Shown one piece after another: positions 1 through 64,000 of a stretch of 64,000 nucleotides of DNA. Source of the stretch: an uncultured Verrucomicrobiae bacterium (GTDB taxonomy: Bacteria > Verrucomicrobiota > Verrucomicrobiia > Chthoniobacterales > JAFAMB01); NCBI GenBank assembly GCA_963837955.1, contig CAWIPH010000002.1, positions 3,552,001 through 3,616,000 on the forward strand. The letters are read 5' to 3'. Below the pieces are notes generated by a model that did not search any database, was not told where the DNA came from, and saw nothing but the letters and a program-made list of their open reading frames with translations. Position 1 is the stretch's first letter; every line of letters starts with the position of its first letter. Made by a program: the position numbers and the translations under genes.

Positions 1-2914
1 CAGAACCATCGACGTCGATTCCACAGTCCGCGGAACTCGTAGCTCGGCAATTTTTTATGATGATCGACGAATTCATAATGATGATTGCGTCGATCTTGAA
101 AAGATTGCCGGCCGCTGGCCGCGCGTCAGCTCCTGTCTGTTCAAAGCTCAACTGTTCTACTTGACCAGATTTGCAATTACGAACCTCGAGCGGAGCATCA
201 TAACTGCTCTGACCAGCCACTCCGGTCGGAGACGCCGAATAACGAACAATCGTTGTCTCCGCGTTTTCGCCCTTTAGGTTTATTCCTTCCTTAAATTTGA
301 GCTTTTCGTTATAAACTCCGGCCCTCACCAGCACGGTATCGCCGGCTTTAGCAGCATCGATAGCTGATTGGATAGCGGCATACTGTTCGGGAACAGCAAG
401 GGTTCTGGCCAAGGAACTTGGGTTTTTCTCCTCCTCGACCGGCTTTTCGTTGCTCTCTTTCTTGACCACTTGCTCCTGCTGGATCTTTTCCGCCGCAGCT
501 TTGAAGAACTGTTGAATCGTGAAATAGCATGCGACAGCCCCAAGGCAGAGTATCAGGAACGTAGCCGCCCCGACCCAAATGATTGGATTCTGCCAAACCG
601 ACTTTGCCGTCCGATCTTTTGGTCGTTTGACGTCACCGAACGGAACCGATCCGCGTTTCAAGTTACTCGCGGAACTCGGCGCCGAAAACGCAGTAGCCGG
701 CAACGGCGGCGGCAAAACGGGAGGTATTACAGTCGATTGTTCGGCCGCCGGCGGACGATCGACCGGCGGGAAGGCGCTACTTCCTGAAGATCGCTGTAAT
801 GGCTCGGGCGAAGCCGAAGCGGATCGACCCAGGATGGCGTTGATGTGGTCGGCAGCTTGTAGAAGGTGCACCTCGAGCGGTGTCGATAACGCGTCCAGCC
901 AATGGATGTTGCCCAGGAAAAACCGAAATGCGCCGGTCGGATCCACTTTCTCGATACGGAAAGGTACCACCGTGACATCGGCGCCAAAGGCGCACTCCAC
1001 CTCCCGCTTGATCTGCTGAGAACGATTGGCGTGAGAGGAGAAGATGAGCAGCATAACGGTTGAGCCGGTGATGGCTTCGACGATCGAATCACCCCAGTCG
1101 GCTCCCGGCGCAATGTCGCGTGGAGCAACCCAACAGCGGATCGATTGCTGCTCAAGAATGGCACAGGCAGCGTCAGCGACTGCTTTATCGTTGCTCGAGT
1201 AACTGATGAAGACATCCTGCGTTTTCGAACTGACGCCCGCAGCCGAGGCCAACGCCCGCTTGAATGCGTTGGCCATTTCGGTCGCTGACCCGAATTCGTC
1301 CACCGCACCTCTCCGCAAAATCACGTTCGCCTCTTCATTGATCTCGGCAAGCGGCGACATCCGCCCAGATGTTTCGACCTGGTTTCTTTGCCCGCCCAGC
1401 AACTCGTAACCGAGCAGACTGAGCAATCGGAGGTAACTGCTTCTTGGGCCAGCAGCGCCGGGGGCGTTAAGCAACGTCACTTCACCTTGCCATGTCGCTG
1501 CGCCCACGGATGTCCCCGAACTCGACTCCACTAATGACAAATCGATTGGATCGACCTTCAGTTCCAACGGCTTCCAAGAATCAAGCCGGCGCTCCGCTAA
1601 CGGGGTCGGGTCATGATCGGCGGATCTGGCAGAACTACGCAAACGAATGCCAGGCAACGTGAGGTCGACTAGTCGCAGACCCTGCCGCTGCGCGTGATCG
1701 GCGAGAGGCGCCAGCCGAGTCAGAAGAATCGCAACTTCCGGAGGAGTCAGCTGTTGGCGGGTTCGCAGGAGATCTTGCAGCGAAAGCCCGAACTCCGCCT
1801 CCTCGACCAGAAAGGTCCGGTCAGCAGTCTCCTCTAACGCATAGACAGTCCGCAACAGCGGGTGTGGTGTATTTCGAACTAGCTCAATTTGGGTCCTCAA
1901 CGCGGCCAGAAAACCTGGACTGGATAGGATGTCGCGATTGAAGATGAAGACTTCGACCGGCTCGTCCGTCCGCTCGTCCAGCGCGTGGAACCATTGTCCT
2001 TGGGGGGTCTCTTCCTGGGGTTCCTTCAGCTTAAAACGCTCGGCTCCAGCCGGAGCGGAAAGATCCCGGAGAGTACCCTCAATCAAGTGGCGGAGTTCGG
2101 CGGCAGTCTGGGGCCGCTTTTCTCGCTCCTTTTCCATCATCCGTTGAACCAACTCAACCACCGACTCCGGCTGGTTCGAGAGCGCTTCCGTCGGAATTGC
2201 TTTGTAGAGATGATAGCTCATCACCTCGCCCGCGGCCCCAGTGAATGGAGGTCTTCCGATCAGGATAAAGAAAAGAGTTGCTCCCAAAGAGTAAATATCC
2301 GAGCGGACGTCCAAATCGCTTTCTCGGATCTGTTCCGGGCTGGCAAACTCGGCCGTGCCGACAAATCCTCCGGCAATCGTGAACGCTCCAGACGCTTCAC
2401 CAGATGGATGGATCTTTTTGGCTAGACCGAAATCAATGATCTTTACGATTTGCTCGTCCTCTTCCTCGGTCAGCATCAAGTTGGCAGGCTTCAGGTCCCT
2501 GTGCACCAGTTGCTGCCGTTCCGCGGCGGCTAACGCCGATGAGATTTGCAACATCAAGCCGAGGGCCTCCCACGGATTGAGCGGTCCGTCACGCTGAATC
2601 TTATCTTTGACGGTGATCCCCTCGATCAACTCCATCACATAAAAGTATTGGTCCTGATCCGTTCCGAGATCGTAGACCGAAGCTATGTTCGGGTGGCGCA
2701 GACCGGCAGCGGAGCGTGCTTCCCGCAAAAATTGTTGGCGGGCGATGTCGTTTCCAAGATAGGCATCGTTGATAATCTTCAGGGCCACCTGGCGCTGTAA
2801 GTTCGTGTCAAACGCCTTGTAGGTCGTGCCCATCGCCCCGGAACCGAGCGCCCATTGCGTTCCATCCGGATGTTGCAAGATCTCGTATTGCTTGTAGCGC
2901 TTGATCTCTGGCAT
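1..2914 (-). CDS. Membrane Ser/Thr protein kinase with second degenerate kinase-like domain, TIR domain, TM helix and C-terminal beta-helix-like domain (3' end outside window)
   Basis: Absent from the ORF track because it runs off the edge. Manual translation from ATG 2914 (MPEIKRYKQYEIL) is open to base 2. Motifs: GSGAMG, VALK, HRDLKPAN, DFG, GTAEFASPE; TIR-type DVFISYSSND...RCWVAPRDIAPGADW...KREV (~835-1216); TM IIWVGAATFLILCLGAVACYFTI (~515-583); VPEQYAAIQSAIDAAKAGDTVLVRAGVYNE. Confidence 0.9.
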   Translation of the reverse strand, partial: MPEIKRYKQYEILQHPDGTQWALGSGAMGTTYKAFDTNLQRQVALKIINDAYLGNDIARQQFLREARSAAGLRHPNIASVYDLGTDQDQYFYVMELIEGITVKDKIQRDGPLNPWEALGLMLQISSALAAAERQQLVHRDLKPANLMLTEEEDEQIVKIIDFGLAKKIHPSGEASGAFTIAGGFVGTAEFASPEQIRESDLDVRSDIYSLGATLFFILIGRPPFTGAAGEVMSYHLYKAIPTEALSNQPESVVELVQRMMEKEREKRPQTAAELRHLIEGTLRDLSAPAGAERFKLKEPQEETPQGQWFHALDERTDEPVEVFIFNRDILSSPGFLAALRTQIELVRNTPHPLLRTVYALEETADRTFLVEEAEFGLSLQDLLRTRQQLTPPEVAILLTRLAPLADHAQRQGLRLVDLTLPGIRLRSSARSADHDPTPLAERRLDSWKPLELKVDPIDLSLVESSSGTSVGAATWQGEVTLLNAPGAAGPRSSYLRLLSLLGYELLGGQRNQVETSGRMSPLAEINEEANVILRRGAVDEFGSATEMANAFKRALASAAGVSSKTQDVFISYSSNDKAVADAACAILEQQSIRCWVAPRDIAPGADWGDSIVEAITGSTVMLLIFSSHANRSQQIKREVECAFGADVTVVPFRIEKVDPTGAFRFFLGNIHWLDALSTPLEVHLLQAADHINAILGRSASASPEPLQRSSGSSAFPPVDRPPAAEQSTVIPPVLPPPLPATAFSAPSSASNLKRGSVPFGDVKRPKDRTAKSVWQNPIIWVGAATFLILCLGAVACYFTIQQFFKAAAEKIQQEQVVKKESNEKPVEEEKNPSSLARTLAVPEQYAAIQSAIDAAKAGDTVLVRAGVYNEKLKFKEGINLKGENAETTIVRYSASPTGVAGQSSYDAPLEVRNCKSGQVEQLSFEQTGADARPAAGNLFKIDAIIIMNSSIIIKNCRATSSADCGIDVDGS

Positions 2915-3014
2915 ACAGGTCCGCTTCGGAAGAGCTGAGTTTTAGGTTAAAATGGGTGCTCTTCAAGGCAGAAAAGCGATACCAGCGGTATCTATCGCAA
3001 CGGATCCCAAAACG

Positions 3015-4148
3015 CTAGATTCGGGCAACGTCTTGCCCAAGCTCATGCAATATCGCTTCGGCTGCACGATGACCTGCTTCTCCTTCCGCTAGCTGAAGGA
3101 TAATCTCGTCCATCGATTTGATCATAGTCGTCCGAGTCGCTTCGTCCGAATAAAGTGACCAAACCGATTCGGCGATCCGTTCCGGAACAGCATGGTGTTG
3201 GACAAATTCCGGAATAATCGGCGGTTTAGCCGCCAGAATATTTGGCATTCCAAGATAATTGATCTTCACCAGCAATCGCCCGGGGACGAAGGTAAACCAC
3301 GAAACTTTGTACAGTAGAACAAACGGAAACCGGAAAAAACTCGCTTCCATCGTGGCAGTGCCGGAAGCAATCATTCCAATGGACGCCCGTTGCATCAGCT
3401 CGTTCGCGTGACGCACTTTGATAGGAATACCAGGAAAGCCGCTCCGACGAGCAACCTCCTCGATTATTTCGCGCAACTTCTCCGATGCCGCCGAGATTTC
3501 GAAAAGGATGGAAGGATCTCGCTCCAACAAGATGCGGGCGGCTTCCAGCATGATCGGCAGTATCCGGCGCACCTCTCGTTCGCGACTTCCCGGCAGCAGG
3601 CCAATCAGGTGGGGATCACGCTGCACCGATATTCGCTTCGCCTCGAGCTCTGCGATCATCGGATGGCCGACAAACTCCGTGCGTAAGCCGCTCGCCTCAT
3701 ACAGTGGCTTTTCGAATGGGAAGATGCACATCATCAGATCGAGATACTTCGCCATTTTCGGAATCCGCCCCCGATTCCAGGCCCACACCTGAGGGCTAAT
3801 GTAATAGATCTTTTTGCCGGGATAGCCCTTGCGGTGCAAGTAATCTGCCAACCGAAGATTGAATCCGGGATAATCTACGAAAATCACCGCGTCTGGCAGG
3901 AGTCGGCTGATCTCCCGGAACATCCGGTTGAACTGCGCACGAAAGTACGGGTATTTCAGCAACACATCCCAGAGACCGACGACAGCTTCGTGGGCCCATT
4001 CGAAGATCTGCGAGCCACCTACCTCCCGCATCCTTGGACCGCCGGCACCGTAAAATTGAATGTCTGGCCGCAACGATTGCAGTTCATGCATCAGTACCGC
4101 GGCGTGCGCGTCGCCACTAGACTCCCCTGCTATGACGTAAAGCTTCAT
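3015..4148 (-). CDS. lpxB: Lipid-A-disaccharide synthase
   Basis: IAGESSGD, DYPGFNLRLA, YYISPQVWAW, FVGHP and LLPGSR motifs. Confidence 0.96.
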   Translation of the reverse strand: MKLYVIAGESSGDAHAAVLMHELQSLRPDIQFYGAGGPRMREVGGSQIFEWAHEAVVGLWDVLLKYPYFRAQFNRMFREISRLLPDAVIFVDYPGFNLRLADYLHRKGYPGKKIYYISPQVWAWNRGRIPKMAKYLDLMMCIFPFEKPLYEASGLRTEFVGHPMIAELEAKRISVQRDPHLIGLLPGSREREVRRILPIMLEAARILLERDPSILFEISAASEKLREIIEEVARRSGFPGIPIKVRHANELMQRASIGMIASGTATMEASFFRFPFVLLYKVSWFTFVPGRLLVKINYLGMPNILAAKPPIIPEFVQHHAVPERIAESVWSLYSDEATRTTMIKSMDEIILQLAEGEAGHRAAEAILHELGQDVARI

Positions 4149-4199
4149 GAACTACCTGCTGTGGACGATAGCGAATTTCTAAAATCCGCCCAGCGGGAA

Positions 4200-5138
4200 T
4201 CACCGTTGTTGGCTGGCAAGAAAGGCTCCGATCAATTCCGTAATTTCGGTGGCTAATTCTAAGGCGGCAGTGGCTCCGGAACCCGAGACTACCGGTTGCA
4301 GTCCGCGGCGCGCGCACTCGACAAAGGACTGCAGTTCTCGTTTTAACGGCTCCTCTTTTTCGATGGCTACGGTTTCTCGAGTTATCTGCCCATCAATTAG
4401 GCGAAAAATTTCTCCGGCTTGTGCCTGGTAATCTAGTGAAAGATAAGCGTCCTCCTGGAAAACGCGGATCTTGCGCATTTTTTCCGGACTGATTCGGCTG
4501 GCCGTCACGTTGGCCACGCAGCCGTTCTCAAAGCGGATACGAGCATTTGCGATATCTTCTCCCTTACTGAGAACGGGGACACCGACCGCATCGATACTCT
4601 GCACCGGAGAACGGACTAGATGCAAAATGATTTCCAAATCATGGATCATCAGATCCAGGACCACGCCGATCTCGACACTACGAAAAGGGTATGGCGTGAG
4701 CCGATGCGATTCAATGAATCGAGGACGAGTGAGTCGCTGTTCAAGGGCGCTCAGCACCGGGTTAAATCGTTCAATATGGCCAACCTGAAGGATCAATGAG
4801 CCTTCTCGGGCCAGCCGGACCAGCTCTTCGGCTTGAACCGGCGTTTCGGTGATCGGTTTTTCAATCAAGACATGCTTTCCGCGCGCGAGGAGTGCTTTCC
4901 CGATCTCGTAGTGAACCGCGGTCGGCGCCGCTACCGTAGCGACGTCGATTAACGAAATAAATTCATCCAACGAATGGGCGACCTTCGCTCCATACTCGGC
5001 AGCGATTGCTTCAGCTGATTCACGATTGATATCAAACACCGCAGAGAACTGCGCATCCGGCAATTCGGCGTAGATGCGGGCATGGTTTTTCCCGATGCTG
5101 CCGACACCTACAACTCCGACTCTGATTAACTCGCTCAT
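4200..5138 (-). CDS. Gfo/Idh/MocA oxidoreductase, probably GnnA-like UDP-GlcNAc 3-dehydrogenase
   Basis: GVGSIG, HVLIEKP, VGHIERFNP and DLMIHD motifs; lies between lpxI and lpxB. Confidence 0.85.
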   Translation of the reverse strand: MSELIRVGVVGVGSIGKNHARIYAELPDAQFSAVFDINRESAEAIAAEYGAKVAHSLDEFISLIDVATVAAPTAVHYEIGKALLARGKHVLIEKPITETPVQAEELVRLAREGSLILQVGHIERFNPVLSALEQRLTRPRFIESHRLTPYPFRSVEIGVVLDLMIHDLEIILHLVRSPVQSIDAVGVPVLSKGEDIANARIRFENGCVANVTASRISPEKMRKIRVFQEDAYLSLDYQAQAGEIFRLIDGQITRETVAIEKEEPLKRELQSFVECARRGLQPVVSGSGATAALELATEITELIGAFLASQQR

Positions 5139-5950
5139 TCGCTCATTCCGTAAATCGAAACTTGATGCTGCTGCGCGGCAGTCTCGACGGCAGGCCGGTC
5201 AAGCAACAGGGTCTTCCCAGCCTCAACTGCCATCAGCTTTACACCCGTCTCGGCCGCAACTTCAATCGTCTGACAGCCAATAACCGGAACATCGAACCGA
5301 AAATCCTGGTTTGGTTTGGATACTTTGACAACCACAGCCAGCCCTTTACCGAGGGCGGCGCCCCGTCGAATCGCTTCATTCGTTCCTTCAAATGCTTCGA
5401 CTGCCAAAACGGTACCATGACGGATGACAACCGTCTGGCCGATGTCCAAACGGCTTACTTCTTTGGCGATGGTAAATCCGTATGCGGCATCGTCCAAGAG
5501 GCGTCGCTTCGCCTTTGGTCCGGCCAACCAACCGGCACCGGCCAGCGACTCCTCCAAAAACGTCGTCGCCGGCAGCAGCGTAACGCCTGCATTGGCCAAT
5601 TCCGTCGCTACTCCTCCAAAAAGGGTCTCCGCATTTCGTTTTTTGAGCGTACTTAACAACATCAGCACCTTAAGATCTGGTCGAAGCTCGAACAAATTCT
5701 TCGGCGCAATCTGCCCTGCCATTATTGCGTGCTGCGCGCCCACCCGATTGAAATATTTTAATAATCGGCTGAGTTGTCCCACGCGCAGCCATTCTATCGT
5801 GTCGGCCGAATCTGCCAAATCGGGACGAGTCTCATTCTCAAACGCAGCCACATGGATCTCGCGAACGCCCTGCTGGCGAGCCGCGCGAGCTACCAACAAC
5901 GGATAGATGCCGTTACCGGCTATAAGTCCAAGAGTGGCTATCTCTGACAT
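5135..5950 (-). CDS. lpxI: UDP-2,3-diacylglucosamine pyrophosphatase LpxI
   Basis: LGLIAGNG, DIGQTVV, AVEAFEGT and QDFRFDVPVIG motifs; lipid A context. Confidence 0.92.
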   Translation of the reverse strand: MSEIATLGLIAGNGIYPLLVARAARQQGVREIHVAAFENETRPDLADSADTIEWLRVGQLSRLLKYFNRVGAQHAIMAGQIAPKNLFELRPDLKVLMLLSTLKKRNAETLFGGVATELANAGVTLLPATTFLEESLAGAGWLAGPKAKRRLLDDAAYGFTIAKEVSRLDIGQTVVIRHGTVLAVEAFEGTNEAIRRGAALGKGLAVVVKVSKPNQDFRFDVPVIGCQTIEVAAETGVKLMAVEAGKTLLLDRPAVETAAQQHQVSIYGMSE

Positions 5951-5991
5951 GCAGAGTCTTAGGTGGTCTGGGTATCATGGGCAGTCAAGCG

Positions 5992-6819
5992 CTACGACGG
6001 ATTCAATTGCCCGGTGAACGTCCAAAAATTTTCGCCAAACTCAGCCTGGAATCGCTGCCGCAACGCTTCGGCCGCTGCGGGACTGCGAGTGATGGCAAAC
6101 ATTGTCGAACCGGATCCTGACATTAACGTGATCTCTGTCTCAGGTTGATTTCGAAACCATAATTTTATTTCCGGGAGCAGCAAATACTTAGGAAAAACCG
6201 CGGGTTCCAAATCATTGCGCAGAGGACCCCAAGCTGACTCCACTTTCTCTCCCCGTTTCCCCTTCTCTGGCAACTTGGTGTACGCAGCGTAAGCGCCTGC
6301 GGTGGATACGACGAAGCCGGGCTTCACCAAGCAGATCCAGCGATCGTCCGGAAACTCTCGCGGTTCCATTTTTTCGCCCCGTCCCGTACACCAGGCCGAC
6401 CGACTTTCGACAAAAAAAGCGACGTCCGAACCCAGCTCGGCCGCGATCGCTCGCAAAGCTTCCAACGGAAGCGCGTCCCCCGCCATGCGATTCAATAGCC
6501 GAAGGGTTGCCGCTGCGTCGCTGCTACCGCCTCCCAATCCAGCTCCGAGGGGAATGTTCTTTTCCAAAACAATCCGGTAAAGCCGCCGGTCTCCACTCAC
6601 TTTTTGGAAGGCGTCGACAGCCCGGATTACCAAGTTCGAATCATCGCTCCGTAACCCTGGGACATTTGATTCAAAAGAAAACTCAGTGGCAGGTTCGATC
6701 GCTAGAATGTCATATAGGGCAATCGGGGTCATCCAGGTGGCCAATTCATGGAAGCCGTCCGAGCGTATGCCGAGAATCTCGAGGGTAAGATTAATCTTGG
6801 CCGGAGTGAATATCCTCAT
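5992..6819 (-). CDS. ispE: 4-diphosphocytidyl-2-C-methyl-D-erythritol kinase
   Basis: PAKINL, KNIPLGAGLGGGSSDAA, GSDVAFF and MSGSGS motifs. Confidence 0.96.
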   Translation of the reverse strand: MRIFTPAKINLTLEILGIRSDGFHELATWMTPIALYDILAIEPATEFSFESNVPGLRSDDSNLVIRAVDAFQKVSGDRRLYRIVLEKNIPLGAGLGGGSSDAAATLRLLNRMAGDALPLEALRAIAAELGSDVAFFVESRSAWCTGRGEKMEPREFPDDRWICLVKPGFVVSTAGAYAAYTKLPEKGKRGEKVESAWGPLRNDLEPAVFPKYLLLPEIKLWFRNQPETEITLMSGSGSTMFAITRSPAAAEALRQRFQAEFGENFWTFTGQLNPS

Positions 6820-7546
6820 GCAAGGTCATCCTGTGAAAGATCTCTTACGGGCTAAAGAGAAAATTATCGTTCCGCTGGATGTTGCTTCCGCGGAAGAAGC
6901 ACGAGTCCTGGTGCAGCGACTCGTAGGCCAGGTGGGATGGTTCAAAGTGGGACTACAACTGTTCACGACAATGGGTCCAGCAATCGTGGAAGAGATCAAA
7001 AATGGCGGTGCAAAGGTTTTTCTCGACCTGAAATTTCATGACATCCCCAACACGGTGTTGCAAGCGGTCCGATCGGCCTGTGCCTTGGGAGCGGATATGC
7101 TGACGATCCACCTAGCCGGCGGTTCCGAAATGTGTCGAGCCGCGGTCGAAGGCAGTGCGGGATCGTCCGCCTTACTTCTGGGAGTTACGGTACTGACGAG
7201 TCAAAACGAGCGGGTTCTGGCTGAGGTAGGGACCAAGGCAAATGTAACGGAGCAGGTGCTCCTGCTGGCGACCCTGGCAAAGGCTGCAAGCATCACCGGT
7301 CTGGTAGCGAGTCCACACGAAATTGCGCCGCTCCGCGAACGGTTTGGGTCGTATTTCACGATAGTCACGCCCGGTGTTCGGCCAATCGGAGCCGATCGAG
7401 GAGATCAAAAACGAGTGATGACTCCGGCCGAAGCACTCAAAGCCGGTTCCGACTTTTTGGTGATCGGACGTCCAATCACCGCAGCACCGGACCCGGTGAC
7501 GGCACTGAACCGGATTATCGAAGAGTTGGCGTGCAGTGCGCAGTAA
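6818..7546 (+). CDS. pyrF: Orotidine-5'-phosphate decarboxylase (start ATG 6818 or GTG 6833)
   Basis: FLDLKFHDIPNT, VTPGVRP, DQKR and VIGRPI motifs; the ORF-track start at 6686 lies inside ispE. Confidence 0.95.
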   Translation: MQGHPVKDLLRAKEKIIVPLDVASAEEARVLVQRLVGQVGWFKVGLQLFTTMGPAIVEEIKNGGAKVFLDLKFHDIPNTVLQAVRSACALGADMLTIHLAGGSEMCRAAVEGSAGSSALLLGVTVLTSQNERVLAEVGTKANVTEQVLLLATLAKAASITGLVASPHEIAPLRERFGSYFTIVTPGVRPIGADRGDQKRVMTPAEALKAGSDFLVIGRPITAAPDPVTALNRIIEELACSAQ

Positions 7547-7795
7547 GCAGTAATCGGGGAGCCGATACGCCGAAGGCGTTAAAGGACTCAGCCCGGGGTG
7601 GAGGCTTTGCGCAACCCCGGGGGTAACCCCAAAAATGCGCGTCCGCTCTGAAAGAGCGCAAGAAATCAAGATTACCTCAAACCCAATTGTCACGCGCTTT
7701 CAGCGCTGATCGGTTATTGACCCTGTTCCTAAGCCTTCACCCTAGGCTATCCTGAAACCGCCTTCGGCGCTTTGCTCACCGCTTACTGCTTACTG
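7541..7795. repeat. Long imperfect palindromic REP/MITE-like element between convergent genes
   Basis: Ends CAGTAAGCAGTAA / TTACTGCTTACTG; inner arms CGCCGAAGGCG / CGCCTTCGGCG, AGCCCGGGGTGGAGGCT / AGCCTTCACCCTAGGCT and GCTCTGAAAGAGCGC / GCGCTTTCAGCGC. Confidence 0.8.
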
Positions 7796-7799
7796 GATC

Positions 7800-8294
7800 T
7801 CACGTCAGTACCAAATCATACCGGACCTCAGCGCTCTCCCGTCCCCAAGCCAATGTCTTCTTCACTTCGGTCTGTCTAAATCCAAGCGAAGAATAAATAG
7901 AAATCGCTCGGTCCAGACCTTGAACGGTCCATAAGAACACCGTCCGAAAACCCGATGTACGGCAATAGCGCACAGACTCTTCCACCAGCCAACGCCCGAG
8001 CCCACAACCCCGAATAGACGCATCAACAAATAGCAACCGAAGCTGAGCCTGGTTTTCCGGTAGCTCAAAGATAAAGACCGACCCGACTACTGACCCCTTT
8101 TGTTTGGCCAACCAAACCTTTGATCGATCGCCTGTCGATTCGAGAATGAAGGCCGCTGCGATCTTCGCACAATAAGCCTCGTGCACAGCATTGAATTTGT
8201 AATCCTGGAAGTTCTGGACTCCGTGAATCAAAATCAGCTGGCCCAAATCGCCCGGTTCGAAAGTATGATGAATGGATATGCCGGATTGCAGCAT
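7800..8294 (-). CDS. GNAT family N-acetyltransferase
   Basis: QLRLLFVD...RGCGLGRWL acetyl-CoA motif; YSSLGF. Confidence 0.9.
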   Translation of the reverse strand: MLQSGISIHHTFEPGDLGQLILIHGVQNFQDYKFNAVHEAYCAKIAAAFILESTGDRSKVWLAKQKGSVVGSVFIFELPENQAQLRLLFVDASIRGCGLGRWLVEESVRYCRTSGFRTVFLWTVQGLDRAISIYSSLGFRQTEVKKTLAWGRESAEVRYDLVLT

Positions 8295-8372
8295 CTTTGC
8301 CGACGCGACGCTTCGGCAAATTGAGTCGATTCGAGGCGATCCATATGCGGGGCGAGGGCGATCTCTTGAGCT

Positions 8373-9167
8373 TTAGGCTATGGCGCGCACAACACCCCCA
8401 TCCACGCGCAATGCGGCACCATTCGTAGCCGACGCCGCGGCGCTGGAAACGTAGACAACAAGATTGGCGACCTCTTCAGTTGAAGCAAAGCGCTTTAGCA
8501 GGCTCGTTGGACGCATCTTTTCGAAAAATTGCTTTTCGAATTCGGCCGTTGATTGGTTCGACTGTTTGGCCAGTCCTTCCACGAAATCGGACACGCCTTC
8601 AGATGCAGTCGGCCCAGGTAAGATCGCGTTCACGGTGACGCCTGTTCCCACGGTGAGTTCAGCGAGCCCTCGGGAGACTGCTAGCTGTGCAGTCTTCGTT
8701 GTGCCGTAATGGATCATCTCCGGAGGAATCTGCAGCGCGGACTCACTCGAGATAAATATGATTCTTCCCCAATCCTTCTTGAGCATGCGAGGGAGGTAAA
8801 AACGCGATAGTCGTACGCCAGAAAGCACGTTGACTTCGAAGAAGTGCATCCACTCTTGATCACTGATCTCCGTGAATGGTTTGGGCTCAAAAATTCCGAG
8901 GTTATTTATCAAAATATCGAGCTCGGAATACAACTGGGTCAACTTAGCTGCAGTATCAGCTAAACTGAGATCCCCCACAAAAGCTTCGATCTCCGCCGAA
9001 CCATGTTGCTTTTTGATTACGTCGATAGCGCGATTTACGCGATCTTCCGACCTCCCATTGATGATCACCCGCGTTCCTTCGCGAGCTAACCCCTTCGCTA
9101 TGGCAAAACCGATTCCGGCTGTGGAACCGGTCACCAAAGCCAATTTCCCACTCAGCTGTAGGTCCAT
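8373..9167 (-). CDS. SDR family oxidoreductase
   Basis: TGSTAGIG, NNLG, ISSES and YGTTK motifs. Confidence 0.93.
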   Translation of the reverse strand: MDLQLSGKLALVTGSTAGIGFAIAKGLAREGTRVIINGRSEDRVNRAIDVIKKQHGSAEIEAFVGDLSLADTAAKLTQLYSELDILINNLGIFEPKPFTEISDQEWMHFFEVNVLSGVRLSRFYLPRMLKKDWGRIIFISSESALQIPPEMIHYGTTKTAQLAVSRGLAELTVGTGVTVNAILPGPTASEGVSDFVEGLAKQSNQSTAEFEKQFFEKMRPTSLLKRFASTEEVANLVVYVSSAAASATNGAALRVDGGVVRAIA

Positions 9168-9190
9168 AATTCCGTCCGAGCTGGGGTCAC

Positions 9191-9616
9191 TTATTCAACG
9201 CCAATCTGGACGTCAATGTTGCCTCGCGTCGCGTTGGAGTATGGACAAATTTGGTGAGCTGCCTGGACGATTTTCTCCGCTTGAGCCCGATCCACTCCCG
9301 GGAGATGCACAAGCAGTTTCACAGCCAAACCGAATCCGCCCGTGCCGGTTTTGCCAAGAGTCACGTCCGAGTGCACCGTCACATCTTTCAGCGGCACATG
9401 TTGTTGGCCACTAACCACTTTGACGGCCTGACCGAAACAAGAGGCATAGCCTAAAGCGAACAACTGCTCTGGATTTGTTGCGCCCGGCTTTGGATTTCCG
9501 CCCAATTCTTTCGGAGGACTGAATGTGACCTTCACGTTGTCATCCGAAGTCTCGCCATGACCTTCTCGCCCGGAAGTTACAGTCGCCGATGCTACGTAGA
9601 GTGGTTGTAATGTCAT
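9191..9616 (-). CDS. ohr: Organic hydroperoxide resistance protein
   Basis: GREG, TNPEQLFALGYASCF and AHQICPYSNATRGN motifs; start trimmed to ATG 9616. Confidence 0.93.
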   Translation of the reverse strand: MTLQPLYVASATVTSGREGHGETSDDNVKVTFSPPKELGGNPKPGATNPEQLFALGYASCFGQAVKVVSGQQHVPLKDVTVHSDVTLGKTGTGGFGLAVKLLVHLPGVDRAQAEKIVQAAHQICPYSNATRGNIDVQIGVE

Positions 9617-9898
9617 AATGCTGTTTGGCTGTTGTTTGGTCTCGCGATCGTCATGTTCGCGACTAGGGAACGATCGAACAGATCGGGAGAAAATCGAGCG
9701 AAGATCCATCCGAAGATCGCGAAATCATAAGCTATTCAGTCCCCTCCGATGTAGGCACGCTTCTCCCGCGTTTTTCGCAATGAAGAGCCCGACAGATCCG
9801 ATTTGAGCGGAAAAATGAGAACCGGAAGGTGAGTTCGCAAGTCTTCGAACAGTCGCCTTCATCGTGTGAATCGCACACGATTCACTGACTTCTGCTCG

Positions 9899-10543
9899 TC
9901 AAACTACAGCAGCCTCGGGAGCCGGTTTTGACCCCTCAAGTACTCGCGCTGGCTGGCTTAGACCAAGGATCCGATATGCGCCGGGGCGCATCCGGTCCAA
10001 GACTCTCAGATCGTTCGCTATTTTAGCTTCCTGAACAAGTCCGACGATATATGATTGCAACTCCCGAGCGAGCACCTGCGGATCTCCGGGAGAAATGTCG
10101 CCGCGGTTGATAGCGTCACGAATAGTCGCTTCCAAATAGCGACATTTTCCTTCGCTGATTTGTTGGGCCATCTTTCGAATGCTCTCGTCCTGCGTACTCA
10201 GCTCGCAACCGAGCGAAATAAACGGACATCCAAGCAATCGACCGCATCTGTCCAGGCGCTCTTTTTGGGTTTGATAAATGTGGCTAAAATATGAATCGAG
10301 CCGCTCGACTGGAGTTTTTTGGACCGAAAAGACACGATCCAGAGTAGCCCGAAGTTGATCCCAGTGATACTCGTAGGCTGCGACAGTCAATTCAGATTTA
10401 GAACGAAAAAAATGGTAAAAACTTCCTTTTTTTACCCCGGACTGCTCGCAAATCTGGTCCACGCCTACCGAGCCGTAACTCTGACGCGAGATCAGCTCGT
10501 GGGCGGTTCTCAGTAACTTGAGCTTAGACTCGCACTGCTTCAT
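9899..10543 (-). CDS. TetR family regulator, NemR-like and Cys-rich
   Basis: N-terminal HTH (GVKKGSFYHFFRSK); GCPF motif in the ligand domain. Confidence 0.9.
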   Translation of the reverse strand: MKQCESKLKLLRTAHELISRQSYGSVGVDQICEQSGVKKGSFYHFFRSKSELTVAAYEYHWDQLRATLDRVFSVQKTPVERLDSYFSHIYQTQKERLDRCGRLLGCPFISLGCELSTQDESIRKMAQQISEGKCRYLEATIRDAINRGDISPGDPQVLARELQSYIVGLVQEAKIANDLRVLDRMRPGAYRILGLSQPARVLEGSKPAPEAAVV

Positions 10544-10559
10544 CGGATACGCAATATAC

Positions 10560-10575
10560 TAAACCGATCGGTCAA
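10560..10575. promoter_or_regulatory. Putative TetR operator
   Basis: TAAACCGATCGGTCAA with perfect core ACCGATCGGT, next to a TATATT -10 of tetR; resembles the NemR box TAGACC-N4-GGTCTA. Confidence 0.65.
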
Positions 10576-10593
10576 CCGCAAGCGCTTTGTATT

Positions 10594-11946
10594 ATGCAAT
10601 GTCAATTGCCTTCCCAGCCCTCGGAACGACCCGAATCGAATATCGACTTGAGCCAACCCGCAGGTTGCATTTGTATAGATCATTCCTTTGCATGGTCGCC
10701 GCATTCATCCTTTGTTGCTCTAATCGGCTATTACCTTCTGGATTCATTTGCTAAAGTTCTCAATGTAAAAAGCTTGCAAGATGCAGTACCGCCCGAATTT
10801 GCCGGAATTTATGAACCGGACCGTTATCGGCAATCCCAGCGCTACCTGCGAGTAAAAACTCGATTTGAGTTGGTCTGCGCAACTTTCGATCTCGTTTGCC
10901 TATTGATTTTCTGGGGTTTAGGCGGCTTCGAGCGGCTCGATGTCTGGTTGAGAAGCTTGCATCAAGGATCGGTTTTAACCGGGCTACTCTACTTGGGTAT
11001 CTTAGCGGCAGCTCGCGAACTTCTAGAATTACCGTTTCAGGCATACGCCACCTTCGTTATCGAGCAACAATTCGGGTTTAATCGCGCAACGCTCAAAACC
11101 TTTGTGCTCGATCGCCTAAAAGGTTGGGCCCTCGGCGGTTTGCTTATGTTCGGTTTTCTCACGTTGGTACTTAGTTTACTGGAGTTCTTCGGCCTCCGGG
11201 TGTGGCCGGTGGCCTGGATAATCACCGCAGCGATTTCGGTTCTGCTCGTGTATCTAACACCGACGTTTATTCTGCCACTCTTCTTCAAATTCTCTCCGGT
11301 GCCGGTCGGACCATTGCGAGAAGGCGTTATGGCCTATTGCCAAAAACAAAATTTCGCGCTCCGCGACCTTTTGGTGATCGATGGCTCGCGTCGCTCCTCC
11401 AAGGCGAACGCCTTCTTCACCGGCTTCGGCAAGAATAAGCGAATCGCGCTTTTCGACACACTAATCCAGAATCATACGATTCCCGAGCTAATCGCGGTAC
11501 TGGCCCACGAAGTCGGACACTTCAAACGTCGCCACGTGATCCAGCATTTTATTATCGCGCAAATCAACCTTTTCTTTCTGTTTCTCCTAGCATCCCTTTG
11601 TCTTTCCCGTCCGGAACTGTATGCGGCTTTTGGGGTTACGCATCCATCCTATTATGTAGGCTTCGCCCTGTTTTCGTTGCTCGTGCAACCGTTTACCATC
11701 ATTTTAGGCGTGGCACTAAATTATTGGAGCCGCCGTCACGAATATCAGGCTGATCGCTTCGCAGCTGAGTCGACGGGCGAATCAGCATCGCTGATTCTGG
11801 CGTTGAAAAGACTCAGTAAGGATAGTCTTTCTAACTTGACGCCGCATCCACTGCTGGTCGGACTACATTTCACCCATCCGCCAGTCTTGGAACGGATTCG
11901 TGCCTTGGAGAATCTGGCAAGAATGACGCCGTCCCGGGATCCCTAA
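10594..11946 (+). CDS. M48 (Ste24/CaaX-like) membrane metallopeptidase; start uncertain, probably downstream
   Basis: NAFFTGFG, HEVGH, EYQAD and THPP motifs; multiple TM segments. Confidence 0.92.
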   Translation: MQCQLPSQPSERPESNIDLSQPAGCICIDHSFAWSPHSSFVALIGYYLLDSFAKVLNVKSLQDAVPPEFAGIYEPDRYRQSQRYLRVKTRFELVCATFDLVCLLIFWGLGGFERLDVWLRSLHQGSVLTGLLYLGILAAARELLELPFQAYATFVIEQQFGFNRATLKTFVLDRLKGWALGGLLMFGFLTLVLSLLEFFGLRVWPVAWIITAAISVLLVYLTPTFILPLFFKFSPVPVGPLREGVMAYCQKQNFALRDLLVIDGSRRSSKANAFFTGFGKNKRIALFDTLIQNHTIPELIAVLAHEVGHFKRRHVIQHFIIAQINLFFLFLLASLCLSRPELYAAFGVTHPSYYVGFALFSLLVQPFTIILGVALNYWSRRHEYQADRFAAESTGESASLILALKRLSKDSLSNLTPHPLLVGLHFTHPPVLERIRALENLARMTPSRDP

Positions 11947-11966
11947 TGGGAAACTCTCGGACCGCC

Positions 11967-12386
11967 CTAACTCGCAATTCCTATTTCTCTCATCAACCGC
12001 TCCTGAAGCTGTTCCATTTCCCGAGAGGCGGAATTGGTGGTGTCGTCGTAGCCGGCGAGATGGAGAAGCCCGTGGAGAACATAGAGGCAGAGCTCTGCGA
12101 GCAGCTCCCTGCCCAGTTGAATCGCCTGGCGATCAGCGGTTTCAACACTGACGATTATCTCGCCATGCTGAAAAGTGATTACATCGGTCGGGCCAGCGAT
12201 CCGCATGAATTGCTGATGAATGGATGAGATTCGCCGATCGGAAACAAAAACGACTACGATTTCCGCCGGCAAGGAGTTCCGTTCGACTGCTTCCACCTTC
12301 TCCAGAGCGCGCTGCGCAAAGGAGGATAGCGGACGAAGGTCGATCGTTTTGGCGCGCTGCCGATTCAGCAACGAAATTTCCGGCAT
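11967..12386 (-). CDS. ybeY: rRNA maturation endoribonuclease YbeY
   Basis: PTDVITF and HGLLHLAGYD motifs; phoH operon context. Confidence 0.92.
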   Translation of the reverse strand: MPEISLLNRQRAKTIDLRPLSSFAQRALEKVEAVERNSLPAEIVVVFVSDRRISSIHQQFMRIAGPTDVITFQHGEIIVSVETADRQAIQLGRELLAELCLYVLHGLLHLAGYDDTTNSASREMEQLQERLMREIGIAS

Positions 12387-13996
12387 CAGGCTGCCGACGC
12401 CGGCGGAAGATTGCGCAACCGGCGAGATTCTTGTTCCGCCTTCTCCTCGTCCTTAGGATATTTGATCCGGGTATGCAGCATGTTTTGCAACGTGAACCGG
12501 AAAGTCTCGGAAATTGTGCGGATTTCTTTCAAGGTCAAATCGCACTCGTCAAGCTGTCCTTCGGCGACCCGCTTGTTGACGATTTCGTTCACCAGCTGCT
12601 CGATCTTTTGGGGCGTCGGCTTATCCAGACTGCGGGCCGCGCTCTCCACGGCGTCCGCCAAACTGATAATTCCGCTTTCTTTGAATTGCGGTTTAGGTCC
12701 ACTGTAGCGAAAACTTTCCTCGCGAACTTCGGGAATATCCTCCTCCCGAATATTCATGATCTTGCCTCCTTCGCGAGCGTCCCGCTGTTGTTGAAGCGCC
12801 CTTTTGTAAAAATAGCTGACCAGAGAGGTACCGTGATGTTGCTGGATGACGTCGATCACCTTTTGGTTCAGTCCGTACTTTAGAGCAATATCGACGCCCT
12901 CTTTCACGTGCGCGATAATGATCAACGCGCTCATGGTCGGAGCCAGATCATCGTGCGGATTTTCGTCTCCAATGATATTCTCAGAAAAATAGTTCGGCTT
13001 CACGAGTTTGCCGATATCATGAAAGTAAGCACAGGCGCGGCACATCGTGCCATTCGCGCCGATTCGGTTGGCGGCAACTTCTGCGAGATCGGCGACCACG
13101 TCGCTGTGATGCCAGGTTCCCGGAGCCTCGAGGCTGAGGCGTAAAAGGACGGGATGGTTGCGATCCGCCATTTCCAGCCAGGACATATCGGTGGTGATAT
13201 GAAAAAGTGATTCCAGGAGCGGCAAAGCGCCGCCCACTGCCATCGCCGTCAACATCCCGTTCAAGATCGCAGCGAGAGACTGTTTCGCGAACATGCCCCA
13301 GTCCATCTGTGGTAATTGCAACCAGGAGATGGAGATAATTCCGAACGAGACTGCTAAAATCCAGGTGGCCAGACCGACATAGAAGCCCGCTCGCAAGAGA
13401 CGACTTCTTCTGCGTACCTGAATCGTCACAAATACGGCGATGAACCCGCTAATGAGCGACATCACCAGCAACACGGCGTCAACCCCGCGAAAAAGAATCG
13501 AACTCCACAGGCTGACGAAGACAGCAGCATAAATACCGTAGTTCTTGCCCAGTAACACCGACAGCACGAGGGGCGCCAATGCGTACGGTATCAGTAAGAC
13601 ACCGATTTCAGGTCGCAATGCTCCATGCGGATCGCTGCAGAAGACCATGATGAGCTTCGCGATACACAGGTGCAAAAGCATGACCCCGAAAACCAGGCCA
13701 ATTCGAGAATTCTTCTGAAAGGTTTCGGGGTAATTGATCCAGAGTTGAGCGAGCGCAGTAATGAACACCAGGAGCCCAATGAGAAAATATTTCGCTGGCT
13801 CCGGATGCTCTCGAGAAAAGATAAGAAACCCTAATACCAGAATGAAGAGGGCGAACATTCCGACCTTCACCCATGGGTTCGATTCCAGCTTGCGGACCCA
13901 TTCCTTCGGCGCTGGCTTGCGCCGTTGCTTTGTGCAGGCAAGTCCCTTCTTGACCAACCGCTTCCTGTCCTGTGAACCAAACATACCCATTAACAT
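12386..13996 (-). CDS. 7TM-HD phosphohydrolase (PgpH-like cyclic-dinucleotide phosphodiesterase family)
   Basis: TM bundle followed by APGTWHHS, YFHDIGK, IIAHV, QHHGT and LADAVE; lies between phoH and ybeY. Confidence 0.88.
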   Translation of the reverse strand: MLMGMFGSQDRKRLVKKGLACTKQRRKPAPKEWVRKLESNPWVKVGMFALFILVLGFLIFSREHPEPAKYFLIGLLVFITALAQLWINYPETFQKNSRIGLVFGVMLLHLCIAKLIMVFCSDPHGALRPEIGVLLIPYALAPLVLSVLLGKNYGIYAAVFVSLWSSILFRGVDAVLLVMSLISGFIAVFVTIQVRRRSRLLRAGFYVGLATWILAVSFGIISISWLQLPQMDWGMFAKQSLAAILNGMLTAMAVGGALPLLESLFHITTDMSWLEMADRNHPVLLRLSLEAPGTWHHSDVVADLAEVAANRIGANGTMCRACAYFHDIGKLVKPNYFSENIIGDENPHDDLAPTMSALIIIAHVKEGVDIALKYGLNQKVIDVIQQHHGTSLVSYFYKRALQQQRDAREGGKIMNIREEDIPEVREESFRYSGPKPQFKESGIISLADAVESAARSLDKPTPQKIEQLVNEIVNKRVAEGQLDECDLTLKEIRTISETFRFTLQNMLHTRIKYPKDEEKAEQESRRLRNLPPASAA

Positions 13997-14007
13997 TTAA
14001 GTTTGCC

Positions 14008-14994
14008 TTATTTGCGCGCTACCGAGGCCGGGGGGTTGCGCTTTTCCCTAAACGCTTTGTAGGCGTGAATGATTGATTTCACAAGCGAATGCCGTACTAC
14101 ATCGCGTTCCGAAAACTCGATGAACTGAATATCGGCGACCCCTTGGAGCGCCTGCAGTGCTTCGATCAACCCCGAAGTCTTGTTCGCGGGAAGATCGATC
14201 TGCGTTTGATCGCCCGTCACCACACACTTGGAGTCAGCCCCTAAACGGGTAAGAAACATAAACATCTGCTCCCTGGTCGTATTTTGCGCTTCGTCGAGGA
14301 TAACAAAGGCATCGTTGAGAGTCCGGCCCCGCATATAAGCGAGGGGAGCAATCTCGATCACGCCCCGATCCATGAATTTCTGAATTTCCTCTGCAGAAAT
14401 CATATCATACAACGCGTCATACAGTGGGCGCAAATACGGAAAGATCTTCTCCTGGAGATCACCTGGTAAAAAACCAAGCGCTTCCCCGGCCTCAACCGCG
14501 GGGCGAGTCAAAATGACGCGCTTGACTGCTTCTCGTTTCAACGCCTCCACCGCCATAGCCATGGCCAAATAGGTCTTCCCGGTGCCGGCCGGCCCGATGC
14601 CAAACACAATATCGTACGTCTGGATCGCTTGGACGTAAGCCAGCTGCTGGCTTGTTTTTGGGCTGATTGGTGTCCGTCTGCTCGAGCCAAGAATCTGCAC
14701 TTCGGCCAGCTGGCCCAAAGATTCTTGCGATCTCCCGCTCACGATGTCGAGAGCATACTGAAATTCGTGCCGGTGAATCTGCATTCCACGTTGCCGAGCC
14801 GCTTCGAGCTGGCCAAAAAGTTGGCGAGCCTTCTCGATGTTATTGCGTTCCCCTTCCAACCGTAACCACCCGTCCCGGGTGGTGACCTTGAGATCGAGTT
14901 TCTCTTCGAGCGTTTGCAAAAGCCGGAGATCGTTCGCGTACAGGTTTTGTAGCGTCCGCCCGTTCTCAAACTGAAGCGTTTCTGATTCTACCAT
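14008..14994 (-). CDS. phoH: PhoH-like ATPase
   Basis: GPAGTGKTYLA, RPAVEAGE, YMRGRT and DEAQN motifs. Confidence 0.95.
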   Translation of the reverse strand: MVESETLQFENGRTLQNLYANDLRLLQTLEEKLDLKVTTRDGWLRLEGERNNIEKARQLFGQLEAARQRGMQIHRHEFQYALDIVSGRSQESLGQLAEVQILGSSRRTPISPKTSQQLAYVQAIQTYDIVFGIGPAGTGKTYLAMAMAVEALKREAVKRVILTRPAVEAGEALGFLPGDLQEKIFPYLRPLYDALYDMISAEEIQKFMDRGVIEIAPLAYMRGRTLNDAFVILDEAQNTTREQMFMFLTRLGADSKCVVTGDQTQIDLPANKTSGLIEALQALQGVADIQFIEFSERDVVRHSLVKSIIHAYKAFREKRNPPASVARK

Positions 14995-15306
14995 CTAATG
15001 TTTGGTCCGCGAAATGGTCTGCCGTTCGTCCGGCTGCTCCCGGAAGAGTACAGTTTTTTTCCCTAAGGGCGCTCCCTGCATCCAACGGCCCATTTTGATC
15101 GCAACGAAATCCATGTTAATTCGCGGCTAGGACACTAGTGCACCGTATCGCAACGGTCTGGTAAAATGGCTCATTGACGTGCGGGGTTTGTCAGGATGGT
15201 CAACGCAGAACTTACCGTCTACCGAAAACCGGAAACGAAGCAAAGCAAGTAGTCGCTTCCACCAAAGAAAAAATAAGTAAGCGCCGATTACGCATTGCGA
15301 ATACGA

Positions 15307-15729
15307 TTATTTGTATCCGTACACCATTGCCCAATGGGTGCGTTCGACAGGCGAGGAGATGACCTCGACGATAATATAGTAGGTGCCAGTGGCCGGAGCA
15401 ATAACCCGCGCAGCCGCAAAATGACCTTTTTGGTATGCATCGCTTTCAACAAGCCTCCCCCGCGGATCGTAAACGTGGATTGAAATGCGGGCATTGTCGA
15501 CATCGGTTCCCATACAGAACCAATAGTCGTTTCCTTTGAAAAGCGTGTGAGTAATTGCCTGCTGCTGCTTGACGCCCAAATCCCCTCCCCACTCGTCTTG
15601 GCGAGCCAAATATCCCTGTTTCACGTAGGGATCGATCGCTTCCATGGCCCGAGCAATCGCGTCGTCTACGGTAGCATAAGCCGCCGACTGCGCCGCTAGA
15701 ACACTAATCGCAATGATTAATTGTCTCAC
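15307..15729 (-). CDS. Hypothetical secreted protein, beta-rich
   Basis: Signal-peptide-like N-terminus; 9 bp from the upstream gene. Confidence 0.7.
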   Translation of the reverse strand: MRQLIIAISVLAAQSAAYATVDDAIARAMEAIDPYVKQGYLARQDEWGGDLGVKQQQAITHTLFKGNDYWFCMGTDVDNARISIHVYDPRGRLVESDAYQKGHFAAARVIAPATGTYYIIVEVISSPVERTHWAMVYGYK

Positions 15730-15738
15730 AAATGTTGT

Positions 15739-16533
15739 TTAAGCCTTCGAATTGATCGCCTTGACTATGTCGCCGGTAATCTCGTGAATCCGCTTCACTG
15801 AGGCCGGTGTGATCTTCTGACTGATGAGCGGAGAGATTTCATCCAAGCTCTTCTGAATCCTGCTAACCAGTTGGTTGTTTCGGAGGCGCGGTGGCATACC
15901 AGCCAACCTCTCTTGGAAGTATTTGAGCAGATCAGGCTGATTCAACAAATCAGCGCCATCGGCCGAGTAGCTTTTACCAACAATCGACGTGAGTACCTCG
16001 GTTCCGCGAAGCCAGCCGCCCAAACTGACCAGATGCGCCAATTGATCATCGCGTAGCGCGATCATCGCATTTTTCACATCAGATAGAGCTCCATCCAATT
16101 CCCGGCGAACGCCCACCCAGTCGTCTGAATCGGCCTTGGTTAATATGGAATTTGTCCGAGCCAAGACCGTCTTTTCCACCCCGATCGCCCGAGCAAGCTG
16201 CAACACGTCGCGACCCACTTGCTTTACGCGCTCGCGGTCGGTCGCCTCCACCGCGACAAAACCTTCCGCTACTACCGACCCGAGTAAAAGAGCGATCTGG
16301 GCCCGTTCCCCCCGATTATTGATGTTTGGATTGCGCAGTTCGCCTTTCCAGTCCGGCGTGCCCAGCTTATCCAATACGTTGAAGACCTCGCTTGGGAGAG
16401 GCACAACGACATTATCCAATCTTGTCGCCGGGAACCGATTTAGATCTATCTGCCTGGCTGGTGCGTCCGCTAGTACCAGCCTGGGAAAGCCGGCAGCCAC
16501 CGCGACAACTAATGGGAAAAGGATTCTTTTCAT
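15739..16533 (-). CDS. Hypothetical secreted helical protein
   Basis: Signal-like MKRILFPLVVAVAAG from ATG 16533; long clean ORF. Confidence 0.75.
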   Translation of the reverse strand: MKRILFPLVVAVAAGFPRLVLADAPARQIDLNRFPATRLDNVVVPLPSEVFNVLDKLGTPDWKGELRNPNINNRGERAQIALLLGSVVAEGFVAVEATDRERVKQVGRDVLQLARAIGVEKTVLARTNSILTKADSDDWVGVRRELDGALSDVKNAMIALRDDQLAHLVSLGGWLRGTEVLTSIVGKSYSADGADLLNQPDLLKYFQERLAGMPPRLRNNQLVSRIQKSLDEISPLISQKITPASVKRIHEITGDIVKAINSKA

Positions 16534-16841
16534 CTTTTTTGGGGAGATAATCGATAGGAGAAATCGGTCGGGTTTTAGCGGTAAGTGGCTAAAATCTCCC
16601 GCTTTTAGGCGTCCTCGCTCTCGAAATATCGGGCCCAGCCTAAAAGCAAACTGCATTTTGAGCAAACGCCGAATCGTACGAACGCAGAAGGTCTTTCCTG
16701 GCTCAACTCGCTCGCCTGAGAGAGTTTATCTCCGGGACCGAAAACCGCTTCACTTATGCGGTTCCCAACGGACAGTTTTGCGGTATTCCGCTTGACCTGT
16801 GCGAGCAGAGCTACCATTTCTCCAGACCGACTGACATTTCG

Positions 16842-17846
16842 ATGAATTTCACCCGACTAGAGCAAATCCTCGATCAGTTCCCCAGCAAGCGTGTCCTGGT
16901 GATCGGAGACTTGATGCTGGACGAATTTGTTTGGGGGCGCGTCTCTCGCATCTCCCCGGAAGCTCCAGTCCCAGTCGTTGAAGTCCTCCGCGAATCGTAC
17001 TACCCGGGAGGAGCAGCCAACGTTGCCCGCAACGTCCGCGAATGCGGGACGCAGGCCTACGTTATGGGCCTGGTCGGAGATGACCGGGCTGGCGCGCACC
17101 TTCGCGAGATCTTGGGAGAGAATGGCATTGGCCATGAGACCCTCCAGATCATTCCGGCATTCCAAACGATCGTCAAAACTCGGATCATCGCCCGCCAGCA
17201 ACAGGTTGTTCGCGTCGACCGTGAGCGGGCCTGGACTCTAACCCAAGAAATTGAGGACTCCTGCGTAGAAGCCATCCAACAATTGCTGCCGCAGATCGAT
17301 GCGATTATTCTCGAAGACTACGGAAAAGGTTTTCTGCAACAGTCTTTTATCGACCGAATAGCCCAGCTCGCCAGCGGGAAGGTCGTGACAGGCGATCCGA
17401 ACCCGAGAAATCCGCTTCAATGGAGAGGAATAACGGCAGTAAAACCAAATCGGAGCGAAGCCTTTTCGGCAGCAAACGCACCCTGGAAAGAACCAGGGGA
17501 TCATCCGCTCAAGGATAGCGCGCTACTCGCGATCGGCCAAAAACTGCTGAGCGCCTGGGGACCCAAACAGCTCCTCATCACTCTGGGCGACCAAGGAATG
17601 ATGTTGTTTACCCCGGAAAAAACTCCCTACCATATTCCTTCCAGAGCGAAAGAGGTTTACGATTTGTCCGGAGCGGGCGACACCGCGATTGCGTTCTACA
17701 CCTTGGCATTGCTCTCCGGTGCGACCGCGATCGAAGCGGCGGAGATTTCGAACTACGCCAGCAGTGTCGTAGTGGCAAAATTTGGAACCGCGACGGTGAC
17801 GCCGCAAGAGCTGCGGCAGAGTTTTCTCCTGGCCCAATCGTCATGA
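16842..17846 (+). CDS. rfaE1: D-glycero-beta-D-manno-heptose-7-phosphate kinase (stand-alone HldE kinase domain)
   Basis: GDLMLD, RISPEAPVPV, GGAANVA, DYGKG and DLSGAGDT motifs. Confidence 0.92.
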   Translation: MNFTRLEQILDQFPSKRVLVIGDLMLDEFVWGRVSRISPEAPVPVVEVLRESYYPGGAANVARNVRECGTQAYVMGLVGDDRAGAHLREILGENGIGHETLQIIPAFQTIVKTRIIARQQQVVRVDRERAWTLTQEIEDSCVEAIQQLLPQIDAIILEDYGKGFLQQSFIDRIAQLASGKVVTGDPNPRNPLQWRGITAVKPNRSEAFSAANAPWKEPGDHPLKDSALLAIGQKLLSAWGPKQLLITLGDQGMMLFTPEKTPYHIPSRAKEVYDLSGAGDTAIAFYTLALLSGATAIEAAEISNYASSVVVAKFGTATVTPQELRQSFLLAQSS

Positions 17847-18376
17847 CCCTGGCTAAAGCAGTTTTCCTCGATCGGGACGGCACCCTCATACATAACGTCC
17901 CTTATTGCTCGGATCCGGCCAAGGTGGAGGTTCTTCCAGGTGTTACCGAATCGCTCAAACGGCTGAAGGAACGTGGGTTCAAATTGATAGTTGTCACCAA
18001 CCAGAGCGGCATTGGCCGGGGCTATTTCGGAGAAGACACGTTTTGGAAAGTTCAGGCTGCTTTCGAACAGCGGGTCGGGCTCGGTTTAATCGATGTGACC
18101 TATTTCTGCGGTGATCATCCGGACCAAGCTAGCGACCGGAGGAAACCGGGACCGGGAATGTTGTTGGAAGCCGGCCGCGACTTGGGGCTTGATCTAGCAT
18201 CTTGTTTCATGATCGGAGACAGCGAATCCGACGCTGAAGCGGGGGCTCGAGCCGGCGTCAAAGCGACGATTCTGATCGAGCCGAACGCACGAAGCGGTCG
18301 GGAGGGATTATGGATCGCGAAAAATTTCCCTGAAGCGGTTGATCTGATTTTGCAATGCCATCCCGGCGACTTGTAA
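17843..18376 (+). CDS. gmhB: Heptose-1,7-bisphosphate phosphatase (HAD-IIIA)
   Basis: FLDRDGT, TNQSGIGRG, RKPGPGML and IGDSESD motifs. Confidence 0.92.
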   Translation: MTLAKAVFLDRDGTLIHNVPYCSDPAKVEVLPGVTESLKRLKERGFKLIVVTNQSGIGRGYFGEDTFWKVQAAFEQRVGLGLIDVTYFCGDHPDQASDRRKPGPGMLLEAGRDLGLDLASCFMIGDSESDAEAGARAGVKATILIEPNARSGREGLWIAKNFPEAVDLILQCHPGDL

Positions 18377-18564
18377 ATGGCGATCGCTTTTCCTTGCGCG
18401 TTCCGCAGTCGGGCGGCAGCCGCCGCGGCCAAACCCAATTCATCCTATATTGACGATTGATAGTTGATTTTGTCCCCGATCGCCAGGTCCTTAGAACGGT
18501 TCTCTAGCTAATTTCTGCGCAAGAGCTTGATTCTACGCCACTAGCTCAGGTACAACCTTCGCTC

Positions 18565-19320
18565 ATGAGGGTCGTCGCAATTATTCCGGCCCGTTGGGCA
18601 TCGACCCGCTTTCCCGGAAAGCCGTTACACGGCATCGCCGGCAAGCCTCTGATCCAGCACGTTTGGTCTCGTTGCGTCGAAGCGAAAGTGTTTGATCGCG
18701 TTGTCGTTGCAACGGACGATATGCGCATCGTCGAAGCAGCTTTTCAGTTTGGGGCCGAGGTGGCTCTTACGGCTGCTGAACACCAAAGCGGCACAGATCG
18801 TATAGCGGAAGTGGCAAAAAAGATGAAGAAAGTCTCTCTCATCTTTAATATCCAGGGAGATGAGCCCCTGGTTGATCCGCGACTGCTCCGCCGTCTGGTG
18901 AAGAAGCTGCAACAGGATCGGAGCACCGACGTGATCACCGCCGCCACCGCTGTATCTCCCCAGGAGGCCGAGAACGACCATATCGTTAAGGTAGTGGTGG
19001 ACCGAGGAGGATCGGCTCTCTACTTTTCACGCAGCAAAATCCCGTTCGCACGTTCCGCAACTGGTTCGGGGTGGCTCCGGCATCTTGGCATCTACGGATA
19101 TCGCAGGAGAGCGTTATTGGACTTTGTCCGGCTGGCACCGAGTCCGCTGGAAACAACTGAACAGCTCGAACAGTTGCGCGCACTGGAAAATGGCATGAAG
19201 ATTCGCGTCGTTATCTCTAAGAGCGGTTCGATTGGTGTGGACACGCCGGAGGATGCTAGCGCGATCGAACGCCAAATTTTAAGCGATGGTGGCACCTCTG
19301 CGACTCCGGCAGGCCGATGA
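18565..19320 (+). CDS. kdsB: 3-deoxy-manno-octulosonate cytidylyltransferase
   Basis: IPARWASTRFPGKPL, SGTDR, QGDEP and EQLEQLR motifs. Confidence 0.96.
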   Translation: MRVVAIIPARWASTRFPGKPLHGIAGKPLIQHVWSRCVEAKVFDRVVVATDDMRIVEAAFQFGAEVALTAAEHQSGTDRIAEVAKKMKKVSLIFNIQGDEPLVDPRLLRRLVKKLQQDRSTDVITAATAVSPQEAENDHIVKVVVDRGGSALYFSRSKIPFARSATGSGWLRHLGIYGYRRRALLDFVRLAPSPLETTEQLEQLRALENGMKIRVVISKSGSIGVDTPEDASAIERQILSDGGTSATPAGR

Positions 19321-19356
19321 TCGCGGCCATGAGGTGTGCCAACGTCGGCACCCTAG

Positions 19357-20973
<1,617 letters not shown>

Positions 20974-20974
20974 A

Positions 20975-21043
20975 ACGTAGCCTGATGCTTCCGCCTTCGT
21001 TCTACCACAACCCCATAAACTTCGGCGGACGAGCCAGCCTCAG
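20975..21043. repeat. REP-like element with inserted palindromic module (copy 1; inverted copy at 42487-42554)
   Basis: ACGTAGCCTGATGCTT-[CCGCCTTCGT...TTCGGCGGACGAG]-CCAGCCTCAG. Confidence 0.75.
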
Positions 21044-21051
21044 TGATGGTA

Positions 21052-21158
21052 TTGTGATTAGTGAGAGGAGTGGTAAAAGGCGCGGTGAGAGATTTCTGCC
21101 GAGGATTTTGCCGATAGGCATCCACCGATCACTTCTCACCAACCACTTCTCACAATCG
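21052..21158. repeat. Dispersed repeat with conserved core and heptamer-like inverted flanks (copy 1)
   Basis: Core GAGATTTCTGCCGAGGATTTTGCCGATAGGCATCCACC (21089-21126) nearly matches 48360-48396. Confidence 0.7.
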
Positions 21159-21214
21159 CAGCACCCTCGGTTACTGAGCCGGGAGGATCAGGCTACTCTG
21201 CAACGCCTGCACGC

Positions 21215-21445
21215 TTAATCCACAATCTGGAGAACTGCTTGGTGGCCGCTTCTGGCCGCGGCCGCGTTCAGAAGGTTGCGCATTGCGGTGATCGTCTGCC
21301 CGTTGCGTCCGATGACTTTCCCGACGTCCGATCGCCGCATTTCTATTTTGAACAAGATCTTGCTACCCTGTTCCACCTTCGTGACCAGCACTTCCTCCGG
21401 TGCTTCGACCAAATGCTGAATCACGAATTCCAGGAAGTTCTCCAC
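21215..21445 (-). CDS. khpA: KH-domain RNA-binding protein
   Basis: DVGKVIGRNGQTI; directly after rpsP. Confidence 0.9.
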   Translation of the reverse strand: MENFLEFVIQHLVEAPEEVLVTKVEQGSKILFKIEMRRSDVGKVIGRNGQTITAMRNLLNAAAARSGHQAVLQIVD

Positions 21446-21453
21446 AAGACAAA

Positions 21454-21714
21454 TCAGGCTTGGACGGCGGCCAGTTTTTTGCGAGCCTTGCGAATCATGC
21501 TGGCAACAGTCTCGCTCGGTTGGGCACCGTTCTTAACCCAGTAATCAACGCGATCCAGGTTGATCTCGTAGTTCTCTCCGGTTTTTCTCGGATCGTAATT
21601 ACCGATCATTTCAATAAATTTGCCGTCGCGCGGACTTCGTTTGTCCGCGACGATGACACGGTAATAGGGACGGTTCTTGGCGCCCTCTCGCCTCAGCCTA
21701 ATTACTACTGCCAT
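21454..21714 (-). CDS. rpsP: 30S ribosomal protein S16
   Basis: [20 protein letters not shown]...RDGKFIE...GAQPS. Confidence 0.98.
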
Positions 21715-21750
21715 AAATTAAAGTTCGCGAACGAAGTCCCTTCTTGCCCG

Positions 21751-23079
21751 CTATTTTCTAAAAGGTTTAGCCCCTGGGACTTGGGCCATCATTTTTTTAA
21801 GCTGTCCCGAATTCTTCATCAATTTCCTCATTTGATTAAATCCTTGAAGAACCGTGTTTACTTCCGAGACAGAGGTTCCACTGCCGCGAGCTATTCTTTG
21901 ACGCCTCCTCGCATTGAGGATGTCGGGCTGCTTCCTTTCACCCGGAGTCATCGAGAGGACAATTGCCTCGGTTCGCTTCAGTCTCTTTTCGTCAACCGAA
22001 AAGCCTTTCACATTACTCATCCCCGGAAGCATGCCAAGAATATTTTCCAGCGGCCCCATCCGGCGCAGCATTTTGAATTGGGCAAGAAAATCGTTGAAAT
22101 CGAACGATGCGGTTCGCAGTTTCTTCTCGAGCCGCGCTGCCTCGTCGGCATCAATTGCTTCGGCCGCGCGCTCGACCAAGCCGATGACATCTCCCATCCC
22201 GAGAATTCTCCCGGCCATTCTCTCGGGTTGAAATGCCTCGAATTGATCGATCTTCTCGCCGACACCGGCGAATTTGATCGGTCGCTGAGTAACCTCCCGG
22301 AGAGAGAGCGCGGCGCCTCCTCGGGCATCACCGTCGAGTTTGGTCAAAACTAAACCGGTCAAGCCCAGCGCCTCGTGAAAATGAGTCGCCACAGTTACCG
22401 CCTGTTGTCCTGTCGCCGCATCGCAAACGAGAAGAACTTCTTGAGGCTGCAAAAAATCGCGGAGTTGTTTTAGTTCGGCGACCAGCACCTCATCAATTTC
22501 GAGGCGTCCCGCCGTGTCGAATATTTGAACATTCCCGGTCTGCGACTCGGCCCATTTCAAGCCGGCTCTTCCAACCGGCTGCAAATTTGTTTCACCAGGA
22601 TCCGGACGAAAAACCGGGACTCCCACCTGCTTGGCCAAGGTAGCAAGCTGCTCAATTGCAGCCGGTCGATGCAAATCCAAGGCGAACAAGAGCGGCGCTT
22701 TGCCTTGCTTCTTCAGCAAGTTTGCCAGTTTGGCCGCGGACGTCGTTTTGCCGGCACCATGCAACCCGACCAGCATAATGCGAGCAGGGCTCGAAAGAAC
22801 CAAGGGTTCAGCGTTCCCCCCCAGCAAAGCGGTCAACTCATCATGGAAAATTTTAACGATTTGCTGGCCTGGAGAAATACTCCGGAGGACTTCCTGTCCA
22901 AGCGATTTTGCGCGGACTCGCGCAATGAAGTCTTTGGCGACCTGATAATGAACGTCCGCCTCTAATAAGGCCAAGCGGACTTGCCGGAGGGCATCCGTAA
23001 TATTGCTCTCCGAAATAGCACCGTGACCGCGGAGGTCCTTAAAAACATCCTGAAGCCGGTCAGATAGTTGAGCAAACAC
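21751..23079 (-). CDS. ffh: Signal recognition particle protein
   Basis: ALLEADV, GLHGAGKTT, DTAGR, TKLDGDARGG and the M domain; start trimmed to GTG 23079. Confidence 0.97.
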   Translation of the reverse strand: MFAQLSDRLQDVFKDLRGHGAISESNITDALRQVRLALLEADVHYQVAKDFIARVRAKSLGQEVLRSISPGQQIVKIFHDELTALLGGNAEPLVLSSPARIMLVGLHGAGKTTSAAKLANLLKKQGKAPLLFALDLHRPAAIEQLATLAKQVGVPVFRPDPGETNLQPVGRAGLKWAESQTGNVQIFDTAGRLEIDEVLVAELKQLRDFLQPQEVLLVCDAATGQQAVTVATHFHEALGLTGLVLTKLDGDARGGAALSLREVTQRPIKFAGVGEKIDQFEAFQPERMAGRILGMGDVIGLVERAAEAIDADEAARLEKKLRTASFDFNDFLAQFKMLRRMGPLENILGMLPGMSNVKGFSVDEKRLKRTEAIVLSMTPGERKQPDILNARRRQRIARGSGTSVSEVNTVLQGFNQMRKLMKNSGQLKKMMAQVPGAKPFRK

Positions 23080-23107
23080 CGGTAAAATCGAGTCCGATTG
23101 TCCCTTT

Positions 23108-24295
23108 TTAGTTGGTTGCGACTGGCCCCGCTGGGTCAACCGTGAAACCCCAACGCGTCTCGACTTTCTTGCCGTTCACCTTTGCCGTCAGGATCACCGT
23201 GTATGTCTTCGGAACCAATTTCTGGGTAAATACGTAGCTTACAAGTTTCGTCTTCGGATCATAGGTCGCCGGTACCACCCCGAACCCACTGACCCGCATT
23301 TCGACCGATTTGGGATCAACGTCCCCCATGCTAGCCAAGTTGGCCTTAATCGTGGGTTTGGGCTCCGTAATATGCTGATCATTCAGCGGCTCTGTAAGCA
23401 TCGCGGCTGAGGCGAGTTGGCTGGTTTCTACGCCAGGCTGAGTGCTATCGCTCGCCCCAAAGTCCAGGGCTGACTTGAACACATCAGATTTTAGAGAATC
23501 GATCGCGTATCGGCCAATTTGATCGGCTGGCACATTGATATCCATGTGCCGGCCATAAACCGTAAACTGCATCTCATAACCGGCTTCTTTGGCGGTCTTG
23601 CGGACGACCTCATTGTGAAAGCCGTATGGGAAGGCGAAAGCGATGATCTTAACCCCGAGCTTCTCTTCCAGGGTCTCTTTGCAGCTATAAACTTCGTTGT
23701 GCAACCAGGACGTATAATCCTGCCCTTTCGGAGCATGGCGCAGATCGTGGTGCGACACAGTGTGACTTTCAATGTCGACTCCAGCATCTCGCATCTCTGC
23801 CAGCTGCCCCCAAGTCATCGCCTTACCGCCTGTCCCTACCCACTGCGTATAGATAAATAGCGTGAATGGGTAACCGAATTCTTTCAAAATCGGCCAGGCC
23901 ACGTTGTACTGGGAGTTCCATCCATCGTCGATGGTAATGACCGCGCTCTTTAACGGGATCGGCTTTTGGCCATTTCGCCAGGCGAGCAGGTCCTGCATTG
24001 AGATCACGGAAATTCCATTATCTTTTAGCGCCTTCATTTGGGCGCGAAAATCGTTCGGCAACGTTACCAACTCGGCCGCCCTATCTTCGAAGCGATGATA
24101 AAGAAGAACGATGAATTTGGCATTGCGATTGGTGTCGGGAGTCGGTGTTGGAGTTGCCTGCACTACAGGGCTTGGTGTCGTCGCTACCGATGCCGTTGGA
24201 CCCGGGGTAGGCTTAGTCGAATCACTCTCCGCCTTCTTGCATCCCGCTACGACAAGCGGTAACACCGACAGAAACACCAATAAACAACGGCGCAT
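23108..24295 (-). CDS. Polysaccharide deacetylase lipoprotein
   Basis: Lipobox VVAGC, Pro/Thr linker, then LLYH, TIDDG, SHTVSH and FAFPYG motifs. Confidence 0.88.
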   Translation of the reverse strand: MRRCLLVFLSVLPLVVAGCKKAESDSTKPTPGPTASVATTPSPVVQATPTPTPDTNRNAKFIVLLYHRFEDRAAELVTLPNDFRAQMKALKDNGISVISMQDLLAWRNGQKPIPLKSAVITIDDGWNSQYNVAWPILKEFGYPFTLFIYTQWVGTGGKAMTWGQLAEMRDAGVDIESHTVSHHDLRHAPKGQDYTSWLHNEVYSCKETLEEKLGVKIIAFAFPYGFHNEVVRKTAKEAGYEMQFTVYGRHMDINVPADQIGRYAIDSLKSDVFKSALDFGASDSTQPGVETSQLASAAMLTEPLNDQHITEPKPTIKANLASMGDVDPKSVEMRVSGFGVVPATYDPKTKLVSYVFTQKLVPKTYTVILTAKVNGKKVETRWGFTVDPAGPVATN

Positions 24296-24393
24296 ACAAA
24301 TCTGCCGGAGATATATCACGGCTGGGCGAATTGTGAAGCGCAGATTCATTGTTAGGTCTACTAAATTCTCCATCGCCTTATCCAGAGGAGGTT

Positions 24394-25701
24394 CTAGTCT
24401 GCTACCTCCGTAAGGCCAAGCCGGCGAAACGTCTCATCGATATGACTGAAATGTCGCTCGACCGAGCAAATATTCATCAACTCCGAATCTGAGATCAACT
24501 TGGTTATTTCCGGAATTTTCCGGATCTCAGCCAGAAAATCGGAGTTGTTCTTCCACGTTGACATGGCCGCCCCTTGCACAGCCTCATAGGCCGCTCTTCG
24601 TTCCATTCCGCGCCTGGTCAATTCGAGCAAAATCGACTGACTAAAGTAAAGGCCTTTACTCATCTCTAAGTTCTGTCGCATCTGCTCTGGATAGATCATC
24701 AGGCCCTCCACGAGTTTGGCCAGCGTGTTTAACATATAGTCTACCAGCACGCAGGAGTCCGGGAGAATGATCCGTTCCACGCTACTGTGACTGATATCCC
24801 GCTCATGCCAGAGCGCGACATTTTCGAGTGCGGCCAACGCATTGCCGCGAATGACTCGAGCTAAGCCGCTCAAACGTTCTCCGGTAATCGGATTGCGCTT
24901 ATGCGGCATCGCTGAACTCCCTTTCTGGCCAGGGCTGAAGTATTCTTCGATTTCACGCACTTCTGTTCTTTGCAGGTGCCGGAACTCGGTGGCCCAGCGG
25001 TCGATGCTGGACGCTATAAGCGCCAAAGTCGTACTGAATTCTGCGTGCCGATCCCGCTGAATGACTTGAGTCGACAGCCGATCGGGCTCTAATTGCAATC
25101 GTCGGCAAACAATTTCTTCTACCCTCGGATCCAGGTGAGCGTGGGTTCCCACTGCTCCACTCAATTTTCCGACAGCGATCGCAGCCCGCGCATGTTGCAA
25201 CCGCGTTTCCGCTCGCCCGAACTCGTCATACATGAGCGCCATTTTTAAACCAAAAGTAATGGGCTCGGCGTGAATTCCGTGACTTCGTCCGATCATCGGC
25301 GTGCGCCTGTGAGCAATGGCTTGATGAGCCGCAGCCGAACGGACGGATCGGATCCCCGAAGCGAGCAGATCGCTCGCTTCTACCAGCTGGACCGCCAACG
25401 TGGTATCGAGAATATCAGACGAAGTCAGACCCTGGTGCATCCAGCGAGCAGCCGGACCAATATATGATGAGACATTTTCGAGAAAAGCGATGACATCGTG
25501 ATTCGTCCGTTTCTCGATTTCGGCAATCTCAGCCACGGAAAACTTGCCTTGCGCGCGAATCGTTTCGGCGTCCGCCCGGGGGATAAGGCCCAACTCGGCC
25601 ATGGCTTCGCAAGCCAATGTCTCGATCTCGAGCCAAATTGAGAACTTCCGCTCTTCCGACCAGATATCCCGCATCTGCGGGCGCGAATAACGAGGGATCA
25701 C
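24394..25701 (-). CDS. purB: Adenylosuccinate lyase
   Basis: HDVIAF, GLTSSD, GRSHG and GSSAMPHKRNP motifs; start trimmed to GTG 25701 (VIPRYSR). Confidence 0.97.
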   Translation of the reverse strand: MIPRYSRPQMRDIWSEERKFSIWLEIETLACEAMAELGLIPRADAETIRAQGKFSVAEIAEIEKRTNHDVIAFLENVSSYIGPAARWMHQGLTSSDILDTTLAVQLVEASDLLASGIRSVRSAAAHQAIAHRRTPMIGRSHGIHAEPITFGLKMALMYDEFGRAETRLQHARAAIAVGKLSGAVGTHAHLDPRVEEIVCRRLQLEPDRLSTQVIQRDRHAEFSTTLALIASSIDRWATEFRHLQRTEVREIEEYFSPGQKGSSAMPHKRNPITGERLSGLARVIRGNALAALENVALWHERDISHSSVERIILPDSCVLVDYMLNTLAKLVEGLMIYPEQMRQNLEMSKGLYFSQSILLELTRRGMERRAAYEAVQGAAMSTWKNNSDFLAEIRKIPEITKLISDSELMNICSVERHFSHIDETFRRLGLTEVAD

Positions 25702-25886
25702 GCTCGACGTTAAAACGCCCGCCGCAGATACGAAACAGTTTTTTCGGCTAGAGAAAGTGAGACAGAACGGCGCACCAGCAAATGGCTGGGCCGGAACACG
25801 TTGCCGTAGCAATCCGGCGGATGGGGATCTGCTAGCTTGAAGGGGCGCTAATTTATACGACGCTCGCGAGAAATCGATCGAGCCTG

Positions 25887-26002
25887 GGGAGGGATCGCGT
25901 CCTCGCGATCCGCGGCGCACGAGGATCCGACGTCGCGGAGCTCTTAATCTTATGGCACAAGGCGCCCGATAAGCTATGTCGGACAGGCTGTGCGCCCTCC
26001 CG
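25887..26002. repeat. REP-like doublet with one inserted module (related to 42158-42421)
   Basis: GGGAGGGATCGCGTCCTCGCGATCC...GTGCGCCCTCCCG; its reverse complement aligns with 42158-42270. Confidence 0.8.
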
Positions 26003-26044
26003 TTTTGTGTCCGAGTTATCGGACGCTCTGCGTAAGCAGGACTG

Positions 26045-26218
26045 CTACCGCACGCGTGCTCTAATTTTCCGGCCGTTGTTCATTATGCTGACTTGGCCTG
26101 AAGCAAGAAGGTCAGCGACGGCGGCGGCCGTTTCCTCTTGGCTGTTAGAATAGGAGCTAACTGCTAAAATTAAATCGCCGAGCGAGAGCGGCCTACTCGT
26201 TACTTTTCGCCTTTTCAT
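26045..26218 (-). CDS. Small hypothetical protein, 57 aa (not in ORF track)
   Basis: MKRRKVTSRPLSLGDLILAVSSYSNSQEETAAAVADLLASGQVSIMNNGRKIRARVR; SD GAAAGGA 7 nt before ATG. Confidence 0.7.
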   Translation of the reverse strand: MKRRKVTSRPLSLGDLILAVSSYSNSQEETAAAVADLLASGQVSIMNNGRKIRARVR

Positions 26219-26283
26219 CGTGATATCCTTTCAAGGTCTTTTAGGTTCCGGTATCAGCCGCCTAGGTCCCAAAAAAGCCCCTA

Positions 26284-26298
26284 GCATAGCGAATACCA
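26284..26298 (-). promoter_or_regulatory. Putative sigma54 (-24/-12) promoter
   Basis: Minus strand TGGTAT-TCGCT-ATGC has the exact GG-N10-GC spacing; ~65 nt before the 57-aa gene. Confidence 0.5.
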
Positions 26299-26437
26299 TA
26301 TTCTTACGTCCGAACCATTAGACGAAGGGATCTAATGTTCCGTTTAAAACTTTCTTGTTTTCTGCTCATTTTTCTTCGAACAGAGATTTTCGGTTGCAGA
26401 GAGCTCGGGCTTCGCCGAGACATCCCCGGCGTTTTTT

Positions 26438-27103
26438 ATGCAGTGGAATCCGATTGACCTTCTTCTCCACCTTAATGACCACCTCGACCAGTTGTCCCTG
26501 CAGGTGGGCGGATGGGTCTATCTTGTGTTGTTCCTTATCGTTTTTTGTGAGAGCGGAATAGTTGTCACGCCGTTTCTCCCCGGAGACGCTCTCCTTTTCA
26601 CAGTTGGCGCTCTGACCGCCACCACCACGCATTTCAATCTTTACCTCGTCCTGTTCCTGCTCACTCTCGCTGCTTTCCTAGGTTATACGCTTAATTATTG
26701 GGTTGGTGCGGCGCTCGGAAGAAGGTTGTTCAAACGGGATAATTCCAAGATTTTTAATCGCAAATACCTGGAACAGACCCACGGCTTTTACGATCGCCAC
26801 GGTGGCAAAACGATCGCTCTTGCTCGATATCTGCCGGTGATTCGCACCTTCGCGCCGTTCGTCGCCGGAATGGCGGGCATGGATTACGGGAAGTTTTTCC
26901 TCTACAATCTTCTGGGTGGCATCTTCTGGGTTTTCAGCGTCGTTCTGGTGGGTCACTTTTTCGGAGGCCTTCCTTACGTCCAGCACAATTTCACGTTGGT
27001 GATCCTCGGCGTGATCGTAATCTCGATGATTCCGCCAGGAATCGAATTTGTCCGGGCCTGGCTGGCACGTTCCGAAACCAGCAAGACGCCGAGCGGAGAA
27101 TAA
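26438..27103 (+). CDS. dedA: DedA family membrane protein
   Basis: FCESG, PFLPGDALLF, RYLPVIRTFAPFVAG. Confidence 0.93.
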   Translation: MQWNPIDLLLHLNDHLDQLSLQVGGWVYLVLFLIVFCESGIVVTPFLPGDALLFTVGALTATTTHFNLYLVLFLLTLAAFLGYTLNYWVGAALGRRLFKRDNSKIFNRKYLEQTHGFYDRHGGKTIALARYLPVIRTFAPFVAGMAGMDYGKFFLYNLLGGIFWVFSVVLVGHFFGGLPYVQHNFTLVILGVIVISMIPPGIEFVRAWLARSETSKTPSGE

Positions 27104-27176
27104 GGCTGCCTTTCGACCTTCGGTTGGTTAACGAAATTCCTGACAATCCGGACCCCGTTGTGCTAAGGGTTCGCTC

Positions 27177-28832
27177 GTGCGCAAAGCGAAGGCCTGGCTA
27201 GTAACCGTCGCTTTTATATTAGCCATAGTTGGTGCCGGATGGTGGCTGGCGACGAGAGCTTCGTCTTTGACGCCCACTCTGGCTCATGCCGACGCGAAAA
27301 AAGTTCTTCTACTTCACGTCGGGACTGAGCCTTCGGCCCTGGACCCACAACAGGTACGCGGCATACCGGAATCAAAAATCCTAAGCTGCTTGTTTGAAGG
27401 TTTGGTTATTCCGGATCCACGCGACAGCACCAAACAATTTCCCGGGGTCGCTGATTCTTGGGAGCATAATGAAGACTCCTCGGTTTGGACATTCCATCTG
27501 CGAGCAGACGCCAGATGGTCAAACGGTGATCCGCTCACAGCAAGCGATTTTGCCTTTTCTTTCCAGCGCATTCTGACTCCGGAACTTGGCGCTTTCTTCG
27601 CGGACTATCTGTACATCATTCGGGGCGGTGAAGAGTTCCATAAAGGAAAGATCAAAGACTTTACTCAGGTCGGAGTGAGAGTGATCGATCCGCATACATT
27701 GCGGCTGGAGCTAATCGGTCCGACCCCCTATTTGCTCTCTGCTCTTACAAATTATTTTTGGTTTCCCGTTCACCCAGCAACGATTCTTCGATTTGGCAAA
27801 CTCGGAGATCGAAACACCCGCTGGACCCAGCCAGATACTTTTGTTGGTAATGGACCATTCCTCATGAAGACCTGGAAACAGAACGATGTCATTGAGACCG
27901 TCCGTAACCCGTTTTATTGGAACGCCGAAAACGTAAAACTCAACGGCGTCAATTTCTACTCGATCGAAGATCAGAATACTGCAGATCGGGCCTTTCGGGC
28001 AGGACAACTGCATACGACACTTGATATACCGCTGGACAAGGTCCCTTTTTACCGGCGCGAGCACCCGGAACTGATCCATTTGGAACCGTATGCCGCAGTC
28101 TATTTTTATCGCATCAACGTGGCGCAAAAGCCGTTGAACGATGCCAGGGTCAGACAAGCGCTCAACTTGGCGCTTGATCGCGAGAGTATCGTCCAAAACT
28201 TGCTTCGGGGTGATCAGCTCCCCGCTACCGGAGTGACGCCCCCAGGGTTTCCCGGCTATCAGCCAGTAGATATCGCGAGATACGATCCGGAAAGAGCGCG
28301 AAGTCTCCTGGCGGAAGCAGGTTACCCGGGCGGAGCCGGATTCCCGCCGATCAGCATCCTAATAAATACGAGCGAGGCGCACCGTTCGATCGCCGAAGCA
28401 ATTCAACAGATGTGGCGAGAAGAGTTAAACATCTCCGTTCAAATCGAAAATCAGGAATGGAAGGTCTACCTGCAATCGATGCATCAACATCACTTCACGA
28501 TTGCGCGCAACGGTTGGGTCTCCGGTTTTCTCGATCCGCTGTCCATGCTCGAGATCTGGAAAAGTGATAGCAGTCTGAACGACAGCAGCTGGTCTAACCC
28601 GCAATTCGATGCGTTGCTGCGAGAGGCGAGCGTTACCAGCGAGGCATCGCTGCGGCTGGCTAAGCTTCGCCAAGCCGAAGAAATTTTGATCCGGGAATCA
28701 CCACTCTTGCCGATCTATTGGTATACCCGCGTTTACCTCCTCGATCCGGCGGTCAAGGGATGGCAGGCAAACCTGGAAGACAAGCACCCCGTCCAGTTTA
28801 TCGACCTTCAGCCGGGAATTCCGTTGCGCTAG
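27177..28832 (+). CDS. Peptide ABC transporter substrate-binding protein (OppA-like, no adjacent permeases)
   Basis: EPSALDP, LFEGL, WTFHLRADARWSNGDPLTASDF and GNGPF motifs. Confidence 0.9.
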   Translation: MRKAKAWLVTVAFILAIVGAGWWLATRASSLTPTLAHADAKKVLLLHVGTEPSALDPQQVRGIPESKILSCLFEGLVIPDPRDSTKQFPGVADSWEHNEDSSVWTFHLRADARWSNGDPLTASDFAFSFQRILTPELGAFFADYLYIIRGGEEFHKGKIKDFTQVGVRVIDPHTLRLELIGPTPYLLSALTNYFWFPVHPATILRFGKLGDRNTRWTQPDTFVGNGPFLMKTWKQNDVIETVRNPFYWNAENVKLNGVNFYSIEDQNTADRAFRAGQLHTTLDIPLDKVPFYRREHPELIHLEPYAAVYFYRINVAQKPLNDARVRQALNLALDRESIVQNLLRGDQLPATGVTPPGFPGYQPVDIARYDPERARSLLAEAGYPGGAGFPPISILINTSEAHRSIAEAIQQMWREELNISVQIENQEWKVYLQSMHQHHFTIARNGWVSGFLDPLSMLEIWKSDSSLNDSSWSNPQFDALLREASVTSEASLRLAKLRQAEEILIRESPLLPIYWYTRVYLLDPAVKGWQANLEDKHPVQFIDLQPGIPLR

Positions 28833-28955
28833 CCAAGCGACGAATTTCTCCAATATTCATTGACCAAAGAAACGGCGGAAGCCGCAATGCAGCTCCCGCC
28901 TGTTTAATCCTAACTTGTCTCCCCCTCCGCTTTGCGGAAGGGGAACGAATCATTT

Positions 28956-31130
28956 CTAGCGCTGCTTCGGACCGTTTTCAGCCGGCTGGGTGGTCGCACC
29001 TAGCTCGTAGGAAAAGAAAGAGAACACGTTCGTAAATAGCGAAACTCTTTCATCCAAAGAACTGCCGATCCCGTGCCCGAATGAACTTACCTTCAACAAG
29101 ATTGGATTATCGGGCGCAGCCGCCGATTGCAGTCGCGCGGCAAACTTGAACGAATTGTGAGGAGCGACCCGGCCATCGTTCAAACCCGCGGTCAACAAGA
29201 TGGACGGATACTTCTGCCCTTCCTTCACGTGGTGATAGGGCGAGTAAGCGAGCAGAGCCTTGAACTGGTCGGGATCCTTCACGGTCCCGAATTCGGTGGT
29301 GTTAAACATGCCATTCGGCTCGAGTTCGCTCCGTAGCGAATCGTAAATCCCGACTTCCGAAACCACTGCCTTCATTAGAGTCGGATGCTGCGTAATCATC
29401 GCACCCATCAGGAGTCCGCCGTTGCTTCCTCCCAGCATTCCGAGCTTTGGCGTAGAGGTATATTTGTGCTCGATCAGATAATTCGCACAGGCCGTAAAAT
29501 CATCGAACACATTCTGCTTCTTGGTGAGATTACCTGCCTTGTGCCAATCTTCCCCAAATTCCCCACCTCCGCGCAGATTCGTGTCAACGAATATGCCTCC
29601 TCGATCAAACCAAGCCCGCAGTACAACGTTCTCGCGGGGCACTTCGTTTATTCCATATCCTCCGTAGCCGTACAGAATTGTCGGATTATTGCCATTTAGC
29701 GGCGTGCCCTTCTTGCGCAGGATGTTGAGTGGAATCTTGGTACCGTCTTTGGATACGGCAAAATCTCTGGTAACTTCGATATCAGCGAAACTCACCGTAG
29801 CGGGAGAGCTCAGAGCGGTTTGGGTGAACTGACTGTTTTGTGGGTCTAATTGGAACCAACGCGGTTTTTCCGTGTAGCTCTGGATCTCGACCAGAATCGG
29901 GCCCGATTCTGCAGTAACCACGTCCCGCACGTCGGAAACTGGGGGTACTGGCAAAGTGGTTGGCTCGCCTCCGTTTAAGCCATAAATCTGCAGCGCTGAC
30001 GGTCCTCCAACCAAAGTGGGCACCAGCAAATGATCGGAAGTGAGGGCCAGTCCCTGGATCACTCCATCCCCTTGCGGCACGATCACCGTCGGTTCGCCGC
30101 CATTGGTGCTATTCAAATCAAATTTAACTACCTTTCCGCGCGGAGCGTCAGCCAATGAATTGGCGTAGAAGGAATCGCCAGGGCCGAGACGGCCCTTCTT
30201 TATCTTGTCTTCGAAATGGGTGAGCTGTTTCCAGGTTTTGTCGGATCCGAAGACGAAATGTTCGAAGTCACCGCCATCTCCATTCGCAACCGTCGCAACG
30301 ATGAAATCGGATTTCGGAACCGACTGTAGTTCAACCTCAGCGATTTTCGGGAACTCTTTACCAATCGAGTAAACGTCCTCCGACTCGTTCGTACCAAGCC
30401 GATGAAAATAGACCTGCTGATAGAAGTGCAGATCGGCGGCCGGTCGCTCGCCTTCTCTCGGAAAACGGGTGTAGAAAATTCCGGTATTGTCTTTCGTCCA
30501 GGCCGCGCTGCCGCCCGCGGTTGGGAACTGCACATGCTTAAGCACTTCGTCAGTCTGTTTTCCGTCCGCTACCGAAAAGAAATGGAGATCACCATCTTCG
30601 CTACCGCTCTTGGAAAGCGATACTGCGACCAATTTACCGTCCGGCGAGGGCACAAACCAGTCGATCGCGGTCGTACCGGCCGAGTCTATCTCGTTCGGAT
30701 CACAGACCGATCGCTCCGTTTCCGGCCGATCGGCGCTTTCTAAGACCACCAGGGATTGCTGCTGCTTCTTTGGATCAAACTTGAGAGCGAAGATTTTGCC
30801 ACCCGCGAATTGTATGGCGCCGTAGGAGATCGGCTGTACGGAAATGAGCTTCTTCATCTCTTCGGCAATCGCCGTTCGGCCAGGCAACGCCGCTAAAAAT
30901 TTTTCGCTTCGCTGATTCTGCTTCTCCGCCCAAGCTTTCACCCCCGGACTCTTCAAGTCCTCCAGCCAGCGGTAATCATCTTGGATAGTGGTTCCGTAAT
31001 AGCTGTCTTTCACCGGCTGCTTTTTGGTTTCAGGAGCCGATTCCAGCTTGGGAGGGGCCGCAAACGCCCATTGCGAACCGGGCAAGCCGAGGCAGACAAA
31101 TAACGGAATGTTTTTGAGCTTAATGAGCAT
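28956..31130 (-). CDS. Prolyl oligopeptidase (S9A), secreted
   Basis: DDYRWLE, YGYGG, GGSNGGLL, NDGRV and GHG motifs. Confidence 0.95.
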   Translation of the reverse strand: MLIKLKNIPLFVCLGLPGSQWAFAAPPKLESAPETKKQPVKDSYYGTTIQDDYRWLEDLKSPGVKAWAEKQNQRSEKFLAALPGRTAIAEEMKKLISVQPISYGAIQFAGGKIFALKFDPKKQQQSLVVLESADRPETERSVCDPNEIDSAGTTAIDWFVPSPDGKLVAVSLSKSGSEDGDLHFFSVADGKQTDEVLKHVQFPTAGGSAAWTKDNTGIFYTRFPREGERPAADLHFYQQVYFHRLGTNESEDVYSIGKEFPKIAEVELQSVPKSDFIVATVANGDGGDFEHFVFGSDKTWKQLTHFEDKIKKGRLGPGDSFYANSLADAPRGKVVKFDLNSTNGGEPTVIVPQGDGVIQGLALTSDHLLVPTLVGGPSALQIYGLNGGEPTTLPVPPVSDVRDVVTAESGPILVEIQSYTEKPRWFQLDPQNSQFTQTALSSPATVSFADIEVTRDFAVSKDGTKIPLNILRKKGTPLNGNNPTILYGYGGYGINEVPRENVVLRAWFDRGGIFVDTNLRGGGEFGEDWHKAGNLTKKQNVFDDFTACANYLIEHKYTSTPKLGMLGGSNGGLLMGAMITQHPTLMKAVVSEVGIYDSLRSELEPNGMFNTTEFGTVKDPDQFKALLAYSPYHHVKEGQKYPSILLTAGLNDGRVAPHNSFKFAARLQSAAAPDNPILLKVSSFGHGIGSSLDERVSLFTNVFSFFSYELGATTQPAENGPKQR

Positions 31131-31401
31131 AGGATGAGAACACTTAGATTTCGCGGAAAGTTTCACCTTTTTCGGAGCGGCGCAACGTGAGCCATACTTT
31201 ATCTACGTATTGGTTCCTCTGGCAAAGGATTCACCTTTCTCCTCAGGATGCTTTCGCATCTGAAGCTGCTGGGGGGGAGGAGAACTTCGGCACAGCAAAT
31301 TTTTCGTTAACGAAATGAGCGGCGGATCCGTCTGAGATCTTGTCGCCGTGTGAGAATATGGCGCATTAAGGCCGAAGGGATCTACCTATCGGCTGTTCAA
31401 T

Positions 31402-32979
31402 ATGTTAAACTCGATACCCGCTGGAGGTTGGAATTACGATTCGGCAGCTCACCTCGCTCTGCGAGCAGGTTTTGGCGAACCGCCCCCTGAGCTGGAAAAG
31501 TGGGTCACCCAAGGGCTCGATTCCACGCTGGAACATCTCTCACACACGCCGCCAGGCAATGTCCCGCCTCCGGATTGGGCGTATCCGACCAGAGACGAAG
31601 ATCTTCTTCAGCGCATTCGTAATCCAGACACTATCCCAGATGATAAGGTGCAGCTGCAGCGTCAACTCAATGAACGCAAAGCCGAACAAATGGCCAACTT
31701 GGTTAGCTGGTGGACGCAACGGATGTACAACTCGGCCGCGCCGCTCGTAGAAAAAATGACTCTATTCTGGCACGGGCATTTCGCGACCAGCGCAGAAAAA
31801 GTTAACTCGTACCGGATGTGGCTACAGAACGAGACGCTGCGAATGTACGCACTCGGAAATTTTGGTACCCTAGTCAAAGCTATCTCCTGCGACCCAGCGA
31901 TGCTGGTCTGGCTCGATCTCGGAGCGAGCCAGAAAGAACATCCCAACGAAAATTTCGCGCGTGAACTGATGGAACTGTTCACCTTAGGCGAAGGGCATTA
32001 CACGGAAAACGATGTCAAAGAAGCCGCCCGTGCTTTTACCGGCTATCGAACAGACGGGCAGACACAGGAATTTCGTTTTGTTGCGAACCAGTTTGATTCC
32101 TCTGCCAAAACTTTCATAGGGAGAACCGGCCCGTGGCGCGGCGATGAAATTATCGATATTATCCTCGCCCAACCGCAGTGCGCAAAATTCATCGCAGCCA
32201 AGCTCTGGCGCTTCTTCACTTACGAGGATCCTGAGCCGGCGCTAATCGAGGCCTTGGCCAATAGATTTCGGGACGCTCGCTATGAGGTCCGGCCGCTGCT
32301 AAAAACCATTTTTGCTTCAGAAGAATTTTATAGCGCCCGAGCACGGAATCCAGTCGTTAAATCACCGGTCCAATACATCGTTCAGGCGCGCAGGACGATC
32401 GGCGTCTCAGCTCCAATGGGGGCGCCTTTGACTCTTATTTACCGGCAACTCGGTCAGCTCCCGTTTTACCCACCTAACGTAAAGGGGTGGGACGGCGGCA
32501 AAAGCTGGATTAATACGACTACACTCGCGTACCGTTACGAGTTAGCCCGAGAGCTTGTATATGGAGTGCGCCCGGAACAGGTCGGCCTGCCGAAAGCGCC
32601 TTCCAAGCCGTCCCCTAGCCCTACGGTGATGGCGAAGCAAATTCCCGTCTCCGCCCAAAAGCCTGCCAGTAGTAGTTCACCGACCAATTCACCAATCCCC
32701 AAATCCACGGCTGCGGTGATTCCACCACCCGCTCCGACGCCCCCTTTTCAGTTAACCGGCGCTTTCCCGGTCGGCAGAATTCTTACTGCGGATGATCGGC
32801 GTGACTCACGGCGCGCGCTCCAAAAATTGTGTCAGTACATTTTTCAGACCAATCCAAAACCGGAGTTCTTGGAGAAATTTGTTCAGATCGCCAATTCGAA
32901 ACCACATCCACTCGATGATAACTCAATCCGAGATTTGGTAGTCTTGATGATGAGCACCCCTAACTACCAGGTATGTTAG
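31402..32979 (+). CDS. DUF1800 family protein
   Basis: HLALRAGFG, EKMTLFWHGHFATS, NENFARELMELFTLG and PPNVKGW motifs. Confidence 0.9.
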   Translation: MLNSIPAGGWNYDSAAHLALRAGFGEPPPELEKWVTQGLDSTLEHLSHTPPGNVPPPDWAYPTRDEDLLQRIRNPDTIPDDKVQLQRQLNERKAEQMANLVSWWTQRMYNSAAPLVEKMTLFWHGHFATSAEKVNSYRMWLQNETLRMYALGNFGTLVKAISCDPAMLVWLDLGASQKEHPNENFARELMELFTLGEGHYTENDVKEAARAFTGYRTDGQTQEFRFVANQFDSSAKTFIGRTGPWRGDEIIDIILAQPQCAKFIAAKLWRFFTYEDPEPALIEALANRFRDARYEVRPLLKTIFASEEFYSARARNPVVKSPVQYIVQARRTIGVSAPMGAPLTLIYRQLGQLPFYPPNVKGWDGGKSWINTTTLAYRYELARELVYGVRPEQVGLPKAPSKPSPSPTVMAKQIPVSAQKPASSSSPTNSPIPKSTAAVIPPPAPTPPFQLTGAFPVGRILTADDRRDSRRALQKLCQYIFQTNPKPEFLEKFVQIANSKPHPLDDNSIRDLVVLMMSTPNYQVC

Positions 32980-33163
32980 CTAATTTTCGCAAGCGGTTGT
33001 AGTAGTCGTGAGCGCCAATGGGGCCAGCGCGTTGGAGCAGCACTCAGTTGCGCCCTGTCGACTTGCCTCAGTCGCCTGATTCAGAACCGACTCCCAGTTT
33101 CTATTTCGCGGAGCTGATTGAGACATCGCGCTTGTGCAAATCAGAGTGAATCGGCGCGGTCGC

Positions 33164-34477
33164 TTACTGACCAGCTGCTCCAAAAAAATGGGCGATTTCT
33201 TCCCACTCGATCGCGGTTTGCCGGCCCTGATCAAATTCCTGGATCATCCAATCGAAGGCTCTCCTGACTCGTGGATCGTCTTTGGCAAAACGGTCCTGCA
33301 GGCGCTGATGCGCTGCGAAAATGAGTCCGGCCAGACCAGAATCTTTAGTAAGTGACACCTCCAAGGGGCGGCCGAGTAATCGAGGCACGTCAAACGGCGC
33401 ATACATCCACCAGAATTTGTTGAGCCCGTCGGCGTGAATTCCGGCTCGCGTCCGGTGTGCATCCCGTCCGTAAAGCGGCGCCTTTTCCGGAATAGGTTGA
33501 CCAAGAGAAGTGTACAGCTCAGCTAGCTCGTTCAATGCCGTAAAATCCGGCTGTACTTCCGCGAAAAATCCCATGCCGATCAAATGCATCAGCACCAGCT
33601 CCAACGGCGCGTTGCCGGTCCTCTCTCCTTTACCCAAACAGGTCCCGTTGATCACTCCACAGCCATTTCGTATCGCGGCCAGACAATTAGCGGTAATTAA
33701 GCCCGTATCATTGTGAGGGTGGAACTCGAGATCGGCAGGCTCCAATCCTGCTTTGATTAATTCCTGAAAAAGTTTCGGTATACCTCGCGGAAGCGGAACG
33801 TCCTGATCGGGTAAGCCGAGCCCAAGGGTATCGCATAAGCGAAACTTGGGTCTAACGCTTTCCGGAAAACCGACGGATTTCTTCCGCACGGCGTCGACGA
33901 AGTAAAGGATAAAGTCGATTGAGGCGCGCGTTGCATCTTCAAGGTGCAGGCGCGGACGGATCCCGGTATCCAATACCATCTGCACCGCATCCAGATAGAG
34001 CGACGCCGCCTGGTTTCGTCCTCCCGGACTAAATTTATGAAATACGTGATAGTCAGAAATCGAAGCGAGAAGCCCCGATTCGCGTACGCCAAGGGACTGG
34101 ATCAGCCTTACGTCTTTGGTCGACGCCCGAATCCAGGTCGTTGGCTCTATCGGGTGACCACCCCGAAACATTTCTTGCACTTGCCGTAGCGCGTCCAGGT
34201 CGGAGCGGCGATAAACAAAAAACTCCGCTTGGCGAATGGCACCCGAATCCCGCGTGAATTGGCACAGGATTTCGTAGATTCGGATGCTCTGCTCCGTGGT
34301 AAGCGGCAATCCCCCCTGCTGCCCATCACGATGGGTAGTTTCTGTCACCCAAACTTGGGTCGGTAACCCTGGCGGGCGCGTCTGCCAGCTGTACTGAGGA
34401 AAAGTCTCCTTCGGAAACTGTTGTTCAAAATATTCGGGTCCCTGGTTGATCACCGGTGCCGAGGGTATCGCTGACAT
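33164..34477 (-). CDS. DRE-TIM metallolyase, Re-citrate-synthase-like
   Basis: VWVTETTHRDGQQG, IRQAEFF, TWIRA, SDYH, HLEDATR, CDTLG, FHPHND and GERTGNAPLE motifs. Confidence 0.8.
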   Translation of the reverse strand: MSAIPSAPVINQGPEYFEQQFPKETFPQYSWQTRPPGLPTQVWVTETTHRDGQQGGLPLTTEQSIRIYEILCQFTRDSGAIRQAEFFVYRRSDLDALRQVQEMFRGGHPIEPTTWIRASTKDVRLIQSLGVRESGLLASISDYHVFHKFSPGGRNQAASLYLDAVQMVLDTGIRPRLHLEDATRASIDFILYFVDAVRKKSVGFPESVRPKFRLCDTLGLGLPDQDVPLPRGIPKLFQELIKAGLEPADLEFHPHNDTGLITANCLAAIRNGCGVINGTCLGKGERTGNAPLELVLMHLIGMGFFAEVQPDFTALNELAELYTSLGQPIPEKAPLYGRDAHRTRAGIHADGLNKFWWMYAPFDVPRLLGRPLEVSLTKDSGLAGLIFAAHQRLQDRFAKDDPRVRRAFDWMIQEFDQGRQTAIEWEEIAHFFGAAGQ

Positions 34478-34513
34478 AAACCAGCGAAGTTCAGTCTCGC
34501 CTTGTCGTCAATG

Positions 34514-34529
34514 TTGATTCATAAATCAA
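34514..34529. promoter_or_regulatory. Palindromic operator candidate between divergent genes
   Basis: TTGATT-CATA-AATCAA in a 70-bp divergent gap. Confidence 0.6.
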
Positions 34530-34547
34530 TCTATCTTCCACTCCCCC

Positions 34548-35747
34548 ATGAAGATTCACTTAACCGCCGCTGAGGCAGCCGATTTTCTGAACGTCAGCAA
34601 AGCGACCCTTTACGCGTACGTCAGTCGCGGGCTCGTTCGATCAGAATATGGCGCCGATCAGCGTTCGCGTGTTTATCATCGCCTGGACCTCGAGAGATTA
34701 AAGCAGCGCAAAAGAATCAGGCAGGAACCCTCAGAGGAGATGTCGAGCGCTTTGCACTGGGGTAGTCCTCTGCTGGATTCCGGCCTCACGTTGATCACGG
34801 ACGGCCAAATGTTTTATCGCGGCAAAGAAGCAACCGCCTTGGCGTCCTCCCAAACTTTCCTGGAAGTCGCGACCTGGTTCTGGACTGGTAATAAGGGAGT
34901 ACCCAAGAGCAGCCGTCCGATGCACGCTCCAAAAGAAAAGCATAGAGAACCAATTCTTTCTTATCATGAAGGACTATTGCGAGCCGCGCTGACCGAACCT
35001 CTTGGGTATGATTTTTCGCCACCGAACCTGGTCGAAAATGGAATACACATCCTCTCCCTCTTTCTTCAAATATTAACCCGAAAGCCGAATCCCAGTGTGA
35101 GCCAAACGGCTCGCGAGCTGCGGAAAGCGTGGTGTCCTGGCAAGGCCTACGCCGAAAGAGTAATTGATGCGGCGCTTATTCTCTCGATCGATCACGAGCT
35201 GAACGTTTCATCTTTCACCGCTCGGGTCGTTTGTTCGGCGGGCACTAGCATCTACGAAGTCGTCAGCGCGGCGTTGTGCGCATTGCGGGGCAGCCGCCAC
35301 GGCGGCGCAATCGAGCGAGCGAGCAAATTACTAGTCGAGATGCAAGGGTCGTCCTCCGTTCGCGGGTTCCTCCTCCAGCGCATCCGAGCCGGTATCGAGA
35401 TACCGGGATTCGGGCATCCTCTTTATCCGGATGGAGATCCGCGAGCCGCCAAGCTGTTCGATTTACTTAATCAATACTTCGCGACCGACGCACGACCCTG
35501 GCTGGAGATAGTTACGAGCGCAGCCAAAGTACTGAAACGAAAACCAAATATTGATCTCGCTCTAGCAGCCTGCTCATTGAGCCTCCGTCTTCCACCGCAT
35601 GCGGCTTTTGCTCTTTTTGCTCTTGGAAGAACTGCCGGTTGGATTGCCCACGCCGCTGAGCAAACGCAAAGCGGAAAGCTCATTCGTCCGCGAGCACGCT
35701 ACAGCGGTCCGCTACCGGTAGACGAAAAGAACATCGATCTCCTCTAG
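34548..35747 (+). CDS. HTH (excisionase/MerR-like) - citrate synthase fusion protein
   Basis: LTAAEAADFLNVSKATLYAYVSRGL; DHELN, HGGA, GFGHPLY and PNID motifs. Confidence 0.88.
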   Translation: MKIHLTAAEAADFLNVSKATLYAYVSRGLVRSEYGADQRSRVYHRLDLERLKQRKRIRQEPSEEMSSALHWGSPLLDSGLTLITDGQMFYRGKEATALASSQTFLEVATWFWTGNKGVPKSSRPMHAPKEKHREPILSYHEGLLRAALTEPLGYDFSPPNLVENGIHILSLFLQILTRKPNPSVSQTARELRKAWCPGKAYAERVIDAALILSIDHELNVSSFTARVVCSAGTSIYEVVSAALCALRGSRHGGAIERASKLLVEMQGSSSVRGFLLQRIRAGIEIPGFGHPLYPDGDPRAAKLFDLLNQYFATDARPWLEIVTSAAKVLKRKPNIDLALAACSLSLRLPPHAAFALFALGRTAGWIAHAAEQTQSGKLIRPRARYSGPLPVDEKNIDLL

Positions 35748-35779
35748 GTGACCATCACCACCCGAATCGAAAGTAACTG

Positions 35780-36346
35780 TCAGAAGATCCAAGGGATCAT
35801 ACGTTTTGTCCGCGCCGCGTACTGTCGGTAATCCTCCCCAAAATTATTCATTAACACAGATTCCTCGACCGAAATGCGAATCGAGTAAGCCGTCAGGCAG
35901 CAAGCAACGATCACAACAAACCCGAGCCAGTTGAACGTCAGGCAGGCGATCCCGACCATCGCCAGCATCGCACCTGAATAAGAGGGGTGCCGGACTAAGC
36001 AATATGGGCCATCCTGAATAATTCGGTGGTCCTCCTGAATGCTGACATCCACGGTAAAGAACTTCCCCAAGTGGCGGATCGCCCACAATCTAAAGGCCAA
36101 GCCGGTAAGAATGAGCAGGTCGGCCAGAATAGCAATCCACAGCTTCTCCGGCCAGCGCAGAAAAGTGACTCTACGGGCCACGAAGAACCCAAATAAACAG
36201 CTGCCGACGATAAGAATCCAAACCCAGGAGAGGGTTCCCCGATCAGCGCTTTTTACTGATTGACGACCACGTCGTATCGCCAGCAAATAGAGCTCAAACG
36301 CCAAATAGGCAAAGCCAATAATCTTAGTGATCCAGGAGAAAATCAT
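35780..36346 (-). CDS. Isoprenylcysteine carboxyl methyltransferase (ICMT/PEMT) family membrane protein
   Basis: LGKFFT, GPY.LVRHPSY, RISVEE and YRQY motifs. Confidence 0.88.
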   Translation of the reverse strand: MIFSWITKIIGFAYLAFELYLLAIRRGRQSVKSADRGTLSWVWILIVGSCLFGFFVARRVTFLRWPEKLWIAILADLLILTGLAFRLWAIRHLGKFFTVDVSIQEDHRIIQDGPYCLVRHPSYSGAMLAMVGIACLTFNWLGFVVIVACCLTAYSIRISVEESVLMNNFGEDYRQYAARTKRMIPWIF

Positions 36347-36470
36347 TGCGTTAGCAGACCTAGGGCCAAAACCTAACTCCCCAGCTCGTCGTGTGGCGAT
36401 TTCTTTTCGTGTATTTCCCCCAATCGATGTGTTTTCCACTGCCGGTCTGGCCGTTTCACCAACGCGATCT

Positions 36471-36512
36471 TCCAGATTCTAGATTCCAAATTCTAGATTC
36501 TAGGTCTCAGAT
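36471..36512. repeat. Tandem heptamer repeat (6 imperfect TCYAGAT units)
   Basis: TCCAGAT TCTAGAT TCCAAAT TCTAGAT TCTAGGT CTCAGAT. Confidence 0.7.
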
Positions 36513-36535
36513 ACTGCATTATAGTTCCTCTCTTG

Positions 36536-39500
36536 ATGAATTCGATCGCTCCCCTTCAATCCGAAATCGAGCAGCGCGGACGCCAGATTTTTGCGCTCAT
36601 TGACAAGTTTCAGGGCAATTCTGCCGTCTTTCGCCGGAACGATTTCTATGGCCGGCTGATGGAGTGGTCGATGAAGGACGAAGCATTCAAGACGCAGATG
36701 TTCCGATTCGTCGACGTACTCCCCACCCTGACTTCGTCAACCGATGTAGTGAGGCACTTGGCAGAGTACCTGAAGGACTCGAAGACCTCGGTTTCGGGCC
36801 TCTTGCGCGGGGCGCTCACGGTTGGTCGCATCGCACCGGCCATCCCGGCAGCGGTCATCAAAAGCAACGTCACTGCGATGGCGAATATTTTCATCACCGG
36901 GACGGATGGGAAAACGGCGTTTCCAAACCTTCAGCAAATCTGGAAAGAGCGCGCCCGATTCACCGTGGATATTCTGGGCGAAGCCGTGGTTAGTGATCGG
37001 GAAGCAGACGAGTACGCCGGGCGCTACCGAGCCCTTCTCGATTTTCTGGCGGAGGCAACTCGTCATTGGAAGGCGGAAGAGCCGCTGGCCGCCACTGAGC
37101 CTCCTTTGGTGAACGTATCGGTAAAAATATCCGCTCTCTGCGCGCGCGTCCAAGCTACCGATCCCGCCCAAAGCATTCAAACAATTCTGCAACGGCTCCG
37201 GCCCATAGTCTCGCGGGCCCGCGAACTCGGCGCGTTTATCAACCTGGACATGGAACACTACGGCCTTAAGCAGTTGACCCTTGATCTCTTTAAACAGCTC
37301 GAAGAAGAATTTTCCGGGTATTCGCAGCTTGGGTTGGTGATTCAAGCGTATCTCCGAGATTCTTCAGCAGACGCCGAAGCATTGTTGGAATGGAGTCGAA
37401 GAACTGGACGTCGATTTACTGTCCGACTGGTAAAAGGAGCTTATTGGGATTTTGAAAAAGTGATTGCGGCTCAGCGGACCTGGAAAGTTCCCGTCTACCT
37501 GGCGAAATCCGAGACCGACGCGAACTACGAGAAGGTCACTCGGTTGCTTCTGGAGAATCAGGAAACGGTTTATCCGGCATTTGCTTCCCACAACGTCCGC
37601 AGCATTGCGCACGCGATGGTGTACGCGGAAAAGCTGGGTTTGCGGCCGGGCGATTACGAGTTTCAGATGTTATACGGCATGGCCACACCGATCCGGCGCG
37701 CTCTGGTTGAGCTTGGACATCGCGTTCGCGAATATTGTCCTATCGGCGAACTGGTCCCGGGTATGGCTTATCTCGTGCGGCGGCTTTTGGAGAACACTTC
37801 CAACGAAGGCTTTCTCCGAGCTAAATTCAGCGCGAACACGTCGATTACAAAACTACTGGAGGATCCGGCCGCTATCGTTGCAGAAGAACCGGAACGTACG
37901 GAACCGGCGTTTGTTCAACCGAGATTTGTCAATGAGCCTCCGCTTGATTTCGCGCTTGAAGCCGCCCGGAATAAGATGAGCGAGGCGATCGCAAAAGTGC
38001 GCCAGCAGTTGGGTCGATACTATCCGCTAATGATTGGGGGAAGGCCGGTGAAAACGGAAGGATCACTCAATTCCGTCAATCCTGCGCTCCCCAATCAAAT
38101 CGTAGGTTCGGTCGGGGCGGGCGGCAAGGAAGAGGTGGTGGCAGCAGTGCAGGCCGCCCGGACTGCGTTCCCGCGTTGGAGCCGGCTCTCTATGGAAGAA
38201 CGAGCCAACTTTCTGGATCGCGTCGCGGACCGCCTGCAGCAACGTCGACACGAACTCGCCGCCTGGCAGGTTTTTGAAGTTGGCAAAACTTGGATTGAGG
38301 CCGACGGCGATGTGATCGAAGCGATCGATTTCTGTCGTTTCTATGCGGAAGAAGCTCGCCGGCTAGGTCGAGGCCGGTTAACTCAGGATGTGGCCGGCGA
38401 AGTGAGCCTGGAGAGCTACATCCCCCGTGGGGTGAGCGCAATTATCGCCCCGTGGAACTTTCCTCTCGCCATCCTTTGTGGAATGACTGCTGCCGCGCTC
38501 GTTACGGGAAATACGGTCGTGATTAAGCCGGCTGAACAGTCGTCCGTTATCGGTGCGCTATTCATGGAGGTTCTGCAAGAGTCAGGTCTGCCGGACGGCG
38601 TCGCGAATCTATTGACCGGCACTGGAGAGGAGGTGGGCTCTTATCTCGTCGCCCATCCTGATATCGATCTCATCGCTTTCACCGGGTCGCGAGAAGTGGG
38701 AACGATGATTTGGCAAATCGCCGGTGTCACTCATCAGGGTCAACGCAACTTAAGGAAAGTGATTTGTGAAATGGGCGGAAAGAACGCGATGATCATCGAC
38801 AGTGATGCCGACCTCGATGAAGCAGTGCTTGGAATCGTTCATTCTGCCTTTGGTTTTCAGGGCCAAAAGTGTTCTGCTCTCTCCCGTTTGATTCCCGTCG
38901 GTAAAGCGACGGAGCGACTTTTGCCTAGGTTGGTTGAGGCCGCCGCAGCCCTGAGAATTGGCCTGCCGGAGGAACCAGGCACCGACATCGGTCCGGTAAT
39001 CGATGCAGCGGCCAAAAACAAGATCGAAACCTATCTGGCGCTCGGACGAAAAGAGCACCGGATCGCCTTTGAAGCGAAGCTTCCAGCAGATCTGTCAGGC
39101 TATTTTGTTCCGCCGACTATATTTACTCAGGTTCCGGTGGGTGCCCGACTGGCCCAGGAAGAGATTTTTGGACCAGTGCTTGCCGTGACCCCGGCACGCG
39201 ATTTAGACGAGGCCTTGGAATTCGCAAATTCTACCGAGTTTGCTCTAACCGGTGGGCTTTACTCCCGCAGTCCGCAAAATATCGAAAAGGTTCGTAGGTC
39301 TTTCAACGTAGGCAACCTTTACATCAATCGAGGCATAACCGGCGCTATTGTTGGTCGCCACCCTTTTGGCGGATTTCTGATGTCCGGCGGAGGTACGAAG
39401 GCCGGTGGACGCGATTACCTACTTCAATTCACTTTCCCGCGAGTGGTCACGGAAAACACCTTGCGCCGCGGCTTTGCTCCAGAAACCGATCTGGCAACTC

Positions 39501-39547
39501 AGACGGATGGAGCTGTGGGAAGTCGGAAGCTGGAGGTTCCCGCCTAG
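36536..39547 (+). CDS. putA: Bifunctional proline dehydrogenase / P5C dehydrogenase
   Basis: FRFVD, DILGE, RLVKGAYWD, FASHN and VRRLLEN motifs; ALDH half with PWNFP, EMGGKN, GQKCSA and EEIFGP. Confidence 0.96.
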   Translation: MNSIAPLQSEIEQRGRQIFALIDKFQGNSAVFRRNDFYGRLMEWSMKDEAFKTQMFRFVDVLPTLTSSTDVVRHLAEYLKDSKTSVSGLLRGALTVGRIAPAIPAAVIKSNVTAMANIFITGTDGKTAFPNLQQIWKERARFTVDILGEAVVSDREADEYAGRYRALLDFLAEATRHWKAEEPLAATEPPLVNVSVKISALCARVQATDPAQSIQTILQRLRPIVSRARELGAFINLDMEHYGLKQLTLDLFKQLEEEFSGYSQLGLVIQAYLRDSSADAEALLEWSRRTGRRFTVRLVKGAYWDFEKVIAAQRTWKVPVYLAKSETDANYEKVTRLLLENQETVYPAFASHNVRSIAHAMVYAEKLGLRPGDYEFQMLYGMATPIRRALVELGHRVREYCPIGELVPGMAYLVRRLLENTSNEGFLRAKFSANTSITKLLEDPAAIVAEEPERTEPAFVQPRFVNEPPLDFALEAARNKMSEAIAKVRQQLGRYYPLMIGGRPVKTEGSLNSVNPALPNQIVGSVGAGGKEEVVAAVQAARTAFPRWSRLSMEERANFLDRVADRLQQRRHELAAWQVFEVGKTWIEADGDVIEAIDFCRFYAEEARRLGRGRLTQDVAGEVSLESYIPRGVSAIIAPWNFPLAILCGMTAAALVTGNTVVIKPAEQSSVIGALFMEVLQESGLPDGVANLLTGTGEEVGSYLVAHPDIDLIAFTGSREVGTMIWQIAGVTHQGQRNLRKVICEMGGKNAMIIDSDADLDEAVLGIVHSAFGFQGQKCSALSRLIPVGKATERLLPRLVEAAAALRIGLPEEPGTDIGPVIDAAAKNKIETYLALGRKEHRIAFEAKLPADLSGYFVPPTIFTQVPVGARLAQEEIFGPVLAVTPARDLDEALEFANSTEFALTGGLYSRSPQNIEKVRRSFNVGNLYINRGITGAIVGRHPFGGFLMSGGGTKAGGRDYLLQFTFPRVVTENTLRRGFAPETDLATQTDGAVGSRKLEVPA

Positions 39548-39574
39548 AGGCTGGCTATTCGGGGTTGGTTCAAG

Positions 39575-39982
39575 ATGGTTTACATGCGCAGTCGAGCATT
39601 TACCTCTACCTTGAGTTCGTTGCTGATACTGTTTGGTAGTTCATCGGTTATGGCCGATGTCTGCGACGACTATAGTCGTCTGGTCGATCAGCATATCGCC
39701 GCGGTTCGTTCGATCGGTCAGCAGGCGGAGGCTGCCAATGACGCGAAGAGTGCTGCTGACGTGATCCGACAATGTCAGGAAGAGAAGACGAATTGGCAAA
39801 GAGCGTTGGCGCCAATCAATCGCGAGCTCTCACAGCGATACCGCTCAAACATAGAGCCTGATCGGTGCCAGGATACGGATGAAAGGGCCTCCGCGTTTTT
39901 TCGAGAAGAGATCCTGGTTGATGCCAAAGTTGCGCAGCTAGCGGCCAAATACGGAACCCAGGAGTTGGGAGCTAATAAATAG
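39575..39982 (+). CDS. Hypothetical secreted helical protein
   Basis: Signal-like N-terminus; fills the gap after putA. Confidence 0.55.
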   Translation: MVYMRSRAFTSTLSSLLILFGSSSVMADVCDDYSRLVDQHIAAVRSIGQQAEAANDAKSAADVIRQCQEEKTNWQRALAPINRELSQRYRSNIEPDRCQDTDERASAFFREEILVDAKVAQLAAKYGTQELGANK

Positions 39983-40093
39983 CCATTAGCAAAGATCGAG
40001 ATGGCAAGGGCTCAGAGTCCGGAGCTTTGACGTGTCGTCCTACCACGCGTGGCTTAGCCAGACGAATGACCTTGCCGGTCTCGAACGGTATGC

Positions 40094-40711
40094 CTATTTG
40101 CCAGACGATATTTTATAGTCGCTCAACCGCGCGATCCCTCTTTCGGGGTACCGAAACAGCCAAAGCAGATGACCGGCCAGCGCAAGCTTCGCCAGGATAA
40201 ATCCACACGCGAGAACAAACAAAAGGCCCGGATCCAGTTCCGTTGCTCCAGCCTGATTGGCCCTAACCGCCTCGTAAATGAAAATAGCGTCGGCGACAAA
40301 TTTTACTGCGCCCAGAAGGTAAATTCTGGACACGATCATATCCAATGTCTGTTCGCGCCGTTCCGGGGCCATCCAGTAGTCACGATTGGGAATCTGTACA
40401 AAAGTTTCCGGTCTGGTTCTTACTAGCCGGATCGATATGAGCGCAGCGACGGCGATAGCGGCGGGAATAGCCCCTGAAATCAGGACGAAAATCCACTTGG
40501 GTCCCTCCGCCGCGAAATGCGTCCAGGAAGGAAAATGGGCGTGTACTCGTTCCGGCAATCGATGGTAAGCCCAGAATAACTCAACAAAACAGGTCGCGAG
40601 CGTCAGGATAAAAAGCAACGCGGCGAAGCGAGTCAACCGGCGGTGGACCTTCGGACTTTCATCCTGCACCAGAGTGTTTAGCAGCATGTGAGGGGGGAAC
40701 ACATAGTGCAC
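40094..40711 (-). CDS. Membrane protein, DUF1648-like
   Basis: LPERVHAHF and IPNRDYW motifs; four hydrophobic segments; start uncertain. Confidence 0.7.
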   Translation of the reverse strand: MHYVFPPHMLLNTLVQDESPKVHRRLTRFAALLFILTLATCFVELFWAYHRLPERVHAHFPSWTHFAAEGPKWIFVLISGAIPAAIAVAALISIRLVRTRPETFVQIPNRDYWMAPERREQTLDMIVSRIYLLGAVKFVADAIFIYEAVRANQAGATELDPGLLFVLACGFILAKLALAGHLLWLFRYPERGIARLSDYKISSGK

Positions 40712-41820
40712 TACATACTCTGCGTTCGTCGCTGCTTATTGCCCAGAGCGTTTCTTACCAGCAACAGTTCGCTGACATTTTCCGGAGTGAAAAGACCGAT
40801 CAGCCGGCCGGTATTGTCCACGACTGGAAGAGCCGGCGCGCCCGACTTTTGGACCAGTGCCAACGCGCTGTCGAAATTGGTGTTGGGCAAAACTGCAGGT
40901 AATCCGGTCGTCATGACATCGGTCACCGGTGTCTCTGGCCCGGAACGTCGCAAAGCCATTATGAGATTATTTTTTGTCAACAAGCCGGCGAATCCGCCAT
41001 TATCGTCGAGCACTGGGAACTCATGTTGTGACGTCCCCAGCAGCATGTCTATCGCTTCGTTTAACGTCGCTTTTTGATCTAGCGTGTCAAAGCGTGTGAC
41101 CATGGCACTCGAAACCGGCAAACCGGCTGTCATATATCGCATTTGGACGATGGCGGATTCGTTTTCCGCCCCCATATAGATAAAAATGGCAATCAGGATC
41201 AGCGGTATATAGCCCTTGAAGACAGCAATAACGCCCAACGTAAGAGCCAACCCCTGGCCGATTGTTGCGGCGATCTGGGTCGCTCGGATGTACTGCATTC
41301 GGGTAGCGAGCAAAGCCCGTAACACTCTGCCTCCGTCGAGTGGAAAGGCTGGGATCAGATTGAAAAAGAACATCAATACGTTGATCCAAACCAAATACCA
41401 AATTGGATCCATACTTTTTCGGTCAAAAACCGATTCAAGTGTGAGGTTGCCGGTACCAGCAAGAACCAAGATTAAGGCCACAGCGATCACGACGTTCACC
41501 AGAGGGCCGGCTAAAGCTACCACCAATTCCTGCCATGGTTTCTCCGGCATCCGCTCGAGCCGGGCCAAACCACCTAGCGGATGCAATGTAATGTCGACTG
41601 TTGCGATCCCGTAGGCTTTTGCGGCAAAGGCGTGACCCAACTCGTGCAGCAACACGCAAACAAAAACGGAGACCCAGATCAGCACCGCATTCAAGGCACC
41701 GTTGCGATCTCCGGTAGAAGAATAGATAAAGAGAAATCCTACTAGGAGCAGAATGAATGTTCCGACGTGAACTCGAATATCAATCCCGGCAATTCGTGCG
41801 ACCTTAAAGGACCATCTCAT
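40711..41820 (-). CDS. Site-2 protease (M50) with CBS pair
   Basis: HELGH and NLIPAFPLDGG motifs; C-terminal CBS domains. Confidence 0.94.
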   Translation of the reverse strand: MRWSFKVARIAGIDIRVHVGTFILLLVGFLFIYSSTGDRNGALNAVLIWVSVFVCVLLHELGHAFAAKAYGIATVDITLHPLGGLARLERMPEKPWQELVVALAGPLVNVVIAVALILVLAGTGNLTLESVFDRKSMDPIWYLVWINVLMFFFNLIPAFPLDGGRVLRALLATRMQYIRATQIAATIGQGLALTLGVIAVFKGYIPLILIAIFIYMGAENESAIVQMRYMTAGLPVSSAMVTRFDTLDQKATLNEAIDMLLGTSQHEFPVLDDNGGFAGLLTKNNLIMALRRSGPETPVTDVMTTGLPAVLPNTNFDSALALVQKSGAPALPVVDNTGRLIGLFTPENVSELLLVRNALGNKQRRTQSM

Positions 41821-41857
41821 CGGATTTTTGGTTAAATGCTATCGCTAATGTGCACCA

Positions 41858-42139
41858 ATGCGGGCCACACTTAAAGCACGGGTCGTTCCAAACGCGCGCC
41901 GGAGTGAGGTGGCCGGTTTTATGCAAGAGGAGGTCCGAGTCAAGATCCAGGCACCCGCCCACGAGGGAAAAGCGAATGCTGAACTGATTCGATTTCTATC
42001 GGAATTAATCGGTTGTGCGAAATCGAGCATCATAATCAAACGGGGAGAGAAAAGTCGCAATAAAGTAATCGAGATCGAGGGTGTAAGTCCCCAAGAAGTC
42101 TGGCGCAAATTGGGGATCAGGTTCGTTAGTGGCGACTAG
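41858..42139 (+). CDS. DUF167/YggU family protein
   Basis: VVPNA, APAHEGKAN and GEKSRNK motifs. Confidence 0.88.
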   Translation: MRATLKARVVPNARRSEVAGFMQEEVRVKIQAPAHEGKANAELIRFLSELIGCAKSSIIIKRGEKSRNKVIEIEGVSPQEVWRKLGIRFVSGD

Positions 42140-42157
42140 CCTGCTACTAACCAGGAT

Positions 42158-42421
42158 CGGGAGGGCGCACAGCCCGTCCGACATAGCTCATCGGACGTCT
42201 TGGGCAATAAGATTGAGAACTCTGCGACTTCGGATCCTCGTGCGCGCGGATCGCGGGGATCCGACGTCGCAGAAGCGCATTGTCGTTGAGCGTGATGCAT
42301 CGAAAAGCTATGTCGGATAGGCCGCCTTCGTAAACTACGGCGCGCCCTAGAGACGAGTTGACCAAAGGCGCTGGAGTTGGCCGCGACGCAGGCTTTGCGG
42401 AGTCGGGCTGCGATCCCTCCC
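42158..42421. repeat. Composite REP-like doublet with nested modules in both arms
   Basis: Ends CGGGAGGGCGCAC...GCGATCCCTCCC; two inverted TCCGACATAGC...GCGACKTCGGA modules; 42320-42410 matches 63666-63757 in reverse. Confidence 0.8.
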
Positions 42422-42486
42422 TGATATATGGCGACTGTGATAGGCAAAGCGGTGCTTTTAGACACGAATGGCTACACGCTTGGTTC

Positions 42487-42554
42487 CTGAGGCTGGCTTG
42501 TCCGCCGTAGTTTGTGGGTTTTGCGGGAACGAAGGAGGGAGCATCAGGCTACGT
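42487..42554. repeat. REP-like element with inserted module (copy 2; inverted relative to 20975-21043)
   Basis: CTGAGGCTGG-[CTTGTCCGCCGTAG...ACGAAGGAGG]-GAGCATCAGGCTACGT. Confidence 0.75.
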
Positions 42555-42615
42555 TTTCGCCACTCCCAAGGTCTTTGCTCGTTGGCCAAAGAATGCTAGC
42601 TTCCGAACTCTTCGT

Positions 42616-45348
42616 ATGAATTACAAGGAGACACTCAACTTGCCCAAAACCGATTTCCCGATGAAGGCCAACCTCGTCGCGCGGGAACCGGAACTTTTGG
42701 CCAAATGGCAGAATACCGGTGTCTATCGTCAGATCCAAGACCGAAGGAAAGACGCACCCCTTTTCGTTCTCCACGACGGCCCGCCGTTTGCCAATGGCGA
42801 CGTTCATATGGGCACAGCCCTGAACAAGGTCCTGAAAGATCTTATCGTGAAGAGCCGCTCAATGTTGGGCCTCCGGGCACCTTTCGTACCGGGTTGGGAT
42901 TGTCACGGTCTGCCGATCGAATTCAAGGTCGTCAAAGAATCGCGCGGACTCTCCCCCCTCGAGGTACGGCAACGATCTGAACAATACGCTCGAAAGTATG
43001 TCGAGATTCAACGGAACCAGTTTCGCCGCCTGGGCGTTTTCGGCGACTGGGAAAATCCGTACCTGACTCTCGACCCGCACTACGAGGCGGTGATCCTACA
43101 GATTTTTGCGGCTATCGTCGAAAAGGGGTTGGTCTACCAAAGCAAGAAGCCGGTCTATTGGAGTACCGGCGCACAGACCGCTTTGGCCGAGGCTGAGGTT
43201 GAGTATAGAGATCGGCGCGATCCTTCGATCTATGTTGGCTTTCCAGTGGTCTCCGGAAAATATGCTGGCCGCTGCTCTCTCGCGATCTGGACGACGACTC
43301 CCTGGACACTGCCTGCCAATCTGGCCGTAGCGGTGCATCCAACATTCACTTATGTAGTGCAAGAGTTCGCCCATCCGGACCACGAAGCTCGCAGAACGCT
43401 TTTACTCGCAAAAGAGCGCATGGCTGCGTTCACAGAAGCTACTGGTTGGGTCCCTGAAGGAAAACCCATCCAGGAACTCCTGGGAAGCGAGTTGGAGGGA
43501 ATCTCTTATCGCCATCCATTCCTCGACCGCGATGGCGAAATTCTGACCGCGGAATTCGTGACACTCGATGCGGGCACCGGATGCGTTCATATCGCTCCAG
43601 GTCACGGTGAAGACGACTATCAACTCGGTTTGAAGCATGGCCTCCCAATCCTTTCACCGGTGGATGATCATGGACGGTTTACTTCGGAGGTTGGAATTAC
43701 CGAGTGGACGGGAAAGTACGTTTTCGACGCAAATCCCGACGTCATTAAGCTGCTGAAGGAACTGGGCGCGCTCCTGGGGGAACAGACCTTCGAGCACTCT
43801 TATCCGCATTGCTGGCGTTCAAAAACCCCGGTTGTGTTCCGTGCTGTCGAACAGTTTTTCATTCGGATTGATCAGATCAAGGATGACGCATTGGCGGCGG
43901 TCGAGCGGGTCAAATGGCTGCCGAGCTGGGGTCGCAATCGGATGTATTCTACCGTGGAATCCCGCCCGGACTGGTGTATTTCCCGGCAACGAAGTTGGGG
44001 AGTGCCTCTCCCTGCATTCTATCGAAAAGGTAAACCGATCCTCGACGCGGACTGGATCCGGCGAGTGGCGGAATTGGTCCGCGAGCGGGGTTCAAACGTT
44101 TGGTACGCATTGAGTGACGAGGCGATCGCTCAACAATTAGGATTGCCGCCCGGATTAACCAGACGCAATGATACACTCGACGTTTGGATCGACTCCGGTG
44201 TTAGCCATGAGGCGGTATTAAAAACGCGCCCCGAGCTACGCTGGCCTGCGGATGTCTACATCGAAGCGACAGATCAACACCGCGGTTGGTTCCAGTCCTC
44301 TCTGCTGACCAGCGTGGCAATTCATGGAGAAGCTCCGTATCGGGAAGTGATCACTCATTCCTTTGTCGTCGACATGGAAAGCAAGCAGAAGCTCTCCAAG
44401 TCGCAGCAAGGTGCCTACGCGAAACCGACCGAAGCGGAATACTACGTTAATAAGTATGGCGCGGATATCGTTCGCCTTTGGGTCGCCAGTGTCAATTACA
44501 CTGATGAAGTTCCCTTTGGCGAAAAGATGTTCGAGCAGTTGACGGATACCTACCGCCGCATCCGGAATACGCTCCGTATCTTGTTGGCAAATCTCAGCGA
44601 TTTCGATTCGGAGAAGCATCGGTCCAGCCGGCTCACTTTAGTGGATCGATGGTTATTGACGCGCCTGCAGGAATTGACGCGCCAGTGCCGAGAGGCATAC
44701 GAGCGATATGAGTTTCACAAAGTTTACCATGCTCTCAACCAATTCTGCGCCATCGAATTGAGCAGTTTGTACGTCGATATCACGAAGGACCGCATGTATT
44801 GCGACGCCCCGGATTCCCCTCGGCGACGGGCCACGCAAAGTGTCATGCATACGGCCTTTGATCATCTCGTTCGGTTGTTGGCCCCGATCCTGGCTTTTAC
44901 GGCTGAGGAGGCCTGGTCCCATTTTGGCCGAGCGGATTCGGTCCACCTCGAGATTTTGCCGACGAGCGACAGTAAACTGATCGATTCGCAAGCTGTGGCC
45001 GACGTCGAAGCGTTGCTGCGGGCCCGGGCAGTGGTCGCCCAAGCACTTGAATCTGCCCGCCAGCAAAAACAAATCGGCAACAATCTGGAGGCCCAGGTGA
45101 AATTGACTCTGCCGATCGGCGATCGCGTTCATCGGTTGGACCATGAAGAGGTCGAGGAATTCCTTATCTTGAGCCATCTCGAAATCGTGACTCGCGAGGG
45201 CGATCCCATGGCAACAGCGTCGAAAACCAAACGCGTCCGTTGCGAACGCTGCTGGCGTCATCGCCCAATGGTGAACATGATCCCGGCTCATCCCGGACTC
45301 TGTGACCGCTGTGCGGCCGTGATTGACCAGATGGCGATCGAAAAATGA
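42616..45348 (+). CDS. ileS: Isoleucyl-tRNA synthetase (type 1, C-terminal Zn finger)
   Basis: MNYKETLNLPKTDFPMKA, HDGPPFANG, GWDCHGLP, WTTTPWT, DWCISRQR and CERCW...CDRC; followed by lspA. Confidence 0.98.
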   Translation: MNYKETLNLPKTDFPMKANLVAREPELLAKWQNTGVYRQIQDRRKDAPLFVLHDGPPFANGDVHMGTALNKVLKDLIVKSRSMLGLRAPFVPGWDCHGLPIEFKVVKESRGLSPLEVRQRSEQYARKYVEIQRNQFRRLGVFGDWENPYLTLDPHYEAVILQIFAAIVEKGLVYQSKKPVYWSTGAQTALAEAEVEYRDRRDPSIYVGFPVVSGKYAGRCSLAIWTTTPWTLPANLAVAVHPTFTYVVQEFAHPDHEARRTLLLAKERMAAFTEATGWVPEGKPIQELLGSELEGISYRHPFLDRDGEILTAEFVTLDAGTGCVHIAPGHGEDDYQLGLKHGLPILSPVDDHGRFTSEVGITEWTGKYVFDANPDVIKLLKELGALLGEQTFEHSYPHCWRSKTPVVFRAVEQFFIRIDQIKDDALAAVERVKWLPSWGRNRMYSTVESRPDWCISRQRSWGVPLPAFYRKGKPILDADWIRRVAELVRERGSNVWYALSDEAIAQQLGLPPGLTRRNDTLDVWIDSGVSHEAVLKTRPELRWPADVYIEATDQHRGWFQSSLLTSVAIHGEAPYREVITHSFVVDMESKQKLSKSQQGAYAKPTEAEYYVNKYGADIVRLWVASVNYTDEVPFGEKMFEQLTDTYRRIRNTLRILLANLSDFDSEKHRSSRLTLVDRWLLTRLQELTRQCREAYERYEFHKVYHALNQFCAIELSSLYVDITKDRMYCDAPDSPRRRATQSVMHTAFDHLVRLLAPILAFTAEEAWSHFGRADSVHLEILPTSDSKLIDSQAVADVEALLRARAVVAQALESARQQKQIGNNLEAQVKLTLPIGDRVHRLDHEEVEEFLILSHLEIVTREGDPMATASKTKRVRCERCWRHRPMVNMIPAHPGLCDRCAAVIDQMAIEK

Positions 45349-45833
45349 AATTTTTGCTCCTGCTGAGCCCGCCGCTCATTTTGTTGGATCAGCTAACTAA
45401 ATGGTTTATCCAACAAGATATTCCCTACGGTGGCGAAGTGCCGATTATGCCGGGTTTTTTTAGCTTGGTACATGTCAGCAACACCGGAGCGGCATTTAGC
45501 TTACTCCAGGGAAATAATCTGTTTTTCATCATTCTGGCGCTATTGGCGCTTGCCGTTGTAATTTTTTTGCTCGTCCGCGATCAGTGGCAGACCGACCCCT
45601 CACGACGACTTCATTGGACGACCAAAATTTCTTTTGCCCTGCTAGCCGCAGGCATTCTCGGAAATCTCATCGATCGGTTATTCAAAGGGAGCGTGGTGGA
45701 CTTTCTCCACTTCTACATCCGCGATTACGCCTGGCCCTCCTTCAATGTGGCCGATAGCTGCATCTGTGTAGCCGCAGGCTTGCTTATTCTTACTTCATTT
45801 CGGAAGCAGCGACCTGTCGCTGAAAATTCGTAG
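45345..45833 (+). CDS. lspA: Lipoprotein signal peptidase II
   Basis: DQLTK, NTGAAF, GNLIDR, VVDF and FNVAD motifs. Confidence 0.96.
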   Translation: MKFLLLLSPPLILLDQLTKWFIQQDIPYGGEVPIMPGFFSLVHVSNTGAAFSLLQGNNLFFIILALLALAVVIFLLVRDQWQTDPSRRLHWTTKISFALLAAGILGNLIDRLFKGSVVDFLHFYIRDYAWPSFNVADSCICVAAGLLILTSFRKQRPVAENS

Positions 45834-45854
45834 GGTCGCCGCAGACCCACGATT

Positions 45855-46054
45855 GGTAGGGCGAAAGCCTGGGGCGGTCTCAGCCGCGCCGGCTTGAGCC
45901 GTTCGTTTTTCTACCCAAAAATGTCGTTTGGCTCACGTTCGTACCGTCTTGGGTCGTGGACGGCACGGATCGCTCCCGCACCGGCTCAAACCCGGCGCCA
46001 ACCAGACAACGCAGTATCGATTGATTTCCCGGGCGCCGAGGTTTTCGCCCTACC
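45855..46054. repeat. GTAG-type REP pair between convergent genes
   Basis: GGTAGGGCGAAAGCCT ... AGGTTTTCGCCCTACC; same ends as the units at 57287-57497. Confidence 0.7.
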
Positions 46055-46080
46055 AGCCAGGGGTGTCCTGCACGCAACAT

Positions 46081-47445
46081 TCAATTTCCCCCACCCTCCA
46101 CCGCTAATCGCTGCACCAAAGCTAGCGCTTCCGCCCGAGTTTGGATTTCCCCCTCGAGCTGGGCTGTCTGCACTCTCTCTAAAATCTGTCCGAATCGCGG
46201 TCCAGGAGAAAGGCCGAGCGCAATCAGATCATGACCATTCACCAGCGGCGGCGGTATCAATGGCTCTTTCTCGAATTCCTTTTCCTTCTGCAGAAGAAAC
46301 TGAAAGTTCTCTAGATCGCCGTGGCTGCTCAAGCAATCGACTCGGTGTAATTCAAGCTCCAGGCCAAAGTTTCCGCGAGCCATAAAACGACGAAGCTTCG
46401 CCGGACGCATCCTGGGGACATCTTTGAACATCATGTGGGTTCTAACCGCATCCGTTACAGTTTCGATTTCCTGACCAGAAAAGCGGAGCCGCTCCATCAC
46501 GGCCAAACTCATCGCGGCACCCACTTCGTCATGCCCATTGAACCGAATACGACCCTCTGCAGGATCGCACGTCTGGGTCGGCGGTTTCCCGATATCATGC
46601 AGCAACACCATTAAAGCCAGCAACCCGGGGGCATCCGATGGCAGAAATTCCAGCATCCTCCGGGTATGAACGAAAACGTCCCCTTCCGGATGAAATTGCG
46701 GAGGCTGTTCGCAGCCCTTTAGCGCAGCAACTTCCGGGAGGATCTGCTCGAGCAATCCGCTGGCATCCAAAAGATCGAATCCCCGCACGCGGTGAGGGTC
46801 AGCCAGGATTTTCATCAGTTCGTCCCGTATCCGTTCGGGACTTACTACGTGTATTTCTTTCGCATCCCGCCGAAGCGCACTCCAGGTTTCCGCTCCGATT
46901 TCAAATTGTAACGTCGCGGCAAAGCGCACCGCTCGAAGCATTCGGAGGCGATCTTCGGCAAAACGTAGCTGGGCATCCCCGATGGCTCGCACCAACTTTT
47001 TTTGCAAATCCTCACGCCCTCCGACGTAGTCGACTACTCTGTCGGCGATCGGGTCGTAGAACATCCCGTTGATCGTAAAGTCGCGTCTCTGGGCATCCTC
47101 CTCCGCGGAAGAGAAGGTCACCGTCTCGGGCCGTCGGCCATCCAAATAGGCACCATCAGATCGGAAAGTGGCGACTTCAAATTCCCACTCATTTTCCAGT
47201 ACTCGAATAACTCCAAACTTTGCGCCGACCGGAACGGTCCGAGCAAAAAGTTCCTGAACCCGCTCAGGACGGGCATCAGTCGCAACATCGATATCCTTTG
47301 GCCGAAAACCGAGGAGCGCGTCCCGAACGCAGCCGCCGGCAAAATAGGCTAGGTGACCGCGGTCGCGCAAACGTCGAACGACCGATGTCGCCACTTCCAC
47401 CAGCGGGGATGTGTCAAGCAGCTTCGGCAATCTCACTACCTCCAT
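46081..47445 (-). CDS. cca: CCA-adding tRNA nucleotidyltransferase / poly(A) polymerase family with HD domain (true start may be GTG 47400)
   Basis: GGCVRD, DIDVAT, RRDFTIN, EDRLRMLRAVRF, ERIRDE, FHPEGDV and HDIGK motifs. Confidence 0.9.
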   Translation of the reverse strand: MEVVRLPKLLDTSPLVEVATSVVRRLRDRGHLAYFAGGCVRDALLGFRPKDIDVATDARPERVQELFARTVPVGAKFGVIRVLENEWEFEVATFRSDGAYLDGRRPETVTFSSAEEDAQRRDFTINGMFYDPIADRVVDYVGGREDLQKKLVRAIGDAQLRFAEDRLRMLRAVRFAATLQFEIGAETWSALRRDAKEIHVVSPERIRDELMKILADPHRVRGFDLLDASGLLEQILPEVAALKGCEQPPQFHPEGDVFVHTRRMLEFLPSDAPGLLALMVLLHDIGKPPTQTCDPAEGRIRFNGHDEVGAAMSLAVMERLRFSGQEIETVTDAVRTHMMFKDVPRMRPAKLRRFMARGNFGLELELHRVDCLSSHGDLENFQFLLQKEKEFEKEPLIPPPLVNGHDLIALGLSPGPRFGQILERVQTAQLEGEIQTRAEALALVQRLAVEGGGN

Positions 47446-47572
47446 ACAGCAAACGCAAATCGGCGTTGGCTGCTTCGACGGCGGCCGACAACGGCAGTTC
47501 CAGTTCCATATAGATCTGAGTCAAGGCAACGAACCTCTCCTCTTCAGTTAGACGGATGTCTGGCATGTTCAT
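47414..47572 (-). CDS. Small acidic helical protein, 52 aa (not in ORF track)
   Basis: MNMPDIRLTEEERFVALTQIYMELELPLSAAVEAANADLRLLYGGSEIAEAA; SD AGGAGG 5 nt before ATG. Confidence 0.7.
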   Translation of the reverse strand: MNMPDIRLTEEERFVALTQIYMELELPLSAAVEAANADLRLLYGGSEIAEAA

Positions 47573-47608
47573 TTATTCCTCCTATTCTCCGCCGCCCCGC
47601 CGGTTCAC

Positions 47609-47644
47609 AAAAAAAAACCACCGCCGGGATTCAGCGGTGGGTTT
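47609..47644 (-). terminator. Intrinsic terminator (attenuator) upstream of the 52-aa gene and cca
   Basis: CCACCGCUG-AAUCC-CGGCGGUGG followed by U9. Confidence 0.85.
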
Positions 47645-47688
47645 GTCGAAAAGTCTCTAGTTTTCTAGTCGTTTCTGAGCTTACTCCC

Positions 47689-47790
47689 TCACCGCTTATC
47701 GGTAGCGTCGCCACGCGGCGCAACCGAAATACGCCACATCGTCCCCGAGGCGCATTTAAGGTTCTTGGTTTGGTGAGGAATCACAAGCAT
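47689..47790 (-). other. Candidate leader peptide region (33-aa ORF 47689-47790 or 19-aa ORF 47696-47755)
   Basis: Both stop codons fall in or at the edge of the antiterminator strand AGCGGUGAGG. Confidence 0.5.
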
Positions 47791-47798
47791 GGTCCACT

Positions 47799-47827
47799 TT
47801 TATAGAACAGACCGCAGCCGCCCGCAA
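47799..47827 (-). promoter_or_regulatory. Putative sigma70 promoter of the leader
   Basis: TTGCGG-17 nt-TATAAA, 8 nt before ATG 47790. Confidence 0.6.
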
Positions 47828-47997
47828 TAAAAAACTTTTCCAATTGCTGTTATAAGATTTTTTCTCACAGAAAACCAGGCTGGAATAATGAGGTTGCCGT
47901 CGGGCAGAGTCCGACGTAGCATCGGAACATTGTTTAAAGGTCTTCGAATTGCCTGGAAGTGCGCGGTGTCGCTACTTCGACTTCCAGACCGGACCCT

Positions 47998-48210
47998 ATG
48001 GAACCCAAGCCCGCAGCTGATTTTGCGAACAGTGGGAAGCGAACTACCAGCGTGCGCCTGGAGCATCTGGAACGCCTCGAGACCGTCGTTCGTGAATTCG
48101 GGTTCAAAGACCGGAGCCACTTTTTTCAGCTCTGCACGGATGCACTTCTGCGCGCTCATCACAGCGGACAACGCCTAGACTGGCCGCCGCGTTTCGTGAC
48201 TCGCGATTAG
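47998..48210 (+). CDS. Small ribbon-helix-helix-like protein, 70 aa
   Basis: TTSVRL strand, then EHLERLETVVREFG and DRSHFFQLC helices. Confidence 0.55.
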   Translation: MEPKPAADFANSGKRTTSVRLEHLERLETVVREFGFKDRSHFFQLCTDALLRAHHSGQRLDWPPRFVTRD

Positions 48211-48322
48211 TGCGGCGTTGCCTGATCCCGCCGTCGCTATGCGCGGCCTTATCCCTTGGCGGGCGCGCCGTAGCACGAAGGTTGCGTCCTGGCTAAGGCC
48301 AAAACGATGGCTTCGGCCACAA

Positions 48323-48426
48323 CGATTGTGAAAGGTGAGAAGTGATTGGTGAATGGTGGGAGATCTCTGCCGAGAATTTGCCGATAGGAATCCACCACCC
48401 TATCACCGATCACCAACGACACTCTC
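48323..48426. repeat. Dispersed repeat with conserved core and heptamer-like inverted flanks (copy 2)
   Basis: Core GAGATCTCTGCCGAGAATTTGCCGATAGGAATCCACC; left flank resembles the reverse complement of the right flank of copy 1. Confidence 0.7.
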
Positions 48427-48452
48427 TTGACGAGGGTTTGGATTGGGCCACG

Positions 48453-49742
48453 ATGACCCCACCTATGGAGAGAGCCGCACTTTGTTCGCTACCATTTGGA
48501 CCACACCGCCCAGCCGCAAAATTCGCCTCGTTGCTTTTCGCCCCGATATTCATTTTTTGTTCCTTCGCCCAAGCACAAGATCAATCAGGTAAAGCCCCCG
48601 AAGATGACGAATGGGCCGCAACCTGGGGTTGCGCCCCGGCGTTTCCCATCGGACAGGAGCTGGCCAATCAGACGCTTCGCCAGTTTGTCAGAATTAGCGT
48701 AGGAGGCGAACGTGTGCGGATCCGCTTGTCCAATGAAACCGGGACGCAGCCGTTAGTCATTGGAGCGGCACATTTGGCTATTGCTGGGCCGGAGAAGGGA
48801 AGTATCGATCCTTCATCGGATCATGTGCTGACTTTCAACGGTAGCCCAACGATCACCGTACCTCCGGGAGCGCCGGTGCTCAGCGATCCGCTGGATTTCG
48901 AAGTCCGGCCCCTTACGATGCTCGCAGTCAGTCTCTACATAACCCGTGATACGGGCGGCTCGGTGATTCATCCGCTGGGTGGTGCGACGGCTTATCTTTC
49001 CCAATCTGGCGATCAGAGTGGCGCAACGACAATCGCCGACGCTACGACAGTAACCGAACGATATTTTCTGACCCGAATCGAAGTGAACTCACCCAACAAT
49101 GCTGGAACGATCGTCGCCTTAGGCGATTCGATTACTGACGGACGCGGATCGACAGTGGATGCTAACCGGCGCTGGCCCGATCGGTTAGCCGAACGTTTGC
49201 ATGAGCAGGGTCAAGAGCTCGGCGTGGTGAACGCAGGTATCGCCGGGAATCGAATATTGCATGATCTTCCGGAAATGATTTGTGGTCCCAGCAGTCTTTC
49301 GCGCTTCGACCGAGATGTGTTAAGCGTACCGGCCGTAAAATTTGTGATCGTTCTTCAAGGAGTGACTGACATCGGCCATCCCGTGGCCAATGCCCTTCCC
49401 GAACAAGCGGTCAGCTCAGAACAGGTTATCGGCGGCCTAAAACAATTGATTGCTCGCGCACGTGCGCGCCACCTCAAGATTTTTGGAGCCACCCTCCTGC
49501 CAGAGGAGGGTGATGTCTTGCACAACGAGGAAGGTGAAGCGAAACGCAAAGCGGTAAATGAATGGATCCGCACTAGTAAGGCTTTTGATGGTGTCATTGA
49601 CTTCGAAGCTGCGGTCCGCGACCCGGATCATCCGGCACGACTCCGTGCTGAATACGATTCGGGTGATCACGGACATCTCAACGACGCCGGCTATCGAGCG
49701 ATGGCGGATTCCATCGATCTGAAGTTGTTTGCCAAACCGTAG
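48453..49742 (+). CDS. Secreted SGNH/GDSL hydrolase
   Basis: TLRQFVRIS N-domain; GDSITDG, NAGIAGN and DHGH motifs; start 48453 or 48465. Confidence 0.9.
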   Translation: MTPPMERAALCSLPFGPHRPAAKFASLLFAPIFIFCSFAQAQDQSGKAPEDDEWAATWGCAPAFPIGQELANQTLRQFVRISVGGERVRIRLSNETGTQPLVIGAAHLAIAGPEKGSIDPSSDHVLTFNGSPTITVPPGAPVLSDPLDFEVRPLTMLAVSLYITRDTGGSVIHPLGGATAYLSQSGDQSGATTIADATTVTERYFLTRIEVNSPNNAGTIVALGDSITDGRGSTVDANRRWPDRLAERLHEQGQELGVVNAGIAGNRILHDLPEMICGPSSLSRFDRDVLSVPAVKFVIVLQGVTDIGHPVANALPEQAVSSEQVIGGLKQLIARARARHLKIFGATLLPEEGDVLHNEEGEAKRKAVNEWIRTSKAFDGVIDFEAAVRDPDHPARLRAEYDSGDHGHLNDAGYRAMADSIDLKLFAKP

Positions 49743-49922
49743 TCCGGATCCTTCGAGCGCTCGACCATAAGCGCACCGAATTGCCGAGGCTGGAGCATCC
49801 CCATTACCATTGCGCGTAGTCCAGATCCTTGGGCTCCGAATCGAGATCTTGTGTTTTTCGACCCGGTCACTATTTTACGGTTCCTATCGACCCAGCCGTC
49901 GAGGGGTACCAATTGCCCTTAA

Positions 49923-49996
49923 GCGCTCTTAGCTCAGATGGATAGAGCAAGCGATTTCTAATCGCTCGGTCACAGGTTCGAGTCCTGTAGAGCGCG
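49923..49996 (+). tRNA. tRNA-Arg(TCT), CCA not encoded
   Basis: Acceptor GCGCTCT/AGAGCGC, D arm GCTC/GAGC, anticodon arm AGCGA-TTTCTAA-TCGCT, T arm ACAGG-TTCGAGT-CCTGT. Confidence 0.96.
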
Positions 49997-50215
49997 CTTG
50001 TATATGTGGTGGCATATAATCTTCCCCTTAGTCCAAGTCTTGGCGTCAGATCCCAATTCTCTAATCCGAAAACTTGTCGTCTTTGCGTGAGATTTCGGTC
50101 GTCTTTGCTTGATTGTATTCCGTGTTCTGATTCCGCCGAGCAGGCGTGTCCGACGAAGCATCCACCAGGTGGTGATACGATTTTTGACTAACTTCGCGAA
50201 GTCGGAAGCTCAGCC

Positions 50216-51310
50216 CTACCGTATACTCTCGTCGGTATTCGGATCGAACAGGTGAATTAACTCGCTCGCTACGGTGAGCGTTAGCTTCTCGCCGGCTACC
50301 CGTCCCCACTGTTCGTTGATCTGCGCGATGATCTTTTTCTCTTCGCCGATGTTGATTTGGAGGATTGAGGTCGCTCCTTGGGGCTCGACTACCTCGACGA
50401 TGCCTTTGATGACGTTCTTGGTCGCGCTGTCAGGGTTTCTCTCGATCAACAGGTGTTCCGGACGAACTCCCACCCAGACATCTTTGATCCCTTTCCGGGT
50501 CGCAGCAGCAGCGCGATCCTTTGATAACAGTAAGCGGAAATTTTCTCCGGCGGAAACCGATCCATCCGCTGCAACCTGCCCACGCAAAAAATTCATCGAT
50601 GGGCTGCCAATGAAACCCGCCACATACCGGTTAATCGGCACATTGTACAGATCCTTGGGCGTTCCAACCTGCTGGACTAATCCTTTGGACATGACCACGA
50701 TCCGGTCACCCATGCTCAACGCCTCAACCTGGTCGTGCGTGACGTAAAATGTCGTTACGCCCAGACGCCGTTGGAGCTTAATGATCTCGGCCCGCATCTC
50801 GACCCGAAGCTTGGCGTCTATGTTAGATAACGGTTCGTCCATCAAGAAAACCTTTGGCTCTCGCACGATCGCACGCCCAAGCGCCACTCGCTGACGTTCA
50901 CCTCCGGATAGCTCCTTGGGTTTGCGCTCAAGCAAATGCTCGATACCCAGGATTTTTGCCGCCGAATGAACTCGTTCGGCCACACGCTCTTTGGGAAACT
51001 TCCGTAACCGCAGGCCGAAAGACATGTTGCCGAATACGTTCATATGCGGAAACAGAGCGTAGTTCTGGAAAACCATGGCGACGTCGCGTTCTCGCGGGAT
51101 CATTCCGACAACGTTCTTTCCGCCAATCTTGATCTCGCCACCGGTTACTGTCTCCAGACCAGCGATCATCCGCATCGTCGTGGTCTTGCCGCATCCGGAA
51201 GGTCCGACCAGGACGACGAATTCGCCCTCGGTGGTGGTGAGATTGAAATCCTGAACGGCGAGAACTTCGCCGTACCGCTTCATCACTTTAGATAACTCGA
51301 CTATAGCCAC
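50216..51310 (-). CDS. Carbohydrate ABC transporter ATP-binding protein (MalK/UgpC-like)
   Basis: GPSGCGKT, LSGGERQR and DEPLSN motifs; TOBE-like C-terminus. Confidence 0.95.
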   Translation of the reverse strand: MAIVELSKVMKRYGEVLAVQDFNLTTTEGEFVVLVGPSGCGKTTTMRMIAGLETVTGGEIKIGGKNVVGMIPRERDVAMVFQNYALFPHMNVFGNMSFGLRLRKFPKERVAERVHSAAKILGIEHLLERKPKELSGGERQRVALGRAIVREPKVFLMDEPLSNIDAKLRVEMRAEIIKLQRRLGVTTFYVTHDQVEALSMGDRIVVMSKGLVQQVGTPKDLYNVPINRYVAGFIGSPSMNFLRGQVAADGSVSAGENFRLLLSKDRAAAATRKGIKDVWVGVRPEHLLIERNPDSATKNVIKGIVEVVEPQGATSILQINIGEEKKIIAQINEQWGRVAGEKLTLTVASELIHLFDPNTDESIR

Positions 51311-51346
51311 AGTTACTCCACTAACGTTGTTGGACTGAGAACAAGT

Positions 51347-52210
51347 TTATCCTTTCACTGCACCGAATGAGAGGCCACGCGCAAGATAACGCTGAACGAA
51401 GAATGACATAATCACCGGAGGCGCTATGGCCAAGATCGTATTGACGGCAGCGAAGTTAAAATCGACTCCCCTCGTACTCCGAGAAGCTAAAATGAATGCG
51501 GGCATGGTAGCCGCGTGCTGGGAAGTAACAGCCGAAGCAAACAATGCCTCGTTCCAGCAAAAAGCGAAAACGATAAAGGCCGTCACGATCAATCCATCCA
51601 GCGAGAGTGGTAAAGCGATCATCCAAAAGATCTGCCAGAGGGAAGCCCCTTCGATCCTCGCTGCCTCCTCGACCTCTTTGCTGACGTCGCGAAAAATATC
51701 ACGCATAATGACCACGCAAAAAGCCAGGTTAAAGGTGGAATAGAGAAGGATGAGTCCTGTCCAGGTATCGATCATGCCAATCTGAGCGAGCATAATGTAA
51801 AAGGGCGTTAACACCACGACGGGCGGTAGCACGCGCTGCGATAAAAACCAGAGCGTGATGTCCTTGCTCTTCATTCTTCCAAATTCAAAGCGAGCAAGAC
51901 TGTAAGCGGCCGGCGTGCCGATCAGGAGAACCAACAAGGTCGTCCCGACGCCAACCAAGGCGCTGCTGAACAAACAGTTAAGAGCCTGTGGATCGCCAAG
52001 CACCTCCTTCCACGCGTCGAGCGTCGGCGTAAACTGCAGGAACGGAATAATCGCTCCTGGTGTAAAGATATCTGCATGCGTTTTGAGGGAGTTGTCGATG
52101 GCCCAGAGGAACGGTACTGCGACCCAAACTGCCGCCAAGCAGGCGATGGCCATGGCCAGAATTTTTGAACCCCATCTTGAATTAGTCCAAAGCAGATTTT
52201 CCATAAGCAA
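51347..52210 (-). CDS. Carbohydrate ABC permease (MalG-like)
   Basis: EEAARIEGAS EAA loop; six TM segments. Confidence 0.93.
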   Translation of the reverse strand: MLMENLLWTNSRWGSKILAMAIACLAAVWVAVPFLWAIDNSLKTHADIFTPGAIIPFLQFTPTLDAWKEVLGDPQALNCLFSSALVGVGTTLLVLLIGTPAAYSLARFEFGRMKSKDITLWFLSQRVLPPVVVLTPFYIMLAQIGMIDTWTGLILLYSTFNLAFCVVIMRDIFRDVSKEVEEAARIEGASLWQIFWMIALPLSLDGLIVTAFIVFAFCWNEALFASAVTSQHAATMPAFILASRSTRGVDFNFAAVNTILAIAPPVIMSFFVQRYLARGLSFGAVKG

Positions 52211-52229
52211 TCCGAGTCATTTTTACTTT

Positions 52230-53123
52230 CTATTCGATCCGTCTGCGCATCTGTTTGAAGAAATAGCTAATCACGACAGATGCCAGAATCAGGTAGATGA
52301 TTCCCATCGCCGATCCCCGGCCGAAATCGGTAAACTGAATTGTCGTCAGATCCGCCATGATACTAAAAAGCTGCGTACTCGTTCCGGGACCACCGCTGGT
52401 TAACGCGTAGGGTAACCCAAAAGACTTCAGCCCTTCGATCACCCGCAAAAGAATGGCTATCGTCAGAACCGGCCAAGCTAACGGCACCGCCACATGACGA
52501 AAAACCTGCCAATGGCTGGAAGACTCCAACATCGCCGCGTCGTAGATATCGTTCGGAATAGCAGACAAAGTTGCCAACGACATCAAAAACACGAACGGCG
52601 TCCAAATCCAGATATCTAGGATCATGGCCGCAGCTAGTCCTCCGGACGCAGTAGAAAGCCAATCGATGTGGATTCCGAGGGAGGCTAGGAGCGCACTGAT
52701 CAAACCACCCTGGTCGGTGAAAAGCGTGACGCCGAGATACCCAATCGCAACTTCCATGGTGAACAGCGGCGCGGTAAGTACCGGTCGAAAAAAGCTTTTC
52801 CCCGGTAGCCCGATCGTAATGAGCCAAGCCAGGATAAATCCGCCACAAACTTCAATCGGGACGGTGATCCCGACGAAGAGCACGGTGATGAAGATTGCAT
52901 ACCAAAACCCGCTGTCGGTTAAGAGACGGGCGTAATTGTCGAACCCGACGTAGCTCGTGATCCCTTCACCAAGCACATAGTTGGCGAAACTGTAATGGAC
53001 CGCTGCTAAGATCGGGAAGAAGGTCAGCCCGATGACCCAAATAACCGCCGGAGCGAGCAAGGCGTACTTGAATCCTCGTTCCGCCTTGCTCTGAACTGAT
53101 GCTGTCGCCTCCATCGAACCCAT
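52230..53123 (-). CDS. Carbohydrate ABC permease (MalF-like)
   Basis: WIWTPF, IYDAA and TSGGPG motifs. Confidence 0.93.
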   Translation of the reverse strand: MGSMEATASVQSKAERGFKYALLAPAVIWVIGLTFFPILAAVHYSFANYVLGEGITSYVGFDNYARLLTDSGFWYAIFITVLFVGITVPIEVCGGFILAWLITIGLPGKSFFRPVLTAPLFTMEVAIGYLGVTLFTDQGGLISALLASLGIHIDWLSTASGGLAAAMILDIWIWTPFVFLMSLATLSAIPNDIYDAAMLESSSHWQVFRHVAVPLAWPVLTIAILLRVIEGLKSFGLPYALTSGGPGTSTQLFSIMADLTTIQFTDFGRGSAMGIIYLILASVVISYFFKQMRRRIE

Positions 53124-53156
53124 TTTGCGCCTGCCGATTCCTAGCCAGCCAGCTGA

Positions 53157-54806
53157 CTAGGCGAACGATTCCGCGTACAATTTCTTCTGCTTGTCGCGTC
53201 CGTACCGCTCGGTAATTCGCTCCCAGGCCTTAGCGCAGTCATCGAGCGCAGCCTTTGGTTGAGTTTGACCAGCCAAGACAGCAGAGATACGGACGTCTAG
53301 CTCATGCCAATATTCAGCAGCTCCCGGAATGCGCAGGTACGATTCCTGCACCGGCGATGAGAGATTCTTGTAGTAGGCGTCCAGATATCTTTTGGCCTCG
53401 TCCGCATCCCATCCTTGCGCCACCCACTCTTCGACACTGCCAGAGCCAACCGGCGGGAAGTACTCAAACTTCATCCCTGGTTGGACGCCAGTAAATCCAT
53501 GAGTGCAGTTGTATATTGCATTCTTCTTGGTCGCCATAAACGCAAGAAAGTCATAAGTGACTTCCTTTTTCTTGGAGAAGCGCGAGATAACACAATGCCA
53601 GGTCCCGCCGTTGACATTCCCGACCGAGTTTAGGTCGAACTTATCCCATTTACCTTTGATCGGATCGTAAGCCTCGGTTGTTCCTGGAATAGTCGTTGCG
53701 CCAACCTTACCTTGGACCTTCGACTCCTTCGGATCCTGAGCAAAGGTTGGAAGATCGCCCCAGGTCGGTTCCATGACCGCGTGCCCGGACAAGAACAAGG
53801 CCCAGCCCTGACCCAAGGTCCAGCTGATTGCTTCTTTCGGCCCGCACGGCAGAAACTTCACGTAATCTTCCAGAGCGCGGAGATGGCCCTCGGAGTTAAT
53901 CAGGGGCTTGAACGTCTCCGGATGGAACCAGAAGTATTTGTTATTCGGCGAACAGACGTAAGGGGCCGCCAAGGTCAAGAAGTGGAAGAAGCCCTGCTCA
54001 TTGACTTTGGCGTGCAACGCAATTCCCCAATCGTCCTTGCCGTCACCATTCCAATCCCACCCGGTAAAGAAGGTCGCAACATCGAGCATCTCCTTCGACG
54101 TCTTCGGCGGGTTCGGAAAGTCGTAACCTAGCTTATCCTTGAACTTCTGCTGATTCTCCGCCTTGTCGAAAACGTCCCTGCGATAATATAGGATCTGACA
54201 ATCACCATCGAACAAAACTCCGTAGATCTTGCCCTGCCACGTATAAAGACCCTTCATGGCCGGTATCCAGTCGTCCGGGGTCCAGTAAGGATACTTTGGA
54301 TCCTTCAGGAACGGTTCAACCTCGATAATGTAAGGTTCTTTCGGCACAAAAAAGTCGCCATAGAACCAAGCGCCGGTCATGTAGGCATCGTATTTATGCG
54401 TTGTTTGTAGATCCGAGAAGATCTGCTGATGAAGGGTATCAATCGGGACCTCAGCCACATTGACCTTGCCGCCAGTTTCCTCTTCCCATTTCGGCACCCA
54501 GTACTTAAGGCCATCGCCAACCGTGGCTTTCAGAACCATGATATTAATGGTCTGGCCTTTGTAGGGCTTCGTCTTGAGAAACGCGATGCGCTCATTCGTT
54601 ATCGGTGATTCATTCGGATAGTCGGGCGACGAATCGACTAAATTACTATCCGCTGCGTATGCTCGGGAAGTCATTATCCGGCTCAACAAAGCCGCTGATA
54701 TTCCCAGCTTAGCCGCCTGGGCGATGAAATGCCGTCGACTGATTCTGCCTGCTAAAAATCCGGCAGCCAATTCTTGAAAATGCTCTCTCGAGCTGTCTTG
54801 GGACAT
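53157..54806 (-). CDS. Carbohydrate ABC substrate-binding protein with Tat-like signal
   Basis: SRRHFI twin-arginine-like motif; LYYRRD; first gene of the ABC operon. Confidence 0.88.
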   Translation of the reverse strand: MSQDSSREHFQELAAGFLAGRISRRHFIAQAAKLGISAALLSRIMTSRAYAADSNLVDSSPDYPNESPITNERIAFLKTKPYKGQTINIMVLKATVGDGLKYWVPKWEEETGGKVNVAEVPIDTLHQQIFSDLQTTHKYDAYMTGAWFYGDFFVPKEPYIIEVEPFLKDPKYPYWTPDDWIPAMKGLYTWQGKIYGVLFDGDCQILYYRRDVFDKAENQQKFKDKLGYDFPNPPKTSKEMLDVATFFTGWDWNGDGKDDWGIALHAKVNEQGFFHFLTLAAPYVCSPNNKYFWFHPETFKPLINSEGHLRALEDYVKFLPCGPKEAISWTLGQGWALFLSGHAVMEPTWGDLPTFAQDPKESKVQGKVGATTIPGTTEAYDPIKGKWDKFDLNSVGNVNGGTWHCVISRFSKKKEVTYDFLAFMATKKNAIYNCTHGFTGVQPGMKFEYFPPVGSGSVEEWVAQGWDADEAKRYLDAYYKNLSSPVQESYLRIPGAAEYWHELDVRISAVLAGQTQPKAALDDCAKAWERITERYGRDKQKKLYAESFA

Positions 54807-55145
54807 AGATTTTGCAAACCTAATGATGTTTCCCAAAGAACTCTTCCGGTCGATCCAGCGGATCTCGCACAGTCGTTAGATCTGTGCCCCAACGTTATGA
54901 ACATCCGTCGGGCCGAATGGAAAAGTGGAATGGGGGGATTTCTTTAAAGATAGTGAAATAATGTCTCTGTCGTCAAGTAGGGCCAGGCGATTTCCGGAGT
55001 ATTAATACGGGTTTCGAGGCGAAAAGGAGTTCGGAAGTTACAGAATGAAAGCGCAACTGATCTAGGAGAGCCGCGCTTTCGACTGATCAGGATGTGAAAT
55101 CCCTGGATCCTGCCCAAATTCTATGCTCCTAACTGACTCTCTTCT

Positions 55146-55574
55146 CTAGCTAGGCCTATTCGCAAACATCGCCCGGTTCGTTTCGTTGGTCAGGGCCATA
55201 AGGGTGAGAACTCCGAGGACCGTTCCGAACGGGCTGAAGCAGCATTCGACGCACGCCATCACGAAACAAAACCAATAATTCTTTCGGCGACGCAGAGCGA
55301 ATCCCGCGGCCAGGACACTGCTCGCAAAAAGGAACCCAGCAACCATGAATGCCAGGCCCATCACGATAAACAAAACGCCAATGATTTCCACAGAGCCAGC
55401 CGAGTTTTTCGGTGGAGCAACCAGCATGGAAAATCCCACCGCTACGTGAATAATCGGAAAACAGGAGAAAAGATACGAGAGCCCACCAAGCGCAAAATGG
55501 GCGATTGCGAGAGCGTCCACGTACTTTTCGCCTTCAGGAAATTTGGATGGCAGTGGCGGTAAGTTCTGCGTCAC
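55146..55574 (-). CDS. Hypothetical membrane protein
   Basis: Hydrophobic segments; CVECCFSPFGTVLGV. Confidence 0.75.
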   Translation of the reverse strand: MTQNLPPLPSKFPEGEKYVDALAIAHFALGGLSYLFSCFPIIHVAVGFSMLVAPPKNSAGSVEIIGVLFIVMGLAFMVAGFLFASSVLAAGFALRRRKNYWFCFVMACVECCFSPFGTVLGVLTLMALTNETNRAMFANRPS

Positions 55575-55772
55575 GGAGTATAGAGGAGTACGAGAAATAC
55601 CGGAAGTTCACGAGTCCGAAAATCGCTTTGAGAGACAGGAATGTGACTCTAATTCGGGTTCCTTGGCCGTACAGATCGGCGAAATCGCGTTTATTCTACA
55701 ACTTCTGAACCCTCTCCCTTGTACTTTTCCTACTTCTTGAGTTCCCTCCCTTTTGTTCCAAATTACCCTTCG

Positions 55773-56288
55773 ATGAGCAAGCTGCTTAAGTATCTCACTT
55801 TCTGCGTCGCCCTTGTTGCCTGCGGTGTTGCGTATGGAGGGAGCGCGGAATCAAACGTCCGTATCGAGTTTATAAGACCAGAGAACTACACAGACGTATC
55901 CTTTCGCTCGATGACTCCAGCCAGCGCCCGTGAACGGTTGATCCGCGAATTGTCGCGTACGATTCAGGACGCAGGGACCAAATCTCTGGCTGGATACCAA
56001 CTCGATGTCCGGATCTTGGACGTCCACATGGCCGGGCGGGAAGCGTTTGAGGCACCCGGAATCAATTCCGATTTACGGATTCGTAACCGGACGACCCCAC
56101 CCAAGGTTTCGCTCGAATTTCAGGTGAAGGATCGTTCCGGGAAGGTAGTGGCTAAAGGCTCAGAAAAGTTAATCGATCCGAACTACCAATGGAACGTCAG
56201 TTATCAAGGTACTGACGAGCTGTATTCCGAAAAGTATCTACTTCGCACCTGGATCAGCAGTTTACCGCAGAAGATCCATCGAACATAA
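55773..56288 (+). CDS. DUF3016-like secreted protein
   Basis: Signal peptide; PENYTDV, DVHMAG, PPKV and EKYLL..W motifs. Confidence 0.75.
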   Translation: MSKLLKYLTFCVALVACGVAYGGSAESNVRIEFIRPENYTDVSFRSMTPASARERLIRELSRTIQDAGTKSLAGYQLDVRILDVHMAGREAFEAPGINSDLRIRNRTTPPKVSLEFQVKDRSGKVVAKGSEKLIDPNYQWNVSYQGTDELYSEKYLLRTWISSLPQKIHRT

Positions 56289-56354
56289 GGCGCGAGCTAG
56301 CCGGAGATGGGCAGGGTCCCGCGCTTGTCGGACCGAACTTGCTTTTAGGTCAAG

Positions 56355-56485
56355 GGACGCTCTCCCGACATTGGTAAGCCTTCTTGGCGGGCGAACCAAG
56401 AAATACCACGATAGCCGGGCCCACGGAGGACGTACGTTCAGGTTCCTGACCGCTGCCTACCCCATTGCGGATTCGCCCAAAGGAG
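56355..56485 (+). ncRNA. Candidate structured 5' leader (riboswitch-like), family not recognised
   Basis: Nested stems; loop GGGCGAA is complementary to TTCGCCC, which abuts the SD AAAGGAG. Confidence 0.45.
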
Positions 56486-56492
56486 AAACCAA

Positions 56493-57266
56493 ATGAAACC
56501 AAAGCAAGAAACCCGACAACATGAAACGATAACTGAAATCCACGCAGGGGTGGACCAAGTCTGGAAAGCAATCACGGATGCCTCTCAAGTTCAGATCTGG
56601 TACGCGCCAGAGGCCAGGATCGATCTGCGGACGGGCGGCGAATACTTTGTTTCCTGGGGCGAAGGGGCCGGTGCAACCGGACAAATCGAAGTGCTCGAAC
56701 CACCGAAGCATTTGCGGGTCGTCGCGGAGCGCGACTCGACCATGAACACTGAGGAACCGGAAAAAAGCATAAAGACCTCACCCGTCCGGGTTGCCATCGA
56801 TTTCTATCTCGAATCGCATAGCGACACGACGGTGTTACGGCTTGTGCACTCCGGCTTTCTTCCTTCGACTGACTGGGATGCAGAATATCATGGTACGCGC
56901 AAGGGTTGGCCAATCATGTTGCGGATTCTGCGGTACAGCTTGGAGCATTTCGGGGGCGCCCCGGGACGCCAAAGTTGGCTCTACACCGCTTCTACTGTTC
57001 CCCTGAACGACGCGTGGGAAGCCTTCACCCAATCCATTGCGTCGGAGGCAATTAAATTCGTGGTACCTCGCGAAGAAATTTGTGCCACTTGGGCGGAAAT
57101 GGGAGACGGATTGGTTTACGCGTCATTTGGGGAGAACGGCGGCCGAACAGGGATTAATCTCTTTGTCGTTCTATACAATGAAGCAACCCCGCGAATCGGA
57201 GAAGCCGCTGCTTATTGGCGAGGTCGCTTGGCAACGATTTTCCCAGACACTTCGATCGAGCAATAG
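56493..57266 (+). CDS. SRPBCC/AHSA1-like ligand-binding domain protein
   Basis: EIHA..DQVWKAITD...W, IDLRTGG, TVLRLVHSGF and GW motifs; strong SD. Confidence 0.85.
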   Translation: MKPKQETRQHETITEIHAGVDQVWKAITDASQVQIWYAPEARIDLRTGGEYFVSWGEGAGATGQIEVLEPPKHLRVVAERDSTMNTEEPEKSIKTSPVRVAIDFYLESHSDTTVLRLVHSGFLPSTDWDAEYHGTRKGWPIMLRILRYSLEHFGGAPGRQSWLYTASTVPLNDAWEAFTQSIASEAIKFVVPREEICATWAEMGDGLVYASFGENGGRTGINLFVVLYNEATPRIGEAAAYWRGRLATIFPDTSIEQ

Positions 57267-57267
57267 C

Positions 57268-57517
57268 TTTCGTCCTCGCCCGCCCTGGCTCAAATAAATT
57301 TCGCCCTAGCGGCGCTGGATCAACGCCCACGATCGGTAGGGCGAACGCTTTTGCGTGAGCCACTCAGGGTTTCCGCCTCAAATAAACTTTCGCCCTACCA
57401 ACGCTGGATCAACGCCTACGATCGGCAGGGCGAACGCTTTTGCGTGAGCCGCTCAAGGGGTTCCCGGCTCAAATAAATTTTCGCCCTACCGGCGCTGGGC
57501 TAGCTACGAGGACGAAA
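57268..57517. repeat. Tandem REP/BIME-like array (~2.4 units of 88-91 bp) inside an 11-bp inverted repeat
   Basis: Units start at 57287, 57375 and 57466; GGTAGGGCGAA...TTCGCCCTACC; flanks TTTCGTCCTCG / CGAGGACGAAA. Confidence 0.85.
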
Positions 57518-57519
57518 TT

Positions 57520-58575
57520 CTAAATAGCTTCGGCGATTGCCCGGCCAACCTGCTCGGTCGTGGCCTCACCACCAATATCGCGCGTTCGCGGGCCCTGACT
57601 AAGAACGGCTTCAATCGCGTTTAGAACCGCAGCCCCTGCTTCAGGATGACCTAGATGATCGAGCATCATGGCGCCGCTCCAGATCTGGCCGATCGGATTG
57701 GCGATTCCTTTGCCGGCGATGTCCGGCGCAGAACCGTGAACCGGTTCGAACATCGACGGAAATTCTCGTTCCGGATTCAGGTTAGCCGAAGGCGCGATGC
57801 CGATGGTACCGGTAACCGCTGGTCCAAGATCGCTCAAGATGTCGCCGAATAGATTGGAACCAACAACCACATCGAACCAGTCCGGGTGGCTGACGAAGTG
57901 TGCAGTGAGAATGTCAATGTGATATTGATCCACGCGAATCTCAGGATAATCGGATGAAACCGCCTTCACCCGTTCATCCCAAAACGGCATGGTCACCGTA
58001 ATGCCGTTGCTCTTTGTGGCAGAGGTCAGGTGCTTTTTCGGTCTCTTCTTGGCCAGCTCGAATGCGGAGCGCAGAATGCGATCGACACCACGTCGGGTAA
58101 AAATCGACTGCTGCGTCACGATCTCGTCCTCGGTCCCTTCGTAAATGCGTCCACCAACCGATGAGTACTCGCCTTCGTTATTCTCGCGTACGATCAGAAA
58201 ATCAATGTCGCCCGGTAGGCGGTTCTTCAGCGGGGATTCAATGCCGGGCATCAATCGAACCGGGCGCAGGTTAGCATACTGGCGGAAATGACGCCGAATC
58301 GGAATGAGTAAACCCCACAGGGACACATGATCTGGTACCGGAGGAAAACCGACCGCTCCCAGAAAAATCGCATCGTGATGGCGGATCTGGTCCAGCCCGT
58401 CTGCAGGCATCATCCTTCCCGTCTTCTGATAGAACTCACAACTCCAGGGCAGATGATCCCACTCGAACTCGATGCCGAACTTGCGGCCCGCCGCGTTTAG
58501 AACACGGATACCTTCCGGAACAACTTCCTGACCGATACCGTCCCCCGGAATGGTTGCGATGTGATAACTCTTCAT
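57520..58575 (-). CDS. Tartrate dehydrogenase / D-malate dehydrogenase (decarboxylating)
   Basis: PGDGIG, VPDHVSLWGLL, TKSNGI, NLFGDILSD and FEPVHGSAPDI motifs. Confidence 0.9.
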   Translation of the reverse strand: MKSYHIATIPGDGIGQEVVPEGIRVLNAAGRKFGIEFEWDHLPWSCEFYQKTGRMMPADGLDQIRHHDAIFLGAVGFPPVPDHVSLWGLLIPIRRHFRQYANLRPVRLMPGIESPLKNRLPGDIDFLIVRENNEGEYSSVGGRIYEGTEDEIVTQQSIFTRRGVDRILRSAFELAKKRPKKHLTSATKSNGITVTMPFWDERVKAVSSDYPEIRVDQYHIDILTAHFVSHPDWFDVVVGSNLFGDILSDLGPAVTGTIGIAPSANLNPEREFPSMFEPVHGSAPDIAGKGIANPIGQIWSGAMMLDHLGHPEAGAAVLNAIEAVLSQGPRTRDIGGEATTEQVGRAIAEAI

Positions 58576-58664
58576 TGGTCTGCGAACCTCGTTTTACAAT
58601 CCACGACTTGCAACGGTCGCCCCGGATTCGAAGGAGCCAAGGTTGGGAGAGGCGTTGCTTGCAA

Positions 58665-59921
58665 CTATTCCTGATGAAGCCGATCCGGGTGGCTCAGTGC
58701 ATCGGAGCGTAAAGGGACCATTTTTTGGTTTCCCAGCCGAGCCAAGAAGAATGCCAGTGGATTGAGAGCAATAGAAATCAGAGCACCAGCCACAATCAAG
58801 CTTTGCCCTTTTTGCGGTAGAAGATGAAGGCGAGTTCCTAAGCTAGCCAGAATAAAGGAGAATTCGCCGATTTGGGACAGGCTCGCCCCAATGGTGAGAG
58901 CCGTCCCAAGCGGGTAACGGAGAGCGAGCACGAGTCCGACGGATACCAAAGACTTTCCCAATACGATAACGGCGACTATCGCGAATATATGCAGCGGCTC
59001 CCTAACAAGGATGGCAGGATTGAAAAGCATTCCGACTGCTACAAAGAAGAGCACCGCAAAAGCGCTCTGCAGAGGACGTAGCTCGCGAGCGACACGCTGA
59101 CTCAGGTCCGACTCGCTGATCACCACGCCGGCAAAAAAGGCGCCTAGCGCAAACGACACTTCGAAAATCTCAGCCGAACCGTAGGCCACACCCAGAGCAA
59201 TGGCTGCTACGGAAAGAAGAAATAGCTCTTCCGAGCCGGAGTGGTCGACTAGCTTCAATAACCACGGGAACACTCGTTTCCCGGCTAGGAGCATCAACCC
59301 AACGAATAGTGCGATCTTCCCGAGTCTTAGCGCGAGCGTGAAGATCAGGTTATTGCCACCCGCACCTAGGTCGTTGTCTTGATGCACGCCACCGCCAAGG
59401 GCATTGGCAAAGAAAGGGAGCACCACGAGAACCACTACCATGACTAAGTCCTCGACTACCAGCCAACCCACGGCGATGCGGCTGGTATCCGAATTGGCCG
59501 TTCCCTGTGCCTCCTGGGCTCGCAAGAGTACGACCGTACTTGCAACGGAAAGCGAAAGCCCAAGTACCAACCCTGCGCCAAGATTCCAGTGCCAGAGAAA
59601 AGCCAAAACTATCCCCATTCCGGTGGTTACCGCCATCTGCAGAATGGCGCCGGGCAGAGCGATAGCCCGGACGGCGATAAGGTCACGCACCGAAAAGTGC
59701 ATCCCGACACCGAACATGAGGAGAATCACCCCTATTTCGGCTAACTGCGGCGCGAGATGAACGTCCGCAACAAAGCCCGGGGTAAACGGCCCCACCAATA
59801 TGCCGGCGACAAGATATCCAACCAGAGGAGGCAAACGGAGGCGCGCAGCTATCAGGCCGCCGAACAAGGCGTATACTAAGCCAACGGCGAGCGTGGAGAT
59901 GAGCGGAAGTGCGTGGGGCAT
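58665..59921 (-). CDS. CPA2 cation:proton antiporter (YbaL-like), membrane domain only
   Basis: LAEIGVILLMFGVGMHFS, SVASTVV, LVVEDL and SQIGEFSF motifs. Confidence 0.9.
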   Translation of the reverse strand: MPHALPLISTLAVGLVYALFGGLIAARLRLPPLVGYLVAGILVGPFTPGFVADVHLAPQLAEIGVILLMFGVGMHFSVRDLIAVRAIALPGAILQMAVTTGMGIVLAFLWHWNLGAGLVLGLSLSVASTVVLLRAQEAQGTANSDTSRIAVGWLVVEDLVMVVVLVVLPFFANALGGGVHQDNDLGAGGNNLIFTLALRLGKIALFVGLMLLAGKRVFPWLLKLVDHSGSEELFLLSVAAIALGVAYGSAEIFEVSFALGAFFAGVVISESDLSQRVARELRPLQSAFAVLFFVAVGMLFNPAILVREPLHIFAIVAVIVLGKSLVSVGLVLALRYPLGTALTIGASLSQIGEFSFILASLGTRLHLLPQKGQSLIVAGALISIALNPLAFFLARLGNQKMVPLRSDALSHPDRLHQE

Positions 59922-60037
59922 CGGGCTTAGAGGCGATCTACAGGATCGGCAAATTTGCGTGGAATGGGATGAATTCCTGCTTGGCTATGACCCAGTTACT
60001 ATTTATTTGTTCGGCTTCGGGCAACTGCATTACGCAA

Positions 60038-62377
60038 CTATTTTAGCGCGGATCGCAGTCGGAGAGCGTTGCTCACCACAGACAAAGAGCTAAAGCTCAT
60101 TGCTGCGCCCGCAATCATCGGACTCAGGAGAAGTCCAAAGAACGGATAGAGGATCCCCGCCGCAATCGGAACGCCGAGCAGATTATAGATAAAGGCGAAG
60201 AATAGATTTTGCCGGATATTGCGCATGACCGCTTTGCTCAACTGCAGAGCCTTTGCGATGCCTCTCAAGTCTCCTTTTACGATGGTTAATCCGGCGCTTT
60301 GGATCGCCACATCCGCTCCAGTTCCCATCGCAATACCGACATCGGCCGCTGCCAGGGCCGGCGCGTCGTTAATACCATCACCGGCCATGGCCACCTTCGC
60401 TCCTCGTGCTCTGAGTTCTTGAACAAGTCGCAGTTTGTCTTCCGGCCGTAGACCGGCCCTAACCTCATCAATTCGAAGTTCTTCGGCGACAACTTTCGCT
60501 GTCTGTGGGTTATCTCCGGTCGCCATTACCACTTTGATGCCCATCGCATGGAGCTGCTGAATGGCAGCTGGCGTTGTGTCCTTTATTGGATCGGCTATTC
60601 CGATGACTCCGACGGCAACACCATCGATCGCGACCCAGACGAAACTTCGCGCCTGCGCGCTTAGCTGGTTAGCCCGATCAGTCAGTTCTTTCGATCCAGT
60701 GACATCGTTCTGCTGCATGAATGCCTGGTTGCCGACCAGGACCTTCTTACCATCTATTTTTGCCTGAAGACCGGCACCGGTTATCGAGAGGAAGTCTTCC
60801 ACTTTTCTCTGAGGTATACCTCTTTTGTTGGCCTCAGAAACCACAGCTCTAGCCAACGGATGTTCGCTTTGAGATTCCGCTGATGCCGCGACCGCAAGCA
60901 GACTATTTTCGTCTAGTCCCGCACCTGGAACAATGTCGGTGACTGTCGGCCGGCCTGCAGTCAATGTGCCGGTCTTGTCAACAATAAGATGGGTAACCTT
61001 TTCGGCGATTTCGATAGCTTCGGCGTTCCGGACGAGAATGCCTAGCTGCGCACCGCGACCGACCCCGACCATGATTGACATTGGTGTCGCGAGACCTAGC
61101 GCACATGGGCAAGCAATGATCAATACGGCTACCGCATTCACTACTGCGTAGGCCAGCGAAGGTGGAGGGCCCCAAACGGCCCAAGCCGCTGCGGTAAGCA
61201 ACGCAACGAGGACAACAGCAGGCACGAACAGGCCAGAGACTCGATCGGCGACCCTTTGAATGGGTGCCCGGCTGCGCTGCGCTTCCGCAACCATGTGGAC
61301 AATCTGAGAGAGCACGGTCTCCGATCCAACTTTCTCGACCCGCATCACAAAGCTGCCGGTTTGGTTTACGGTTGCACCGATCACCCGTTCGCCCGCCTCT
61401 TTTTCAACAGGCATCGGCTCTCCTGTTATCATTGATTCGTCGATTAAGCTGGATCCTTCCTCTATTACTCCATCGGTAGGAATCTTCTCACCAGGCCGCA
61501 CTCGAACGAGATCTCCCGGTTGCAGGGCATCAACCGGGGTTTCTTCCTCTTCCCCTTTAGCATTCAACCGGTGGGCCGACTTGGCGGCGAGCCCCAAAAG
61601 AGATTGAATGGCTTTGCCGGTTTGACTCCGGGCCCGCCCCTCAAGCCATTGACCAAACAGAACGAGGACCGTGATAACAGCCGCAGATTCGAAGTAGAGA
61701 TCTATCTCTCCGTCATGCTTGAATGAGTCGGGAAACAGGTCCGGAAAAATAGTAGCAATCGCGCTGTAAAGGTATGCTGTGCCAACACCAATCCCAATCA
61801 AGGTGAACATGTTCGGACTTCGATTGACGAGGGAACGCCACGCGCGCACAAAGAAAATGCCGCCACACCAAAAGACGATGATAGTCGCCAGAACCAGTTG
61901 AATCCACTGGTTGATCCTCGGTGGCACCAGTTGATCCACGTTCAAACCCGGGACCATTTTGCCAACTGCCAGGAAAAGCAGCGGCATCACTAATATCAGA
62001 CTCAGCCAGAACTTTGCCGCAAGAGATCGGACTTCCCTATCCTCTTCCTGCTCGTCACCAATGCCGCTCTTTGGCTCAAGCGGCATTCCGCAAATTGGAC
62101 AATCACCCGGACGATCTCGCTCGATCTCAGGATGCATTGGACAGGTGTAGATGGTTTTGCGGGCCGGCGAACGATAAGCGGGGTTAGGTTCCAGTCGCAT
62201 GCCACACTTGGGGCAGTCTCCGGGTTCATCCGACTCGACTCCTGGGCACATCGCACAGAAATACGCCTTGCGTGGACTATGCGCCGGATGATCTGTGTGC
62301 ATACTCTGATGAACTTCGTGATCCTGGCGACGGCGTCCGTCCCGCTGACAGTCATGGGAATCCTTTGGGACCGCCAT
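60038..62377 (-). CDS. copA: Cu(I)-type P1B ATPase with N-terminal His/Cys metal-binding repeats
   Basis: YTCPMHP, TGE, CPC, DKTGT, SEHP, GDGIND, YN and MSFSS motifs; SD AAGGAGG before ATG 62377. Confidence 0.93.
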
Positions 62378-62387
62378 AATCTCCTCC

Positions 62388-62678
62388 TTAACGCAGGAAC
62401 CGCGACAAGACACGATGAACTTCCGCGAGCAGCTCCGCGCGGTTCATTGGTTGGGCTTTAGGATGAACACTGCCTTTGCTCTGCCCGACGACACAGGTCT
62501 CCAGATGGTTGGTTAATAGCTCCAACCCGAGCGCGTCCAGCGCGGATCGGACCGCAGATATTTGATTCAGAATATCCACGCAGTACCGGTCTTCTTCGAT
62601 CATACGTTGAATCCCGCTGACTTGACCGGTAATGCGCTTGACCCGGCTAAGGATTTTACCACGGACTTCGTTCTTCAT
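62388..62678 (-). CDS. csoR: CsoR/RcnR family metal-sensing repressor
   Basis: [21 protein letters not shown] and HLETC motifs; upstream of copA. Confidence 0.92.
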
Positions 62679-62685
62679 TACTACA

Positions 62686-62712
62686 TACATATACCCTGTA
62701 TAGGTATATGTA
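62686..62712. promoter_or_regulatory. CsoR operator
   Basis: TACATATACC-N7-GGTATATGTA perfect 10-bp inverted repeat immediately upstream of csoR. Confidence 0.8.
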
Positions 62713-62770
62713 AAATGAAACCATGTCTGTTGGGACGGACACTTTTTCTTAGCCTCTACCCAGCCCGCCC

Positions 62771-63141
62771 CCGCGCATGCGCATTAACCTAGGGAAGAGA
62801 TGTGTGCCGAGAAAACTCGTCCCGGCTTGTCCGCCGTAGCCCGGATGCCGGGCCACCAGCAAAGCGACTGCGCGAGGCGAAGGAGGGAGGGACTCAATGA
62901 AAGTAGCCCAGTACGAAGTGCTGGGGTGGCGTTCAAAAAACGACCCGTCCCGGAGGGGACGATCGACGGCTCCTTACGCTGGTGAAGCCGCATATGAGAG
63001 GACCGGGGACCCAAAACACTTCTATCGTCCCTTTTTTTGCATTATTTCCCAGCACTTCGTACTGGGCTACTTTCATTAAGTCCCTCCCGGGACGAGTCTT
63101 CCGCGCATGCTTCTAAGCCCTATGTTGACGCGCATGCGCGG
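62771..63141. repeat. ~370-bp palindromic element with a nested module in its left arm
   Basis: Perfect 30-bp arms at 62896-62925 / 63048-63077; outer arms CCGCGCATGCGC; module at 62826-62886. Confidence 0.85.
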
Positions 63142-63238
63142 CAAAGGCGGACGTAGCCGGGAGCAACACGCCCTACCTGCTTGGGTTTTCGATCTCGAGT
63201 TCGATCAACTCTAGAATCTCGTAACCTAGACCCCTGCT

Positions 63239-63583
63239 CTATTGAGCGTTTGCTCCCAAAAGCCACACCCGAACCCCATCGCGCTCAGCATCCGGGACCC
63301 GCTGCAAGATCTCTCGGGACGGTTGGGTAAGCGAATGACATGAAATTGCCATCACATCCTCTCCTTTCCCTACCGGAACGCCTGTCATGGCGAGGGGCGC
63401 AAGTTCTTCGGCCATGCGTCGCGCTTCCTGGCTTAACGAATCCTCGTCCTCCGGATCAGCAGCCTCTTTTTTCGCTGACGCGATCGGCACCTCTACTAAA
63501 ACGAGTATCTTTCTGCCGGTTTTCGAGCCCGAATGCTTGTGATGAGGTTCGAGCGTAACGTGAAAGTAAAGGGCTTCGGCCAT
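63239..63583 (-). CDS. Hypothetical protein
   Basis: Clean ORF MAEALYFHVTLEP...; extended -10 TGATAAATT 5 nt before ATG. Confidence 0.65.
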   Translation of the reverse strand: MAEALYFHVTLEPHHKHSGSKTGRKILVLVEVPIASAKKEAADPEDEDSLSQEARRMAEELAPLAMTGVPVGKGEDVMAISCHSLTQPSREILQRVPDAERDGVRVWLLGANAQ

Positions 63584-63610
63584 CTCGCAATTTATCAACC
63601 TTTTCGGGAA

Positions 63611-63862
63611 CAGCGAATTGACACTAATGGACACGAATTAAGAGTTCGTTATTCGTGGGTATTCGCAGCCCGACTCCGCAAAGCCTATGTCGCGGCCGGC
63701 TCTGTGATGTGCCTTAAATGCATTGCTAGGGCGCGCCGAAGTCTGCGAAGGCGGCCTGTCCCGCCGTAGCTCGCAGACCACCTTCGCTCTCCAAACTACG
63801 GCGTTTTCGCGGTTGTTATCGGTCGCGCCATAACGGAGCGAAGGAGGATCCATTCGTGGTTA
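63611..63862. repeat. ACACGAAT/ATTCGTG-type palindrome carrying nested modules
   Basis: ACACTAATGGACACGAAT ... ATTCGTGGGTATTCG-[insert]-ATCCATTCGTGGTT; the insert is partly shared with 42320-42410. Confidence 0.7.
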
Positions 63863-63878
63863 AGAACAAAGCGGGTCC

Positions 63879-64000
63879 TCAAGGCTCCTTGCCCACTAAA
63901 CGGTTGTATTTCCCGAGAATTTCGCGCAGACGGTCGTGAGGCAGAGCGTAGATGGTATTGTCATTAATTCCGCGCATCGTTTTCGCTGCGACCAGCGCAT
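63879..64000 (-). CDS. C-terminus of a DmpA-like (P1/S58) aminopeptidase, partial
   Basis: ...ALVAAKTMRGINDNTIYALPHDRLREILGKYNRLVGKEP*. Confidence 0.7.
   Translation of the reverse strand, partial: ALVAAKTMRGINDNTIYALPHDRLREILGKYNRLVGKEP

Follow-up and report, generated by a model that had tools for sequence, protein, structure and literature searches.

Among the systems described so far, the receptor kinases PknB and PknA come closest to the protein reported here, since they likewise consist of an N-terminal cytoplasmic kinase, a single transmembrane (TM) helix and, at the C-terminus, an extracytoplasmic sensor, in their case built of PASTA repeats. The Toll-like and IL-1 receptors acting with MyD88 and IRAK share another part of its logic: an outside sensor, a TM segment and a membrane-proximal TIR domain, then a kinase and a pseudokinase. 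Tandem kinase-pseudokinase proteins have been known as JAKs and among the disease-resistance proteins of plants, and the bacterial TIR domains assayed to date are mostly NADases. Bacterial pseudokinases have been reviewed recently, and in the sections devoted to them the CP1 proteins are cytosolic and associated with COG3899, the DYD proteins of Actinobacteria and Firmicutes carry Arg in place of the Lys, and the helicase-linked DLHK proteins retain the Asn (PMC12599244, sections 10, 12 and 13). Here we describe a gene of a soil Verrucomicrobiota bacterium that brings these elements together in one polypeptide. Our main reading, to which we give a probability of about 0.5, is that it encodes a single-pass membrane receptor kinase in which a PknB-like kinase, a dead kinase copy and a membrane-proximal TIR domain serving as a second output lie on the same chain.

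The window, that is the whole stretch of 64,000 nucleotides analysed (G000:C2:3552001-3616000), opens inside this gene. The initial annotation had noticed a single frame of at least 971 codons missed by the ORF track; the frame indeed encodes 971 residues within the window, and extending the contig, as had been advised, completed it to a product of 1301 residues (L003:11009..14914, minus strand, in the extended DNA). Its last 330 codons and stop occupy L003:11009-12001, ahead of the window's first base, and it is because the frame runs open at that base that a track of closed ORFs overlooked it. The features of the receptor gene and of its upstream neighbours are the following.

2..2914, minus strand: receptor gene, first 971 of 1301 codons (ATG start; frame still open at the window's first base)
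2087..2851, minus strand: Hanks-type Ser/Thr kinase domain, residues 22-276 (Pfam Pkinase, motifs)
1229..2047, minus strand: predicted pseudokinase domain, residues 290-562 (hhalign, AF2, Foldseek)
830..1219, minus strand: TIR domain, residues 566-695, with its last helix at 680-695 (Pfam, profile against PDB, AF2, Foldseek)
1001..1003, minus strand: codon of E638, the conserved Glu of the TIR W-x-x-x-E motif (motif position, alignments)
584..829, minus strand: Pro/Ser-rich linker, residues 696-777, ending in the basic patch KRPKDRTAK (identity, charge)
515..583, minus strand: single predicted TM helix, residues 778-800, N-terminus inside (Kyte-Doolittle, flank charges)
2..514, minus strand: predicted extracytoplasmic charged linker, residues 801-840, and start of the beta-helix, residues 841-971 (Pfam, repeats)
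3015..4148, minus strand: lpxB, conserved neighbour upstream of the receptor gene (ORFs, Pfam on the syntenic orthologs of L020, synteny)
4200-5138: Gfo/Idh/MocA oxidoreductase, upstream of lpxB (ORFs, Pfam on the syntenic orthologs of L020)
5135-5950: lpxI, upstream of the oxidoreductase gene (ORFs, Pfam on the syntenic orthologs of L020)

A misassembly joining separate genes is ruled out. In each of two public runs, a contig of 2192 nt covers window positions 549-2740 without gaps and with 32-39 substitutions, crossing every cytoplasmic domain junction, and three independent metagenome proteins share the domain order of the receptor. The sequence motifs quoted in the initial annotation were all found where it had placed them, and the Pfam search that it suggested matched Pkinase, TIR_2, Beta_helix and NosD.

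The N-terminal domain, read from the start as an intact Hanks kinase, has all its catalytic motifs in place: the G-loop GSGAMG (24-29), K46, HRDLKPAN (138-145), DFG (161-163) and SPE (192-194). Pfam Pkinase (PF00069) covers residues 22-276 (E 7.1e-49; 167 bits against a cut-off of 31.7), the G-loop, K46, HRDLKPAN and DFG are invariant across 30 relatives, and the kinase looks active by these signs. Its best NCBIfam match is PknB-type (E 1.7e-78), with 265 bits below the equivalog cut-off of 450.

The kinase-shaped region proposed to follow it, in which HRDLKPxN is replaced by LVDLTLPG (415-422; a further stretch, WFHALDERTDEPVEVFIF, lies at 308-325), is matched by no Pfam model over residues 290-562, and the corresponding domains of three scanned close relatives likewise lack a match; among distant members there are some in which Pkinase catches this copy as a second stretch. 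A Ser/Thr-rich loop lies at residues 465-490. All of its PDB sequence matches are kinases (37/37), and hhalign aligns it with the family's own kinase domains over 231 columns (96.4%, E 1.1e-9). The structure prediction recommended for residues ~290-560 returned a full bilobal kinase fold (AF2, pLDDT 83.7, pTM 0.82), and the top Foldseek matches of the model are PknB and PknA (E ~1e-10, TM 0.6-0.7). The beta3 Lys has become F323 (aligned to K46) and the catalytic-loop Asn has become G422 (aligned to N145). The remark that no DFG is present needs correction: aligned by profile, DLS stands at the DFG position and the Asp is retained (D458), as is D417 of the catalytic loop, where HRD reads LVD. 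The complete Lys/Asp/Asn/Asp set occurs in none of 161 related full-length middle domains, and the catalytic-loop Asn in not a single one. Judged from these alignments and the predicted fold, the middle region is a diverged kinase domain, predicted to be catalytically dead throughout the family.

Beyond the TIR domain, the proposed Pro-rich linker, basic patch, N-in/C-out helix and beta-helix are all borne out. The predicted TM helix has a Kyte-Doolittle mean of 2.42 over 19 residues, and the net charge of +4 before it against 0 after it gives positive-inside flanks. The parallel beta-helix runs on beyond the window to residue 1301 (Pfam span ~850-1250) and is recognised by Beta_helix (PF13229; E 5.1e-35, 120.9 bits against a cut-off of 25.9) and by NosD (PF05048; E 1.8e-19). 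The TIGR03804 repeat is found in eight stretches of the receptor, 13 evenly spaced N-x-C-x-x-N repeats lie at 980-1260, and the predicted ectodomain contains 14 Cys. The initial suggestion of a polysaccharide ligand finds a weak hint in the match of the beta-helix to an AlgG epimerase (E 1e-4).

The receptor belongs to a kinase-pseudokinase family of 444 representative clusters (50% identity; E<=1e-3), of which the best 150 were listed; 45 proteins, 43 of them representatives, were scanned with Pfam. The C-terminal sensors of the family are interchangeable, with a beta-helix here and Sel1, PEGA, FGE-sulfatase, TPR or WD40 domains elsewhere; the same genome encodes three paralogs whose C-termini carry Sel1, PEGA or FGE-sulfatase. 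A TM helix is present in 67 of 85 full-length representatives. Among 401 sampled genomes of the phylum, nine, the present one included, hold the middle domain (E<=1e-5), in a survey made with a single protein as query, from which distant members may escape. PF22842, precomputed for some relatives, gave no match at E<=0.01 in P0008, P0025 and P0039. By taxa and domain partners, the receptor fits none of the bacterial pseudokinase families with which it was compared, namely CP1, DYD and DLHK in their respective sections of PMC12599244, a review which also lists ActPs1-3 and GLW. The words tandem, TIR and Verrucomicrobi are absent from this 2025 review, and the literature searched, mostly main texts outside subscription journals, yielded no report of a bacterial protein combining TIR, kinase and pseudokinase. 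This large receptor family appears undescribed.

Within this family the TIR domain is a rare accessory. The survey of the architecture across genomes, proposed at the outset, recovered the same order in the three metagenome proteins mentioned above, but the TIR is missing in 37 of 41 close relatives; the internal-TIR form is known in four proteins. The search for close relatives covered proteins of 715-2277 residues, a range outside which fragments bearing the TIR junction fall. At the same locus, a syntenic ortholog (L020) has no TIR, and since most relatives, this ortholog among them, do without the TIR, the core function does not depend on it. An N-terminal TIR fusion exists in nine of 148 representatives, one of them also with a beta-helix. 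Internal and N-terminal TIRs fall into separate clades, seven of the eight N-terminal ones grouping together (SH-aLRT 94), which points to an independent fusion. The presence of the TIR on the host tree requires at least 3-4 changes, and the host tree and the TIR tree mirror each other, so that the family can be regarded as stable and vertically inherited. For the internal TIR, the trees point to a single old fusion and to repeated loss thereafter. A remnant of the last TIR helix ("ETH-QQ-A-H---ILG") was also considered in TIR-less clade-A proteins and rejected: a tail profile made from 12 stand-alone TIRs matched one of 22 at the junction, with E 12, the scores in TIR-less clade A did not differ from those in clade B and the outgroup, and the idea, which rests solely on transitive alignment, is not counted as evidence.

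In the working scheme that we favor, a ligand, perhaps a glycan or an envelope component, would bind the extracellular beta-helix and cause the receptors to cluster. The clustered kinase domains would then phosphorylate one another, with the pseudokinase as an allosteric or dimerisation partner, and clustering would also unite the membrane-proximal TIR domains. These may cleave NAD+, as other Glu-bearing bacterial TIRs do, and so produce an ADP-ribose-derived signal or lower NAD+. The TIR would be a second, dispensable output grafted onto a kinase receptor. The members of clade B, the sister clade, including two that bear a TIR, have no TM helix; consequently not every beta-helix of these proteins lies outside the cell, and ligand-induced clustering across the membrane cannot be the general mechanism. 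Orthologs with and without the TIR at the same locus provide a natural control, through which the share of the TIR in the output of the receptor is directly testable. The idea of a one-chain receptor made of sensor, TIR and kinase/pseudokinase, put forward initially, therefore stands for its anatomy (Pfam, motifs, folds), but its functional reading is tempered by the TIR-less relatives and by the lipid A setting of the gene, described below.

The nature of the TIR output is the point at which this scheme meets its best-surviving competitor. The TIR had been placed at ~835-1216 with a Glu at 1001-1003, and E638 is encoded exactly there, in a domain that Pfam TIR_2 (PF13676) recognises at residues 568-676 (E 1.9e-19, 70.8 bits against a cut-off of 28; E 4e-21 on the isolated segment), with DVFISYSS at 567-574 and KREV at 636-639. 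With its AF2 model, which is confident (pLDDT 92.1), Foldseek gives 188 matches at E<=1e-3, and TIR structures head the list. The competing explanation sees in the TIR an assembly domain without enzymatic activity, in the manner of TLR, MyD88 and MAL, which would aid oligomerisation or recruit some of the other TIR proteins of the genome, such as the TIR-TPR ones, as downstream adaptors, the kinase being the sole enzymatic output. Searched as a profile against the PDB, the domain matches TIR structures, the best of which include the scaffolding Hydra TRR-2, TLR6, TLR1/2, MAL and MyD88; yet among the Foldseek matches, which also include RPP1, SNC1 and RPS4, the NADase TIRs SARM1, RUN1, SPARTA, AbTir and SpbK fit the fold equally well. 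E638 is aligned to the Glu of the NADase Cat1 and of TIR-STING, and also to that of TLR6, and the Trp of W-x-x-x-E, present in all three of these motif-bearing structures, is Q634 here. Of 31 related TIRs, 29 retain this Glu; passages of the TIR survey PMC7075850 report frequencies above 90% for NADase groups and describe the Glu as common among non-enzymatic TIRs as well. The genome offers possible partners, for it holds ten TIR_2 genes, the receptor gene and nine others, and the TIRs of two TIR-TPR genes are 50-52% identical to that of the receptor. Set against the fold matches, the retained Glu and the NADase activity of most tested bacterial TIRs, a purely scaffolding role seems rather improbable.

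More doubtful is the proposal that the protein is an anti-phage or abortive-infection sensor, in which the kinase pair would detect infection, the pseudokinase, on the model of plant tandem kinases, would serve as decoy to a phage factor, and the TIR would deplete NAD+ to stop the cell. The PADLOC defence-kinase models PD-T4-6, mad6 and MkoA match the kinase (best E 1.9e-79, among the best 25 of 40 PADLOC families), but these matches are confined to residues 22-296, the generic kinase domain; NCBIfam MAD6 reaches 128 bits against a cut-off of 460, and methylation or defence neighbors are absent. The ThsB_TIR model on the TIR (E 0.024) stays below its cut-off and the type III Thoeris model ThcB4 (E 0.015) scores 14 bits against 220; Thoeris pairs a ThsB TIR with an adjacent ThsA effector, and the neighbors here are lpxB and a HIT protein gene. 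The TIRs of the clade do sit in conflict-type architectures with caspase, WD40, TPR and FGE-sulfatase domains (passages of PMC7159879), the TIR joined the kinase pair twice independently, and plant tandem kinases are reported to act as immune sensors. However, lpxI, the oxidoreductase gene, lpxB and the HIT protein gene adjoin the receptor gene in an arrangement kept in three of three close relatives, whether or not these carry the TIR, and no mobile or defence genes lie beside it; the setting is a conserved lipid A gene cluster. The counts of promoter-like sites (2 against 2.4 expected) and terminator-like sites (4 against 6.1 expected) are within chance and thus allow no inference for operon structure. 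In addition, a protein with a TM helix and an extracytoplasmic sensor is better suited to a signal from outside than to a phage cue within the cell, and the vertical inheritance of the family argues in the same direction.

That the TIR is a functionless relic being lost, as its repeated loss might suggest, is very improbable in view of its confident model, its retained Glu, its 89% identity between P0002 and P0003, above every other domain (the linker is poorly conserved, with 39% identity to P0003), and the strain differences within it, seven synonymous against two non-synonymous among the 40 of 74 differences listed. As judged from these substitution patterns, the TIR is functional, not decaying, and under purifying selection.

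In a broader idea, the protein would do in one bacterial chain what the Toll-to-IRAK route does in animals and what tandem kinases do as immune sensors in plants. A cue from outside or from the envelope, or a phage factor binding the pseudokinase as a decoy, would set off a kinase cascade together with an NAD-derived second messenger made by the TIR, and other proteins encoded in this TIR-rich genome would sense that messenger. We regard this as unlikely; if true, two TIR gains and several losses on one chassis would constitute the record of an arms race.

When set beside the known systems, the receptor adds to the PknB/PknA plan a dead kinase and a TIR ahead of the membrane, and its beta-helix replaces the PASTA repeats. 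It differs from the Toll/IL-1/MyD88/IRAK route in being one chain that runs in reverse orientation, with its N-terminus inside, devoid of an LRR or Ig ectodomain and of death domains. The architecture of a Toll-like receptor (LRR ectodomain, type I TM, C-terminal TIR) is thus not matched by a protein with a beta-helix, an N-in topology and an internal TIR. Its kinase and pseudokinase being closest to PknB/PknA and not to IRAK, the coupling that the initial annotation likened to Toll/IRAK holds as an analogy, but not as descent. The plant tandem kinases WTK1/Yr15 and Sr62, as reported, and JAK with its JH1-JH2 pair also join an active kinase and a pseudokinase in one polypeptide; at the level of the kinase superfamily, at which they were compared, the receptor is distinguished from them by being bacterial, by placing the kinase first and by its membrane anchor and sensor. 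With Thoeris ThsB, SPARTA TIR-APAZ, Cat1, AbTir and SpbK it has in common the TIR fold and the Glu at the catalytic position (Foldseek TMq 0.64-0.78 for SPARTA, AbTir and SpbK among the matches listed), whereas it has no partner effector or defence neighbors and its TIR forms part of a receptor kinase. The N-terminal-TIR relatives (P0143 with a beta-helix, P0178 with an FGE-sulfatase domain) have the same four kinds of domain, a homologous pseudokinase and a related TIR, which in them is at the N-terminus and in the receptor is adjacent to the membrane. The receptor reveals a large bacterial family carrying a kinase and a dead kinase copy, set apart from CP1, DYD and DLHK as these are described in their sections of PMC12599244. 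That a TIR joined this chassis twice, at two positions, argues for a link between TIR and kinase signaling in bacteria, which would parallel Toll/IRAK by convergence.

The analysis shows the domain anatomy and folds of P0002, the state of its motifs and its predicted topology, distribution, selection and synteny; we infer that it is a receptor kinase. The initial annotation had proposed a single open frame, and this frame is real: on the minus strand, it runs from an ATG at window position 2914 to the first base of the window (971 codons, zero stops) and reaches its stop in the DNA before the window, giving a full protein of 1301 residues encoded at L003:11009..14914. All of the motifs quoted in that annotation were found at their positions, and the TIR glutamate (E638) corresponds to window 1001-1003. 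The N-terminal kinase is matched by Pfam Pkinase at residues 22-276 (E 7.1e-49). The window belongs to a 5.6-Mb genome of two contigs (G000), and misassembly does not account for the domain junctions: window 549-2740 is spanned gap-free by one 2192-nt contig in each of two public runs, and three metagenome proteins from other assemblies have the same domain order. The 2192-nt contigs differ from the window by 32-39 substitutions and represent a strain that differs slightly but keeps the order of TM helix, linker, TIR, pseudokinase and kinase.

The region between kinase and TIR, previously described as kinase-shaped, matches zero Pfam families when residues 286-565 are searched alone, even at E 10; on four lines of sequence and model evidence, it is nonetheless a kinase-derived domain. 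A phmmer search of PDB sequences gave 37 matches at E<=10, every one a protein kinase, with MELK (0.002) and PknB (0.01) at the top, and the alignments are in register, with VEVF over VAIK and LVDL over HRDL. A profile of the middle region built from 44 family members matches the N-terminal kinase profile of the same proteins with 96.4% probability (hhalign, E 1.1e-9) over 231 columns including both lobes, and the middle-region HMM also picks up the genuine kinase domain of P0002 (E 3.6e-11). Finally, the AlphaFold2 model from a 41-row alignment (pLDDT 83.7, pTM 0.82) has the kinase order of strands and helices, and its Foldseek matches in the PDB number no fewer than 500 at E<=0.001, headed by PknB and PknA of M. 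tuberculosis (E 4e-11 to 2e-10; TM 0.6-0.7 over about 290 columns). The hhalign alignment shows a degenerate G-loop, with F323 at the beta3 lysine position and G422 at the catalytic-loop asparagine position; the HRD aspartate is retained as D417. The earlier statement that no DFG is present needs one correction, because the motif reads DLS and its aspartate (D458) is retained. The Lys/Asp/Asn/Asp set is complete in none of the 161 full-length middle domains taken from 188 matched proteins, and no domain has Asn at the asparagine position (Gly 72, Gln 42, Lys 26); by the usual sequence definition, the middle domain is a pseudokinase family-wide.

A word-indexed search with residues 285-700, covering proteins of 715-2277 aa only, recovered 57 proteins. 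Kinase and middle region are common to 41 of these (query counted), and a TIR is present in only four of the 41, namely P0002 and its metagenome relatives P0003, P0004 and P0007. The remaining 16 matched via the TIR alone: 15 are kinase-less TIR proteins with FGE-sulfatase, caspase, WD40, TPR or STAND modules; the exception, P0055, combines TIR, kinase and STAND ATPase without the middle domain. An exhaustive phmmer search of the middle region against 1.84 billion representatives gave 444 matches at E<=1e-3, of which 154 reach E<=1e-10. In nearly every case the matched stretch lies at about 320-590 in a protein of ~1000 residues, directly after the N-terminal kinase. Pfam was run on 45 proteins (43 of these representatives, the homologue P0008 and the TIR-kinase protein P0055): in family members, kinase and middle domain are constant and are followed by Sel1, PEGA, TPR, WD40, FGE-sulfatase or beta-helix, and two Pkinase stretches are reported in several distant members. 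A TM helix is found in 67 of 85 representatives of at least 700 aa. The middle domain occurs in 9 of 401 sampled genomes of the phylum, G000 counted, and the closest named relative, a Verrucomicrobiota MAG, indicates where the organism belongs. G000 itself encodes three paralogs with the kinase-pseudokinase front, ending in Sel1, PEGA and FGE-sulfatase; in the PEGA paralog, the Pfam Pkinase model reports two stretches.

Kinase-pseudokinase paralogs of P0002 in the source genome
L016:1683-4883 (G000:C1, about 260.2-263.4 kb), plus strand: kinase-pseudokinase paralog
L017:2955-6227 (G000:C2, about 4595.5-4598.7 kb), minus strand: kinase-pseudokinase paralog
L018:1890-4706 (G000:C2, about 1850.4-1853.2 kb), plus strand: kinase-pseudokinase paralog

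The TIR domain with a glutamate at the expected catalytic position is borne out by profile, fold and alignment. Pfam TIR_2 covers residues 568-676 (E 1.9e-19; score 70.8 bits, cut-off 28; E 4e-21 for the segment alone). A profile of 19 related TIRs matched 56 PDB sequences at E<=0.1, all TIR proteins by name apart from one row that bears just the name 'Tetratricopeptide repeat protein'; they include oyster TIR-STING (3.4e-11), the CRISPR-associated NADase Cat1 (4.6e-8), Hydra TRR-2, TLR6, TLR1/2, MAL, ROQ1, MyD88, RPV1/RUN1, TIR-1/SARM1, AbTIR and SPARTA TIR-APAZ. The AlphaFold2 model (pLDDT 92.1) matches the folds of RPP1, SNC1, RPS4, TRR-2, BtpA, SPARTA, SARM1 and RUN1, with TMq 0.61-0.79 in the best ten rows. 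In the three printed alignments carrying the W-x-x-x-E motif (TIR-STING, TLR6 and Cat1), E638 aligns with its Glu, which 29 of the 31 related TIRs retain; at the Trp position, the TIR family of P0002 has Gln. G000 is rich in TIRs, with 10 TIR_2 genes above the Pfam cut-off (open frames of 614-1310 aa), among which P0002 is the only kinase fusion. L019:436-8665 (G000:C2:2031436-2039665) carries an IS110-family transposase and, after it, two TIR_2-TPR genes in tandem, of 634 and 724 aa. Their TIRs share 50-52% identity with that of P0002, and a 59-nt stretch shows 80% DNA identity to the P0002 TIR; the opposite strand encodes a TPR-S plus adenylate/guanylate cyclase protein.

By the trees, the TIR is an accessory that was acquired two times and frequently lost. 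The MAG ortholog of P0002 has no TIR, reaches 74% identity in the best-aligned segment of the middle region and has the same neighbours (lpxI, Gfo/Idh/MocA oxidoreductase, lpxB, gene, HIT); no TIR was found in the 26 family-member loci examined. On a host tree of kinase and middle region (42 rows, TIR columns excluded), the four TIR-bearing proteins do not group together, two diverging early in clade A (TM-bearing) and two falling in clade B (TM-less), a pattern requiring at least four changes, or three when only starred branches are trusted. When 30 TIR domains are placed on a tree, the four internal ones group together (SH-aLRT 99) and, within this group, repeat the host split of P0002 and P0003 versus P0004 and P0007; between-clade identities are about equal for TIR (54% and 48%) and pseudokinase (56% and 54%). 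The simplest reading is that a single fusion preceded the A/B split and that the TIR was then lost several times. A related TIR lies N-terminal to the kinase in 9 of 148 representatives, which end in Sel1 (one), TPR (three), beta-helix (P0143) or FGE-sulfatase (P0178), the other three having no C-terminal domain named by Pfam. Seven of the eight N-terminal TIRs in the tree group as their own clade (SH-aLRT 94), so on this phylogeny they represent a second, independent fusion. Where retained, the TIR is under constraint, judging from its identity between P0002 and P0003 (89%, the best-conserved domain, against 82% for kinase, 72% for pseudokinase and 68% for beta-helix) and from the synonymous excess among strain differences.

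Strain differences by domain (40 listed of 74)
TIR: 7 synonymous, 2 non-synonymous
Pseudokinase: 13 synonymous, 1 non-synonymous
Linker: 1 synonymous, 3 non-synonymous
Ectodomain: 8 synonymous, 4 non-synonymous

P0002 has one strongly hydrophobic segment (residues 778-800), and the net charges of its flanks (N-terminal +4, C-terminal 0) fit the N-in/C-out topology proposed earlier. The predicted ectodomain is the anticipated pectinesterase/NosD-style beta-helix (Pfam Beta_helix and NosD at about 850-1250, E 5.1e-35 and 1.8e-19), with a weak match to AlgG C5-epimerase (E 1e-4). Its residues 980-1260 (L003:11132-11975, outside the window) carry 13 N-x-C-x-x-N motifs at a regular spacing of 22-24 residues; 14 cysteines lie in the ectodomain versus 3 in the 777 cytoplasmic residues, and the number of repeat pairs varies among relatives (proteins of 894-1301 aa). 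The TM helix is absent in 15 of 41 beta-helix-family relatives (clade B: P0004, P0007, P0027-P0039). The beta-helix of these proteins should be cytoplasmic, and clade B, with its two TIR-bearing members P0004 and P0007, shows that the sensor domain of the family can also work inside the cell.

The gene lies between lpxB and a HIT-family gene, all on the same strand, with a Gfo/Idh/MocA oxidoreductase gene and lpxI upstream of lpxB. This order is found in all three close clade-A relatives whose flanking DNA is long enough, in 0/4 clade-B loci and in 0/19 more distant loci. Window 3015-6819 (minus strand) contains co-directional lpxB, oxidoreductase, lpxI and then an ORF that resembles ispE by eye, a cluster whose order with the kinase and HIT genes is kept in a Verrucomicrobiota MAG and two metagenome contigs. 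The stretch between lpxB and the kinase gene contains a terminator-like hairpin with a T-rich tail (window 2978-2992, minus strand; L003 14978-14992), such sites being within chance in the region (4 found, 6.1 expected). By eye, L003:2337-6616 (plus strand), about 5 kb past the HIT gene, carries a large putative gene of the RND efflux pump type (1043 aa) and one of the membrane-fusion type. In a close relative with the same synteny (73% identity; L021:4008-6023), the frame stops after 671 aa, just 1.2 kb before the HIT gene; possible causes are a frameshift, gene breakage or misassembly.

In the proposed working, the beta-helix would sense something beyond the cytoplasmic membrane; clustering of the receptor would activate the kinase, with the pseudokinase as partner, and would bring the membrane-proximal TIRs together to cleave NAD+. 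The AlgG match and the link to lipid A genes give a weak hint of a carbohydrate ligand. The main rival is that the TIR serves as a scaffold only. According to the available part of a survey (PMC7075850), NADase activity of TIRs requires the conserved Glu, which has a frequency of >90% in the NADase groups; this residue is required for such activity but does not suffice as evidence of it, because >70% of all TIRs carry it (PMC7075850). An anti-phage role is possible but unsupported by gene context, with no defence or mobile genes adjoining the P0002 gene, and the strong PADLOC matches (PD-T4-6, mad6, MkoA) concern the generic kinase domain only.

By family membership, the kinase of P0002 is an ordinary Hanks kinase, its TIR a TIR_2 domain and its beta-helix one of the PbH1 type. 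In the literature, incompletely covered, we found no description of a bacterial protein with TIR, kinase and pseudokinase. The available text of a review of bacterial pseudokinases (PMC12599244) does not contain the words tandem, TIR, Verrucomicrobi, Planctomycet, Sel1 or beta-helix, and the P0002 pseudokinase fits none of the CP1, DYD and DLHK groups as described there. In the available part of an eLife 2020 survey of conflict systems (PMC7159879), TIR, FGS and kinases figure as effector or binding modules, and pseudokinases and beta-helices are unmentioned. The large tandem kinase-pseudokinase family appears undescribed; the main value of the finding lies in this family, the two independent TIR fusions and the natural ortholog pairs with and without TIR. 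The initial observation is borne out and its interpretation is supported in part; its comparison with Toll/IRAK, like that with plant or JAK tandem kinases, concerns a likeness of logic, which is analogy and not descent.

Follow-up and report, generated by a model that had tools for sequence, protein, structure and literature searches.

What lies between an intrinsic terminator and the gene for a CCA-adding enzyme (cca), and what decides whether transcription passes that terminator? The question is raised by a 64,000-nt stretch of DNA (the window) from an uncultured Verrucomicrobiae bacterium (Chthoniobacterales, JAFAMB01; assembly GCA_963837955.1, contig CAWIPH010000002.1). Read from the sequence, its minus strand carries, in order, TTGCGG-17-TATAAA, a leader ORF, a terminator, a 52-aa ORF and cca. 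The initial annotation described this strand as a promoter, 1:2, 2:3 and 3:4 pairings, a terminator, an AGGAGG-led ORF and cca, and sequence and folds confirm that layout. We lean slightly towards interpreting it as a ribosome-dependent, probably leaderless attenuator of the 52-aa gene and the translationally coupled cca, which would raise cca when translation slows. The elements outside the leader fold are as follows.

47822-47827, minus strand: -35-like hexamer TTGCGG, from the sequence
47799-47804, minus strand: -10-like hexamer TATAAA, from the sequence, with a 17-nt spacer from TTGCGG
47790-47689, minus strand: leader ORF of 33 codons plus UGA (translation MLVIPHQTKNLKCASGTMWRISVAPRGDATDKR), with a homologous ORF in relatives
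47640-47618, minus strand: intrinsic terminator stem-loop of 9 pairs (7 G-C), with the 5' arm and flank ACCCACCGCUG at 47643-47633
47609-47617, minus strand: U9 tract directly after the terminator stem, from the sequence
47578-47583, minus strand: AGGAGG ribosome-binding site of the small ORF, 5 nt before it
47414-47572, minus strand: gene for a 52-aa acidic protein, a helical hairpin by predicted structure (from the ORF, its conservation and the prediction)
46081-47445, minus strand: cca, class II tRNA nucleotidyltransferase with an HD domain (PF01743, PF12627, HD)

The cca product contains the domains PF01743 (6.7e-39), PF12627 (1.9e-18) and HD (3.3e-07); with a PolyA_pol head, RNA-binding and HD domains, it is predicted to be a CCA-adding enzyme. 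Its best NCBIfam matches are CCA tRNA nucleotidyltransferase models, at scores below the equivalog cut-offs. Translation could begin at ATG 47445, or at TTG 47430, which has GGAGG (47443-47439) ahead of it. Most bacteria need a CCA-adding enzyme to finish some or all of their tRNAs. The genome encodes a single PF01743 (PolyA_pol-family) gene, and CCA is not encoded in 34 of its 49 tRNA genes, including those for Phe, Trp, Cys, His and Lys. Thus, the earlier description of the enzyme as one for tRNA 3'-end repair holds for repair itself, but not for repair alone, as Cca would also mature most tRNAs. That this essential gene has a strong terminator ahead of it counts against an attenuator, which would have to allow considerable basal read-through.

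Between the terminator and the small ORF are 36 nt, in which no promoter-like site was identified on that strand. The 52-aa ORF (47572-47414) overlaps the cca start (47445) in the window, and the small-ORF stop and the script-chosen cca start share 1 or 4 nt at 24 of the 28 loci that have a complete cca. The lack of room or signal for a promoter after the terminator, along with this overlap, supports the proposal that the small ORF and cca form one operon behind the attenuator, and the comparison among loci points to translational coupling between them.

The leader itself is predicted to fold from the following parts.

47772-47788, minus strand: 5' strand of helix P1 (the anti-antiterminator), leader nt 3-19 and codons 1-7, from minimum-energy folds
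47728-47756, minus strand: inner hairpin a, from folds and alignments, its pairing kept by different sequences in different genera
47699-47727, minus strand: inner hairpin b, from folds and alignments, with 4 of 9 pairs changed on both sides in subgroup alignment A5
47679-47697, minus strand: segment 2, where the P1 3' strand (47693-47679) overlaps the antiterminator strand AAGCGGUGAGGG (47697-47686)

The terminator is present at each of the 29 loci that have upstream sequence (a thirtieth, whose upstream region is cut by a contig end, was left out of this count) and, as in an attenuator, separates the leader from the regulated genes. The loop varies from genus to genus, which rules out that the hairpin mimics a T-arm or minihelix for Cca. 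In the window, the duplex of AAGCGGUGAGGG with the terminator 5' arm, ACCCACCGCUG, has an energy of -16.4 kcal/mol, a value equalled by 2 of 200 dinucleotide shuffles. In 28 of 29 loci, the leader forms its best duplex with the terminator arm at nt 89-117 (-12 to -20 kcal/mol), and in 13 of the 29 the duplex is equalled by at most 5 of 200 shuffles. The 7-bp core of this antiterminator is 97% paired in A5, where three sequences change GC to AU and likewise have CUGC, not CCGC, in the terminator 5' arm. The CCGC to CUGC change covaries with the 3' arm and with leader segment 2 in loci L024 and L025; in L028 segment 2 changes too, but the 3' arm retains its G, leaving a U-G pair. Across genera, 70.6% of antiterminator cells are paired in the covariance-model alignment, compared to 22-53% in slid controls. 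An antiterminator that uses the terminator 5' arm (the 2:3 pairing of an attenuator) is therefore predicted throughout most of the family's loci.

Promoter-like hexamers and a strong terminator flanking a structured, conserved RNA could also mark a separate small RNA gene (~180 nt) that has a promoter and a terminator of its own and from which cca is reached by incidental read-through. RNA derived from an attenuator, Sinorhizobium rnTrpL, reportedly acts in trans. We consider such a gene highly improbable here: leader, small ORF and cca remain syntenic at each of the 30 loci listed, no separate promoter is seen for the essential cca, and covarying competition between segment 2 and the terminator arm would be purposeless in a plain small RNA. 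The motif is also single-copy in the genome (a terminator-type pattern search gave 1 occurrence), a result that excludes a regulon of further copies in this genome as well.

The competing structure is built from the other end of the leader. Segment 1, UUCCUCACC (47780-47772), pairs with GGUGAGGGA (47693-47685) in the minimum-energy fold. The 201-nt leader of the window folds with z = -2.17 relative to shuffles, 7 of 200 of which are equally good. Thus, the single sequence is just mildly unusual, and the weight for the predicted fold lies in its conservation in relatives. Alignment of all 28 leaders with MAFFT and RNAalifold recovered the terminator only, so a subgroup alignment (A5) and a covariance model were used. 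The OFF structure has 86.2% of its cells paired in A5, compared to 39-51% when slid, although A5 leans towards the structure, which was derived from one of its own rows. Fourteen of its pairs are changed on both sides (4-7 when slid), and its covariation score was reached by 0 of 500 shuffles. A covariance model made from three genera matched over its full length in seven more, each time from the ATG exactly; the match in the window (47790-47610) scores 44 bits (E 7.5e-7). In rows outside the training of the model, P1 and hairpins a and b are far above slid controls. For the rows of genus g1, 31 of 39 P1 cells are paired (0.43 slid), as are 32 of 36 for hairpin a (0.50 slid) and 20 of 24 for hairpin b (0.30 slid) in the covariance-model alignment; pair counts of alignment A8, which was fitted to the structure, lean towards the structure.

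The anti-antiterminator (1:2 pairing) that would sequester segment 2 is supported in g1, g3, g4, g6, g8 and g11. It is weak in g10 (7 of 13 cells), and in the minimum-energy fold of g5 segment 2 pairs locally, with the strand just upstream instead of the 5' end; thus, this element is not uniform. Pairing of the 5' end with segment 2 beats shuffles individually in just 6 of 29 loci. With the terminator in 29 of 29 loci, the antiterminator in 28 of 29 and covariation in P1, the comparison nevertheless bears out the noted terminator/antiterminator/anti-antiterminator layout, and it supports three alternative pairings.

A helix that closes two hairpins and is followed by an antiterminator/terminator platform is also the typical layout of a transcriptional riboswitch. 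A metabolite (e.g., a nucleotide) or a tRNA bound at the three-way junction could pick between P1 plus terminator and the antiterminator, and tRNA sensing would be functionally apt for cca. However, a conserved unpaired binding core is not found: among well-occupied unpaired columns in seven genus representatives, 2 of 29 are invariant, and these are the A and U of the start codon. That the sole invariant unpaired bases of the sensor are those of the start codon argues against a ligand pocket and for translation. Junctions, loops and the number and size of the inner helices differ between genera (g8 and g5 depart most), and such variability within one family is unlike that of known aptamers. 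The leader has no match in Rfam at E up to 10, not even to the T-box, and a conserved open frame would be unexplained. An RNA-only sensor is thus, in our judgement, distinctly unlikely.

The same closed three-way domain with covarying helices is a typical target of a protein, and the small gene downstream offers a candidate. Called an orphan when first annotated, the 52-aa gene is nothing of the kind: it occurs in 34 of 43 genomes of the family (34 of 39 in a second count), and its codon-position entropy (0.47/0.33/0.89) and ratio of synonymous to non-synonymous changes (376/211) indicate that it is under purifying selection. Elsewhere, the order's other families gave partial matches in 4 of 261 cases, and the rest of the phylum in 0 of 400. 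Public data contain 283 clusters of the protein, all without a name. No family was identified in Pfam or NCBIfam, nor a usable match in the ESM Atlas, and the predicted structure (mean pLDDT 83; helices 10-23 and 28-44) has no match in the PDB by Foldseek at E up to 0.001.

The leader and the 52-aa protein co-occur, and in this family only; five other families, in which the covariance model has no match upstream of cca, carry cca without either. This distribution would be expected if excess Cca, the 52-aa protein or their complex bound the leader and stabilised the helix between 5' end and segment 2, so that the terminator forms and the leader ORF is incidental or auxiliary. We regard such autoregulation as unlikely. 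The 52-aa protein is strongly acidic (10 D/E compared to 3 K/R) and a plain helical hairpin, making it an improbable RNA binder. Unpaired bases vary except for the start codon, no protein site or tRNA mimic is obvious, and terminator loops vary among genera. Autoregulation would also leave unexplained the openness of the leader ORF in 31 of 31 loci.

That open frame is central to the preferred reading, a translated leader. A homologous ORF of 33-41 codons is open at all 31 loci, overlapping segment 1 and ending near segment 2 as expected of an attenuator. In 29 loci compared by frame, the leader frame is open in 29, and the other two in 9 and 5; the chance of its staying open is 0.13-0.50 per genus in shuffles, although these statistics overstate independence, as the genera are related. 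The two loci beyond the 29 have ATG and GTG starts and 38 codons each. Of two leader peptides first proposed, this one is therefore well supported. The other, MRLGDDVAYFGCAAWRRYR, is present, but confined to its genus and, in one of the five genomes there, shortened to 15 aa; with its frame open in just 5 of 29 loci, it is ruled out as the leader.

It is the frame, rather than the peptide, that appears to be kept. The leader ORF lacks codon periodicity (entropy 0.63/0.69/0.585, like the off frames), and its synonymous to non-synonymous ratio (138/329) also resembles that of the off frames. A functional small protein is excluded by this lack of periodicity, which is unlike the 52-aa ORF in the same genomes. 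Conserved GCGGUGAGG falls in different frames across genera, and the ORF is nonetheless open. No amino-acid run is common to the leader peptides of the 11 genera compared. Nor is there a regulatory codon run for an amino acid made by the operon, which makes none. The aromatic/Arg-rich character noted earlier is thus unsupported as a signal, the peptide sequence being free of amino-acid selection by codon periodicity. The stop codon lies within segment 2 or 6-16 nt after it in 29 of 29 loci. In the window, the UGA (47691-47689) sits inside segment 2; in g5 and g10 the stop is 15-16 nt past it.

We identified no Shine-Dalgarno-like motif at -16 to -5 of the leader start in any of the 31 loci, and therefore suggest that the ORF is leaderless or nearly so. 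The leader ATG (47790) is 8 nt beyond TATAAA in the window, and in most genera the ORF starts 7-8 nt past a -10-like hexamer. TTGCnn is located 16-17 nt before a TAnnnN hexamer in loci of g1, g3, g5, g7, g8, g9 and g10. A strict promoter pattern matches 10 of 31 loci, and the -10 element is indistinct in g4, g6 and g11, which account for 16 of the 31. TTGCGG-17-TATAAA is absent from promoter-scan output for the window because its -35 hexamer fits just 3 of the 6 consensus bases.

We propose the following mechanism. Transcription most likely starts at the leader AUG or within a few bases of it. The first ~20-27 nt of the RNA (codons 1-9) could pair with segment 2 (nt ~90-112), enclosing two hairpins; alternatively, segment 2 could pair with the terminator 5' arm. 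When no ribosome is on the leader, the 5' end would hold segment 2 and the terminator would form. A fast ribosome that reaches the stop codon would melt or cover segment 2, with the same result. A ribosome lingering on the first codons would instead mask the 5' strand, freeing segment 2 to pair with the terminator arm and permitting read-through into the small ORF and cca. The absence of a common codon run, along with the need for cca to complete 34 of 49 tRNAs, suggests that the quantity sensed is probably the general speed of early elongation, i.e., the supply of chargeable CCA-ended tRNA. The outcome would be homeostatic feedback on tRNA maturation. Feedback of tRNA status on cca is plausible because the genome has no second gene of this type and 34 of its 49 tRNA genes depend on Cca. 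It is also plausible because, as one report describes, deletion of cca in P. aeruginosa raises stalling on the PA5471.1 leader upstream of armZ, with codons 3 and 4 implicated (PMC13041342).

The late stop codons of g5 and g10 do not fit the masking step, as a ribosome 15-16 nt past segment 2 would not cover it. They would be easier to explain by the opposite logic, in which any translation of the leader opens P1 and permits the antiterminator, cca is on while ribosomes are active and untranslated leaders terminate; in these two genera, a ribosome at the stop leaves segment 2 free. A default ON state during growth would also be convenient for an essential gene (34 of 49 tRNAs without CCA) behind a strong terminator. 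Yet the ORF runs through segment 2 and never stops before it in 29 of 29 loci, and a terminating ribosome would sit on segment 2 in g1, g3, g7, g8 and g9. By reasoning, low Cca would lower cca further, a positive feedback towards collapse. We therefore think this arrangement very unlikely, and retain the attenuator that responds to slow translation.

A more specific version of that attenuator is possible, although doubtful: a codon-unspecific, leaderless speedometer of early elongation that reports how much chargeable CCA-ended tRNA is available and sets transcription of cca, with the 52-aa protein, made at a fixed ratio through the stop/start overlap, acting as a partner or modulator of Cca. 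More generally, the locus looks like a translation-sensing feedback on tRNA maturation restricted to one family of soil Verrucomicrobia, undescribed in Rfam or in the papers found. An Rfam scan of 45000-50500 at E up to 10 returned a tRNA and chance matches only, with none in the leader. The literature search found no description of a cca attenuator or riboswitch, or of leader peptides in Verrucomicrobia, and none of the papers found deals with how expression of a bacterial cca gene is itself regulated.

If correct, this would be the first natural cis-regulatory element for cca, and a leader-peptide attenuator that senses general translation speed rather than one amino acid. It would also extend leaderless regulatory ORFs beyond Actinobacteria, to the poorly studied Verrucomicrobiota. 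With ~180 nt, three predicted pairings and one start codon, the system is a testable one for how tRNA maturation is matched to demand. The conserved, nameless 52-aa protein is a candidate partner of Cca, and the RNA motif, missing from Rfam, could be added there.

Classical leader-peptide attenuators control amino-acid operons (trpL, hisL, pheL, thrL, leuL and ilvL, which have Rfam leader families). The cca leader shares with them a short ORF over segment 1, a stop codon at or near segment 2, an intrinsic terminator ahead of the genes and pairings (1:2, 2:3 and 3:4) that exclude one another. Unlike them, it has no cognate codon run or Shine-Dalgarno sequence, includes two additional hairpins between segments 1 and 2 and has a tRNA-maturation enzyme as its target. 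The resemblance to the T-box is a functional analogy only, in that a terminator/antiterminator leader would couple a gene involved in tRNA charging to tRNA status. The leader does not match RF00230 at E up to 10, the alignments show by eye neither a Stem I with specifier loop nor the conserved T-box sequence of the antiterminator bulge, and the likely sensor is a translated ORF, not direct tRNA binding.

In B. subtilis rplJL, the encoded protein complex L10(L12)4 binds the leader and causes attenuation (PMC4538822). There too, a gene of the translation apparatus is governed by alternative leader structures and an intrinsic terminator (PMC4538822), whereas no binding site for an effector protein is evident in the cca leader. 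Mycobacterial polycysteine leaderless ORFs are described as regulatory, acting on operonic gene expression (bioRxiv 10.1101/834739). Like these actinobacterial ORFs, the cca leader would be a mini-ORF at the 5' end of a transcript without a ribosome-binding site (bioRxiv 10.1101/834739). Those described there respond to one amino acid through a codon run, which the verrucomicrobial leader lacks, having a terminator and antiterminator.

A functional parallel is PA5471.1, a leader peptide that senses translation stress and with which the cca leader has no sequence similarity. According to the report on it, loss of Cca turns on an attenuated gene in P. aeruginosa, and PA5471.1 is likewise a leader ORF without a cognate codon run in which early stalling relieves attenuation (PMC13041342). 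Its output is a regulator of an efflux pump and Cca is an accidental input, whereas at this locus the gene controlled is cca itself, so that the loop would close.

The initial annotation described a promoter, two pairing segments, a terminator and an AGGAGG-led 52-aa gene in front of cca, and all of these elements are present on the minus strand where it placed them. The best explanation for the arrangement, which we hold with modest confidence, is a ribosome-dependent transcription attenuator ahead of the 52-aa ORF and cca. The leader (the RNA 5' of the terminator) contains an ORF of its own, and its segment 2 can pair either with the leader 5' end (helix P1, the anti-antiterminator) or with the terminator 5' arm.

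Features of the locus in the window, read from the sequence except where a fold is named
47827-47822, minus: -35-like TTGCGG, 17-nt spacer to TATAAA
47804-47799, minus: -10-like TATAAA, 8 nt to the leader ATG
47790 (ATG) to 47691-47689 (UGA), minus: leader ORF, 33 codons
47780-47772, minus: segment 1 (part of the P1 5' strand), UUCCUCACC, leader nt 11-19 (minimum-energy fold)
47756-47728 and 47727-47699, minus: two hairpins in the domain closed by P1 (minimum-energy fold)
47697-47686, minus: antiterminator strand AAGCGGUGAGGG, alternative partner the terminator 5' arm
47640-47618, minus: terminator, 9-bp stem then U9, 5' arm ACCCACCGCUG
47583-47578, minus: AGGAGG preceding the 52-aa ORF
47572-47414, minus: 52-aa ORF, 36 nt past the terminator, overlapping cca
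46081-47445, minus: cca, with PolyA_pol head, RNA-binding and HD domains

In the minimum-energy fold, P1 joins leader nt 3-7 and 11-19 to nt 98-112 (GGUGAGGGA..UAAGC). The leader fold by itself is just mildly unusual (z = -2.17; 7 of 200 shuffles were equally good). All five genomes of the genus share an identical A/T-rich block (47824-47850, minus) that lies just upstream of the -35 and overlaps it. Within this block GCAAT (47847-47843) and ATTGC (47828-47824) form an inverted repeat; the block is a candidate UP element or operator. A 123-aa ORF (47800-48171, minus) overlaps the leader promoter, but is probably not a gene because it has no Pfam match and the region is not conserved in another genome of the genus (G001). 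Without it, a divergent intergenic region of ~550 nt separates the leader from a GDSL-lipase-like gene (48342-49742).

A DNA search of 41 relatives recovered the whole leader in the genus's four other genomes (77-84% identity), and the terminator region in two further genera. The 52-aa protein occurs in 34/43 genomes and 11/11 genera of the family (g1-g11, g1 being the window's genus). Among the 30 loci listed the small ORF is always present and is followed by cca in all except L032, which ends too early to show it; leader and terminator are found in all 29 loci with upstream sequence, and the thirtieth, truncated 94 nt upstream, is outside these counts. A profile of the small protein matched 34/39 family genomes and 4/261 genomes from other families of the order, where only the central helices were covered; there were no matches in 400 genomes sampled from the rest of the phylum (E up to 1e-6). 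Five complete genomes from five other families of the order encode cca without the small ORF or leader, and the leader covariance model described below found no match in them. The element is single copy in the window's genome. Since small protein and leader are restricted to the family in these searches, the element is, by this measure, an innovation of one family.

The pairing between leader and terminator is maintained across this range. For 28/29 loci, the strongest duplex with the terminator 5' arm (-12 to -20 kcal/mol) lies within leader nt 89-117, and in 13/29 no more than 5 of 200 dinucleotide shuffles equalled the antiterminator duplex. The same arm is met by genus-specific registers and sequences in segment 2 (AGCGGUG, UCAGCGG...GGGU, AGUGGUGGGUU, GGCGGU.GGG). 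Where the arm has CUGC for CCGC (three loci), segment 2 has GCAG for GCGG; the terminator 3' arm is also altered in L024 and L025, and L028 retains G, giving a U-G pair. The 7-bp antiterminator core is 97% paired in a subgroup alignment of 11 leaders from three genera (A5), and across genera 70.6% of cells are paired vs 22-53% in slid controls, with pairing partners shifted. Such covarying competition with the terminator, along with strict synteny, makes a free-standing small RNA very improbable. The 30-45-nt spacer between leader stop codon and terminator is A-rich (47648-47675, minus, and equivalents in relatives) and keeps the motif R-A-C/U-U-U-U..GA.AAACCC across genera; its A run can pair with the terminator U tract.

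The predicted OFF structure combines P1, two inner hairpins (a and b) and the terminator. On A5, one row of which was itself the source of this structure, 86.2% of cells are paired vs 39-51% when slid, both sides changed in 14 pairs vs 4-7, and the covariation score was reached by 0/500 shuffles. A covariance model built from A5 gave full-length matches in genera absent from it, its matches being to g10 (47 bits), the window (47790-47610, minus; 44 bits, E 7.5e-7), g5 (41 bits), g3 (39 bits) and g9, g7 and g8 (16-23 bits). In untrained rows, which were aligned by fitting to the model and are thus biased towards it, P1 and hairpins a and b are paired well above slid controls (for g1, 31/39, 32/36 and 20/24 cells vs 0.43, 0.50 and 0.30). 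P2 is not conserved in these rows and P1 is weak in g10 (7/13 cells). Awkward for the proposed mechanism, P1 beats shuffles locus by locus in just 6/29, and segment 2 of g5 is paired with a local upstream strand instead.

The leader ORF starts 138-150 nt ahead of the terminator arm, with ATG in 28 loci and GTG in one, and is 33-41 codons long; two later-found loci, one starting with ATG and one with GTG and both of 38 codons, extend this to 31/31. Over the first 99 nt the leader frame is open in 29/29 loci, the other two in 9/29 and 5/29. When a single sequence from each genus was dinucleotide-shuffled, the frame stayed open with probability 0.13-0.50; the genera are related and these values are not simply multipliable, yet many substitutions and indels separate the sequences. 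At the conserved GCGGUGAGG the frame reads CGG-UGA in g1 and GCG-GUG-AGG in g3, g7 and g10; the frame there is not inherited, yet the ORF is open throughout.

No Shine-Dalgarno-like motif was found at -16 to -5 of the leader start in any of 31 loci. A TTGnnn-16/17-TAnnnN pattern, separated from the start codon by 7-8 nt, is present in g1, g3, g5, g7, g8, g9 and g10; the strict TAnnnT form occurs in 10/31 loci, and g4, g6 and g11 have no clear -10. Promoter-like pair and missing motif together point to a leaderless mRNA. Codon-position entropy (0.63/0.69/0.585) and synonymous to non-synonymous counts (138/329; off frames 129/330 and 171/308) indicate that the leader peptide is not under amino-acid selection, and no amino-acid run is common to the peptides. 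Across seven genus representatives, 2/29 unpaired sensor-domain columns are invariant, namely the A and U of the start codon, as are 4/78 paired columns, including its G. Taken together, the leader-ORF evidence indicates that the RNA is selected for structure, a 5'-end start codon and an open frame, and not for a peptide or ligand pocket. A riboswitch or T-box-like sensor is accordingly hard to support: conserved core bases are lacking, the inner architecture varies and an Rfam search with E up to 10 gave no match to the leader, so we consider it decidedly unlikely.

The 52-aa ORF, in the same genomes, is under clear coding selection as judged by entropy (0.47/0.33/0.89) and counts (376/211; off frames 130/473 and 101/555). 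A confident prediction (mean pLDDT 83) folds the protein into a helix-turn-helix hairpin, with helices at 10-23 and 28-44 and a loose tail. Its relatives in public data (283 clusters) contain no Pfam domain, and named ones are hypothetical bar two stray source labels. That Cca or the small protein acts on the leader would suit the joint gain of leader and small ORF, but the small protein is acidic (10 D/E vs 3 K/R) and the leader has no conserved unpaired recognition site; we regard a protein effector as unlikely. The central helices (ALTQIYLELxLPLxxAxxAAxADL) also occur at the ends of two other ORFs, of 103 aa and 88 aa, in ORF-poor regions of the genome G000 (C2:4173332-4173436, L040 1015-1326; C2:2634469-2634561, L041 1073-1339; both minus), and these two copies resemble each other in DNA over ~150 nt that includes an upstream block. 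Extra copies in relatives number from one to seven, and in-frame stops interrupt some of them; one copy lies within a 465-aa frame in another family. The copies could represent a dispersed family of small genes, or an element.

In 24/28 loci with complete cca, the script-chosen start of this gene and the stop of the small ORF overlap by 1 or 4 nt, the classical layout for translational coupling. In g1 the cca start lies 17 or 32 nt upstream of that stop, with GGAGG ahead of the TTG. No promoter-like site was found on the minus strand between terminator and cca. The gene is the genome's sole PF01743 gene, and is needed for tRNA maturation beyond repair, because 34/49 tRNA genes (ARAGORN) lack an encoded CCA, including Phe, Trp, Cys, His, Asp, both Lys and most Leu, Arg and Gly. 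One of the 34, tRNA-Arg(TCT), is in the window (49923-49996, plus; 67 bits to the Rfam tRNA model). Converging on the cca 3' end are ileS (944 aa) and lspA (Peptidase_A8), which overlap by 4 nt (42514-45833, plus); in a different family of this order, the gene immediately upstream of cca and co-oriented with it is lspA.

The leader ORF spans both segment 2 and the P1 5' strand, which takes up codons 1-7 in the window and 1-9 in g4. In 29/29 loci the ORF's stop codon falls either within segment 2, as in g1 and g8, or 6-16 nt past it, as in the other genera. This is the geometry of a ribosome-dependent attenuator. Conservation of the ORF suggests that it is translated, and the geometry suggests the direction and signal of the switch. 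Without a ribosome, P1 would fold and transcription would terminate; a ribosome keeping pace to the stop codon would melt or cover segment 2, again with termination; one slow on the first codons would hide the P1 5' strand, leaving segment 2 to pair with the terminator arm and allow read-through. The reverse logic, in which translation turns the operon on, seems to us quite improbable. Because there is no common codon run and the output is cca, the attenuator's signal is probably general elongation speed, i.e., the chargeable-tRNA pool, and low Cca would slow early elongation and raise cca transcription in a negative feedback. Two points do not fit neatly: a ribosome terminating on the leader would leave segment 2 uncovered in g5 and g10, and an essential gene stands behind a strong terminator.

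By analogy, the input side has an independent precedent in P. aeruginosa PA5471.1/armZ. When cca is deleted there, more ribosomes associate with the leader ORF PA5471.1 and the attenuated armZ is induced; codons 3 and 4 are implicated (PMC13041342). A literature search, with most subscription journals outside it, found no account of an attenuator or riboswitch on cca and no described leader peptides in Verrucomicrobia. The cca leader would work like the classical amino-acid leader attenuators, but it lacks the cognate-codon run that defines them and regulates another kind of gene. Its logic is nearest to that of translation-stress leader peptides, and its predicted initiation mode to that of actinobacterial leaderless regulatory ORFs.
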